Positions 1-64,000 of a DNA stretch of 64,000 nucleotides are shown here, piece by piece (position 1 is the first letter of the stretch; each line of letters opens with the position of its first letter). Source of the DNA: Botryllus schlosseri (taxonomy: Eukaryota); NCBI GenBank assembly GCA_051294905.1, contig CM119372.1:17920001-17984000 (forward strand), in the 5' to 3' direction. Below the pieces are notes generated by a model. The model did not search any database and was not told the DNA's origin. It saw nothing but the letters and a program-made list of their open reading frames with translations. The position numbers and the translations under genes were made by a program.

Positions 1-2730
1 ATATGATCGGTAACCCTTGATAAGTATACTTGGTCGTCTCGACCATCTATTTGTGTGATGATTTGAGTTATCCGCGCCGGTGAGTTTGAAAAGTAACAAA
101 CCCTCCTTTTCTCCTGATCCCGACTAATATACCTGGCTTATATTTAGCACTGTCAACATTACAGCCTAGATCCTGTTTCTTATTTCAATAGGCTTGCGTC
201 GCCAAAACATGTGACGCTGTGAGATTTTTTTCTTTTTGCTATAAACCCGACCGTGACGCGTCCTCTCTGGTGAAGTCTTTGCTTCGGTTACGAACAAGAA
301 CAATTATAAATTTCGATCGCTGCGTTGCAACGCGCATGGGCGAGCGGAATTGGCGTAGAAAGGCACGAAAATTCATCTTGATACATTAAAATATTGCGAC
401 TGTAGTTCGTTCATTGACTGAAATTGTCCTCTGGGCTGGATGATGTGGTATGCTTCAGGCATCGTTGTTCTTCGTTAGCACTTGGCAGACGTCTGTGGCT
501 TGAATAAATTACGATTCCTTCACATTCTGATTCCTTTGTATCTTCACAACACTTACCTATTAACAATGTTCTTGACTCCCAATTATGAATTTTGCAAAGG
601 TGAACTCCTTGTTATTACGAAACCAACGGGCGTTGTGGAGGTGACGTAGCCCTCGTCAAAAAATTTTCGCCTGGTGTTCTGTAAGGCTTTCTATACTGGA
701 ACGAAGGTATATATTGTATGCACCACTTTTTTGCGTGTGCGTTCGTGGCTTCGGCGATAATGCGGTTATACACATTCTATTACAATTCCATACTCGATGC
801 GAGAAAACGGTTTTAACCGGGATTCAGATATAAGCGTATAAGATCAAATCATCAATGCTCCAAGATGCGACCTTGGATATCGATACCATTTCGTCCGGAA
901 TCGTGCATAGGATTTTGATACGGATCCGTGAAATCCTTCAGCGCCGCCACGATAATCATTCGACACGCCTGCGAACAAACAGTGCCTCGCTCCTAGCAAA
1001 TTTGTGGTACGGCACACATCTTATATCATATTTTTATGCTTCTATCATCTGTCCAACAGATTTGCACAATCCGACTGTTGGATCGGTAGCCGTAATCTGT
1101 CTTCACGGGAATGAACAGTGCCATATTGACATTGCGTGCTCTGCTCGAATTATACCCACGGTGCGTTTGATTGATGGTATTTGGCAAGTCGTTTCGACTC
1201 CGTTCTATATTTCGATTGTATCGCACCGATGTAGTAGTTTCGACAGATGAAAACGATATGATACGCTTGCGACATAATTAACCTGGTATTCGTGTTGGCT
1301 ACGATGAAGCTACTAATTTCGCAGTACCAAAGTGTTATGATGTTTTGTCTGGGCACGTGTGATGCGATTCACACCCACGATTCAGCAGTCAGACGGACAC
1401 GGACAACGGACATGCTGATGGTGATAACGAAACACTGTGGGCGGTGCTATCTGCCAAAACGATAGATGCCGATTCATTAATCATATTTGACGGCAGACCG
1501 ATCAATCATTCTTGAACAGTTTCTGTCGGGCTGCTTTCTAACTACTTCCAAGTGGAGCTTCTCTACTTGCAATGCTTCCGCTTCTGAAGTCAAATTACCT
1601 GAGTACTTAAAATAGGTAGAAGTAGGCCTACGCTCTGCAGTTTGCCGAGTAGATAATAATTGTTATAATTTTTGGGTACATCGGCATAAGCAATCGGGGT
1701 CCATGTGCTTGATTGGGTGCTTGCGCTTTTTACTTCTGCTCGAAATGTTTTAGGCCTGTTTCGGAAACTCTACTGCTGCTGTGCTTCTGCTGTTGCAGCA
1801 CGCCACATTCACTGGTCACCAGCAAGTAATCTGCAGATATATTTTTGATAGGTTTCATTTTGTTACTACAGGTCAAGGCGGGATTTGGATTGGTTGTTGG
1901 CTCTTTTCTTTTCCTTACAATTATTGTAGTGTTGTGAATGATTATGAGATATCCATGTCCACCCAGGGATATGTAATAATAATAGATATGCTCGGTATCT
2001 GGATTCCATTGCTCTTCAGTGTTCACTATTCACCCTTGCAGCTTTCCAGTTAGCCACGTTCCTTACAAGATCGTCAATTTTCCGCGTAGCGTGTGCTCAC
2101 TGCTCAGACTGGTATCAGGACGTAACGGAAACTTACTGGTAACATTGAAAGTCTTCATCAGCGTGAAATTGCATTAATAATAATGAATCTCATGCGCGAT
2201 CAGCAATCAACGCTACGCTTACGCTGCATATAGCCCATCGCTGTGCAAGGTCTGCTGAATGTCAGCGGAGCATGAGCTGTAAGAAGGGTTACCATACACA
2301 ATGTTCAGAAGACGCACACGAAGGTAACAAACAGGAACGTTCCGACAAAACATGGTCGTCCACCCCTTGTGGAGTCGGCGGCAAACGGCCACCGGAAACA
2401 TATCAATAGAATTCAATCATGATTCAATCGTTTCGGTGTTATTGGTTGTGATCGTGCAGGGTCACGCTACGGTGCAGAGCGATTTTCGCGGTAGTGTGTT
2501 ATTTCATGATTGTAATTGTGACGTCACCACGGACGTTGCTCTGTTATTCACCCACACCGCCACACGCCACCAATATTTCATATCTGCATTTTCCCTACAC
2601 CACCAGCCCTTGGCCCTGATTTTGTGGAGTCCGAAGTTATCACAGTCACAATCACAGTCCAGGCCATATTTCGTTCAACTCTGGGTAGATGTAGATTTTG
2701 CTTTTGAATAGTATATTCATATTGAAATGA

Positions 2731-2764
2731 ACCCGAATATTTTCGGCTGACACTCGTCAGGGGT
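2731..2764 (-). ncRNA. Minimal type I hammerhead ribozyme (Penelope pLTR type), stem II degenerate
   Basis: Minus strand reads ACCC-CTGACGA-GTGTCAGCC-GAAA-ATAT-TC-GGGT: stem I ACCC/GGGT, core CUGANGA and GAAA, palindromic stem III (A-ATAT-U), cleavage UH = UC. Confidence 0.7.
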
Positions 2765-2865
2765 AATCGTCAGCAACTAGTAGAGAATTCGAAAGAACAG
2801 CGTATATCAACAATCGTAACACAAAATATGACGTCACCAGCACGAAATGTCGAATACGAGAGCGT

Positions 2866-3288
2866 TCAATGTACTATTTTTAGATGATACGCGAACTCTT
2901 TTTGTTGACACAGCCTTGGCTGGTGTATTTTGATAAAAGTCGACTCCAAGGCACACAAATGAAAGTGTGAGCGACCCTTTCCCAGTATGCGAAATCTGTC
3001 GTCTCGATAATCTTTCGCACAGGCGGGATTATCCAACAAGTGTTTGCCAATCTTGAGCGGGTGAGTTAAGGGTGAGCTTTTCACCGAGCGTGTTCTAGAT
3101 TTTGCTTTGTAAGCTATAGTGTGAATCCTATTCCTTGTTCTAACGGTATTCATCAGATAACACGGTAAGTCATTTCCTAACGAAGGTTGCAACCTTACGA
3201 ATAAGCGAGCGTCCCTTTGTGTGGTGTTGTTGTTTACAAGCGATTTCGTTGCGTAATTTCGTGACGGGGTGGTCATGAAGGCAAACAT
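2866..3288 (-). mobile_element. Penelope-like retroelement remnant (C-terminal part of the GIY-YIG endonuclease; reverse transcriptase not seen)
   Basis: ORF ends IGKHLLDNPACAKDYRDDRFRILGKGRSHFHLCALESTFIKIHQPRLCQQKEFAYHL, matching the C-terminal PLE endonuclease pattern (HL..N..C...Y....F.IL...R..FHL..LE..FI....P.LC.QKEF). A hammerhead motif lies ~100 bp downstream on the same strand. Confidence 0.8.
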
Positions 3289-6274
3289 TTCGCAACATGC
3301 CGTATCGTCAATATTTTGTTTACGTCTTGCGTAACGTTTGCTCTTTCGCCGCGCCTACTTAAGCTCAAACCGGCCTCGTCATCGATAAATCGCAATTATG
3401 CCGGTATACTGCCGGTAACGACAATGCCATTCGTGGGAGTAGTCAGCTTCTTTGCAGGCCGTCACTCCTACGACAAATATTGTACCGCAAACGTTATCCA
3501 TCTGCTTCTTTGTCGGCGTGACATACTTATTGAGGATACAGAACATGAGTCGACAAATGTTTGCGAAGACTGCGATCTGCCAGGCGACGTAAACAACCTT
3601 CGGTTCCAAAATTCAAAGTTTTCGCCGGGTTACAATGTGGCAATATTTAACGCCGCTTTTAATGTAGGACACTTGTTGAAAATCCGTACAATATCTATAA
3701 ATGCGTTGCGTGACTGTGAAACACGACTGACGACTAGCACATGATGTAGTGAGTGACCTTTTTAGGTCGCTTGTGAAGATGCATGATACAGGAGTACTTT
3801 TAGCGTCATATTGTCTTAACTCACTTCACAGTCGGGTGGAATGGCACGAAGCGCTTCACAAATAACTCTTGTGACTCCGGAGTATATCGTTTTCTTATGT
3901 CATTGACACAAGAAAGTATTTCCATCTGGATGACGCCTCGAGAAAATACCTTTAGGGACATATGCTGTTTCCATAGCAGAGATTTGGGTCCTGCTTACTA
4001 GAAATGCATATTTTCGGACTTATCCAGCCTCGAAATACAGAATGTCGTTAGGCTCTGCCATTATTTCTCAGCGGTGCGATAACGTTTCGTATATGGGGCA
4101 CAAGAAGATTAATAGCTTTCATATCGATACATAGATGTTATATCGAATGCATCCAGTTTGTGGGTCGTAAGCAGACTGCACTTATAGATATATTCGAATT
4201 TGCGTGCTCGATTAAAAAGAGCGATATTATTGATATCCCTCCCTGTCGCTGTCCCCACCCATCCCCATTCCCTGTGGAATATTAGCAAACCGATGCCCGA
4301 ATTTACCGTTTTATGTTCCCGCTAGTGTACTGACTCAAAGTTGAAGATCGTTTCTATAACTGGCACCAGTGGCACCTTGTTGGTATTTCTTTGCCGAACT
4401 TTATAAAATTATTCACACGCAAACCCACAAACCTCCAAACGTAGGTAGGTAGACACGCCTCGTTGTATCTTAATATTGGGTTGTATAGCGGTCTCGTCGC
4501 TCGTCGAAGCGCACGTCATTTCTACAGTCATATTGCATGCGTTCGTTCGTACATCGGCCATAAGCGCACTGGGCATAAATATACCATTGGAATACGCAAC
4601 GTAAAACTGTTACTGCGAACGATACTTTTATCTCATGTCTATATGTTTAGAATTTGCGAAAAACGTGTAGTGTTTTCACGTAACTTGTAGAACCGCTTCA
4701 TTTCGCCTGCAGGCTGATATAATCGTATGTATTTTGTATATCCTAAGTCCTAGATGACATTCACAAATCAATATATTGGAAGTTGCGGAACGCTAACTTG
4801 TCTGGGAAAATTTCGTTGTACGGCGTGCACAAATGGGATTAATATTGCTTGTTTACATCTATATCGTACATTTGCAACAATCTAACTATCACAGTCAGCG
4901 CATCACAACTTCACAAGGTGTGATTTTTCACGCCCTCTTGCTAGGTTCAGCTCGTACCTAGTGGTCATAAGTCAGCCAAACCACCAACGGCATGAAACTG
5001 ATGATAGCTATTGCCAAGTAGACTGGGATAGCGGGTGCTCAGTGCTCAATGCTCATTCTGCATATAATCTCTACTCACCCACGCTGTTTTTGTGCATATA
5101 GATTATGTATTCTGTCGGTGTTGGGATGAGTCGAGTGACGTTTTTCGACAGATTCGACTTGGCTGAGTCACCACCCTAATCGACCGGACATGAATCGTGC
5201 GGCGCCAAATTATCGTGTCAATTAGCAAGTCATTGAATATTCTACACAGTAAAGCATTCCGAAATTCCCAGCCGCTTCGTGAAGTAGCCACGTCATCCAG
5301 AGCAAGCAGAGCTCTGAATAGCATACTCCATACGACATACCGTTGACGCTTATGACGGAGCAATGGTGAGGTGACGTTGACCAAGATATCGCGTTGCCGT
5401 GTGACGATGTAAAATTCTATCACAACAGATTTACATCCGCGATTATTCTATCAAAGGTTATTATTCCACCCTGGATTAGTTCGCCTTGTCCTCGGCGTGA
5501 CATCGCTTTTCTTTGATACCGCGCGCCGACCACCGGTAAAGCACGTCTCTGCCACGCGTTGCAAAGCTTGCATCAGCTGTTCGCGGGGGAGAAAGTCACT
5601 TTTCCCATGAAAGTAATAGCTATGCGTCGATGCGACTTGGTTAACGTGTTGTACGAGATTTGCCGAACGTAACTTGAAATCATGAGCACACGCTAGGCAA
5701 CATCTCGTCTCTGTATTCGCGAGCAGTTAAGGTTCGATTTTTGGCTGGTTTCTGTGTGAAACAGCAATAGTCATTGGTAGCCTGTTTAAACAATCTGATG
5801 CATCTCACTAGTAAAATTAATTTAGAATTTCTCCTCTTTGTTTATTCCTGCATAATTTTGTTAGCAATCATAGAATAGTATCGAAAACAACTCTTTCATA
5901 GACCAAAACCTAGTCGAAAGCTATTTAAATTCAGCATGCTTCCTTTGTTGCGATCTGTTTTTGCCACGGCGGCCGATAGTTTGATTGATACACTTCCCGT
6001 TCTAGTTGTTTCAACTTTCCCGATCCTTTCATTGCATTGAAACAGTATTTTGAATTTATAAAACTATTGCCATTACAAATGAACGAAGCGAATTAGCACA
6101 TTTCCTGTCCATCACTTTAACTTTGCGGGCGCGTTACGCCTTCAGATGCTCTCGACTAGAAAGAGAAAGAGACTGTTTTTCAGTAAACACACAAGTATGA
6201 AAGTCAGTACATAATCCCGGGCATCAGTAGAACCGCCACAATGGTGATGAAGCCTTGGCACCCATATTCAATAT

Positions 6275-6498
6275 CGGAGGTGGTCAAAGTAGTCATTGGT
6301 GGTTACTGGTCATCTATTATAAGAAGTAACATCGTAAATTTCTACTACTCAAGTGCAGGCCTAGTTTTGCCTAAAAAAATGAAAACTGTTAAGCCGAGGC
6401 AGTCTAAAATCATGAACACTTGAGTCAGAAGTGCGAGTAAGCAAAACCTACTTGAGTAGTCCGAAAAAGTAGAAGTATTTCGTCACTGAGCACCTCTG
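6275..6498. mobile_element. MITE, CAGAGGTGGTCA-TIR family (probably hAT-derived)
   Basis: Ends CGGAGGTGGTCA...TGAGCACCTCTG with an AGTAG/CTACT-rich interior. Related copies at 11513-11774, ~16426-16633 and 36548-37527, and a fragment at ~7098. Confidence 0.65.
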
Positions 6499-6595
6499 TC
6501 CAATAGATATTCAGAAACGATAGATATTCTTATCGCAGTATTTTGTCTCGACTGCTATGTTTAAATAAATAACGCGTCGCTGTTTCGTCACACAG

Positions 6596-9500
6596 GTACG
6601 CTTACAACGAGCTCTACAACTCCGCCATCATCACCCCGGTCGACGAAGACGAACATTACCAAAAGGAAGATGACAAGATCAAGCGAGATTTCCGTACGGA
6701 CACGGGTTTTGTTTACCCCGGTGTCAAAACCAGCCTCTTATCTAACGTTCACCCGCAACGCCCCACGGAGGCCAGAGCGGACGAGTTGAAATTCCAATGG
6801 CGCGAAAACACGCTCCACGGTCACGTGCTCAAACCCACGCTGAATAGGGAATCTTGGGGGTACGTTACATGTTGTTGTTGTTGTTGACGCAGGCGTCGGT
6901 GTTTAAGTGATCGGGTATTTCGTTTTACAGTTGGAAATCTCGCCATCAGGATTTAAATCTTTACGAGAAACCGGATCCGGAGTTCAGCAAGGACCCGCTG
7001 AGCATTCATTTTCCGGGCGTGAAGGCTATGGAAGAAGTGTTGGAGTTTCAGAGGTATAACGAACGCGCTTTCTCTAGAAATATCACTCTGCCGAATGCAG
7101 AGGTGGTCACAAACGTAGTAATTCTACTTTTTCAAACATCGCTGCAAGTACAACAAGAAAGTATCCAGTAATTCCATTTATCCAATATAACGAGTTGCGT
7201 TGATTCGTATTTTATTTCGTACTTGTTATGGTCACGCGTGGAATAACTTGTCTGTTTCCACTGTTATCACGAGTCGCCGTGCGTCAATGCGAAACCCGGA
7301 TGAGGTAGATATGACAAAGTCACGTGACCACAGTCTTCAAGTATCTCGTGCTAATCGAGTGTCGGGGAATCTACAAACATTAGAGAGACTGAATTTACAT
7401 CCTGGCTGTAGCGTGCCCCTGCTAAAGTATGTGAGAGTGAGACTGTGTTTGTCCGGAATTTCAACTGCTCCGGATATTTACCTCTTGCCGACACATTTAG
7501 TTTCGTGGTTTCCGTACCTCCGTGCTGATAAAAGGTCAAACATGTGGATATGGATCGATAGGCTTTTATCATTCACTGCGTGCACCGCGCACTGATTAGC
7601 TATACTCTGTCCTATACATGTATAATTCCATATCTTCTATGATGTAATCATGTGTTGCTATAACGCCATTCTAACTCCAGATAAACAAATACAACCGTAT
7701 CGTCGCACCGACGTCAGCGCTTCAGCCGTAAGCGTTTGATGTTTGGACTCCAAGCACCCGGATATTCCCGTATTGCGGCAAACACGAGAAAATACTGTCA
7801 AAATCGCTGAGGCTTCGGTCACGTGATGCCGTGTGTTTTGATATATTTAATCGCTCTCAGTTCTACTTGATTCTCTACGAAAGTCACTTTTGGGGTCGGA
7901 TTTGATAGAATAGCCGGCAGATTATTAGCCGCATCCACCAGCAGAACGTGCATTTCTGGTTTCAAATACACTGCAAATAGATGGAGGTGGATCGGTCTAT
8001 TTACCAAATTTCCACATAGCGTAGGGTGAAAATCAGACCATCGGCACTTTGTAGTAAACCATAAAGTGCCGTTTACCGAATTTCCAACCTACGCTGTGGT
8101 GGAAGTCGACGAAATATACACGATTTTCGTTTGCGACGTGCTAGATGAGAGCGCTTTCGATTCAGACGGGACGAAGAAACTTGGAATTCGAAAATCGTGG
8201 TCGGCAGCAAAGACATGAAGTTCCACAGCGTCGGCAGCAGAACGGAACAGGAAGCCGTGTCGAAGCAAGTCGACATCCTCGGAAATATACTCAAAGACAA
8301 CCCTGCCAAGATCGCACTGCGTTACAATCCGCCGAGATTACCCGCGCTGTCCGTGGTAGGCACAGCTTTGACTTTCGTACGGCCATTACCGTAAATACGG
8401 ATATTGCAATTCGAAATTTGAAGATGAAATAGATAATGTGACGTAAGAGTCGTATAAAAACACCAACGAGAGAATTCACAAAATGAGAGCGTTGAGCAAT
8501 TACCCCAATACAAATTGGCTATAGAATAATATAATAGAAGTAACAGCGTAAATTTATATTCAATTGCAAGTAGAAGTATAGCGATTTTCAAGACATGTCT
8601 AAACCTATTCAGGTGGAACTAGAAAATTTATGGTATGACAAGCGATCAAGTAAGTATAGTTTCAGAAAGTAGGTTTAGTCGAAGGGTCGCAGCATACTTT
8701 TAGCGGTTTATCCGAGGTTGCAGGATGGTTAGAATCTTCGAAGATATTTTTCCCATTTCACGCTGTTCTTGAGGTGATTTCACTCATGAAAGTGTTGCAA
8801 AGTTATCCCAAAATCACGTGTATGTATTGCGAACAGCCGTGCCTAAATCCGATATCATATTGTCCTTTTAATGGTATCTTATCTGCGCAAAAAGTGTCCT
8901 AACGTTGTGTCGACGAACCGTGTCAGGCGCAGTACAGCGTTATCTCTGTAACATGAGTCGTCCGTACTTTAAATATTGCATAAGCTCGGATAAACTCAAG
9001 ATCGAAGGAGGCATAATTAACATGGCTCTTCAGGTATTTGAATTTATATATTGGGAAACATATCAATTCACACATTAACACGGGATATACGAGGAAACGA
9101 GGCCGTATCATTTTCGCATGTAAATAGATTAACTTTATATTAAGGTCGAATTGCGAATGGCCTATAAATATTACTGTCAATACCGTCCAGTGACTAAAGG
9201 CCATTTCTATGATCACGGTATCAACAAAAAACACGACACGATCACTGTTTGCGATATCTCGGATTTATTTGCTCATGCCACTTGTGGGTGTTTGCATTGA
9301 GGCTCGATTATGTTCCGTGTTGATTGAATTATCATTTAAGGAGTCCGTCGACTTGTACTATGATCGGCCTGCGATGTTTACGTGTTTGGCTTGAAGCTCT
9401 CGCGAATAGCCTAAACGCAGTCAACGCGACTAGCCTTGTTGGCTTACGGCGTATCGTTACGAGTTGCCGGCTCATTGGTGCTCAAAAGGCCGGTTTTGGT

Positions 9501-12082
9501 AATCGACCCAATTACGTTTGCGCGCTGCAAGGCTTCGCGAAAACGACCTTTGGACCGCTGCAATTCGCATACCCTGCTCGGAAATCAAAGCTCTCACCTT
9601 CTGCTATTTGCGCTTATAACGTTTGTAGAAATACGCGCCTTGTGAACAACAGCGAAGCACTTCTACTATGTCGGATTTTTCAAGTAAATATTTCGTACTT
9701 GCACTAACTATACCAGAGTGATTATGTTTTTGGACTACTTGCACTTCTACTCAACAGCATATTTTTCACTTTTTATTTTGCAAAATAGAGAGTTTTAGAA
9801 TACGTTTGCGTGACCTTTTATTCGTGCAGTTATGGCAACTGGCGAAATTTAGCCACCGTATCGCGGAGACTTGGCATATAACCTACGCCACGAGAACATG
9901 GTTAAAATTTCGTTAAAACTATTCAGAGTTAATGCTAATTGCGGCCCACTCGCATTTTTGTTCCGGATTGATCCGGATATCGAGGTCAAAGGTTAATGCG
10001 TCACGCCGTTGTCTTTCAGGTGTCGTACCCAGAAGTGGACCGCGACGCCAGGGAGGCCGGGAAGGCTCCGCCTCCCGGAATGTCCAGAAATGTCCGCACG
10101 CCTGTTCGGCCCTTGCAGCCGGGCCCGTACAACGAGTACAGCTTGAAGATGTACAAAAACCACATCCCGATACGGGACCCCCAGCATGGAAAATTCCACG
10201 TACTGCGCGGAACTGATTTCACGTGAGTGATGGATCGTACGTTATTACATGATGTGCTGCGTTGATGTGTCATTTCTATGATTTAGATTTAATTTTGTCT
10301 GCGTCGTGGTATGCACTGCGGTGATGGATCGTATGTCTTTCGTTACATTGATACATCCATTTTTATAATGTAGCGTTCGTCCGCATTGTTATCGTGATTT
10401 GCTACAGATTCGTGCGATATAAAAAGCTCAGCGTTCCTATTTTGCATGTCGTTTATTGTTTCGTAACCCGGCGGTACATGCCCTGCACACGCCCTTCGTA
10501 CATGCCCTGCTCACGCTTTCGCTCCAATCGATAAAATATCGAATCATGTATTGTGATATACATACCGTATATAGGTCAGCGGTCAGCCTATGTCTGTGCA
10601 AGTGTGTACTAACGGAAAATAGCCAATTTTTTTGCACCGAGTCCGATTGCATTAACAGCCCATTGTAGGCTTGTGTTATTGCTGCATCTTTAAAATGGAC
10701 TTTTGCGACGAGCCTTTTGTTACAATACGATGCTTCGATTTCGATTGACGCCAAATCAGATTGGTAATGAGATCCTTGCGATCTACATTGCACAAGTAAT
10801 GCAGGAAGATGTGTAATGTGTTATACGCATTTGCAGTAATGCGCCTTCGGTGATACGTCCCGCCTTTGTCTGTCATAACGTTTTGACTTTCATACCGTTT
10901 TGACTTTTGGGTGTCCTCTGAAAAGAGGGCGTATGGTAACCCTAGCTTTACGACACCCGCTATTTTGCAGCACTTTCTTGAAAGACAGAGAGTATTTATG
11001 GCGAAGGAAGATTCATCCTCTTCAAAGTCACGAGAGAGACAGCGAATACTTTACCCACGCCCAGCCGCCGGCAGCGCCGAAGAAAAAAGGCTGCGATGCT
11101 CCTGTTCCGGCGCAGGTTTGTGAAAACATAATGCAATCTTACGCAAATATCGAACGCCGCATACGCGTGTTTTTGTGTGAAGCCTGCTGGAAGGAAATCG
11201 TATTGTCATTGTCTGCGAGTTGACGCACTGTATTTCTGCATGTTACGTCACAAGGTCGCGTAGCTAGTTTCAGTGGAAACGGTCGTATTTCCTCAAGAGT
11301 ACAGAGGAAGTAATTCCCAAACACCAAATGATTTGTCATATTCCACATTATACCGGTAACGAATCCATCCGATTGGCCCGAATAAATTAACTTGCTTCGC
11401 ATTCTATTTCGTCGAATTTGCACAATGCACTTTATCTATGCATCCGCCGTACGAGATAAGTTATCCTGCACAACGTACGTCCCTAAATACTACTGCGACA
11501 ATATCTTGTGATCAGAGGTGGTCAAATTAGTCATCGTTAGTAGTCAAGTAGTAGTAGAAATTTACAAGTCACGTCAAAACTTCCTAAGTGGAAGTAGAAA
11601 GTAAAGTTCTAAAAAGTACGCGAGTTTCAAAAGGTCGATTTTGGTCGAGTGGTGTCATAAATTTCGCCGTTAATCTGATATTTCAATTTCCGAAATAGTT
11701 TCGACAGATCTATGAAATCTCTACTTCTACTTGTAATCCAGTATATATTTACGCCGTTACTTTGACCCCCTCTGCCAAACTCACTAAATTCTTACAGGAC
11801 GAGCCCGAACTTCGTGAGAAGCGAAGCGAATACAGACTGCGCTACTTGCCCGCGATGGAAGCGTTGCGGCGGTCGCCTATTATGCCCAAGCATCAACTGG
11901 ACAGCCTCAGTAATCTGCTCGACAAGGACGCGAGCATCGACCTGATAGACACTGCCGCGAACGTGGAGCAATTTTTGAAAGCCCGCAAGAGCGGTGTCGG
12001 CCTCGCTGACAGCGAGACTGTGGTCAAGGACGACGTGCAGATTGTGAATCCTGTCCGTCGCGTGAATTCCGTTGCTTCGTAA
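6596..12082 (+). CDS. CFAP92: CFAP92/KIAA1257-like ciliary protein, 3' exons only: 6596-6859, 6931-7053, 8166-8355, 10020-10222, 10971-11115, 11798-12082 (possible alternative last exon 12293-12313)
   Basis: Six exons with AG/GT boundaries and compatible phases give one open frame. The segment YAYNELYNSAIITPVD...GFVYPG...ELKFQWRENTLHGHVLKPTLNRESWGWKSRHQDLNLYEKP resembles the conserved C-terminal block of CFAP92 (recognised from memory, no search run). 5' exons were not found in the window. Confidence 0.75.
11513..11774. mobile_element. MITE, CAGAGGTGGTCA-TIR family, in a CFAP92 intron
   Basis: CAGAGGTGGTCAAA...TTTGACCCCCTCTG terminal inverted repeats; interior like the 6275 copy. Confidence 0.65.
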
Positions 12083-13233
12083 TTATGTGCGATGATTTTT
12101 GCCACTGTGTGCACTTAGTTGGATTAACAATATGAAGGTAACGCTCAGTTGAGCGTGATATTTACATGATGGTATCGCGTTGTTCAGATGTGATACGGTG
12201 ACCACTGTATGGTCGCCGAGTTTAGCGGCAGACAGAGATAGATTTATTTCTGTAGGCATATTGCTGATTGCGTTTTGCTTCGTCTTGCTCAGGAACTCAT
12301 TTCAGTTAGCTAGCAGGGACGATATCCTATTCTAATCAAGGCCGTGCGTGATCAAATACCGCAATCTGCTCCTGTTCGTGCTCAGTCTACTTCCCGTCAG
12401 GCGAATTTTACTGTTTCGTTACCGATATTTACACACGTTTGGATCAGTGAAGCCATATAGCGTCAGCTGATACTGCGGTCGGCCCTCGGTCAGTTGCGAA
12501 AGCACGAGCTCACGTCGCTATTATTTGCGGACTGAATCCATCTAGTCACGAAGGCTGCTGACGCGGCAGTTGAAGTTCGTCTCATCAGACATATGACTGG
12601 CTTGTAATTGTACCAGCGAACTCGCTGTACACAGCGTTACCATCATTCTGATGAATGAAACCGAAAGTAACGCTGTTTCATTAGTTATTACATCTGTCGC
12701 TAGCAATATCCGTGGAGGTATCTTTCTATGCAACTGAGTGCCGAGTACAATACCGTCTCGTCACGCAACGCCGGTTCGCGCCAAAACAACTCGCCGGACG
12801 ACATCAACAGCTGATCCCACAAGTACCCAACAACCACTCGCCACTGTTTACTTCCCGAGCGCAGGCCGGGCCCTCGTTAAGAGTTTACGCAATAGTAGTC
12901 TATCACCGCTCATATTTAACAAGGCGCGACGCAATAAAGCGATCAGACTGCCTATCCCGGTGACGACGCACTTTCACCCAACAAAAGCGACAACTCCACT
13001 TCCTTACACGCCTTTATACTTGCAAATCTTGTTGGTAATAATTGACAGGCATAACCAAATACAAATTCAAACGAAAGGACGGTAAGACGTAACTGGCAAC
13101 CCACAGGGTTGGCTCAAAATAGATAAAGGCCTGTTCAACGACGGTCGAGAAATCGTACACAACCGCCCGGTAATTGTGTGATAGTAAGAATAAATGGAGT
13201 GTTTTGGAGGTAAACGTGGTAGCGGTAGACAAT

Positions 13234-16200
13234 TCAAACGCTAAAATTTTCGACATCCCCGGTTTCGTTGAGAATCGTGGTCCGTACCAGTGCTTCAGTA
13301 ACTACATATGGATCGCAGTTGGATGAGGGTCTCCTATCCTCCATGTAGCCGCATTTCTGTTCACCAACCTGTGCGAAAAAGTACGGTTTACGGAAAGGTC
13401 AAAGTCAACCAAGGAGTCTTCAATCTTACGTGTCTTGGTATCCTGATCGATGCACCTCTGTTCGCGACGCCGGAAGAGAAATCGTAAATCGACGCGGTTT
13501 CATGTAGACCGGTCAATCTACGTGCATTGTCCTTGCCTCCGGTGGGGTCGTACTGTTTGATGTGCCAGAAATGCCTTTTGCTGAGCTTCTCAACGGCTTT
13601 ATTTATTGCGCTGTAAAACGATATTGCATTTAGCATGCTCGAAACAAAATTCACTCGCACAAATATTGTACCTTAACCCTCCGGCTTTTCGCATTTCTTC
13701 TGTGCTGTAATTGGTATGGCAGCCGGCTCCGTTCCAGTCGCCCGGCATTGGTTTTGGGTCAAAAGTAGCGATAACTCCGAAATCTTCGCACACGCGGTGC
13801 AGAAGGAACCTCGATACCCACAGGTGATCGCCCATTTCGATTCCTTCGCAGGGCCCGACCTAAATCACAAGTTTTTTTCTGAAGACAAGTGTCGTCAAAC
13901 TTATCGATGTAACACAAAGAAAACATGTTTTGTTTCATTACAATCAGGAATATACAAGTACTTCTGACCTGCAGTCGGACATGTATATGACCAAAGACTA
14001 AGTGATACCTCATCAATTGAGCATGAGCATGTCATTTGGTATGGGTATATTATCAAGTAGAAATCCACCAAACAAGGAAACGCTCGTTTTCAAGTGGTGA
14101 TGTCAGGTTCAGCTACACCAGTGGTTCCCAACCTGTGGTACGCGTACCACTAGTGGTACGCGAAGGTCTTCCAGGTGGTACGCGAGTAGATTCTGTTTTT
14201 TTTCGACCGAAGGAAGGTATTAGTTCAGTTGGGTTGATTTATAATTTTTCAAAGTTTTTGACTAGTGGTGAAAAAAACAATTTCATGCATCTCATCAACC
14301 CGGGCTGATAATGCATAGTTTAATAAAATTTGTTATTACTAAGGCGATTTTGCTTTACAAAATTGAGCGTTAAGTCAAAAAGTTGTCAAAATTGTTTACT
14401 AAGTCAAAATTTTTTGGACCTCTCCATTTCGTTTGAATCGTAGATTTTGACATTTTACAGCTTGTAGCCCACTTTATGGGCCTATACCGCTGTAGGCGAC
14501 CCATTGTCTGCTCATCGTGGATCATGAACTGTCAAACGAAACAAATAGGTTGACAATTGATATGGTGTGTGTTATGCTCAAGGTACCGCGATATCCTAAC
14601 TGCAGCACTACTGCTTGACATTGCATGGTTATATTTTCAAGAAGCGCATGATGAAAAATTGTGATGCGGGACAACATTGTCAGTATGAAGCCACATGTTG
14701 TGTCACCATCAGTGTACACGCAGCTTTAGTGTTGTCAGTCAACAACTACTCCTGTTAAACGATATTTCTCCATCTTGGCAAGCTTCTCAGTAAGGACAGA
14801 CTCTTTCTACCCGAGAATGTAAGAAAGTATATTTCGTTGCACTACAACAAATCTTAATTAATTCTACCATAATACCTGGTGTAACTACTGGGACAAATAT
14901 CGTTAAAATAAAGTTTTTTCATGTCAAAATTTGTCAGTTTTTAGGTCAAAAACGCTTTTTCGTAAGGACAGACAGTCCCTACCAGAAATGAGTATAAGTA
15001 GTACAATTTTAACATTATGTGCGAAAACACCTAATTTGCGCATGTGAAGTCAAAATTTGGCCAAAATCAATTTTTTTATGGGTCAAAATCCTCCGATTTT
15101 TAGGTAAAAAGTCGCCCTAGTTAATACACCTCACATAGTGCAAATACGTCAGTATGACGTCATAAATGGTGAAAACATTTTGACCACTTACGCCCTACGG
15201 CGTGCGTAAATTATGTAGGTGGTACGCGAGCACTGCATAAAACCTCGAAGTGGTACGTGGGTGGAAAAAGGTTGGGAACCACTGAGCTACACACATCAGT
15301 ATGGCAAACAATCATTTTACTTAACCACAATAGCCTAATGTAACGTAAATTTTACTGCAGATGTTTGTTTGCTTGTATCTAAACCTGATGGCTGAATTGC
15401 AGTGAATGCAAGCGGGACAATAAATTTGAACAAAATGTTTACTGTTGCGAAAGTAATCACTTGCCTAATCTAATGATAGAGTTTTCATTGTCTGTTTGAC
15501 AACTGACAAGTCAACATGACCTCATAATCTAAATTAGTCATGCAGCATCACAAATCTGCAAGCTGTCATCCAGTAACACTGGTGAGCGGTGACTAACAGG
15601 TTACAATGCAAAACCATCACAAATCCTATCTTGCATGAAGAGAATTAGTCTATCAACGACAGTCAATGTGCTAACTACAAAAAATCGGCATATGGATTGC
15701 TAGTAGATCAACAAGTAGCTATTTCAGGTGGGTCGCAAAGCATTTATAAACGCCAGTTTTCTATGCAATATTGCAATATATCATAAAAGGATATTGATAC
15801 AAAGTACAAATAAACAAATCTTACATGTGGCGGTTGGTCGAAAATAGGTTATGACAATTTTATGTACGGTATTTCTGGATATTTTACGAGTAGGAAAATT
15901 AAGCCAATGAAGCCTAGACTTGATCTAACAATTTAGCTAAAATGCCAGCTCAACTTTTGCATTAATAGAAAATCATACATGTATCCACAGTTTGTTTTCT
16001 GATTGATACTTTTATTGTGGGTCGCACAATACAACTTCCATATAAAATGGGTCGCGAACAGAAAAAGGTTGGGAATGATATGGGATGATATGATACTACC
16101 ATATATTCTGCACTGGCTCGTCAAATTGTGTCTAGGTGTAGCTTACCTGGTATTCCCATTGGGCCGGCATGACTTCAGCATTAGTTCCTGCTATTTTAAC

Positions 16201-17363
16201 GCCGGCAAATATACATGCTCGGTAATGAGCTTCAACGATATCCCGACCGTAAATACGTCCAGTACCCACACCACAATAATAAGGTCCTGTAAAATATCCA
16301 CAAAGGTGTCAATTAGTTTTGAAGCAAAATACAGCAATTAAATCAAATGTCATACCATAAGTTCTAACATACATGAAGCATAATTATCGCCATGATTGAC
16401 TGCATTGTTCATAATAGTACCTAATATGCAGGTGGTCAGCGTCAGTACTCAAGTAGTTTGAAAAATTAGATTTGGTTGATCATTCGCATACTTCCAGTAG
16501 TTAATCGAGGTGGATACTTTCCACATCGCCTGGAGTATAATCGGCAACGCAAAATTACTAATGACACAACTAAGGTACAAATTTCAAAAATATTTTCAGT
16601 TACCATTACCTACTTCATTACTGACAACCTCTGCTAATATAATTTGTTACATCCGAGCAAGGAAGAATGGGCTTAATCATAATGATCATAATTATAGCTA
16701 ACTACAGGTAACGACCGTAATTACCAGGGCTTTCCCTGAGTTTTATTGTTCAAAGTGCTTACCCTGAGGGCCAGGATATCCCAATTTAGGCCAGCCAAAT
16801 GGGTGCTTGTCAACGTCTAGTAATGTGTATTCCTGTTCAATTCCAAACCACGGCCTCTCGGACTTGGCTTCCTCCATCACTCTCACGCACGAGTGTCTGT
16901 GGTTGGTGGCTGCGGATTCAAATACGATAATGTAGCTCAAGTGAATACAACGGGGCACAAGCCAAGTCACATACCGACGGCTTCGTGCTTGTAATTGAGA
17001 ACTTCACACATGATAAGTTTGTTGGGATCGCCACGGAACGGATCCCGAAACATCGCCACCGGCTTTAGATAACAATCTGAGTTTGATCCTTCTGCTTGCC
17101 CAGTACTTGATCCATCAAAATTCCATTCTGGTAGATCTATGACATAAGGAAATGAGATCACAATAAGACAGCCATTGATACAAGCGACAAAACTTGTATA
17201 TACCTTCAATTGATTCGGGTTCTTGGTCTAACGTTTTGGTTTTGACACGCAACGTTTGACCACTTCCATCGATCCAGATGTACATTGCCTGGCACACACT
17301 TCCTATGTCCAAGGACATGTAGTCTGACCGGGCAGTCTTGTTAAGTAAATGTTCCGAAGGCAT
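13234..17363 (-). CDS. GLUL: Glutamine synthetase type II, 370 aa; coding exons 17363-17204, 17136-16975, 16909-16763, 16286-16147, 13859-13672, 13610-13430, 13368-13234
   Basis: All introns are GT-AG with consistent phases, 1113 nt in total. Hallmark motifs: [128 protein letters not shown]. Confidence 0.97.
14119..15284. mobile_element. Non-autonomous hAT element (1166 bp) in the GS intron
   Basis: Perfect 16-bp TIR CAGTGGTTCCCAACCT / AGGTTGGGAACCACTG; exact 8-bp TSD AGCTACAC (14111-14118, 15285-15292); subterminal GGTACGCG repeats. Confidence 0.92.
16426..16633. mobile_element. Degenerate MITE, CAGAGGTGGTCA family, in a GS intron
   Basis: GCAGGTGGTCAG...CTGACAACCTCTG ends with CTAATAT on both flanks. 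Confidence 0.5.
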
Positions 17364-19682
17364 TGTGTCCTAGGATGAAAAATAGTTTCCTTAGCAATAA
17401 AACAAATGCTTTCAAAGTTCAAGACAGTATTATGGAGTATGTGATAGAATATTATCATCAGGCATCAGTCACTGCACACAAGTATTAATCGAGCAAACGT
17501 TAATTCAACTATAGTCAACCAACATAATATAAAATAGTAAACAGAGTATCAGACAAAATGGTATTTTGGTGCAAAATGTTGCCAGCAAAACTGGATATGA
17601 GAAGTAACGTTGAGAAAATATGTGATTAACTGGCTCTGGCTCCAATTCAATCCTTCGAGATTTTCACCAACAATTTAAGTTACTGGTGCCATCCGGACCC
17701 ATATAGCAGGCATTTAGTTCATCACCAAGATGTGTACTTCAAGATAAATGGGACAAGATAAGTTCAACAAACCTGTTTTGGCGTTCAATTCTTTCAGAAA
17801 ATGAAATTAGAGATGCTAATGTGCTATATACATTAGATAACTAGTGTTACTGCTAATTGAACAAAACGAGCATGGCGTTAGTATGAAGACAAACACCTTG
17901 CTGCCGCTGCCACCTTCATTAAATATTTTCATCAATCATTTGCGGCTCATTAGATCCCTGAACCTACTCACTACAAAAACCACAAGCTCATACCAGTACG
18001 CTATCAATCTATGAACGATGGCGCGCACACGGCGCGGGTCCTATGAATGACTCAGTATGTGACGACGAATTGCGTCAGCAGTAAGGCGGAACCTACTCAA
18101 CGAAGTATGAGAAGCAATACTCATGCTCATTGTCCGTGAAATTGCTACAAGAACAGAACAAATAATTTCTAGACATGCAAAATGTATGTTACACTGCGCA
18201 TCCCGGTGTTGCATGAGACTTCAGAGAAAACAAACTGAAAGAATATTTTAGCCATGAGCCAGGGATTTTCGCGCGCAGGCCTATTATTCTTAACATACGG
18301 TATTAAAAGATATATATAGCCTATATTACATATCCACATGAAAGTATAGTTAGATACGTAGGTTTTAGAATGTAGATAGCTTTCAACAGTATATAGGCTA
18401 GTTTAATCTTGGGAAATAGGGCTGGTAATTATCCAACGAAGTCGCAAAGTAGGCGTACTATCAGTTCATTACATTACATAATGTCTTGTGTTAGGCGAAT
18501 AACATTGTACATTCCGTGTGTTACGCGGATGAAAATAACAGTGACGCTGATTTTAATTATGTCTGATCTTCTTAACTAGAGACGGTCCCACTAAAATCAC
18601 GCAGGTATCGAACCTATCGGCACAAACAATTGTAGGCCTAATTATCTGACTTCTTCAACTACGTACCTCTTCTTAAAGCGAAAAGATGGCCACCAAAAGT
18701 CTGTCCTCTTTCATGACCTTCTTGGCGCACTATCATAGTCGAATCTAAAAGCACGGGACGATCCTCTCACTCCCTTCTTACAAACATCTTCCATGAAACT
18801 TCTCGTGTAACGGTCTCATAATAATGCAATGAAATATCACTAATTTCGCTGCGTGAGCATCAGACAGCAAGGTAAGACTTTGTGGCAGCCGAACAAAGGC
18901 ATACTTGGCCAAACAACGTAAAAAGTGATTATTCTATGTTCCTTGTTTTGGACCAGGGATACCCAGATATCTCTGTTTTGGACTAGCAAATTTGCATAAG
19001 AAAGCCTACTTATGTTTTCATCACACCTGGAAGGAAGGCTCGATTGTCAAATCCCAATGACTATGAAATGTAAAATACAGATTACCCTCTATCTAATTTC
19101 ACAAAGTATCTAAAATTGGTAGGCAAATGTCATAGTATATCTCGATTCTGAAGATTGCATCCTGTCTTTTAGCGCTTCAAAGACGGGACGCTGCAATTTA
19201 TATACAACGGCAGCCGGTAGGAATGTACCTTCAGCCGGTTCTCGTTTACATCACGTGGTATGAGCGTGTTATACATGAGAGAATTTTTTTGTTCTTTCAG
19301 CCGCGTATATCAAATATAGTGCAAACTAACATAGATCCGTAGTCCGTACATCTCAAGACAAATATTCCGATTCCCTGGTCGACATGATTTTTGTTTTTTG
19401 GCCAAAATGATGATTTTCGTACGCTGATTGCGAATATGAGGTCGCTTTTTTCCTATCACGTCAAGATTTTTTATAATCTGTGATTTAAAATTTTTCATTT
19501 AAGTGCTAAAACCAGCCTGTTCTGTGACGCATTCCTTGCTGTTGTAACATACCTTTAGCAAGCAAAACAAAATGATAAAATTCTGATGGCGTGCGGTTTG
19601 TTTATCAAATTTGCGAGTATATTATAGGCCTCTGCCTCCACTTTTTGACGAGTTTTTTTTATCATTATGAGGAGCGAAATAC

Positions 19683-21348
19683 CAGGGTCGTAACCAAGTC
19701 ACATGGTTCCGAGTCACGAGTCAATTTTACTTTTGTGGTTTTGACTCGAGTCAAGTCGAGTCATTTTCAATTTAACACCAAGTCGAGTCCAAGTCCAAGT
19801 CACCGTTTACCGGGTCAAGTCCGAGTCATAGTGTTATGACTCGAGTCCGAGTCCAAGTCACAGTATTGAAGTCATGTTCATCCAATGTTTTCAATCCTGC
19901 TTGGGTGATATCGAATTGCTTGCTTGCCTAACATGCTTAGTTTGTCCCTACCAGAGTCTTGGCACATGCTTATTTAGGTAGATTACGGACAGTTCCTGGC
20001 ATCATTTACCGATGCTACAGATAGACGAGACAGGCCGCCAATATGATAACTTCACTAATCTTAAAACTTAAAATCAAATATCTGTCTTGTCAGTCTGATA
20101 CATCACAAATACAAGCATTCAGTTTTTATTACGACCATATCGACGACAGCTCACAAATAGGTGATTGAGAACCAACGAATTCAAGTCTACATACTATCTA
20201 ATAGAGAACCTACGAAATCACGTCGACAAATAAGGTGATAGAGAATGAACAGAAGCATGTTTATGTAGGGGTATTTTCACCAAGCCAGCAGGCTGTAAAA
20301 GCGTGCATGTAGCTATGTGCAGTGACAAAAACAGATACCTTTGGATATTACTAAAGGTTTTCCCAATTGCATTACAGACTACATCGCAGTTCCAGCATTG
20401 GAGAAATAATTGGGGCTGTTAAAAAACATTTTTTCCAATTTTCCGGCTACTTCTTAGAATTGTTACATTGCCTAAAAAAAACTTAAATCTGGCTCAATTC
20501 CGACCGGTAGAAAGTAATGCTCTGGGAGAAAATTTTGGATTAATTACGAATAGAGATTTTCGAATTTTACTGGCTACCTCATGATATTGTTAGATTGTGT
20601 AAAAATATGATTCATAGCAAATTTGGCTCAAGAAGCGCAGTTATCTGATTAGGATATTTTGGATATGAAAAAAATAGTCGGCTTACCACTAGTATGTAGG
20701 CTAATTTCATTATATGAAAGAATTTCTCACTAAAAATACATTAATTTTCAAATCCAAAATTTTCTCTTCTCGTGTCATTGATTCTATTTTTTAAAATTTA
20801 ACCAGATTCAGTGTTCTTTTAATGAAAAACAGAACAATTTTATCAAGTAGCCATCAAGAAATATAAAAAATAAGTAATTTTCGAACAGCCCTACTATACA
20901 AAGATCACACAACATTAGCCATTCATTATTAATCACGTGCACAATGCACATACCTAATAAAACGTCAAATGGACGGAGGGTATTGTGTGTTTTCACAGAC
21001 GGCAGATCAAACCAATGATGAGTTACACTTCAAAAATACCAAAGTGGAGAGGAGATCCTCAGATATATTAAAGCGGCGTGGCCTTGGAATAAATCCACAT
21101 TTACTGAATAGACTTTCCACTGGTGCACTAGATGCAGGAATGGACGATTCGCAAATTTCTTCGTCTTCGAGTCATATAAAATAAACCAAGTCAATGGCTT
21201 GGGTCGAGTCATGCGTAATGACTCGAGTACAAGTCGAGTCAATCCAAATATTGACTCGAGTCGAGTCGAGTCATTTTCCCATTTCAAGAAAATGACTCGA
21301 GTCAAGTCGAGTCACAAAAAAATCGTGACTCGAGGCATTACAACCCTG
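19683..21348. mobile_element. Non-autonomous hAT element (1666 bp) with GACTCGAGTC subterminal arrays
   Basis: TIR CAGGGTCGTAA / TTACAACCCTG; exact TSD CGAAATAC; dense CGAGTC/CAAGTC/GACTCG repeats at 19697-19860 and 21168-21333. Confidence 0.9.
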
Positions 21349-21612
21349 CGAAATACTGTACAGTACGATGTGCGCCGCAGCCGTGATTTTGTCGAGGAAA
21401 ATGACTGAAAAGCAAGATCACACAATCAAACCGCTGTTAGTCTATGGCCCCAAAGAATTATTGTAGGATATGTATTTCTGATTTATTGTTAAAATACAGG
21501 CGCAGGCCGAGGCTTAGACAGGATGAAAACTTGGAAGGGCTGCTGAAAATTGGTGAACTGAAAGTACGGCGAATTTAAGGTTGGCAGCAACGACCATGAA
21601 GGACCCGATAAT

Positions 21613-21692
21613 GAGAGAGAGAGAGAGAGAGAATGAGAGAGAGAAAGAGAGAGGAAGAGAGAGAGAGACGAGAGAGAGAGCAAGAAAAGAGA
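21613..21692. repeat. Imperfect (AG)n microsatellite
   Basis: GAGAGAGA... run with a few interruptions. Confidence 0.9.
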
Positions 21693-22099
21693 TCGGTAGA
21701 AATGCATTGAAACTGTTCAAACTTCCTTGTCGTGGTGCACTAAGCCTGAATGGCTCTAAGCGCCACTGTCGTATTATACCTAAAATTTATGCTAATAATA
21801 ATGAAGAAAATTTCCCAATCTCATTTTTTTCTGGGATTTTGATAAAATGCGACCGTCGACACTCGAATACTAGGGGAATGGTAATATTCACTAGCACACC
21901 AGCGCCATCAAGCGTGCATAATTATTATGACCTCACTTATATTGAACAAGAAGTAAAGACGGTGGATGAAGAAATCAGCCAAATATGTAGGAATATACGG
22001 TAGTACCAGGGAAATAAAGAAGTTCTAGATATCCCTGGGTAGTACGTTGGAGACATAGAAGGAGACTTATTTCAATTGTTTTGATTGCTACACATAAGG

Positions 22100-23601
22100 C
22101 AGAGGTCTCAAACACGCGGCCCGCGACGGCATTTTGGAATTTCAAGTAATCAACAATATATTTAAGTGCCATATATCTTTTTAGATATAAGAACTTAAAG
22201 TTCACGCAAAAACTACTATAAAAATCACTGAAATCCCAACAAACATCACTATCACATCACTTTTAAAAGCTACCATGCGGTAGAAGATCAGCTATGACGT
22301 CACATTTCTAGTTCATGATGATAAAACTTGACCCGTTGATGATTCGCGACTGAAAATTGTGATTTGGTCTGGCGCGACCTTCTCGTAAAATTACTTGATT
22401 TCGGATTGACTGGGTGATTAAATAAAAATGACTCGAGTTGAGTCGGGTCAAACGTAGAAATCGCAGAAGGACTTGCGACTCGGAATGGTGACTTGGTAAT
22501 CCTACGGACGCATCAATCTATGCAACTTTCATGGGGAATAGTAATACATCAAAAGGTCGTAGCTTGCGTTGCGTAGGGTATAAAGATATTTAATCAGGTC
22601 AGTATGGCAACCATGGGTATTCTGTTACCCCCGTGACGTATATAGTTGGTTAAACGCTGTATGTTGTTTTTTCTCTTCATCCATGTAATTATCGGTGGCG
22701 ACTAAGGTGGTAGTACGCTCTACAGCTGTAACACCAACGAATTCTTCACCGTTTGGACATTTCTATTCCAGGGGTTCTTAACCAGGGTCCGTAGACCCCA
22801 TCGGGGTACGAAGCACCACATCAGGGAGTAAGAGATGCATTGTAGAATTTGTAGGCCCATATGCTGTGGAATATTTTCTTGGCAAATTATTCAACTGGAA
22901 AAAAGTCTTTGCGCTGCGCGCGATTTTGTGAATGAGCTTTCTGATTTAAATAGGTACCATCAGAAATTGTGTTGAAAATGGACAGGGGCTACGAGAAATC
23001 TTATTGGAAGCACAAGGGGTACGATCACTAAAAAGGTTAAGAAGCAATGCTATTACTATGGCTCAATAATGAGTGTATTTAAGTTGTTATTGATATATAG
23101 AAGGCAAAATCTTAAGCTTATTTAATTTGTGTTTGGCAATGACAGTAACAATAGCCTATAATCACCACGACGTTATCAAAACCATAGGATTAGGCTACAC
23201 CGCTCAAATGCTCTGATATCAGATCAATCTTCAGTAGATTTTAAAATAGTCTACATAAAGTTGTTGCTCGTCATAGGTCCACTAGTTGCAATATTATAAC
23301 CCGACAGTTTTACGATGTTATGAATGCATCCTCTCACATGATGCCTATAACTCGTTAATTAAAAAATTTCTGCCCGGCACAAAAACAATTTTATTCAAAT
23401 ATTTGAAAATGTGATTTTTTCCGTGTCAAAAAGCGTTAATAGTACAATAGTAAATTACATTTCCACGATGTTTGTGGAATGCCTGTCTGCAAGGTCCCAT
23501 CAAATAAGGCCATTAAATATCCCTATCATTGATGCTGCGGCCCGCGGCGTCATCAAAACTAGGAAATTGGCCCGCGAGCACATTTGAGTTTGAGACCTCT
23601 G
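22100..23601. mobile_element. Non-autonomous hAT element (1502 bp) containing a nested MITE at ~22769-23049
   Basis: Perfect 14-bp TIR CAGAGGTCTCAAAC / GTTTGAGACCTCTG; exact TSD ACATAAGG; GCGGCCCGCG subterminal motifs. The nested copy has CAGGGGTTCTTAACC...GGTTAAGAAGCAATG ends. Confidence 0.9.
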
Positions 23602-25603
23602 ACATAAGGCATTTGAACTATAGAATCATAGTCTCGGTCAGCGATAGCGATACTCTATAAATTGAGGACTTTTCCTTCGGCCTGCGTTTAATTAAAAAAT
23701 ACCCTCTCTACAGCCACGTATAGTGCTATATAGCCAAATATCTTCTGCTGGATTAGATAGCAATGAATTGCAGCAATGCGCATGCGCGGGACAAAGGTTC
23801 AGAAAACAGACAGGGCTGTTAGTTAGGCCTATTAGGTTAGTTAGACCATGTATGCAAAAGTTGAAGAAAGGTGAACACTGAAACGCTGAACAGACATGAA
23901 GAGGCAACAACTAGGACACTTATTTGAAGGTACATTTTGAAGGCAACAATAAAAAAGTACCACAGGGTACAATAAGAATATCATAACTTTAGTACTGTAC
24001 CGCATACTTATCGAACAATTTCGTACCGTCCTATTTGCCAAAATACAATAGTACCGTACGGCCTACTAAATATCTTACAGCAGTGCCCTTCAACCAGTGT
24101 TGGTGTAGTGAAGTTTTATAGTTGTGGTGACGACTGACGACCTCATGCACCCTTCTTATTTGAAAGCATTCAACTCAACCAGGGTGATCTCGGGAGCTAC
24201 TGTTGCCAAACAGTAAAATGTTCACGAATTCGCTCGAGACTAAATTACCGACTGCTGCTGCTGTAGCAAAGTTATGCGTCCCAACATATCCGGCATACAT
24301 AATATTACTGTCTGATCCTGAGGTCGGCTACCTTTCTTCAAGCCTTCGCGGAACCCAAACTTTTGCAAAGTCAAAAAATCTATCACATACACATTCAATA
24401 CAGCAATGAACATCGGTTAAGAATCACTGCAATGAATTATTGAGATAGTATCGGTGTTTCAAAAGAATAGGACATGCGGCCTGAAACCACGGCATACACA
24501 TTCCGGCTACTGATCGCGCCAAATTGCCTAGCCAATAATGGTGTGTCGTAACAAATCATATGTACGAGTGGAACTGTGGAACTCCTGAGACTGGCTCGCG
24601 GAACCCCCGGGTGGTCCGTGGAACACTGGTTTAGAAGTAACCATAGACCGCATTCGGAACTGGTATAGCATATCAGACTCGTTTTGCAAACTTCTGTTTC
24701 ACTTATTGCAACCAAGATGGTTGTTATGTATCGTGTGCGTCAAATCATTTGGAGTGCCATGAAAATTATCCTCGCGTTCCATCGTGGCACGCGTGTCAGG
24801 GGTTGCTGACCACTGGTCTAATCTAATGAGTGTCTACCATAACAAAAGAAAAGGGTTGCTGAGAATTTTGGCTCACAGCGTTCACTAATTAGCCATGGGT
24901 GGCTTCAATTTTCAATATATTTTGAAAATATCCACTTGTCAAAGAAACGTCAATGGAATCTGGCAGAATTATGTCGGTGACAACTGATAATGACAACAGG
25001 ACCTTGCATAGTCATTATGCTAAATCCAAGCATGAGGGCTCTCATTCGCGGATTCGAAAATCTGCTGAATACTCTAAAAAAATCTTACATTTTGGTGTAA
25101 GGATCATCTACTTTCTAATCGATGGATTGACCAATCCACGTATATTCAGGATTTAGGCTAATCACTCCAATTTTGACCTTTACTTGGTCGCATAGTCCGT
25201 TGGAATCGAATATGACGCGACGAGTCGAGTATTCCAGAATCACTCATTACGACCTCCTTACAGTCACGTTACGATGATGTGGAAAATTCAGATATGTTCC
25301 TCTTTTTTGTTAATTTTGTGTAAATATAGGATTAAAATTCGAGTGAGATCCATTAAATGAGCATTGAAGTAATGCTCCGGCGGCTATTTCGGGAGCTGAG
25401 CCGGAAAGTTGACCTTATTTTATTCAACCGATCGGTATTGCAAGTCTGAAAACTTAGAAAAGTGTCATCTTTTCAGATATCCCAAATATGATAACCCTAC
25501 TGTAGGTAGATAATGAGCAAAAAGAATTAATACAGCTCACCACCCTGTACCAACAAGCTGTGCCTGGTCTGGCTGAGGATAGGGTTCTGCAATCTGCATA
25601 TAT

Positions 25604-26830
25604 ATAGCGTTGGTAGTGGTATAATCAGGGTTGCCATCGACATGGACCCAAAAATAAGGACAGTCGAAAATTTATATTAGCATTAAAAAGTGTTTTTGTA
25701 AATTCTTTGTATTTATACGAGCCGTGGCATATCACATCCCATACTTTGTGCCAGAAACAATTTGCTCCAGCAACTCCTTGTAATTGAAAAGTGGTTCATG
25801 GATCTCACGACCGCTCACGACCTTTACTTGAAACCGGGATTTCACTGTTATTTCACTATGTCTGTTCCTTTCCTTGGTCCACTTCGTGCAAACAAGAAAG
25901 AACAGTCTTTAACTTTGACGCTAAACCATATGGAAAGAGTGACTTCCTATGACTTCAATTGTTAAGGCAGTCTTTGCTACATTGGCTTCATTTTTAATCT
26001 GGATTGCGCGTGCGAGGTAGGCTACGTAGGTTGCGTATGCGTCATCGCGACATATTATTGAACAGGCTTAAAAGTAAACGAATTCGCGGTTCAGTTTTTA
26101 CAGCCTGTGGTTTTAAAACACGCATCAACATTCAAAAGTGGTTTTTATGTTTTGAATTCGAAACAACTTTTCGCGGGCCGCACTTTGCCCAGGTCAGATC
26201 TTATTAGTATCTCTTCTCTTGCGTACAGCACGAATGGGTTACGATTGCGGCATAGCATTGAGTAGCTCGCCTCGCGACAACTGTTTTCTGAATATATCGA
26301 CGACGTCTCTGACGAGGTCGCGTGGATTCGCCTAATTAATAATTACTAGTTACAAATTAGTGGGTGCGATTTAGCTCCAATTCATGCGTGTTTCTCTATG
26401 TATAGATCAAATTTCATATTTTTAAATTCTCTCATCCATAGTCATAACCTTCCACGCCATCAAACAATCTGTTGGGGTTGCTAGTATCTCGGGTAGATTT
26501 GGTGGTATGAAGATAAGGGGGGCGTGTCCAAAAAAAGGTTGGGAACCACTGTACTAGAGGAAAACGATCGAAGTTCAGTGGTTGTTGAAAATAAGACAAA
26601 ATAAGGCCGCAAGTAGAAAAAAAGGACATTTCTTAGAAGTAAGGACAATAGAGTTTTTTCAAGACCTGGTCCTTCAAAATAAGGACAAATCTTTGAAATA
26701 AGGACGTTATGGCAACCCTGGGTATAATCCACAGCTGCAACCCTGCAACACCAATGGGTCCCGGGTTCGAGTCAGACCGAGGTCGACTCCAGAATTTCTA
26801 CCTAAGTGTTGGAGGTTTATCTAAGCTCCG
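25604..26830 (+). mobile_element. tRNA-derived SINE-like sequence interrupted by a hAT insertion
   Basis: Removing 25626-26720 and one TSD rejoins TAGCGTTGGTAGTGGTATAATCC (A-box-like) to GGTTCGAGTC (B-box, 26764-26773), followed by GACCGAGGTCGACTC. Confidence 0.5.
25626..26720 (-). mobile_element. Internally deleted Blackjack-like hAT element with a transposase C-terminal remnant (~25730-25910)
   Basis: TIR CAGGGTTGCCAT / ATGGCAACCCTG; exact TSD GGTATAAT; AATAAGGAC subterminal repeats. Minus-strand peptide RLFFLVCTKWTKERNRHSEITVKSRFQVK...LLEQIVSGTKY resembles the hAT dimerisation region. Contains an inverted fragment (26371-26551) of the 35581 MITE. Confidence 0.85.
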
Positions 26831-26854
26831 GCTCGCCATCTCATCCGTGTAAGC

Positions 26855-28180
26855 CAGGGGTCGGGAACCCATGGCTCGCGAGCCATATATGACTCGTTTG
26901 ATGATATAGTATGGCTCTTTGATAAATTCCTAATTTGCCACAATCTTATTTATCAATATTGCTGAATCTCTTTGTAAATTTTCATATCGACTGGATTTAT
27001 TATGCTTGTGGTAGTTGAGACAATGTCTTTGTAGGGTTAAAACGTGGCATTTCCATTGCATTTTACGAGCTCGGAATCTTCCTTTTCAAAATCTGAAATT
27101 TTATTTCGGTTGGTAATCGCTCATTTACCAGTCAATTACGCTATCATGGATTTTTTGGGATAGGCATCAGACAAATCCAATCCGTCGAGCTGACCACAAA
27201 AATCGTATAGTTGCTGAAACAAAGACGACACCGCACATGTAGCCGAACCATGCAATATAATAATTAGCTGTACGCAACATCGTACGACTTGAAATCTTGA
27301 ATCACGCGATGTGTTGATTAATCAGAGAGTAAAGCGAACTGTGCGACGCCTTTATGACAATGCAGTTTTCAAACCAAAATTCTCTTCCTGGTAATTGACG
27401 AGAAATGGACTCCTTTGGAAGTGACATTCCTAATTACAAATTCCACTTACAAATATAGTCATCCAAAATCCCGATTGTTCGGTAGCTTGCTCGCAACGCC
27501 GTTAAATGTAGGCTAATAACGCAACGTCATGTTACCGCCGAAAAATTTGAGAATTGAATGGTCACGTTTACCAAATGATATCGGTTAACGGTGGTCCCCA
27601 CCGCTGAATTGATTTCACGACTTGGAGTAACTAATTAAACAGCACGTCACTACCAGTAGAGCAATTGAAGTATGGCTACCCTCGCGAGTGCTGGACTGAT
27701 TCCCTTGAAAGCCGTGTTACTGAATAATATGCAGTTAATTCGCTCGTTTACTGTTGTCTACGATTGTTGGTTTTGCTTCTAAAATGCACATCTTAATTTC
27801 CTCAAGTTTTAAAAAATCTATTAATTATGGCTGTAACGGAAAGAAAATTATAAATATGTAGCTTGCAAAAGGTTCCCGAATCCCTTAGCCAGGCTAAAGT
27901 GTCACATGCTCAACAGTCGTTTCTCACTGTGTCGGATGCTCAAATGTTACGCATCCGGCTTGATTCGTGGGTCCGTTCCGTTGTAACATCACATTAGTGT
28001 TTACTCAGAAAATACGGCGCACACGAGGAACTCCATGTATAGCTAACTTTGAAAATCAGTGACGTCACGTATCTGCGATTATGACGTAATAGTTGAAATC
28101 GATGTATGGCCCTTTGGAAATTACAATTGAAAATTAAGGGTCAATATGGCTATTTTCATGAAAAAGGTTCCCGACCCCTG
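26855..28180. mobile_element. Non-autonomous hAT element (1326 bp)
   Basis: Perfect 15-bp TIR CAGGGGTCGGGAACC / GGTTCCCGACCCCTG; TSD GTGTAAGC/GTGTAAGT; ATGGCTC/GAGCCAT subterminal motifs shared with 41875-42762. Confidence 0.88.
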
Positions 28181-31100
28181 GTGTAAGTGGAGTCTTATAA
28201 AAGCGTAGAAGTGGGCCGTACTACCTGTCGGCAGCTACGGAATAAATTAGCATGGTGTAAATGACTATAGTAGTCGACAAACACTATGAATACCTCAAAA
28301 CAAGCAATAGTAGCACTTTTCTCTTTATCTTTTCCATACATTCAGTCACCGCGTGATAGAGCTAGAGGTCAGGTGTGATATGTGTGTTCTTAGAAAAAGT
28401 TGGTATGATTTTACATTCCTTTTCATCCAGTCCCCCTAATCATAAAATGCATTTTGGTGTGAAGACGAACATTTATATAATACTAAAAAAAGACATTTCT
28501 CAACGTAAATTCGCTCTACCGCCATAGTCAGGAGATATCGAGTGGTTCAATGATGCTTCACCTATACTTGAATATCGTGAGTAAATGCTACGTGACTATA
28601 TCTCATCGGATCTATGTTGTGGATTTACCATTTTCCGTAAGTTCTTCTGATGTTATTTGAGAATGTTTGCCCATATTATGATTAATCTACATGTATTCGT
28701 CCGTCAAATCTGTGTTCTTTTTTGCTACACCTACATGACCTTAAAGTGATATTGTCTGCATTTTTTCACAACAATTTGCAATAATGGGCCATGCGTAAAG
28801 TTTCAAAACGAGGGCAGACGTATGTGACGCTCCTGTAATCACCCCTAGGTTACCTGGCGCCTAAAATGAAATAGTGCTTTCCGCACACTGTCTTACGTGT
28901 ATGAATATAACCATGACCGATGATTAAATGTAGATGTGTCAATGTAAATGTAGCTTCGATGTAGGCCCAGGCCTAGACATTTGGTCTATTTTCTTTATCG
29001 GATACCGTCTCGAATAATTTCTATAGTATAAGTGCGCGTCGCACAAGTTATATATGGGGCATATTATGGCAAGGGTATGTTACTTGGATACTAGCGCACA
29101 ATGCTCAATTACCTGTCGGTAGTTCTTAGATATATTCAAGTACATTGATACTTGATAGTGTTATAGTATTGAAATCCACAGCTTTTGGTTAATACAGCTC
29201 CTAGATAATTTTACAATAGGTTATACTAAAAAATTATGAGCAAGTATATGATAGACACCATAAGATATAATTGCACAATTACGCAATTAGTCGCTGCTTT
29301 GAAATCTGAGAACGCGTCCTAATCTTTTATTATACGCATTATGCGTATGTGCTAATGCTATCCCACTCGGTGTATAAAATCACAAAATTTGAATCCAAAT
29401 ATCGTTATATTTAAATGCTGTATTTGCGAACGATCCATAATTATAAAAATGTGCTACATTCTCCAGGCATGTGAAATGCAGACGTTTTACAAAGGGTGCT
29501 ATACACGGGTGCATGAAACATGAGCATGAGCATTGAGCATGGATGATGGAAATGGATGTGTCTGACGTGTGTCTGATGACATCGGAGACTCTTCAGTAAT
29601 GTATGACTGTTGGGAGCAACGCTTCAGTGATATGATGTAATGGTATATAATAGGTATGACACATTGACTTCAAGCGTTCGAATACTACAAAACGGAATAA
29701 TAGTGAATAAAGGTAACTTTGTCTAACTCGAGGATAATTGCTCTATTGTAACCAGCCTATACACATGGGCCAACAATGCGATCTTCTACGACCTTGGTGG
29801 AAGACAATCATTTATGACACGGAATAAAGAGACTTGAGGTGTTGCTATGATAACTGAAGAGCGATATGATATGAACATAAATCGTACATACAATTCGCTA
29901 ATAATGAGGTTTATGGAACTCAACGGAATACTATACCATAAATTCATACCTATTTTCCTCGCATAATGGACTAGCACTCATCAGCACTGGAAGTTAATGA
30001 CCCTGCGAGTTAAACACCAGAGTCCACATTTGGAAAAAGCATAACGGGCAGTGAAACGTAGGGCAGCCCCCGAAAGTTTTATGTGTTTTTTTTGGTATCG
30101 ATGGTTTATCATATTCAAGAAATATAAATGCATATTAAAAATATAACGTCAGTACTGGCCGGTATGGAATTTTATCGCTTCTCTTCACGCAGGCAAAATC
30201 ACGATCAAGCAACATGATCATTGATCAGACATGCGCGTTAAAAAAATTATTTTTCGTTTGTGACGGGTAGGGATATAAAGCTTTCCTTCCTCTCCGAGAG
30301 AATATAACGTAAAATCCGTATTTTTATACTTACAAAGTGCGATTTGCACAGTAAACATTTCAACAGTCTGCACCTGCAAGATAAGTTTCACTTTTCACAC
30401 TACTACAGCTACGACAAAATCGAATTCTGATCATGTCCTGCCTGTACGGAGGACATTGACGACGAGTTCCAAGTATTTCCAACAACATCTTTACACTACA
30501 CAATTGTTTTCTTATGTCATGAACTATATTCGGGACGAAGAGAAGGTTGAAGTAGACGTTGATTGGACCCGGGCACACGTTGGTGATTGGGTGTAAAAAC
30601 CGGAGTTATCCGTCAAGTCGTTTGTCAAGATTTAACTCAATTAATGGCATTGATGGCTCACTGTTTCTCTCAGTGGGTGTGAAACATGCTTAAAACGGCA
30701 TGGATATAGTTCAAGGTATAGTGGGAAAACTGCAGATATCCATAACGCAAAATTTCACCCAGTTGAAACCGCTCTTATCGACAGACCACGTACAGATGTG
30801 ACTGCATGTAAGATGCATATGCGTAATACGTTACCCTACCAGGTAATACGCCGTATAGGGCTCATACAATGTTGGTAGTGGCTACTATTGCTCGTAGATA
30901 AAGTTAACCATACGTTTCTCACCTCTGTCCTTGGATGAATATCTCCAGGCGGAAACTGACGCCGGTGACTTCGCAAAAGAGCTTTCGCATTATGACGAAT
31001 CTTGTCGTTGCAAAGCTTACTTTCACAGATGGGTGATAATTTCGAATCTGTTTCTTGCAGGACTTTTTTGGCGGTAACTGTGAGCAGTATGTGCTCTGGG

Positions 31101-31414
31101 ACTTCGTCGTCACTGTAATCTATGAAATGATCTTGCCTGAAACGGGAATAATTTACCGAACACATCTCGAGGCCCGTATTCAATATCCACATTCCAATAC
31201 CGTACCTTAGAAGCAAGTCGTTGCATTTCGTGCAAAGGCGATACTGAAATTGAAAATGGAGATGTAGTTCAATGAACTTACTGCGAGGTATATTAGCACC
31301 ATACGAACGAAGTATAAGTTGGATAACCTAAAATGAATATATTTTTGTAGCTCAATGTTCAGCCTGCTGTCATCAGCGATTGCGATGATTGTAAAGACGA
31401 GTTATATTTTAGAG

Positions 31415-31921
31415 CAGGGGCGGGCAACCTCTCCGGTCGGCGGGCCGGATATGGGTAAATGTAGTACTTGGCGGGCCGGATTACAGAATATATACATTAA
31501 TCGTGTATTTATCCACTTATACAAGGAAAAAATCGTATTTAATGTAAACTTAAAGTTTAAAGCATAGAGACCAAAAACAGTATTTAATGAATTTATTAAC
31601 AGTAGCTGTTGAAGTTAATCAGACATCTGTGGTCGGTCAAAGTCGTCAAAAAGTTCTTTGAACTCTAGCTGCATGTCGTATGTAGCAACCCTTAGTAAAG
31701 ACTGCACGTGAACATCTGTTATATTGGAAACCACTCTTGTCTCGTTAATTTTCATGGTCGAAAATGTATGTAGACCCGAACAGGGCAAGTAGTTTCATTT
31801 CCATCCTTCTCAGGTTGGCAAACCTGGATTCATTCTGTGACGCATAAAATTTGTCACTTTCAGAATAGAATTTCACTTTCAGGGTAGAAACTGTCTGCGG
31901 GCCGTATGTTGCCAGTCCCCG
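31415..31921 (-). mobile_element. Deleted Buster/Charlie-type hAT element with a transposase C-terminal pseudogene (~31615-31887)
   Basis: Ends CAGGGGCGGGCAAC...GTTGCCAGTCCCCG. Minus-strand translation KFYASQNESRFANLRRMEMKLLALFGSTYI/FSTMKINETRVVSNITDVHVQSLLRVAT...PQMSD* matches the LFGSTY(LCE)..FS.MK..K...RS.LTD.H....LR.AT motif, with a frameshifting deletion. Confidence 0.85.
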
Positions 31922-32832
31922 TTTTTAGGGGCTAAATCCGCTATTTGCATTCAATTGATATACTTCAAATATGCGTAGGTCAATATATTAACGTTCAAAT
32001 TTAGCTCTGAAGCCTCTCGTCGCATGTAAGCTTTACGGATCATCATCGCTCGCTCTTTAAAAATACCCCAAGACTGATTCATTATCAGAACATATGCAAG
32101 ATTCGAAACTACTCTTGAAGTATATTCATCACCTCACTTGTCATAGTATCGCACTCGCGTGATGTTATATAGATGATTAAATCGACAGATAAATGATATT
32201 AATTGCAAAAAAAAATTGCTCTTTGCGCTTTTACGGTAACTGTTCCCCTCTTGAGACTTCCGATGGGTATTTTGTGTGCGTTATAATTATACAAACGCAC
32301 GATGGCAGCCACCAAACTTGAACTTGCGGGTTTCTACACTTGGTTTACTTTCAAAGTAAATCGATATCCCTGCGACAGATTCAGCCCGGGTTCATGTGTT
32401 CATTCACAACTAGCGAAACGGTAACCTTCTCTATTCCTTGCCACTTGCATTTATTAGTTCTTGTATCCATTTCGTATTTAAATTACCCGATACACAATAT
32501 AAGATTATATCGATGGTCAGTCAACCGTAACGGAATAAGCCGACGTTTAGCTATCTACCGCTATGAGTAAACAAACGGATCGACGAATAAGTCGTCACCG
32601 GCGCGACCTCTGAGTATAATCCAACGATGTAATATCTTAACTCACTCGAAATACGACGTGGGTCTTCAAGTCGTGTATCATGCAGTTTTGCGATTTTCTG
32701 CATGCCGAATTTGACGAGCAAAATGCCTGCGAAAAGCGCTGCAGCAGACTTTTCTCGTTATGAATTTTCAAACTGAGAAATTATAGGCATTTGTCATTTC
32801 TACCGATCAAAACCAAGGTGCCTTGCATTGCC

Positions 32833-33120
32833 TTACAAGGAATAACAATATGTCACACCGTCTTTATCCGATGTAATCGGCACGTCGTCGTCCTCAGCAT
32901 CGATATTGGAAGCAATCCTGCGGTCGAGGTATATGTCGGGAGCTTTGGCGCTCTCATCCCTCTCTGAGTATTCCAACTTTGAATACGGAATACTGTTCAC
33001 ATTCAACGCCGATTTCCGTGCTGCATATTCAACAGCTAGTTCTTTATCATCCGTTTCACCGCTGTGCAAGCCACACACTTCGTCGTAAGAAGGAGGAGAA
33101 TCGCGGATTGACCTAGCCAT
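32833..33120 (-). CDS. Hypothetical 95-aa acidic protein or exon with an N-terminal PPSY (PPxY) motif
   Basis: MARSIRDSPPSYDEV...IPYSKLEY... has protein-like composition. TTAG immediately precedes GC-ATG, and a GTAAG donor-like site overlaps the stop codon. No further exons were identified. Confidence 0.35.
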   Translation of the reverse strand: MARSIRDSPPSYDEVCGLHSGETDDKELAVEYAARKSALNVNSIPYSKLEYSERDESAKAPDIYLDRRIASNIDAEDDDVPITSDKDGVTYCYSL

Positions 33121-35580
33121 GCCTAATTCAATAATGCGTATAGGCCTACTTGATATCGCAAATAATTTGAGGTTATTGTCCGTGAGAGATTATCGCTCGA
33201 TTCACCTGAGCTAGTTACGCTCGGCATTTATATTTGAACAATATACTTCCGCTTCCGTACCCGGGGATCAATTTCGAAAAGTAACCTGGTTTATTTAGAG
33301 CTCTCTACGATATAATATAGTAATCATGTTTTAGTTTAAATCCAAGAAAGTATTTATCGAGCCTTCTATTCTGTACCCACGCAGTTGCTCTCTCTCAGCT
33401 CGAATCGATTATGCGGTCAAGTGCTGTTAGCGTGAGAGGTATTCAACCATATTACGTAGGCCTAAGCCCATCGCTATGGGAACTATTTAGCTTCGATGAG
33501 ATAGGAAATCGAAGATCTGAGCTTGATATCACGTTAAAAGGCTCAGGCCTATCGTTTTCACGAGCGCAAAGCGTAGAATTACAGCACAAACTAAATTCGC
33601 TGTTCGGCTAGGCCTACTCGAAATCCCGCATTACGGATTCGATCATTGTGCAATGTTAATTCGACTGTTGTGCTGTGCAGACGAGAACAGCGTTTGGTCT
33701 TTTCAATTTGGAGATAAAACATAGTTCATGGATATCGCGACAGTAGGATTGTCCGAAAAACCATGCTATACCCGCCGCTAACATGTGAATTTTAATGAAC
33801 TGGTTAGGTACGAATGGATTTATTACAAGCTTGCAACCCATATAAATAATGAACAAAGCTGATTCGAGAGTGATGCATCACTTATGATGAACCCTGGAAC
33901 AGAAATCGAGATAAATTTGACTATGTTGTCACCTATGTACCCCATAAAACAGCGGCTCTAAACTTCGTACTTTGGAGTTTCGTGGTTGTCTGACCCCGTT
34001 GCTTTCTTCTCGTTGCAAAACAGTACAAATACCACAACTTTTATTCTCCTACTTCAGGAAAATAAAAAACATCCGACTCAATCTCATTGATATATTGATT
34101 AGGTGCTCGTATACCGCGAAAGCATTGCGTTGCAATGTGCGGAAACGACTGAGCGCTGCTTGCCATCCGCTTCGAGATAATTTCCGATGTACGTGTTTTC
34201 TCATGCAGCACAGCTATTGCGGCTCACGTTCACATGGAGCTGGTTTCAAAGACGCGAAATAACGCATACCAGCAATTTGACTGGGTTGATTACGACCCAA
34301 AGATCATAATTATCTTGGCCCCAACTGCATTCCCGACTCGACGATAGCTAGCCAGCTATATCGTCTTCTGCGAATTTACTTATGGTATCGTTTCTTCTTC
34401 GTTGCAAATCTGTAAACGTATAAAAATTGCGGAGAATGTGATTTGGGACTTGGCGATGTTAAACGTTCCTGCTCCATAATTATTGGCACTTTTGTCGGCT
34501 TAGCACACAGAAATACTAAGTGTTGTATAGTCGTGTTGCAGCACCTAACATTGACGTATGGGTACGAAATTAGTATAGTGCAGCGGTTCACAACCGTTTT
34601 AGCTTGGTGACTATAGTCGAATTTCATAACAACCTTTGCGGATCGGGGAACCTTCAAAATCTAGAATGAACCAAAATGCTACGACATTTGTTTTCGACAA
34701 ATGTATGCAGCTCAAAAGCAAATATCATGAATTTCAATCAGTAAGAAATTTGTTGCTGCGTTTTAAATGTGAGACATGTTAAACGTGGTTTTATTGACGT
34801 TTCTACAAGGCGAAATCCTGGTAAAAACCACTAACTTTATTTTAATTTTCCGGGGCCTTTTGAAGGAATTGGGACTCTGCTGTTTGCTAACCTCTATTAT
34901 GTTGCAAAATTGTCCCGTGCTGTCGTAATTTAACGAATTTTACATAGTATTTTCAACTTTCCCGTACAACAGGTCTTGAGCGAGTTGTAGGCTGCTTTTA
35001 AACAGTTCGGTACAACACTTACAGCATTATGACATAGTCAAGTCTAAAGTATAGCCTATTTCACACGAAAACAGAACCGAGCTCAGAATTATATATTCAC
35101 ACCCGCATATCAGGGGAGTTACACGGGTGGAGTAAAAACTCTTTTCGCTAAGAGGGCCTGTATATTCAATAATATATTTTATTATTTTGATATATTATTT
35201 ATTTATAATATATATTTCATTATATTACGGATCATAGGGTTTCATATTCTAGCAACAGCTATGTTCGCAAACAACTGAATTTACAAAATTACCACGATTA
35301 GCCAGTTGAGTACAGTTATAAACCACTAAAAAAGTGGCTCCGAAGACGATATAAATAAGTTGACACATTTCAACGCTGTCTTTGTTTTAGTCGTAATCTG
35401 CCGTTATCCTTGCCTATATGCACTGTGAGGACTACAAGATGAATACAACGGTAAATGCGGACGCTGGAAATTGGTTCATTATTACTAATGAAATCGCAAT
35501 ATGGATTTCTCTGAAGGCCGGGGATATTGTGGGTCATAAAGGATGGAGCAGTGTGTCCACAATTCCACATATATTTGGAT

Positions 35581-35900
35581 CAGTGGTTCTCGACCTTTTT
35601 TTAGACACGCCCTCCTTAATGATAGTGAAAAATTTCGCGCCCCCCCCTTATCGTCATATCACTAAATCCAACCGGGATGCTAGCAACTCCAACAGATTGT
35701 TTGATGGCATGGAAGGTTATGATGTTGATGAGAGAATTTCAAAATATGAAATTGGGTCTATATATAGAGAAACGCGCGTGAATTGGAGGTAAATCGCGCA
35801 GAGGGCGAAACATTTTTTCAGTTGACAGCTTCTTCGCGCCCCCCTTTAGATGCTTTCACGCCACCCTAGGGGGGCGCGCCCCCCAGGTTGAGAACCACTG
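35581..35900. mobile_element. hAT MITE (320 bp)
   Basis: TIR CAGTGGTTCTCGACCT / AGGTTGAGAACCACTG; exact TSD ATTTGGAT; CGCGCCCCCC subterminal motifs. Confidence 0.9.
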
Positions 35901-36547
35901 ATTTGGATTATATATTTTTGTGTAACTTTGTTATCCATATAACCTGGATCTACAGATTTCTTATTGGCGGTGTAGACTTGCCACCGACCTGTCCGTACTG
36001 GTGACTAGAATGAAACCACAACAACACCGCTGTCGTGTGACCTATGAATATGGTCAAGATTTGCTGTCTAAGGGGGATCATTTAATGACAATATATATCC
36101 CAATAAATCTCAACATTTGTTACATATGTGTTGAATAATACCATACTCAGAATTGCGTCGCGGGTAGGTTGAAATAGTCTGGCGGTCTGAATGCGGCCCG
36201 CGGGCTGTATGTTTGATACCCCAGGTCCAAGGCACATCATATAAAGCTGTTATTTTTGCTTGATACCAGTAAAAAATCCATTGCGCAAACTAATTTTAAT
36301 TGTCTGTACGCCAATAGCCATTAACCGACGAAATAGAGTAATGGTTGGAGCGTGATATACTGCTCTTAATCGTGCTTTCGATCCCGATCGGGTCTGAAAA
36401 ATGACTAGAATCCGCTTCATCACTAGGTTCTCAGCAATCCGGGATAGCGCGGAGTGGAAATAGAGGAACGCTGACACGATAACCTATAACACGGCTGTAC
36501 TTCGCATCTCCATCGTCAAAGCAACTCCATCAACGGGTAAGTATATG

Positions 36548-37527
36548 CAGAGGTGGTCAAAGTAATCGAGAAAGCTAATCAAGTAGTATAATTAGCGACG
36601 GAAAATCTACTCAAGTATGAGTAGAACTAGTACTTTTAAAAGTAACCGAAAATATCATGCCATGGCGCCCTCCCCCATATTTTATGGGCCGTAGTTTAGT
36701 CGAAGAGCAATACGGGGAAGTTTTATCGGATACGCTGTTAACATTTTGCGCGATTAGTATACGTTGATAAAAAATATGGCGTATCGGAAAAATGTCGCAC
36801 AGTATACCTTATTTTCGAAAAATAGAGGCAATACAGCACATGCTTTTATACTTCCTCAACATATATGTTCTCCGGACAAAAGAACTGAAACTAATTAGAA
36901 CTCAAAGTGTGATACTGGGAATTTAGAGAGAAATTCAAATACTACTCCTAAAAATCGGAAAATATATGTCATGTCTTTTGTCCAGAAAGTTTCAACTTTT
37001 GTCTGTTAAAACAGGTCTAACGCTCAATTAAGTCAGAGTCCACTTTTCCAGATTAAGACACGTCATGGGCTGCTAGATTACGCTATGATAGCTAATTGCC
37101 AGTTTGCAAAATTGTAGTTTCAAACGGTTTGACGGGCCATATTTACTATGATTTCATATGGGCGAAAATGCGATGTAAACGGAACCGGCCACCTAAATTA
37201 TATTCACCGATACTTTCGTGAAAACATATGCCACTCCATATCTACGGTATGCGAAGCGCGACGAAAGATCTAGGCTTTCGTTAACATTTTTGAAAAATTC
37301 AACGTCGGTACTCTGTGAAAACAAACTCGAGAGTCCTCACGCTATCTTTCTGATTAAACCACTTCTACTTGACACTCTGAAAATAGCGAAAAGTAAGTGA
37401 GTAGATCGCAAAATATTACGATGTAGAAATACCCGAAATTTGATTTACTTGAGTAAGTACCGGAAGTAGCGGAAAACTACTTGAGTACTTCGAACAAGTA
37501 GAATTACTTCGTTACTGACCACCTCTG
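36548..37527. mobile_element. Long copy (980 bp) of the CAGAGGTGGTCA MITE family
   Basis: Perfect 12-bp TIR CAGAGGTGGTCA / TGACCACCTCTG; degenerate 8-bp flanks AGTATATG/GGTATAGG. Confidence 0.75.
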
Positions 37528-38864
37528 GGTATAGGCCTATTGACGCGAACATACTTCTGTTTAGAGATGTTTTGTTGGAGTAGTAGAGGTAGAAGAGGAA
37601 AAATTGGAATAGAAAGGAAGACCAGGGTAACTTCGCAATGTTTGCGATACTCTTTGGATTTGAAGCCGTCAAACTCAGGAAATTTGTGATTATTACAGTC
37701 GCTTGACAAAGAACTCCCTATTTTCTTTGAAACCTGTCCACTGAATTCATTTTATCCTGTGATGGACAAAAGAACTTCAAGATGAACTTCAAGATGAGCT
37801 GCTGGTAGGAATGACTTGGCCGCACGTGATGTGCTCATTGAAAAATCTGTTTCAAAATTTTTGTGCTTAATGTTGCTGTTAAGCCAACAGGTGTCGTCGG
37901 AAGCATTAGGTATTATTTATCAACTCACCCAACCTAATATAATCAAGTGAATCCGCTTTGAAACAATATTAAATTGTATTGCTTTTGGCGGACTAACGTA
38001 TGTCTCACCAAAATTATTCAAACAATAATTCTTCGCACATAGCGCGATCTCTTCGGTTTTGGGTAGTAGCCAGAGACGTGCGAGGAGGTTCTTGATAGAA
38101 GAGTAAACCAAGTTCTCATGTATAATGCACTTTATACCACGCAACTGTTCATCGTCGACTTTGGATACTTTGCATACCCGTGAGCCGTGATGATCAGTGA
38201 TGAATTAGAATTAGCCTATGCGTGTCAATCACGTTTAAATATATAAAATTCTAATATATTCTAGGTCATCTATTATAAACTGGCTCGCCGCCGTTGGTCT
38301 CGAATTTTCAGGCTATTGCTGAACAATTCCACAATGCACATGCACAATGCCTTATTTGAGATCTTTTGGAAATAACTTAAGAGAAGATATCGTGGGCATT
38401 CGGGCAGGGGCGCCGAAAGAGTTTGGATAGTTTAAATTAAAGAAAGTGAAATCAATCGCCTTAATGGCGATGGTTAACAGAAAATTGAACGATGATGATG
38501 GTAACCCAACTGATGAGAAGATTTTAAAACAGCGGTAGAGGACAATTGCAAACCTGACTTGACTTGGGAATAGTGCAAGTACATTGAGACAACAACGCGT
38601 TTCATATCCAAAAGCGAACATATTTCACAATATAGTTACACATGATTTATTTTTCGCATTATAGTATAGTTCCATATTGGAATATAGTGAACAAAAGGCA
38701 CTATCCAACGTCGGATGTCACGCGATATTGATAGCGCATTGTTTCACATTCACTGCACCGTGAATCTAAGATTCTATGTGCTGTGGGGCTCTAACAGGGA
38801 TATCTAGATATCCCTGGATTTAGATTACATTCAATCTCTGTGGTACATTTTTCATGAGGCTATG

Positions 38865-39189
38865 TAGGGGTACCATATTTTGGAGATCTGAAAAGAGGAG
38901 ACTTTTCAAAATTTCCTGACTTGCAATATAGGAGAAACATCCTGAGAAATGGTAAATTTTTCCCGCTTCGTGGTCGGTTGACAAAAATAAGGGTCAGCTT
39001 TACGGCTCAGCTCCCGAAATAACCGCCGGAACGTTACTTCAGTGCTGATTTACTGTATCTCATTCGGATTTTGTTCTTTATTTGACCAAAATTCTCGAAA
39101 AAGAGGACTAAATCTCAAAAAAGAGGACACTTTCAAAAAAGTCAAAAAAGAGGACAAATCCTCTTAAAAGAGGACGTATGGTAACCCTA
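38865..39189. mobile_element. MITE, TAGGGTTACCA family
   Basis: TAGGGGTACCATA...TATGGTAACCCTA ends and AAAGAGGAC repeats. The internal CTCCCGAAATAACCGCCGGA block is shared with ~25290-25499 and 45847-46045; another end fragment lies at ~10885-10944. Confidence 0.75.
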
Positions 39190-39520
39190 GTATTGTCTCA
39201 CTGCGCTGTTGTTGTTGTTTTTATTAACGCATATAATTGGCGCTTGCAACTCGTGGTTATTTGCGCCCACACAGTAAATTTCCTAATCGCATAATGGCAC
39301 GTCTTCATGAACTTCAATCTTTTTTTCGGCTCATTTGCTGCCTCCTTTCACGAGTTCGGCTCTCTCTTCGTCTGGGCTTTTCAATGCGCTGTAGTACAGC
39401 GGGATCGGCGATGAGGAGCCCAGATAAACCTCCGACACATAGAAACATGGCAGAGCCGAGACTCGAACCATCAACCATCGATGTCAACTGCGCCACTCGC
39501 TTCCCCTCACTGCGCTGTAC

Positions 39521-39558
39521 GTACGCTGCCGTACGCTGCCGTACGCTGCCGTACGCTG
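39521..39558. repeat. 10-bp minisatellite (GTACGCTGCC) x ~3.8
   Basis: Directly visible tandem units. Confidence 0.9.
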
Positions 39559-41874
39559 ATTGTACGGATCGTTAGACCAATGATCCGTGCGGCAAATTCA
39601 TTTTAGTTTGTTCCTCAGTCCGTATTGTTTCACTGCGTTGCGACACGTAAGAAGGTCCATTTTCACATAGGCCTACTCGTAAGTTTTAACGGGGTTCTGG
39701 TGCCATTAATTAAAATTACTTTTGGATTCTCGGAATCATTATGACAATACCGTTCGATTGGTACGGTTTTTAATAAAGTCTGATCTCGGCTCGTCGCCCA
39801 TTAGCAAACAAACAACATGTGGTATATTGTGTCGTTTTACTGTAATTCCATATGTTCTATAACTAAACTTATTTCGATACTAAACTACAGATGGAAAGCA
39901 TTTGCTAAACTGAAGAAAATCGGGGTAGCCGATATGAACGCATTTTCATTCTGTCTGGTGCCTTCCCTACTATTTTTGAACACCATGGAAATTGCGTAAT
40001 ATGTCTAAACTAGTCATTATTGAAGATGAGTGGATGAACATGAACAACCATTATTAAATGTTGTTGTCACTATTTTCCACTTTTCCACCCGGGGAGGCGT
40101 TTGTCAAGGCCTTGCCTCCCTGATCGCACACCCCTAGGAAATATGTTACGACAACACCTGCTCACGCCTGATCGTAAAATGTGCCGAACCATTCATTACA
40201 CAAGTCGTTTTGCTGTTATAGCAGGGGATATGTGGGACCGATGAGACACTGGACCGAAAATACTTGAAAAATTCTCCATTATAATCCCATCATTACACTC
40301 CGTGAACTTGTATACAAAATTGCAGGATGTCATAATCTTTCCTCACATGCAAAAACTTGGACCTGCGCGAGATGTGGGGTCTGTGAAAGATGTTTTCTGT
40401 TTTTGGGGATGTAAAATAAATTTCGACCGACGCCTACATTTTTCTTCTCAATCACTTTTAATATGAAGTTTAGGGCTTGTATCGCGCTATTTTACGACAC
40501 ATATTTTTTTATTCAATACCGTGTTTGAGTGGACTTTTATTTATGGAGTGGAGAGAGAGATAGCGAGAGAGGGAGACAGAAAGAGAATTGGTGTCCGACT
40601 AAGGTTAAACCAACGACACTCGCTCTTTTCCTGTTTTTTTTTCAAAGTCTAGCTAGACAAAGGCTTAGCATAAAATTTATTTGTTCGTTCATTGGTATTA
40701 TGTATGAAAAATTTTGAATATGTTTGTAGCCAACATTGAACTTTCGTATATCCCACCCTGTATGGGGTAAATGCGTGATGTGGCAGCAAAGAGTCCTCCC
40801 CGAAACATTCTATCCATATGTGCAGATATTTCTCAATATTTCACCTCCACCTATTTCATAGATTATGTGTATGGACGAGGGTCAATCACATGATCACAAA
40901 TGATCAGTTGCCGGATTTATATATAATTTGTGTGATACAAAGTAGAGGATTAAGAATATCTGCAGTTCTGCCAGTTCTGATTTTAGTCTTTGTTCTACCC
41001 TCGCCGTTCGTGGAGCTCAGAACCTAGGTAAACCTCCAGCTCCATAACAGGGATTAGGAACATGGTTCTTTTTGGTGTTCTCCCAGGGGAAAAATCGCTG
41101 CAGCACAAGTGTACACTATTGTATCATCGCCATCCGAGATTTGGGTATCGATTTTTCATTGTGCGAATGGACTGATCTGGCATTGATATCCAATTCACCA
41201 CGCATAATAGTTCGTGTCGCATGACACGGGCTATTGTAGGCCCTAAACTGCGATAAGAATGTAGTTGTATAGAGTTGTAAATACCAGACCTAGCATATCG
41301 ATTTGACTTGCCATAGGGACCATATCCAATGAATATATCGTTTTAATGTCTGCCGGGCGACGAGGATGGAAGGACCATAACGAGTTCGCGCCTCGTAAGG
41401 ATAGGACTAACGCTTTGTACACAGTTATTTAGTAACATTTCTTCGGGCCCATTGGAATTTGTCAGTTTTCAATAAACAGTTGTACATTGAACATATAGGC
41501 TACCGCAACTATCGCGTCTGGGCACGGGTGTGATATTGGTGTATTTCCGAGTCCTCCTTGGTACTGGTGCGTCGTGATTTGCGACAGGAATAAAGTTGCA
41601 CTGGTACAAGTGATACACCCCACCCATTAGTGGTGTATTTTTATTAATTAGAATGTCTTATTGTGGTGGCGTTGTTTCTATGGCCACCAAGTTTGTTGTG
41701 AGTGCGTTGAATGGAGAGTGGAGACTTGATCAGCAGTGCGAAATGAAGCTCTTTGTAAGCGCCTATACAATATTAGGAGGTCTTCCACACAAGAACTTCT
41801 AAATCAGCCTTTGACCTCTACATTGACATAATGACTGATATTAATGAATCAAGATTTTTGCCCTGACTATAGTA

Positions 41875-42762
41875 CAGTGGTCGGGAACCTTTTTCGTTTG
41901 AAGAGCCATGTTAGCCCTATATTTTACAATTTAACTCCCAAAGAGCCATACTTGTCAATCAATTGTTACGTCACCATTGAAAATCCGTGACGTCATGGTA
42001 GTACTAATTCGAACTAACTACATGGGATTCGTCGTGGGCGCCATATTTTCTCTGTAAAAACTCGTAGGCTACTAACCATCCTGTGATAGCGCAATTCATC
42101 ATCAATAGCTCAGAATTTATAATAACTGATATAAATCTAATATAACTATAGCACTGATTTAGAAAATAAATATTGATCGACTTCTCAATTGGGTGGTGAC
42201 ATAAACGTTGCACTACACGCCTACATTTTAACCGCAGTATTAGAAACACTTATCAATTTGGACGTGGATAGCGAAGCGTTGTTTGTAATTTAGATTTGTA
42301 ATTGGAATGTCACTTCCAAGCAGTTCATTTCTCGGCGTAGATCAGGAAGACAATGTGTATTTGAAAACTAGATTGTCATATAGGCGTCCCCATGTCTGCT
42401 GTTCTCTTGATCAACCAACATATGGTGCAATCCAAGATTGCGCAGCGCAGAATGCCGGGGACATCGAATTCGCGAGAGATATTGGTCGCTGGCGTATAAC
42501 AGCAACTTAAATTTGAGGATTTTGTAAATGGGTCCGAGGCCGAGCGCTTAACCCTGGAATCTTGGATACGTCACTGCCTTGACCTCTTTTATACATGCTT
42601 ATGCTGCCACGAGAATAATTATTCAGGCCGTTAAGAAAATTTACTAATAAGTTGTTGCAATATCTATAAAATTAAGTTTAAAATTAAAAATATGCCATAG
42701 AGCCATATCTTATACCGAAAAGAGCCATACATGGCTCGAGAGCCATAGGTTCCCGACCACTT
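41875..42762. mobile_element. Non-autonomous hAT element (888 bp)
   Basis: TIR CAGTGGTCGGGAACCT / AGGTTCCCGACCACTT; exact TSD CTATAGTA; AGAGCCAT subterminal repeats. Confidence 0.88.
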
Positions 42763-44506
42763 CTATAGTATATACGAGTTTATGCTGGAGTCATATTCAT
42801 ATGCTATTTATTTTATTGAACGCCAGAAATCTCTGTAAACAGTGAACAGTGAACCCTGAACACCCACCCAAAGAAATTCATTTTATGGTCCGGAAAAGTG
42901 CCAATTAGTAAATGACCTCATCACATAAACATAAAATTCGCTACAAGGAAAGTTGTGCTCTGCAAGCACCCACTCACGCATACCAATCCAAAGCAATCAC
43001 TCAACATAAAAATCCAAATCCAGCTACGTAACCGATTTCTAGGGATGGTGTGAACCTCTGAAAGGTCCAGGTTCGTGTGAACGCGAACATTTTTGAAAGG
43101 TTCTTTGTGAACGCGAACGTGAACCTCATGACGTCGCGTGACGTCATATTGCTAATTCCAACCCTACATTTCAGTGCAGTGATATATATTAATGTTAAAG
43201 ATACCTAGCGACTACTTGGGCCACATATTGCTACAATGCTGAAGTACGCACTGACTTTTTAAACGTCGCCAAATGTGTATCAACTAGACTTACTAGAGCA
43301 ATCAAATAATATGATAATCCCATAAAATCAATATCTTCCCTCGCTTTGCCAACAATTTCGACGAGGACTTGCAAGGGAATATCAGCCTACGCCTCAACGG
43401 TCTAGGCCAGACCGGGCAACGTACTCGACGTCTGAGTGTGGCTACGTTGATGTTGAGCAGAGTGTAAAACAGGTTTTACCCCATTAACAAAGTTACACAG
43501 CATGGCAGTAGCCAACACCCCAATCGCACGGAATGGGTTTTTATGATACAATAAACATATGCAATCGAGATGGACGCCGTACGCTTGCTAGATTTTTTAC
43601 ATCCGACAATGATATCAATTTCATTGATTGGTTGAATAAGCTTCATTCGCTGACCTACATGTAGCGTATTTCGCTCTTGATGTTGTGTGATTGCGAGTCA
43701 AGCTCATTACAGAGAGTCACTAAATATTCACGAACAGAAAGCTGCATATTTCGAGCAAACTTTTGTAACAAAGCAGGTAAAATTATTGAGATTGTCAAGG
43801 TGCATGCTCGTTTGGTGTTGATTTTTATGCAGCCAGCGCCATGCATAGAGTGGCCCGCAGTTGAAATTGACGATGATTTGATGCCCAGAACGGATATCTG
43901 CACCTACTTTCTTTATTAGCCATCACGTCACGAATTTTTAGTTGTGACGTCACAGTGAAATTCCATTGACAATTGAAATTATTGGGTAATTATGGCTCAT
44001 TTGTTTAAAAAGGCCAGGTCTACATCGTAATATGCAGCATCAATAATAATAATCAATAATCGTTGGGTTATATTTTTCATCTGAACAAGTTACACACAAT
44101 GTACAATGCGATAAGACACAATGCGATGTAATGAACAGATAGGAGGATATCGAACGACACGCAGTTGCGATCCTTTTTAGATTGACATCCACCTCGGCCT
44201 AGAGTGCCCGATGTAACAGTTCTTTTCGATGTTGATCTTTTTAAATCCGCAGAACTTTCTAGCACTTTCCATTCCTTGTGAGGGCTTTCTTTCGTCGGGT
44301 CTTTTATTGTTTTTTTTTTATCGCTGTAAGAACGGCGACGGCGGGGGAAGAGGAGTCCAGATAAACCTCCGATGGGAATCGAACTGGCGCCGCCCGATTC
44401 GTAAGTGCTTATCGTATACCCCGATACAACTATGGCATAATTATACAGCTGTAATTATAACAATACCAATTTTGTAATTTTAAAATGCTTTAAAACACCG
44501 CTTTTT

Positions 44507-44546
44507 TTCGCTACTGATGAGAGTCTGTCGAAAAGCTTTTAGCGAA
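44507..44546 (+). ncRNA. Minimal type I hammerhead ribozyme, probably a solo Penelope pLTR remnant
   Basis: TTCGCTA-CTGATGA-GAGTCTGTC-GAAA-AGCT-TT-TAGCGAA: 7-bp stem I, canonical core, 2-bp stem II, palindromic AAGCTT stem III; immediately followed by AATAAA and a TAT-rich tail. Confidence 0.75.
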
Positions 44547-45846
44547 TAAATTAACAATATTATTATTATTTATTGTTTCGCGTTATTCTGTAGTTCTGTA
44601 CCCCAAATGGCTTGTAAAACATTATCTGCACCCAATGGTGTCATCCGTTTCATTTCTGGCACTGTTCTACAAGATCCATCGATCATTCACTCCGGAATCT
44701 AATGGGCACATACGCACAACATACCCGTGTTCTCGTCGTCCAATTACCAGAATCAATTACCGGAGAACGCAACATTCTATTAAATATGACTATAGATAAC
44801 TAACCTACAGAGGTTAGTTATCTATAATATGACGGACCACGACTGTGGAATAATTCGCCAGCAATCTGGCAATCTTCGAGTATATGCAATACAGTACACA
44901 TCCAGGACAAAATACAAGCAGATTCTACTGGTTGAATATACTGGCATACGTTTGATATTACCGGACCATGAACCGAAATCGATTTAGCCTCCCGACACAA
45001 ACCACTTCATTTACATTTCTCGTTCACTTCGTGTTAGGCTATATTATGTTAATTTTCATTCATTGTGCAGAAGTGCAAGTGTGCAACTGCGCAAAGTGCG
45101 CACTGCGCAGTGCGCATGCATCATTAGTCACGTGATTTTTTAATTAAAGAGTTGATATCACACTTTGAATTAAACATCGGTATCGGTCATTGAAAGTAAA
45201 AAAAATCACCTATTTCCATCACACCATTGCATCGTAGAAGGAATCCAGACAACTATAGTCGGCAACTGCTAGACTGGGAATAATGATATATTTGTTATAC
45301 TAACCTATAGGCGCCCTGTCCAGATGCAGCTGTAAGTAGGCCTATCATTCCTGCCCAAGTATATAGTAATGGCTGTAAAGCACTTCAAATAAATGCTGTA
45401 AGTTTTCTAAATGCGCCTTCAACTATATAACTTGTATTTTGAGTATCGGACGAATATATTGGGCTATCGGTGCAGATAATAGTTACAGTTTTTTTAATTT
45501 TTTTTTTATCGGTATCGGCATAACATACGGCATCGGTTGGGCTTTACTCTTAACATCATCTGTAAGCCGAAGCGAGTGTTTGATGTATTTGATTGAAATG
45601 CTATTCTAAGTCGTTTTGCTTCGTTTGAGCTTTTTGTATTGCAATTTTGGCAGCATCTCGAAGTAATAAAGATGGTAATAAATGATGCTGACGAAAGTTG
45701 TACATAAATTCATTATGCCACCAACCGATTTTAATTAGCTAATGGCTATGGAGACTCACTACTATCATATAGCGGATTAACCATCCAATTATTACGAGAT
45801 TGTTGCCATTTTTAAAACGGAAGCAAGACCGAGCATGACTACTAAT

Positions 45847-46045
45847 TAGGGTTACCATACGTCCTTCTTTTTGAGATTTTGTCCTCTTTATTGTGAATTT
45901 TTGGTAAATATAGGGCAAAATTCGACTGAGATACAGTAAATCAGCACTGAAGTAACGCTCCGGCGGCTATTTCGAGAGCAGAGCCGGAAAGATGGTATTG
46001 TTTGAAAATTTGGAAAAAGTGTCATTCCAAAATATTGTTACCCTA
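45847..46045. mobile_element. MITE, TAGGGTTACCA family
   Basis: TAGGGTTACCATA...TTGTTACCCTA ends; exact TSD CTACTAAT. Confidence 0.8.
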
Positions 46046-46539
46046 CTACTAATTCAACATTAAAATGACACATGTCTCGTCTGGAATCAAAATATTACTT
46101 ATCATTTGTATGCTTCTTTCAACTTCCAGCTTTTCACTGTACAGTGCACAACTGCACATCCCCTCAGCAGCATGGAAATGAACCAACGCAAGACCATAAC
46201 ACATCCATATCTGCACATCGTATTTTCAGAAGATGATATAGTCTGTATCCCGTATTGAATTTCAGTAGTAGACACAGGTTTGCCAGGCATTTCATCGATA
46301 TCACATGCGTCATTTCACCGCAGTGGACGATGAGACATCCAGGACATGAAGCTCAATGCCAGCGCAATCGAGGTACCTTTGCCGGCATCGGGATTCCTTA
46401 CCTATAGAACAAATGGTTTCTAACCGGTGTTCCATGGAACACCAGGGGTTCCCTGAGCCAGTCTTGGCGGTTCCCCGGAGGTCAAGACACACTAGCAATT
46501 CATACATATGATTTGTGATGATGATACGTCCGTCTTGGT

Positions 46540-47379
46540 CAGGTGTGGGCAACCTCTGCGGCCGTAGAAGGAAATTTGTAATTCAATTAACAGGTTAATC
46601 AATTAGTACGTGCTGGAGGCCGTCGACATGAAAATTGAATTTAGGAATTGACCCCGAATTTTTGAGAGATTAATTATTCTTTGAGAGATTTGATCGATCT
46701 TGAAATTTTCTTCTCGCTATATGCGCGATTCATTGCGACGTCATTTTTCGGTTTTAATATAGTAGCGCCCTTTGCAATCTGGGCCCCAGAGCACAGATGC
46801 GAACAGCGGAGGAAAATGATGCACCCCATACAGAAATACCAACTTGGCATCGTGTGCTCCTCACGAAAGAAATTCGTTTCGTGTACATTTGGCAGAATCC
46901 ATTATCTTACCACTATACCGACAATCCTGATGGGAGGTTGAGAAACGACATGCGATTATGCTACAAAGTGACTAATAAGAATTGGTTCACACCAATTTGC
47001 ATCATCATTTATAACTTGCCCTAAATTTTCGAAAACACTCCCTCCATCAACTCTACCGGCGGATCTGATCACATAGGCCGAGAAAGAATGAATATTTGAT
47101 AGTATTATGTGAAACTACTTATATTAATGACAAAATAAATTCGTGAATCTGAAAAAAATCCGCGCTTCTCGCGACCATAATCACTTCCATGCAGTCTATT
47201 CATTACATGACTACTAAAGCGATTTCGATGCGAATAGTAAGTCGATATGAAAAAGTAGATTACTTTGGAGTTCACCGGAAATGAACAGTTTAACATGAGT
47301 ATTTGATCCGTATAGGGCATAGGCTATACATAAGTAATCGAATTGCGGCGGTGCATAGCAAAAAGGTTGGCCACCCCTG
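46540..47379. mobile_element. Probable hAT-type non-autonomous element, abutting another MITE fragment (46411-46539, related to ~24540-24645)
   Basis: CAGGTGTGGGCAACCT / AGGTTGGCCACCCCTG imperfect TIRs; no clear TSD. Confidence 0.5.
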
Positions 47380-48997
47380 GTAGTAGGCCATTATTAGCTG
47401 CAGGCATTCATAGGCCCGATAAGTAGTCTAATTGTGACCATTGTGGTGTTACGTTGCGTGCAGTGACGTATACGGAGGTGAGGTTGGGGTTCGAGATCCA
47501 ATTATCTATCTAATATGTGTGATGTCATTTGTAATTTAGCAATTGGTATCGTGTTGTTGCGTTTCCGATAAACAATACGATGACACTTTCCAAGGTGAAG
47601 CCTCGCATTTCTGAATGGGAACAGCAGTCACAGTCACACTGATTTGCATAAATAGTCCATCCATTAAAACGTTAAACATTAGTAGTAATATAGATGTGCG
47701 GAATCCCCCCATTCGCGATTTATAAAGAACAAACAAACATTATCAATATAAAAGATACTGAAAGAATTAGCTCATTTTCAATTTTGCAGCAATACTTTTA
47801 TGACCTTGTGTGCGGCAATAAAAAAAGGGGGAATAATTAACGATAGAGAGAAAACGAACAAAGAATCTGGATTGACCTTTGTACTCAGACTGGAGTACTT
47901 CTACTTGTACTTTTCCGCTCCTGATTCTACCTAGCCTGACCTCTGGACACGAGACTTGTGTATTATTTATTATATTTTCCCTCGAATAACAATGGATTGA
48001 CTTTTAATTTCAATGGTATGCACGCCGACGATACGCTCGGCTGGGCAAAGCGACGTCCACGGCCTGTGTCATACTGGACTCGTAACAACCTCGCTCGACC
48101 TCTGGTCAAGGACATGAAATTACAGCTGACTCCGGTCATACGCGACGGGGCTTGGTAATAGTTGCCTGACGACATATCGTCCTGACCTATCGTTTTGTGG
48201 TCCAATTTCGTGACGTGTCTTGGGAATAATTCCCCGTCAAACCCCCTGGCTGACTTGTCGTCCCGTGGTTGACTCGATTTCATGTACGGTGGGTCATAAT
48301 TACCGGTCGTGACGTCAGTATAGTTTCTTCTGATCCATGAGATCCTGGTGCGTGTTTTAGGTATCCATACGTTCGGCTATGTAAAGTGACGCTTGTGGTC
48401 TGTGTCTTGTGTACTGTTGTACTTGAACCCTTTTTTGCTTTGTTATCGACCCAGACAGTAACGAGAAACGATCTGTTACGATTATAAATATGTATACCAT
48501 TTCGAGTCATATCGAGAATGAGAATGAATGTCGTAGTAGAAATGTTTATTAGGCGACCCGACATAGATTAACTTAAATAAATTAACATTATAAATACAAT
48601 AAGTAATTGAGCAAATAACTGATTCTCAATTTTGCTCGCATCAACATGTTAACCCCCCGGTATTACGTACCTAGTAATCGGTGCAAGCAACAAATGTGTC
48701 TGTTCCATACATATACCTCGTTCTAGCGTATTCATAAGGACAGACAGTCCCGAGCAAAAAAATGTATTTATGATGGGTTCTTTCTACTGCTTCACGGTTG
48801 GTCAAGCGTAATCATCCCGGTGTCTGCAAATGATATTCAATTTACCACGGGATATTAATTTTGTATGCTGTACAGTGTACATGATATACAACTTGAATCG
48901 CTCTGTTGGCGAACTCATGCTTTGCCCGTCTGTAACATACACAATTACACATATCGATCACGAGCTCACCACGCACTTTTCGTTCGAGGGCGACTCA

Positions 48998-49630
48998 TTT
49001 CGCTATAGGCAATCAGTTGTGTTCGCGTGTACCGTACTATATCCTCAACACTTGTTATGCCAACACCTCCAAGCATATTTACAATATCATGCTAAGGAAC
49101 TATTGCTTCGGCAGCCACGCACTATCGCTTGAAGTCGACAAATTTCGCTACAGACAGTCAGTTGTGTTCACGTATGTGTCGTAAATATATCCTCAACACA
49201 TGCTATGCCAATACCACCAAGCATATTTGCATCATACTTAGGGTTCTGGTCAGGCTGATTTAAATCATCACGTGTCGACAATCGATCGAAGCCCGTCAAC
49301 TGGTATTTTGAAAGCTCCCGGTATGGTGTATTATTGTGTATGGATTGTTGCGGTATTAGAATTGTGGTTACGGCTCGTTGGCGGTGCGAGGATCAGGTTT
49401 ATAGTATACTATAACTACTTAGCTCGGATATTATACGACGCGCTGCTATCGTTGCTTTGTCCAAGACCGAATTCACGATAATCAATCTCGCTGTCGAAAA
49501 CGACATGCGGCCGCGTAGACTGCATAGCGCCATTTTGTTTTGTGATCCATCCTGCTGTGCCGAGGATCGAAACATATCCTCAACACATGTTATGCCAACA
49601 CCTCCAAGCATATTTGCAGCATCATACTAC
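48998..49630 (+). repeat. Three copies of a ~50-bp motif ATATCCTCAACACATGTTATGCCAACACCTCCAAGCATATTT (~49039, ~49187, ~49574); the first two lie in a ~148-bp tandem unit
   Basis: Directly visible; a weaker fourth copy lies in the palindrome spacer at ~55492. Confidence 0.85.
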
Positions 49631-50452
49631 GGATATATTGACTCGGCAGAGTGTTACCGCCAGAGAATTGCTGTGTCACGCCTTCGGGCCTTGCATTTTC
49701 CGCTCGGTAACTGCGAGTACGATGCTATTTCAATTGTCCACGAAACGAATCGGGGTAGCTCGTTTCATTCGAAATCGGAAACCACTGCGACTATAGGATT
49801 GCAAAATCAAAGTCCAAAAAATCCGACTGGCACGTAAAGTACTGGTTTCTCCATATATTAGGCTGGGTAAAATGTAACATAAATCCAACTCTCAAAGACA
49901 CTGCTGTAAGGGGAGTGTCGTTGTACATTCATTTGCGTACAGCGAAACTTTGTATGCGGTGGTGCAATAATGAGGATGAATTGTGCCAGATCACGTGAGG
50001 CAATCTAGCCTTCTTTCGGTGAGGTGTAAAGATGAGCGGGGAGATTTCGAAATCTGACTCCACCCCGACTCGGGTTGCTAAATCAAAGTCCAAAAAATCC
50101 GGCTGGCTCGTAAAGTCCTGTTATTTCCACATGTTGTGAGGGTAAAATACAGCATAAATCCGACTCTCAAGGCCATTTGGCCGCATCCAGACTGGCTTCG
50201 CTGAAAACTGATGAAATCTGCGCCGGGTCCGGAGATGTTTCGTGACCTCCTCCGTCCAGACAAGATTGTTCTGCTGTAATATAGGTGTCGTTGTATAATA
50301 ATTTACGTACAAGGAGACTTGGTATCGACCCTTTGGCGGAATTCTGTTTGGTTCGTCTGTACAGGTGTTATTAGTGCGATCAGATTTGGCACCTCAAGGA
50401 GTATATTGGTAAAAATCACACAACGATGACAATAACTTTACCGGTCAACATG

Positions 50453-53400
50453 CGGTCAACGGTCAACGATGCGGTGTGATGTACGTAAATCAGCTGTGAT
50501 CAATCGAGCGTGACACAATCGCTGTCAGTCATCAATATGCGACTTGACAAAACTCGCGTTTTCGGGTTGACAGCAACACAGTGCGATATATTTGATGCCC
50601 CCGTCGACCCTCCTATTTTAATGGGGTTACCATGCGGCCTCATTTAGGGGAGCATATGTCCTCCATTTCCCAGATATGTCACCCAATTCACCTAAATGTA
50701 CTCTCTTTCTGTCAGTTTGTCCTCCTTGTTAGCTCAACATTTCAAAAAAAACACCACGAGTAACGCAAAATGTGGGCCTAGATTACGAAAAGTCGGGTAT
50801 TTACGTAGCCAAATCGGAAAAATGACCCTATGATGGTATTGTGCAGGCTATTACGTGGATACGTGGGCGTGTGTAAACATGTGAATAGTAAAAGCGCCCC
50901 AAACTACCGTTACATGAAAAAAGATCGAGCGCACTCGACCATGACGGGGTATACCCACCTTAGTACAGCCAAATGATCCCATGTCGTACCGGGAATAGCC
51001 GAGGTGGTGGTACATCATTCTCACAAATTGTACTTTGGAACGCGTGTGAAATCGACATCGTCCGCTACTCGACTGACGCAAGTCGCCACCGCAGTCCCAC
51101 TCTGTGTATACACAATGTGCTGAGCACTGCAGATCCAGACGAGACTACGCATTCTGGCGAGGTTATCGAGATAGCTGGAGCGATTTACAACACATGCTAC
51201 ATTTACTTCAAAACGGAAAGACAAAATATAGCTTTGGAGTACTCAAGTAGTTTTTAAGAAATATCGGTATCGTGAAATCGCCTTCTATCCTAATTATAAA
51301 AGAGTAGGTCCCCATAAAACTGTCGAGCGCAAGCACGTTGGTAACTGTGATAGTAGACAAAACTGACTCGAGTACCTCAGAAATAGTGACTGTATTTCGT
51401 TGCTGGCCACGCGCCTGCTTATTCACACCGACTGACTCGCGTAGTAAGCCACTGCGCCCCGTCATCTTCTTATTGCTCAAATAATATTACAATGAATATA
51501 CACGAAATTCATTCTAATTTATCGGTAGTGTTATCAGCACAAAAGACACAGTTACACAAGTCTCGCAAAAGGTGTCGATACACTACAATCGTTTTATTTA
51601 ATTCATAGATCGATCGCACGAGTGACGTTTCCGCAGATCAATTTTTGGCGTTTGATCAACTCTTGCCTGGTTTCTAATCACAGGACGATTGAGATTCGGG
51701 TGTGTCTTTTCGATACGTTGCGCAAACTCGATACCTTTCATTCGGATTACGTATTCGCACTGCGGAAACCATTTTGCATGCTCTGTCCAAACCTCGTCTC
51801 CCCGGTCCCAACGAAGCCCGCCGCCACAGTAAAAACATTTGGTTCTGTCCGAATCAATGTAGTAAAACCCCGCTTTTGCTAACTGTCCAACACTAGCCTT
51901 AATTTTATTCGGTTCCCAGCCCTTGTCGAACGTTGCGATTCTTTTTGACAACGACGACATGAGAGGGTTCACGGGGTTAAGACAAGGAAATAGTTGCTCA
52001 AGACATCGCTTTTCGTCCTCGGAGGGTTCATGTGGTTCTTGTAGATGTAGAGTGAGACGTCGTATTTTGTCGCCGAGCAACTTATCCAAATTGTTTCGTT
52101 CGTGCTCGGTTAGCGCCACATTCCCCGAATCGTCGCCACGTGCGAAACAACAACGCGGGTGATACATCAAGTGTATTTCAGATACATCGTCTGTAGGCCT
52201 CCAATTGCGGAGAACGCCGGAGCAGTTGAAGCACTGCGTTCTGTCCAGGTCACCGAGGTAGAAAAAACCTTGTTTTGCCAACTCGCCGACCGCCCGTGGT
52301 ATGGGATAGCTGGGCCATTTCTCAAAGGTTTCGCGACGCTTCGACTCCTTTCGCAAGTCGAGATTCCTAACCCGATACTCGTGCTCTTGATCAACGATAT
52401 TCGCAAAGTTGATGTTGGCGTCTCCAACGGCTTTACACTGTCTCAATAAACTTTTGAAATTCGATTTCACAATAGGTATGTTCAACGCGTCTCGTACACA
52501 ATTAGCGTCATGACGCCGTGCACTCGACCCGGTCCATCTTTCGAGGTACACACTGCATCCAAAGCATTTGATTTTGTCTTCAAATCCTAGCCAGTAGTAT
52601 CCTTCAGACGCTAAATCGGTGCGTGTCGCGTATGATACTTTAGAGAATTTGGCGAACGTGGCGAGTCTGTACAATTCAGTGCGGTGTGAACCGGAAGCGA
52701 TATACACTCGTTTCTGTCCGGGCGGATCAGAGTATCTCTCCATTGACGTTATGCCAAGCTCTTTCATAAACATGGAGTACTAAGACAGAGCTTTTTGTGT
52801 CTAAACCTGTACCATAGCTCACACATATATATTCCTAGTTTATCCTTGCGAGCTCTATCGATTACTGGTTGGTTGTACTTTTATGTGTGATTGACAACCG
52901 TTAGCTGTCGCTATTGCACCATTTATATATGTGTTATACCAGGAGCGGTCAACTTCTGCAGCCCGCGGGGCGTGTATAGCATAATTAGGTACTCGGTGGT
53001 ACGAATTGCTGAATCGATACATTATTCGACCACCGATCAGCATATGCCAGGAATAAATCGTATTCAATCAATGTATTTTAACAACAGCAATGTCAATGCA
53101 AAGCCGTATCTCGCCGATATTAACGAGGACAAAGTGGATTTGAGAACAGTATTTTTATACAGGCACCGCCATGTCTGCTTCTCTCTCACGGTGCAATACT
53201 TAAATAAGATTTCATAGTGGTCTATAAGCCCGATACCCTAAATCGACAGAGATATCAATTCATTAAAGTTGTTTTCTAACGACATTACAGAGAACAACGC
53301 GTACCAGTAAACACAAACCGAATTGTCCCACTGTTGCGTCAATTCACCGCCGACTCGGTATGAGACACTCTCGACCAGCGAATGTACATTAGGCAACCGA

Positions 53401-54483
53401 AACAGGTGACCTTGCGAAGGGGGGTGTTTTCGATAACACCGATACGGCAACTTAATTCTTTCTACTGACAATGTGATGGAGAGCGGCTTAATTCATCAGA
53501 CAAAGACTGGAGGCAACAATAACTAGCAAACACAAATCTAATGGCCACACCGACATTAACAGGTATTCGATAGACCCGAAAATACCAACGTCACCCAACT
53601 GCTGTAATGTCACGGGTACGATGCGGGGTACGAAGCATTTTGAACGGTGTTGCTCAGTTGCGGTTCTCGGCCTTCCAAGACCTCTGTTAGCATCAGTCTA
53701 TCTCACTGTTTGGAGTGCCAATGCCAAACGTCGTAATAGTGATCACTCGGCCATGTGTAGAATATAGAAATTGACGCCTGGCCTATTTGCAAGACCTCAT
53801 GGCTTTGGCAAACTTACTAAAGCGGAAATTCACAAAGTCACTTGCGTACGTGCTTTCATGCCTTTGAATGTTTGTTATCATCGAGTCTGGTCATAAATAG
53901 ACATGGGGACAAATTTGATGCGTTCAGCACAATACACGTTTACCACATCTCATTCCGGACCGTAACCGATCGTTTACCGCACCCTCTATATGGCAAACGT
54001 CGCTTTTGCTCATAGGTAAGCCGATGATCTGTGAAAACACATGCGCTAACGTGCCATTTCGTTATTCCTTCAACGTCACATGACCGCCTATGAAGGCTTT
54101 TTGGGTGCCCACCTATACAGTGTTGAAACGTGATCCATAGGGACCCCACTGCGTGCTATACGCCTAAATAAATATGTTTACTCGAGTATACACCTGGTGT
54201 GGAGCAGTGGAGTGGATGCAGAAAGTAAATTAGACAACGCAAACCAGTTGACAACGTAGATTAATATACGGGGGTTGATAAATTTTGTCAAGTGACTTTT
54301 GAATGGATGTTATTTGTTTGTTGTTTGATGGATAAGATTGTATTCATTCATAAACTACTAATATACTTCTTGTGGTGCTAAACCTGATTATACAGATGAA
54401 TCAGACAGTATTCCGCCAATTGGGACTAGTTGCCCGTCGTCGTGATTGATCTCCTAGTTCGCGGTGGTAACAAAAAAAAAATG
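50453..54483 (-). repeat. Left arm of the 4031-bp inverted repeat
   Basis: Reverse complement of 56008-60038. All paired ORF translations are identical. First mismatches seen at 50452/60039 and 54484/56007. Confidence 0.95.
51598..52773 (-). CDS. Inhibitor of apoptosis (IAP/BIRC-like), 3 BIR domains, no RING, intronless, 391 aa; copy 1
   Basis: BIR motifs RLATF...CFGC...H...C, RRETFEKWP...LAKQGFFYLGDLDRTQCFNC-x16-H-x6-C and RIATF...LAKAGFYY...CFYCGGGL...EHAKWFPQC; AATAAA overlaps the stop codon. Confidence 0.93.
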   Translation of the reverse strand: MFMKELGITSMERYSDPPGQKRVYIASGSHRTELYRLATFAKFSKVSYATRTDLASEGYYWLGFEDKIKCFGCSVYLERWTGSSARRHDANCVRDALNIPIVKSNFKSLLRQCKAVGDANINFANIVDQEHEYRVRNLDLRKESKRRETFEKWPSYPIPRAVGELAKQGFFYLGDLDRTQCFNCSGVLRNWRPTDDVSEIHLMYHPRCCFARGDDSGNVALTEHERNNLDKLLGDKIRRLTLHLQEPHEPSEDEKRCLEQLFPCLNPVNPLMSSLSKRIATFDKGWEPNKIKASVGQLAKAGFYYIDSDRTKCFYCGGGLRWDRGDEVWTEHAKWFPQCEYVIRMKGIEFAQRIEKTHPNLNRPVIRNQARVDQTPKIDLRKRHSCDRSMN

Positions 54484-54924
54484 ATCGCGTAAAATTACTA
54501 ATAAGCTATGCCCCGAGTTTCCGGGTCGCCGCCATACCCCGTAACTATGTGTTTGGAGGGGTGGACGCGCGTTATCGGGTGTACCGAAAGGCTGTTTGCA
54601 CTGCGAATTGGAGTAAATCCAGACTGGTACGCAAAGTCCTGTTATTCCCCATGTTGTGAGGACAAAATCTAGTATATGTCTGACTCTCAAAGATACGTCG
54701 CCGTATCCAGTCCCGACTTCACTCAAAACCGATGAAATTCGGGGGTCCGGAACCGATTCGTGACCACCTCCGTTCAGACAAAATGGTTCTGCTGTCATTA
54801 CACGATATGCGGGGTTTCGTTGCATATTCATTTGCGTACAGTGAAACTTTGTATCGAACCATTGTCGGAATTCTGTTTGATTTGTCTGTACATATGTTGT
54901 TATTGCAGTAGGGTTTAGCACCAC
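54454..54924 (-). pseudogene. Best-preserved copy of an unknown ORF repeated in disrupted form at ~50078-50395 (-) and ~60098-60413 (+)
   Basis: TNQTEFRQ..DTK..CT, TAE..CL.GGGHE..PDP.ISSV.S and TG.G...LRV blocks are recoverable in the other two copies, across stops and frameshifts. Confidence 0.4.
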
Positions 54925-56007
54925 AGGAAGTATATTGGCAAAATCTTATCCATCACACACCGATAACATCTTAACTGTCGGCAAACTCAACGGTCATCAC
55001 TCGTCGTTCGAATGCTTGTAATATCGGTGTGATGTACACAAACCAGTGATTAATCGAGTGTGACACAAACGGTGTCAGTCGACACTCTCCTGTTTGACTA
55101 ACTCGCATATTCGAGCGGGTTGACAGCAATGCGATACATTTGATGTTCACATCGATCCTTATATTTATAGGGCTACCAAAGTCCTCCTCCTTTTCCCAAA
55201 TATGTACAGCCTTCACCCAAATGTCTTCCTTTTTTGTAATTTTGTCCTTATTTTCAGCTTAAAATAACAGAAAACACCACGAATAACGCGAAATGTCGGT
55301 CTGATCGATTTCGGTGAGTGACCTTTCATTTAGCTAACTCGCACAACACAAGTAATTGACGGGTATTTCGGTAGTCAAGTCAGAAGAAATGACATTGTTT
55401 TCTAGTCAATCTAATGAAATTAGCGGTATAAATATAAAAATACGTCTTCCCCAATCGTAACTTGCAACCTGTGAAAAACGTGTACCGCAAAATATCCTCA
55501 TCACCCCCCCAACAAAATATAGTTGCGAAAAATATCGTACTATGGACGTATTGACTCGGCGGAGTGCTACCGTGAGAGAAATGCTGTTTGACCCCCTCGA
55601 CCTAGCCTTGGATTTACCGTTCGAAAAACTCCACCGGAAGAAGCTGTGATCGAGTGTCGCAATCAATGTCAGTCACGCTCCATCAATCTGTTGCTTTGAC
55701 AAAACTTGTACGTATACGCCAGATATGAGTATTGATTAGGATTTAGAAAAAAACGTATTTGTGAAAATTTGCTGGATTAGGATTGCATTAGATTTTGGGA
55801 TTGATTTACTATATCGTACATGCTACAACTGCCTAGCCCCGTCGTGACGAAATAGGATTAATCAGTTGTGGAACGATAAGTTAGGGCTAACCGCTTATAC
55901 CCCTAGTTTATTCTTGAAAGCTCTATAGATTACTGGTTAGCTGTATTTTTGTGGACGACTGACAACAGTTAGTTGTCGCTATTGTACGATTTACACTTTG
56001 TGTTATA

Positions 56008-59000
56008 CATTTTTTTTTTGTTACCACCGCGAACTAGGAGATCAATCACGACGACGGGCAACTAGTCCCAATTGGCGGAATACTGTCTGATTCATCTGTA
56101 TAATCAGGTTTAGCACCACAAGAAGTATATTAGTAGTTTATGAATGAATACAATCTTATCCATCAAACAACAAACAAATAACATCCATTCAAAAGTCACT
56201 TGACAAAATTTATCAACCCCCGTATATTAATCTACGTTGTCAACTGGTTTGCGTTGTCTAATTTACTTTCTGCATCCACTCCACTGCTCCACACCAGGTG
56301 TATACTCGAGTAAACATATTTATTTAGGCGTATAGCACGCAGTGGGGTCCCTATGGATCACGTTTCAACACTGTATAGGTGGGCACCCAAAAAGCCTTCA
56401 TAGGCGGTCATGTGACGTTGAAGGAATAACGAAATGGCACGTTAGCGCATGTGTTTTCACAGATCATCGGCTTACCTATGAGCAAAAGCGACGTTTGCCA
56501 TATAGAGGGTGCGGTAAACGATCGGTTACGGTCCGGAATGAGATGTGGTAAACGTGTATTGTGCTGAACGCATCAAATTTGTCCCCATGTCTATTTATGA
56601 CCAGACTCGATGATAACAAACATTCAAAGGCATGAAAGCACGTACGCAAGTGACTTTGTGAATTTCCGCTTTAGTAAGTTTGCCAAAGCCATGAGGTCTT
56701 GCAAATAGGCCAGGCGTCAATTTCTATATTCTACACATGGCCGAGTGATCACTATTACGACGTTTGGCATTGGCACTCCAAACAGTGAGATAGACTGATG
56801 CTAACAGAGGTCTTGGAAGGCCGAGAACCGCAACTGAGCAACACCGTTCAAAATGCTTCGTACCCCGCATCGTACCCGTGACATTACAGCAGTTGGGTGA
56901 CGTTGGTATTTTCGGGTCTATCGAATACCTGTTAATGTCGGTGTGGCCATTAGATTTGTGTTTGCTAGTTATTGTTGCCTCCAGTCTTTGTCTGATGAAT
57001 TAAGCCGCTCTCCATCACATTGTCAGTAGAAAGAATTAAGTTGCCGTATCGGTGTTATCGAAAACACCCCCCTTCGCAAGGTCACCTGTTTCGGTTGCCT
57101 AATGTACATTCGCTGGTCGAGAGTGTCTCATACCGAGTCGGCGGTGAATTGACGCAACAGTGGGACAATTCGGTTTGTGTTTACTGGTACGCGTTGTTCT
57201 CTGTAATGTCGTTAGAAAACAACTTTAATGAATTGATATCTCTGTCGATTTAGGGTATCGGGCTTATAGACCACTATGAAATCTTATTTAAGTATTGCAC
57301 CGTGAGAGAGAAGCAGACATGGCGGTGCCTGTATAAAAATACTGTTCTCAAATCCACTTTGTCCTCGTTAATATCGGCGAGATACGGCTTTGCATTGACA
57401 TTGCTGTTGTTAAAATACATTGATTGAATACGATTTATTCCTGGCATATGCTGATCGGTGGTCGAATAATGTATCGATTCAGCAATTCGTACCACCGAGT
57501 ACCTAATTATGCTATACACGCCCCGCGGGCTGCAGAAGTTGACCGCTCCTGGTATAACACATATATAAATGGTGCAATAGCGACAGCTAACGGTTGTCAA
57601 TCACACATAAAAGTACAACCAACCAGTAATCGATAGAGCTCGCAAGGATAAACTAGGAATATATATGTGTGAGCTATGGTACAGGTTTAGACACAAAAAG
57701 CTCTGTCTTAGTACTCCATGTTTATGAAAGAGCTTGGCATAACGTCAATGGAGAGATACTCTGATCCGCCCGGACAGAAACGAGTGTATATCGCTTCCGG
57801 TTCACACCGCACTGAATTGTACAGACTCGCCACGTTCGCCAAATTCTCTAAAGTATCATACGCGACACGCACCGATTTAGCGTCTGAAGGATACTACTGG
57901 CTAGGATTTGAAGACAAAATCAAATGCTTTGGATGCAGTGTGTACCTCGAAAGATGGACCGGGTCGAGTGCACGGCGTCATGACGCTAATTGTGTACGAG
58001 ACGCGTTGAACATACCTATTGTGAAATCGAATTTCAAAAGTTTATTGAGACAGTGTAAAGCCGTTGGAGACGCCAACATCAACTTTGCGAATATCGTTGA
58101 TCAAGAGCACGAGTATCGGGTTAGGAATCTCGACTTGCGAAAGGAGTCGAAGCGTCGCGAAACCTTTGAGAAATGGCCCAGCTATCCCATACCACGGGCG
58201 GTCGGCGAGTTGGCAAAACAAGGTTTTTTCTACCTCGGTGACCTGGACAGAACGCAGTGCTTCAACTGCTCCGGCGTTCTCCGCAATTGGAGGCCTACAG
58301 ACGATGTATCTGAAATACACTTGATGTATCACCCGCGTTGTTGTTTCGCACGTGGCGACGATTCGGGGAATGTGGCGCTAACCGAGCACGAACGAAACAA
58401 TTTGGATAAGTTGCTCGGCGACAAAATACGACGTCTCACTCTACATCTACAAGAACCACATGAACCCTCCGAGGACGAAAAGCGATGTCTTGAGCAACTA
58501 TTTCCTTGTCTTAACCCCGTGAACCCTCTCATGTCGTCGTTGTCAAAAAGAATCGCAACGTTCGACAAGGGCTGGGAACCGAATAAAATTAAGGCTAGTG
58601 TTGGACAGTTAGCAAAAGCGGGGTTTTACTACATTGATTCGGACAGAACCAAATGTTTTTACTGTGGCGGCGGGCTTCGTTGGGACCGGGGAGACGAGGT
58701 TTGGACAGAGCATGCAAAATGGTTTCCGCAGTGCGAATACGTAATCCGAATGAAAGGTATCGAGTTTGCGCAACGTATCGAAAAGACACACCCGAATCTC
58801 AATCGTCCTGTGATTAGAAACCAGGCAAGAGTTGATCAAACGCCAAAAATTGATCTGCGGAAACGTCACTCGTGCGATCGATCTATGAATTAAATAAAAC
58901 GATTGTAGTGTATCGACACCTTTTGCGAGACTTGTGTAACTGTGTCTTTTGTGCTGATAACACTACCGATAAATTAGAATGAATTTCGTGTATATTCATT

Positions 59001-60038
59001 GTAATATTATTTGAGCAATAAGAAGATGACGGGGCGCAGTGGCTTACTACGCGAGTCAGTCGGTGTGAATAAGCAGGCGCGTGGCCAGCAACGAAATACA
59101 GTCACTATTTCTGAGGTACTCGAGTCAGTTTTGTCTACTATCACAGTTACCAACGTGCTTGCGCTCGACAGTTTTATGGGGACCTACTCTTTTATAATTA
59201 GGATAGAAGGCGATTTCACGATACCGATATTTCTTAAAAACTACTTGAGTACTCCAAAGCTATATTTTGTCTTTCCGTTTTGAAGTAAATGTAGCATGTG
59301 TTGTAAATCGCTCCAGCTATCTCGATAACCTCGCCAGAATGCGTAGTCTCGTCTGGATCTGCAGTGCTCAGCACATTGTGTATACACAGAGTGGGACTGC
59401 GGTGGCGACTTGCGTCAGTCGAGTAGCGGACGATGTCGATTTCACACGCGTTCCAAAGTACAATTTGTGAGAATGATGTACCACCACCTCGGCTATTCCC
59501 GGTACGACATGGGATCATTTGGCTGTACTAAGGTGGGTATACCCCGTCATGGTCGAGTGCGCTCGATCTTTTTTCATGTAACGGTAGTTTGGGGCGCTTT
59601 TACTATTCACATGTTTACACACGCCCACGTATCCACGTAATAGCCTGCACAATACCATCATAGGGTCATTTTTCCGATTTGGCTACGTAAATACCCGACT
59701 TTTCGTAATCTAGGCCCACATTTTGCGTTACTCGTGGTGTTTTTTTTGAAATGTTGAGCTAACAAGGAGGACAAACTGACAGAAAGAGAGTACATTTAGG
59801 TGAATTGGGTGACATATCTGGGAAATGGAGGACATATGCTCCCCTAAATGAGGCCGCATGGTAACCCCATTAAAATAGGAGGGTCGACGGGGGCATCAAA
59901 TATATCGCACTGTGTTGCTGTCAACCCGAAAACGCGAGTTTTGTCAAGTCGCATATTGATGACTGACAGCGATTGTGTCACGCTCGATTGATCACAGCTG
60001 ATTTACGTACATCACACCGCATCGTTGACCGTTGACCG
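56008..60038 (+). repeat. Right arm of the 4031-bp inverted repeat
   Basis: Reverse complement of 50453-54483. Confidence 0.95.
57718..58893 (+). CDS. Inhibitor of apoptosis (IAP/BIRC-like), 3 BIR domains, no RING, intronless, 391 aa; copy 2 (identical protein)
   Basis: Same translation as 51598-52773. TATATAAA at ~57562 upstream; AATAAA at 58893-58898. Confidence 0.93.
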   Translation: MFMKELGITSMERYSDPPGQKRVYIASGSHRTELYRLATFAKFSKVSYATRTDLASEGYYWLGFEDKIKCFGCSVYLERWTGSSARRHDANCVRDALNIPIVKSNFKSLLRQCKAVGDANINFANIVDQEHEYRVRNLDLRKESKRRETFEKWPSYPIPRAVGELAKQGFFYLGDLDRTQCFNCSGVLRNWRPTDDVSEIHLMYHPRCCFARGDDSGNVALTEHERNNLDKLLGDKIRRLTLHLQEPHEPSEDEKRCLEQLFPCLNPVNPLMSSLSKRIATFDKGWEPNKIKASVGQLAKAGFYYIDSDRTKCFYCGGGLRWDRGDEVWTEHAKWFPQCEYVIRMKGIEFAQRIEKTHPNLNRPVIRNQARVDQTPKIDLRKRHSCDRSMN

Positions 60039-60514
60039 TATGTTGACCGATAAAGTTATTGTCATCGTGATACGATTTTTATCAATATACTCCTTGAGGT
60101 GCCAAATCTGATCGCACTAATAACACCTGTATAGACGAATCAAACAGAATTCCGCCAAAGGGGCGATACCAAGTCTCTTTGTACGTGAATTATTATACAA
60201 CGACACCTATATTACAGCAGAACAATCTTGTCTGGACGGAGGAGGTCACGAAACATCTCCGGACCCGGCACAGATTTCATCAGTTTTCAGCAAAGCCAGA
60301 CTGGATGCGGCCAAATGGCCTTGAGAGTCGGATTTATGCTGTATTTTGCCCTCGCAACATGTGAAAATAACAGGACTTTACGCGCTAGCCGGATTTTTGG
60401 GACTTTGAATTGGCAACCCGAGTATAATCTGTCACAATTCATTCCCATTATTGCACCACCGAGCGCGTATCAGTCAAATAAGGTCAGCCCATATTGCAGT
60501 TCAAGCATGTGCAG

Positions 60515-60680
60515 TAATGATTACGTCATTATGATTGCGTAGTTGATTACTCTAGTTATTACGAGAGCGGCTTTGCTTGGTTCCGGTTCAGTAACGCTGA
60601 GATATGATTACGTCATTATTGCGTAAGTTGATCGCCTTATTTGTTATTGTAGTTGAACCAAGTGCAAGGCAATATATAAC
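60515..60680 (+). promoter_or_regulatory. Putative promoter of the death-domain gene: duplicated CRE/ATF-like sites plus TATA box
   Basis: ATGATTACGTCATTA occurs twice (TTACGTCA at 60521 and 60608) within a ~30-bp direct repeat; TATATAA at 60673-60679, ~50 bp before the ATG. Confidence 0.45.
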
Positions 60681-60727
60681 GTGTAATATTTATTACATGA
60701 TTATTCGCTGTACACTGTAGATCGAAT

Positions 60728-61009
60728 ATGTCCAAGATTACTGCTAGTGATATATACGTCACATTGGATCGGATTGACCCGATGAACTGGTATAGGTTTG
60801 CACGTGAAAAACTTGAGCTATCTGACAATGAAATTGCCGAATGCCAATACATGGATTGCTATAACTTGACTGAGCAACGATATCAAATGATACAGTTATG
60901 GATTCGTAAAAATGGTCGTTACGCTACGATGAACAAACTTAAAGAATTAGTTTACAGTTGTCTGTACCAGATACCTTCGAATAGCAATTCAACTGTTCTG
61001 TTGGACTGA
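60728..61009 (+). CDS. Stand-alone death domain protein, 93 aa, intronless
   Basis: NWYRFAREKLELSDNEIAECQYMDCYNLTEQRYQMIQLWIRKNGRYATMNKLKELV fits the death-domain pattern W..LAR.L.LS..EI......L.EQ.YQML..W....G..AT...L...L (FADD/TNFR1-like); AATAAA at 61252. Confidence 0.8.
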   Translation: MSKITASDIYVTLDRIDPMNWYRFAREKLELSDNEIAECQYMDCYNLTEQRYQMIQLWIRKNGRYATMNKLKELVYSCLYQIPSNSNSTVLLD

Positions 61010-61275
61010 GAGACATAGCGTACTAAGAGGAGAATAATATTGTGTAGACTGGAGAATAATGAAGATGCTCTCAGAAGACTTCAATATCGGTTTATACGCA
61101 ATCATATGCTCATGTATGCGAAACTGGTATTGCTTTCACATCGCAAATCAAAAAAAGGATTCTGATATCAAGAAAGGATGCCAAGCTCTGAAAGAAGCTC
61201 TACACCTTGTTCTGGACGATTAGTTAATGTGCTTGCCCCGTTATTACTTCAAATAAACTGAACATGTGTATTTAA

Positions 61276-61825
61276 TTGTGTAAAATGTGTTATTCGCACG
61301 TGGCGACGATTCCCACAGATCATTTCTCCTCACTATTTAAGTCAACAAAAAAGCAAAAGGCGGACAAGTACGACAGTATGAGACAGACCACAAGCATCAC
61401 TTTACACAGCCGGACGTATGGACACCTAAAACACGCACCAGAATCTAACGGATCAGGAGAAAACTATACTGACGTCACGACCGGTAATTATTCCTATGAC
61501 CCACCGTACACGAAATTGAATCAACCGCGGAACGACGAGTCAACCAGTTTGACGGGTTATTGCTCCCAAGCCACGAAATTGTACCACGAGACGACGGGTC
61601 AGGGCAGGCAACTATTATCAAGCCCCGTCCAGGATCTCATGGATCAGAAGAAAACTATACTGACGTCACGACCGGCAATTATTCCTATGACCTCCCCGTA
61701 CACGAAATTGAATCAAACGCGGAGCGAAAAGTCATCCGGGGGATTTGACGGGCAATTATTCCCAAGACTCGTCCTCGGATTGGCCACGGACCGATAGGTC
61801 GGGACAGGTGGCTATTATCAAGCCC
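61276..61825 (+). pseudogene. Tyrosine-motif-rich ORF built from a ~190-bp tandem duplication, frameshifted; inverted paralog at 48140-48564 (-)
   Basis: Unit encodes GS(H/N)GS(G/E)ENYTDVTTGNYSYD..PYTKLNQ; two units at ~61438 and ~61629; a single frameshifted unit in the left arm. Confidence 0.5.
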
Positions 61826-63417
61826 AATTAAAAAATACTAAATATACAAGTCTCGTGTTCAGAGGTCAAGCGAGGTAAAATCAGGAGGGGGAAAGTACAA
61901 GTAGAATGACTCAAGTCTCATGTCTGAGTACAAAGGTCAATCCAGATTCTTTGTTCGTTTTCTCTCTATCGTTAATTATTCCCCCTTTTTTGATTGCCGC
62001 TATGCAGTCTACGCGGCCGCGTGTCTATTTTCGAAAGCGAAATCGATTATCGTAAATTAGGTCTTGGACAAAGCAACGATAGCAGCGCGTCGTATAATAC
62101 CCGAGCTAGGGAGTTATTATAAACCTGATCCTCGCACCGCCAACGAGCCGTAACCACAATTCTAATACCGCAACAATCCATACACAATTATACCGGGAGC
62201 TTTCAAAATACCAGTTGACGGGCTTCGAGCGATTGTCGACACGTGATCCGTGCTCTGTGATCCGTAACAATATCTAGAGCTTTATTTACATGGTTATTCT
62301 TTCTGGTTCTCGAGAACTCGAGTTGACGCGTATATTTATAGACGTAACAGATCATTTCCACCGTTATAATTTCAGTCAATAAGCAGAGTACGATTCCAGT
62401 ATGACACAGACCGTAGGCGTCGCTTTGCCCAACCAAACGCATCGACACCTAAAACGCGCACCAGGATATCCCGTGTCAGGAGAAAACTCTGCGTCAGACA
62501 ATCATTACCAATCCACATCGTACTATAAACTATTAACACTCGGATGGATACGCTTCGTTTTTTTTTGTAAGTAAGTGAGAATCCACTTTGGCGTATCATC
62601 TGGCCGGACGCGCGTTGACAATCCACCTAAAACACGCACCGGGATCTCACATACGGATCCGAAGGAACAAATACTATACTATTGTTGTTCATAGGGGGAA
62701 ATATAACAATACTATACTGTTGTTGTTCGGGGGAAATATAAAAATTACTAGTAAGTACATACCATCGAAATTAAAAGCCAATCCATTGTTATTCGAGGGA
62801 AAATATAATAAATAATACACAAGTCTCGTGTCCAGAGGTCAGGCGAGGTAGAATCAGGAGTGGAAAAGTACAAGTAGAATGACTCCAGTTTGATGTCTGA
62901 GTACAAAGGTCAATCCAGATTCTTTGTTCGTTTTCTCTCTAATTATTCCCCTTTTTTAATTGCCGCACAGTCAGAAGGGAAATCCCCTCGAGTATTGCTG
63001 CAGAATTGAGAATGAGCTAATTCTTTCACTATCTTTTATATTCATAATTCTTGTTTGTTTAAGTTAAATCGTGTTTTGGCACATTCCGCCCATTTATCAA
63101 ACTACTAACATTAAACGGAGCACCGCCGACGGCGATTAACATTTAACCTTAAAATCCCAGAACATCGGCGACACCTTCGATATTATTATCTTCAGCAGCT
63201 GAAATGTCTCATGTCCATGACATCCACATTAGTTGAGTTGAAAAAATTATGAGGGCCCAATACCAGCCTGTGGGGTTGCATGACAATGTGCTGTTTCCAC
63301 CCTGGATAGGAGGGGGCACAAGAAACATTTATTGACAGCTCAAGGGGTACGAGCGTACCGTACTCTTTAAGGGTGTATTACTTTGGTAGGATGTACTGGG
63401 GTGTACCAAATATCAGT

Positions 63418-63600
63418 AGGGGTCTCAGCTTTCCCGTGGCCACTTACTGGCCACAGATTTTTTTGTGGCCGGCCACGAATATCTGGTGGCCGGCCATGAA
63501 AATGCGTTGTCTCGTGGCCGGCCACAGTGAATTTCATGGCCGGCCATAAGAATTCATCATGGCCGGCCACGAGTTCATGGCCAGTTCGTGATTTTGGCAC
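63418..63600. repeat. TGGCCGGCCA(C/T) repeat array, probably the subterminal region of a DNA transposon
   Basis: About 5 full and several partial GTGGCCGGCCAC motifs after TAGGGGTCTCA. Confidence 0.55.
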
Positions 63601-64000
63601 ATCTAGTTGGATCAAAATCCGCCCTTTGCATCCAAGTTGACAATAGTCAAGTAGATCTTCTTCATTTGCAATACGAACTTGCTGGTGGCAAGGTTTGTAT
63701 AGACGACATCCACTATATTATCGCACGTACCAAAGTTACATTACCACTTTATTGAGTAGTTTAGGGATGGGTTCAAAATTTGCACGGCTTTACACGTGTT
63801 ACCTTCTCTGTTCGCTGTAGAAATGAATTTAATTCCCACTGACTATTGAAAAAGTACTCTGGGCGGTGCGTTGTAAACTAACACCGAAACATACGTTCCT
63901 TGAACTTTCTAGAATCTAAATAAATATTTGATAGAGTAATGTATGAGCGTACTGCGTACATCTTATTGCTCGGTCAGACAAACGTCTCTACATTAAAACT

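Follow-up and report, generated by a model that had tools for sequence, protein, structure and literature searches.

A palindromic element carrying twin IAP genes in Botryllus schlosseri, very probably a non-autonomous satellite of a Maverick/Polinton family

The window, that is, the whole stretch of 64,000 nucleotides analysed here, comes from the genome of the tunicate Botryllus schlosseri and contains a 15,426-bp element (C2:17.967-17.983 Mb), which opens with 5'-AGTAGT from position 47681 and finishes with ACTACT-3' at 63106 (Table 1). The twin identical and intronless genes with three BIR domains announced by the original prediction were indeed found in it. Each encodes an IAP of 391 aa with three Pfam BIR stretches (E 6.9e-47), where the C-x2-C...H...C motifs occupy residues 70-92, 181-208 and 313-339, the first one with a shortened spacing. 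The best PDB matches of this protein were NAIP, the BIR3 of cIAP1, and the BIR3 and BIR2 of XIAP, whereas its nearest relatives outside are tunicate IAPs (43% identity), homologues which have a RING (PF13920). The window protein stops ~50 residues past BIR3, and no RING family appeared among its Pfam matches at E<=0.1. Moreover, the last 21 residues of both window IAPs are frameshifted, owing to the loss of 8 bp that the sister copies (392-395 aa) retain. TATA-like and poly(A)-like signals are present for both the IAP and the death-domain (DD) genes; in the right IAP copy, the stop codon runs into an AATAAA signal (58893-58898), and a candidate splice acceptor, TTAG, can be read 8 nt ahead of the ATG.

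Further to the right lies the single-exon DD gene that had also been foreseen. Its protein matched in the PDB the DDs of TNFR1 (1.5e-5) and RIPK1 (0.004) as well as FADD (0.04), and it shares 61% identity over 74 aa (E 3e-29) with the N-terminal part of a host ORF in which Death and Peptidase_C14 domains are combined, a similarity which suggests that the DD-only protein may be a decoy of host DD-caspases. Beyond this gene, the tyrosine-motif repeats of the original prediction survive as DNA only: direct repeats are real at 61374-61825 and 62397-62941, but a repeated tyrosine-motif protein is doubtful, because their sub-blocks are spaced at 191, 192 and 200 nt, so that the reading frame is preserved in just one block, and the corresponding block of the copy C4b is read in a different frame. 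The 170-aa ORF across these repeats gave no match in a Pfam search and is probably non-coding repeat DNA. In line with what had been predicted for integrase and capsid, neither ORFs nor Pfam revealed genes for polymerase, integrase, capsid, penton, protease or packaging ATPase inside the element. A self-BLAST gave no cross matches between the element and the remainder of the window, a tRNA search found none, and the single Rfam match (E 0.097), not a credible one, fell outside the element. Short tandem arrays in the 47-64 kb region numbered only two, one of them outside the element.

Table 1. Features of the element and its borders (positions of the window)
Feature	Position	Strand	Basis or remark
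Left target site duplication (TSD), AACATT	47675..47680	.	same letters as 63107-63112
Whole mobile element	47681..63106	.	similarity to other copies stops exactly at both ends
Left outer arm, IAP-type satellite subfamily	47681..50067	.	82-94% identity to outer arms of C12 and C4b
Left inner arm of palindrome	50068..54483	.	50453-54483 = mirror
IAP gene, left copy, 391 aa, 3 BIR, intronless	51598..52773	-	ORF, Pfam
Unique central spacer (palindrome loop)	54484..56007	.	spacers in family 87-98% identical
Right inner arm of palindrome	56008..60423	.	inverted match to left inner arm
TATA-like AATATATAT	57658..57666	+	putative, read from sequence; ~52-60 nt upstream of IAP start codon
IAP gene, right copy, identical to left	57718..58893	+	ORF, Pfam
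Right end from DD-type satellite, recombinant segment	60039..63106	.	identity to C4a
TATA-like ATATATAA	60672-60679		ahead of DD ORF
Death-domain-only ORF, 93 aa	60728..61009	+	Pfam Death (PF00531) 7.4e-11
170-aa ORF across subterminal direct repeats	61285..61797	+	ORF
Right terminal 200 bp	62907..63106	.	87-100% match to termini of five 16.4-kb polymerase-ORF elements
Right TSD, AACATT	63107..63112	.	same letters as 47675-47680

The genes are twinned because the entire element is palindromic, and the ~15-kb palindromic cassette of the original prediction could be delimited exactly. Its inverted inner arms measure 4,416 nt each, are 99% complementary and enclose a spacer of 1,524 nt, which is probably non-coding: a 125-aa ORF at 54454-54831(-) is missing from the copies C4b and C3 and gave no match in a Pfam search. 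All 23 mismatches between the arms are confined to 50079-50452, and from 50453 to 54483 the left arm and its mirror agree in full (100%), so that the identical part of the window copy amounts to the inner 2 x 4,031 nt only. Beyond the inner arms, a weaker inverted homology (80-100%) reaches 47670 and 63117, the left and right outer arms of the element matching each other only in patches; no intact gene was recognised in the left outer arm. The palindrome of the window copy is incomplete, unlike the usual form of the family, in which the arms begin at the extreme ends of the element and leave only a loop (~30 nt to 1.5 kb) between them.

The element in the window is one among dozens of dispersed copies in the B. 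schlosseri genome. A genome search with the IAP protein, in which 106 of 519 candidates were scored, gave at least 107 matches, and almost every one belonged to an inverted pair. For the terminal 200 bp there were at least 40 (369 candidates, 40 of them scored), arranged as (-,+) pairs with 4.7-16.4 kb between them, and a 19-nt terminus pattern matched 59 times forward and 75 in reverse versus 10 and 1 for the control. Identity between copies is 82-98%, and within each of the copies C4a, C4b, C11 and C12 the arms are 99.7-99.97% identical over 6.4-7.3 kb. The AGTAGT start and the ACTACT finish occur in all elements inspected for ends. Of the eight elements for which both ends were inspected, seven are flanked by a perfect TSD of 6 bp (window, AACATT; C4a, GTTGGT; C4b, AGTACG; C11, TATGTG; C12, GATAGT; C14, CGCGCA; C5b, TTCATT), the eighth, C7, matching at five of the six positions. 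A second and independent family was also found, a 14.8-kb perfect palindrome (99.82%, ~30-nt loop) with twin IAPs of 404 aa that are 68% identical to those of the window; its TSD, ATTACT, is perfect too and makes it the ninth element.

The ends of the window element lead to larger, autonomous partners. Over its right terminal 200 bp, identity is 100% to a terminus of C14 and 87-99% to termini of four further 16.4-kb elements, each of the five terminus pairs enclosing a polymerase ORF. C14, which is not palindromic, measures 16,419 bp, its TIR being restricted to ~366 bp. Identity with the right end of the window element is 92% over the first 418 bp of C14, and the subterminal ~1 kb is common to both as well. 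Within C14, a 365-aa ORF matched the rve integrase (PF00665, 6e-8). The identity of its 1,381-aa polymerase ORF rests on homologues, three of four tested matching PF03175, because the ORF itself gave no Pfam match; a search of the genome with the PF03175 profile also gave none, and a control profile likewise matched nowhere. A 504-aa ORF lies nearest to DJR-like capsid clusters, and there is a weak match to a Walker-type ATPase, both of which are only leads; no protease gene was identified in the partner elements. A Polinton of another clade, at C2:14.48 Mb, adds an rve integrase match (2e-13) and a Pox_A32 match (1.4e-9), the latter again as a lead. In the chimera C5b, moreover, an IAP arm is fused to that half of an autonomous element which contains the polymerase, all within a single pair of ends and a single TSD.

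Since its termini match those of 16.4-kb elements that encode an rve integrase together with a protein-primed polymerase, we regard the segment 47681-63106 as a single insertion and, very probably, as a palindromic satellite of the 'snap-back' type, non-autonomous and belonging to a Maverick/Polinton (adintovirus-like) family that is abundant in this genome. The earlier suggestion that the cassette was the cargo of a foldback-like element or an endogenous virus was therefore essentially right, in the form of a mobile derivative of this type. A foldback-type transposon of some other superfamily, moved by an unrelated transposase and resembling Maverick ends only incidentally, would also account for an element without any Maverick gene, and long inverted arms are a hallmark of foldbacks. 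Such an origin is nevertheless very unlikely, as it would leave to chance the terminal and subterminal match to a polymerase- and integrase-bearing element, the Maverick end motif with its 6-bp TSD, and the one-TSD chimera C5b. Even less can be said for the host palindromic gene array that the original prediction had offered, by which an IAP locus of the host would have been duplicated in inverted orientation in place and retained for dosage: the identical inner arms, the intact IAP genes and the tunicate origin of the best outside matches fit it, but the same structure and ends recur with different TSDs on many chromosomes, and the genes lack introns as well as the RING of their tunicate homologues, which makes this proposal wrong in all likelihood. 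A false palindrome made by chimeric long reads is very unlikely as well. Missed adapters can make palindromes, yet this one sits inside a 40.6-Mb contig between unique flanks and matching TSDs, at least six other loci repeat the architecture with TSDs of their own, and the outer arms differ from each other, as those of an artefactual fold-back would not.

The asymmetry of the window copy has its own history. Compared with C4a, a DD-type satellite on another chromosome, there are no differences from ~60000 to 63106 (3.07 kb), and inward of 60000 we find 3-58 differences per 100 nt, the crossover site being the mirror of position 50452. A right end of 3.07 kb without any difference from that of C4a marks the window copy as a very recent recombinant between an IAP-type and a DD-type satellite. 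This bears directly on the coherent module that had been proposed for the two genes. Among the outcomes that would refute it, the original prediction had named beforehand an association not repeated elsewhere in the genome, and the pairing was indeed not repeated: among the matches listed (106 of 519 candidates scored for IAP and 150 of 156 for DD), only the window copy contains full-length IAPs together with the DD gene, and its DD-bearing right end is a graft. Each gene alone, on the other hand, is a recurrent cargo of the Maverick family, the DD gene having a copy within a 17.8-kb Polinton of another clade, next to Bcl-2 (1e-20), E2 (2e-48), an rve+chromo integrase and an A32-like ATPase. 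For this reason, the anti-apoptotic reading may stand for each gene on its own, and the one for a joint module is not supported.

Whether the genes serve anything at all is a different matter. The element could be as described above and its IAP and DD genes just passive, decaying passengers of use to neither element nor host, a reading that we consider unlikely. It would be favoured by negligible RNA support for the window genes: three RNA runs of 12.9, 6.9 and 10.0 million records gave 24, 12 and 79 reads of >=97% identity, and all or nearly all of them overlap the stretch partially, with differences typical of other copies. The in-frame stop present in 17 of the 54 full-length IAP rows, the frameshifted tail of both window IAPs and the one-off association of the two genes point in the same direction. 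Against mere decay, the IAP dN/dS averages 0.33 (range 0.10-0.60; 21 pairs from seven copies, the pairwise values being non-independent), and that of the window DD versus the copy in an autonomous Polinton is 0.26. Moreover, identity between the window copy and C12 is 95.4% in the segment that includes the IAP CDS, compared with 86-89% for the adjoining arm DNA, the other 37 IAP rows are free of in-frame stops, and 78 of 87 close DD copies keep open frames. The presence of IAPs in two separate palindromic families and the TATA-like and poly(A)-like signals at both genes are also at odds with simple passengers. Altogether, the pattern of selection suggests that the IAP gene mattered to the lineage that was spreading, although host use could be an alternative source of a dN/dS below 1.

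Returning to the satellite as a presumably helper-dependent element of the Maverick family, its anatomy allows a mechanism to be proposed. A polymerase copying one end of the parent would switch back onto its own product, so that one end, with its accessory genes and a loop, would be succeeded by its own inverted repeat; this process, or the repair of a folded-back single strand, might also keep the arms of any one copy nearly identical in the face of divergence among copies. The autonomous elements would then recognise the common ends, and replicate and integrate the satellite in trans. As for the cargo, caspases or IAP antagonists would be the most likely binding partners of the IAP; the DD-only protein, acting most likely as a decoy, would block the recruitment of DD-caspases, so that both jointly might keep the cell alive during the replication of Maverick DNA. 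We tentatively suggest, as a possibility that is still on the doubtful side, that snap-back palindromes of an active Maverick family have turned into a class of self-perpetuating, helper-dependent satellites that bring a double supply of genes against cell death, namely an IAP without RING and a decoy of host DD-caspases that consists of a DD alone. If this were true, the near-genome-size length of the satellites would permit their packaging, the arms would be regenerated or homogenised at each round of replication, and these copies would represent endogenous 'defective-interfering' genomes with a pro-helper function as well as a means by which apoptosis genes are multiplied and reshuffled throughout the genome of a marine invertebrate. 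Even apart from this possibility, the element has genes presumed to block cell death as its cargo, in parallel to what occurs in DNA viruses.

Among known systems, the closest ones are the Maverick/Polinton elements, reportedly the subject of work by Kapitonov and Jurka in 2006. The satellite shares with them the (AGT)2//(ACT)2 ends, the 6-bp TSD, a size of ~15 kb and termini common to PolB/rve elements, and differs in the lack of polymerase, integrase, ATPase, protease and capsid genes and in that a typical satellite consists almost entirely of two inverted arms of 6-7 kb, compared with TIRs of a few hundred bp. The 5'-(AGT)2//(ACT)2-3' motif and the 6-bp TSD are among the features reported for Mavericks (Barreat & Katzourakis 2021, PMC8097293). 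The literature searched contained no description of palindromic or non-autonomous Polinton derivatives. On the other hand, long inverted repetitions occur in the incomplete genomes of adenovirus, said to have been studied by Daniell and Mullenbach in 1978. As in snap-back defective viral genomes, for which a definition is given in PMC13506859, we find a highly symmetric palindrome in which one genome end faces its own inverted repeat across a loop, and most copies are near the helper length (13.4-16.2 kb versus 16.4-17.8 kb); the reliance on the protein-primed replication machinery of a helper and the origin by strand switching during replication would be further likenesses, drawn for the satellite from its anatomy. 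Unlike those genomes, the satellite is integrated in the germline with TSDs, in dozens of copies and subfamilies and with intact cargo genes. Foldback transposons such as FB of Drosophila and Galileo, with TSDs of 7-9 bp and arms of short tandem sub-repeats, resemble it in their very long inverted arms, short middle, non-autonomous nature and proneness to recombination, whereas the satellite has a 6-bp TSD, a Maverick end motif and helper, and arms of unique, gene-bearing sequence.

With regard to the cargo, to call this an undescribed system, as the original prediction did, was too strong, since IAP and Bcl2 homologues of adintoviruses are already in print (Starrett et al. 2021, PMC8502044), and a preprint on a leafhopper adintovirus also notes such homologues (10.64898/2026.07.28.741253). 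Like these viral homologues, the genes described here are intronless accessory genes on virus-like DNA elements that presumably block host cell death; unlike the viral IAPs, the one in the window has three BIRs and no RING and is present in two copies on a satellite that would depend on a helper, the C-terminal RING E3 domain of XIAP, cIAP and baculoviral IAPs being absent from it. The DD-only protein, in turn, would be comparable to prodomain-only decoys of caspases, such as the DED-only viral FLIPs and the CARD-only ICEBERG and COP. As in those cases, the protein is small and has no part other than a death-fold domain of the kind by which initiator caspases are recruited, here at 61% identity to the DD of host DD-caspases, with the differences that the fold is a DD instead of a DED or a CARD, and that the decoy role is a predicted one.

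The anatomy of the cassette, as read by the original prediction, was borne out by repeat, ORF and Pfam searches, which recovered the inverted arms, the identical twin 3xBIR genes (here IAP, lacking a RING) and the death-domain-only ORF (DD). Outward of the inner arms, weaker inverted matches (80-100%) reach 47670 and 63117 in the repeat search. The arms differ at 23 positions, all of them within 50079-50452, and their inner 4,031 nt are identical. No cross matches (0) and no common repeat were found between the element and the rest of the window, and tRNA and Rfam scans of 47-64 kb gave no tRNA in the element and no credible Rfam match. Outside the element, the stretch 63505-63579 matches the Rfam family hvt-mir-H at 24.7 bits (gathering score 96), most likely by chance, and a 23-nt tandem repeat lies at 63515-63570, just beyond the right end. 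Some 2.1 kb past that end, at about 65241-65750 in continued window coordinates, there is a 510-bp repeat which recurs inverted at 97% about 1.6-2.1 kb past the right end of C4a, one of the copies elsewhere in the genome; this further dispersed repeat lies close to each of the two insertions.

Features of the window element (window coordinates) and of related elements, named by chromosome; TSD, target-site duplication
Feature	Position	Strand	Length	Arms	TSD	Remarks
Whole window element	47681-63106		15,426 bp		AACATT, perfect	true ends, AGTAGT...ACTACT
Left inner arm	50068-54483		4,416 nt			inverted repeat, 99% complementary to right arm (repeat search)
Right inner arm	56008-60423		4,416 nt			partner of left arm; 1,524 nt between arms
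IAP ORF, left	51598-52773	-	391 aa			identical to right copy
IAP ORF, right	57718-58893	+	391 aa			identical to left copy
DD ORF	60728-61009	+				PF00531, 7.4e-11
C4a			14,936 bp	6,638 nt, 99.80%	GTTGGT, perfect	DD-type palindrome
C11			14,639 bp	6,489 nt, 99.69%	TATGTG, perfect	DD-type palindrome
C4b			14,437 bp	6,454 nt, 99.97%	AGTACG, perfect	IAP-type palindrome
C12			about 16.2 kb	7,346 nt, 99.82%	GATAGT, perfect	IAP-type palindrome
C7			4,767 bp	1,582 nt, 99.4%	5/6 positions match	short member
C5b	C5:1057222-1072800				TTCATT, perfect	chimera
C14			16.4 kb		CGCGCA, perfect	not palindromic; TIR about 366 nt, 94.8% identity
Second IAP family	C4:18241053-18255845		14,793 bp	99.82% symmetric	ATTACT	palindrome; loop about 30 nt; AGTAGT ends
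Other-clade Polinton	C2:14480041-14497846		17.8 kb		not readable from its ends	autonomous-type

The tyrosine-motif repeats, proposed as a further coding component, survived only as DNA: direct repeats are indeed present, with sub-blocks spaced 191, 192 and 200 nt, but a single block keeps one frame twice, the frame is not kept across blocks, and the sister copy C4b uses another frame there. Because both the block spacing and C4b break the frame, this region is probably non-coding subterminal repeat DNA. The 170-aa ORF within it was rejected as a gene, with no Pfam match and a frame differing between repeats and between copies, and so was a 125-aa ORF in the spacer, which lacks conservation in C4b and C3 and has no Pfam match either. 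In the same outer region, 61629 is linked to 62814 in one contig of run X1, which lacks the intervening 1,184 nt between direct repeats of about 1 kb and shows 9 other letters at the joint; the contig probably comes from a deleted sister copy.

A palindrome with twin genes could be a host gene array, as the original prediction allowed, or a mobile element. The genome-wide copy search that it had proposed was done on the 495.5-Mb assembly (the window being C2:17920001-17984000), and revealed that the IAP DNA, the right outer arm and the spacer are each highly repeated and dispersed across many contigs, mostly as inverted pairs. For the IAP DNA, 40 scored matches out of 210 candidates showed 95-100% identity, whereas at least 64 matches were found for the right outer arm (40/661 candidates scored) and at least 52 for the spacer (40/549 candidates scored). 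In the full copies examined, likeness to the window ends at two fixed points in each. Moreover, every element examined starts with AGTAGT, finishes with ACTACT and is flanked on both sides by a locus-specific 6-bp direct repeat, perfect in 7 of the 8 elements. These are the hallmarks of Mavericks, whose end signature, where Barreat and Katzourakis (PMC8097293) describe it, is 5'-(AGT)2//(ACT)2-3' with perfect 6-bp TSDs. Dispersed copies with common ends and locus-specific TSDs contradict a host palindromic gene array, and the cassette is a mobile element. In this regard, an apparent host 'immune gene palindrome' becomes a datable transposon insertion.

The viral core genes, also suggested as something to look for, turned up in partner elements with matching termini. 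Using the right terminal 200 bp as query, (-,+) pairs 4.7-16.4 kb apart were obtained (40/369 candidates scored), among them C14, the presumed helper. Over its first 418 bp it is 92% identical to the right end of the window element, and the two share about 1 kb of subterminal sequence. A 1,381-aa ORF of C14 has no Pfam match of its own, and a PDB sequence search with it gave nothing meaningful, but PF03175, the protein-primed family-B polymerase, was found in its homologues (34% identity over 92%, E 6e-232) and confirmed in 3 of 4 tested. C14 also encodes a 365-aa ORF matching the rve integrase (6e-8), a 219-aa ORF with a weak P-loop NTPase, and a 504-aa ORF whose nearest clusters by language-model features carry a DJR-like capsid domain (0.92-0.93), a lead that makes it a candidate capsid protein.

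Such polymerase-bearing elements are abundant. A protein search of the genome with the polymerase gave at least 35 matches (34/364 candidates scored); those listed include 15 near-full-length ones at 95-100% identity, 9 of which have no in-frame stop, and other clades stand at about 63-66% and 38-39% identity. Five terminus pairs of 16.4 kb each enclose a polymerase ORF. A 19-nt terminus pattern occurred 59 + 75 times, the reversed control giving 10 + 1, and the 100 places listed form about 36 (+,-) pairs, of which 8 enclose a polymerase match, 13 an IAP match and 5 a DD match. A PF03175 profile scan of the genome gave 0 matches but is uninformative, its control being silent as well (0/14 genomes), and a PF00665 scan gave at least 150 matches, mostly retroelements and of no use for finding partners. 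Since its ends and subterminal DNA are common with polymerase- and integrase-bearing C14-type elements, the window element is a non-autonomous derivative, here called a satellite, of a Maverick/Polinton family that is abundant and has many young copies.

In typical satellites both arms extend from the termini all the way to the loop, and likeness between copies is only 82-98%, whereas the arms within C4a, C4b, C11, C12 and C7 are at least 99.4% identical. At C3:30407631-30447218, the subterminal module (right outer arm query 893-1577) appears three times in the same orientation with a 12,914-bp spacing and then once inverted, an arrangement resembling a tandem satellite array.

The window element departs from its relatives in that only its inner part is symmetric. 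Its left outer arm (47681-50067) is 82-94% like the outer arms of C12 and C4b, whereas its right side (about 60000-63106) shows 0 differences from the aligned right arm of C4a; over the outer 2.68 kb, identity to a copy on C5 is also 100%. Inward of 60000, the window and C4a differ at 3-58 positions per 100 nt, and the switch point mirrors 50452, beyond which the arms of the window element no longer differ. The DD-type palindromes C4a and C11 have no IAP, and the IAP-type C12 and C4b have no DD; among the matches listed (for DD, 150/156 candidates scored), full-length IAPs and a DD ORF occur together in the window only, one C3 element having DD genes and a 186-bp IAP fragment. The coherent anti-apoptotic module once envisaged is thus not supported, the pairing being seen once among the matches listed and the right end being a C4a-like graft. 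Because the right side matches C4a without difference and the two types are otherwise separate, this 'module' is, to judge from sequence comparison, a very recent chimera. It could have formed before integration, through template switching while satellites were co-replicating, or afterwards, through ectopic conversion; the intact TSD fits either. C5b fuses an IAP arm plus a piece of the spacer with the polymerase half of a C14-type element, and has one pair of ends, one TSD and 3 stops in the polymerase frame; exchanges of this kind therefore recur.

Regarding the cargo, the IAP has three Pfam BIR stretches (E 6.9e-47) with zinc-ligand motifs in all of them, the first with shortened spacing, and no RING family listed at E<=0.1. 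Its best solved relatives are NAIP, cIAP1 BIR3 and XIAP BIR3 and BIR2, and its best outside homologues are RING-bearing tunicate IAPs (Styela clava, 43% identity, 95% coverage). TATA-like and AATAAA signals lie on either side of the ORF. A protein search gave at least 107 matches (106/519 candidates scored), and 37 of the first 54 full-length ones at >=91% identity have no in-frame stop; more than 100 IAP ORFs in this genome are transposon cargo, a caution for gene annotation. In both window IAPs, an 8-bp deletion relative to sister copies shifts the frame of the final 21 residues, downstream of BIR3. The IAP is under sequence constraint, with dN/dS of 0.10-0.60 (mean 0.33; Nei-Gojobori, codons 1-368, 21 non-independent pairs from 7 elements), and the segment with its CDS is 95.4% identical to C12, against 86-89% for adjacent arm DNA. 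A host parent was looked for in the genome and not found, the candidate at C5:9.515 Mb being only a broken copy of a second satellite IAP family. That family, with about 30 matches genome-wide in (+,-) pairs, has twin 404-aa 3xBIR genes in convergent orientation near the centre, with 68% identity to the window IAP; such divergent genes in a 14.8-kb palindrome of their own mean that IAP-bearing palindromes occur in two separate families. BIR+RING proteins annotated from Endozoicomonas ascidiicola and uncultured Endozoicomonas, bacterial associates of ascidians, rank among the better matches of the IAP (31-35% identity, 90-93% coverage), which may reflect host-to-symbiont gene transfer or contamination.

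For DD, at least 146 matches were obtained (150/156 candidates scored), with open frames in 78 of 87 at >=82% identity. Its closest relatives outside the elements form a cluster on chromosome 8 (2.35-2.40 Mb), with five matches in long open frames (521-569 aa). The member examined (C8:2401000-2403400) encodes a caspase domain (Peptidase_C14, 2.4e-28) behind an N-terminal death domain, and the element ORF is 61% identical to it over 74 residues (E 3e-29). These DD-caspases are likely the model or source of the DD-only gene. A complex prediction for the DD-only protein and the host death domain scored 0.00, which is not evidence for or against. The 17.8-kb other-clade Polinton also contains a DD-only ORF, together with Bcl-2 (PF00452 1e-20), E2 (2e-48), an rve+chromodomain integrase, an A32-like ATPase, a 1,310-aa polymerase-like ORF and a tRNA-Leu(UAA). 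About 0.72 kb around this DD is 88.7% identical to the window DD region at the DNA level, and the dN/dS between the two (0.26; 9 synonymous and 11 non-synonymous differences) shows constraint on this ORF as well.

Three raw RNA runs were compared with window 54484-63106 at >=97% likeness. X19 gave 24 reads in 12.9 million records, X22 gave 12 in 6.9 million and X23 gave 79 in 10.0 million, of which 24/24, 12/12 and 74/79 lay only partly on the stretch. Depth over the IAP body was 0 to about 3, and the matching reads are marked as coming from other copies by their differences or by diverging from 58822 onwards. As the reads are few, mostly partial and marked as other copies, the window copy is silent or nearly so in these runs, and the family at most weakly transcribed.

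Altogether, the satellites would depend on autonomous elements for replication and integration in trans. Their palindromes may arise by snap-back of the protein-primed polymerase at one end of the parent, for which adenovirus offers a precedent, and arm identity could be kept by snap-back or by repair of the folded displaced strand. Most satellites are 13.4-16.2 kb long, near the 16.4-17.8 kb of the helpers, hinting at a packaging constraint. Putative binding partners of the IAP are caspases or IAP antagonists; the DD-only protein might act as a decoy for DD-caspase recruitment. Mobile satellites offer a concrete route for multiplying IAP-like genes in marine invertebrate genomes.

Searches of the main-text literature gave no description of palindromic non-autonomous Polintons, papers on tunicate Polintons included, nor any Maverick paper mentioning a death domain. 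Supplementary Figs S1 and S2 of PMC8502044 may be relevant to what is claimed for the IAP. Bcl2 and IAP homologues are already published for adintoviruses, as stated in portions of PMC8502044 and of a preprint (10.64898/2026.07.28.741253). The present analysis adds the satellites with intact IAP pairs, the likeness of the DD-only ORF to host DD-caspases and the recombinant origin of the window copy. In this tunicate, Mavericks and their satellites carry a set of genes regulating cell death (Bcl-2, E2, IAP and a DD-only mimic of a caspase prodomain) and, if this cargo is active, Mavericks would share the anti-apoptotic strategy of large DNA viruses, supporting a viral lifestyle. Snap-back defective genomes are defined (PMC13506859) as highly symmetric palindromes, and the palindromic satellites would be a germline-fixed natural record of such genomes from a protein-primed replicon.
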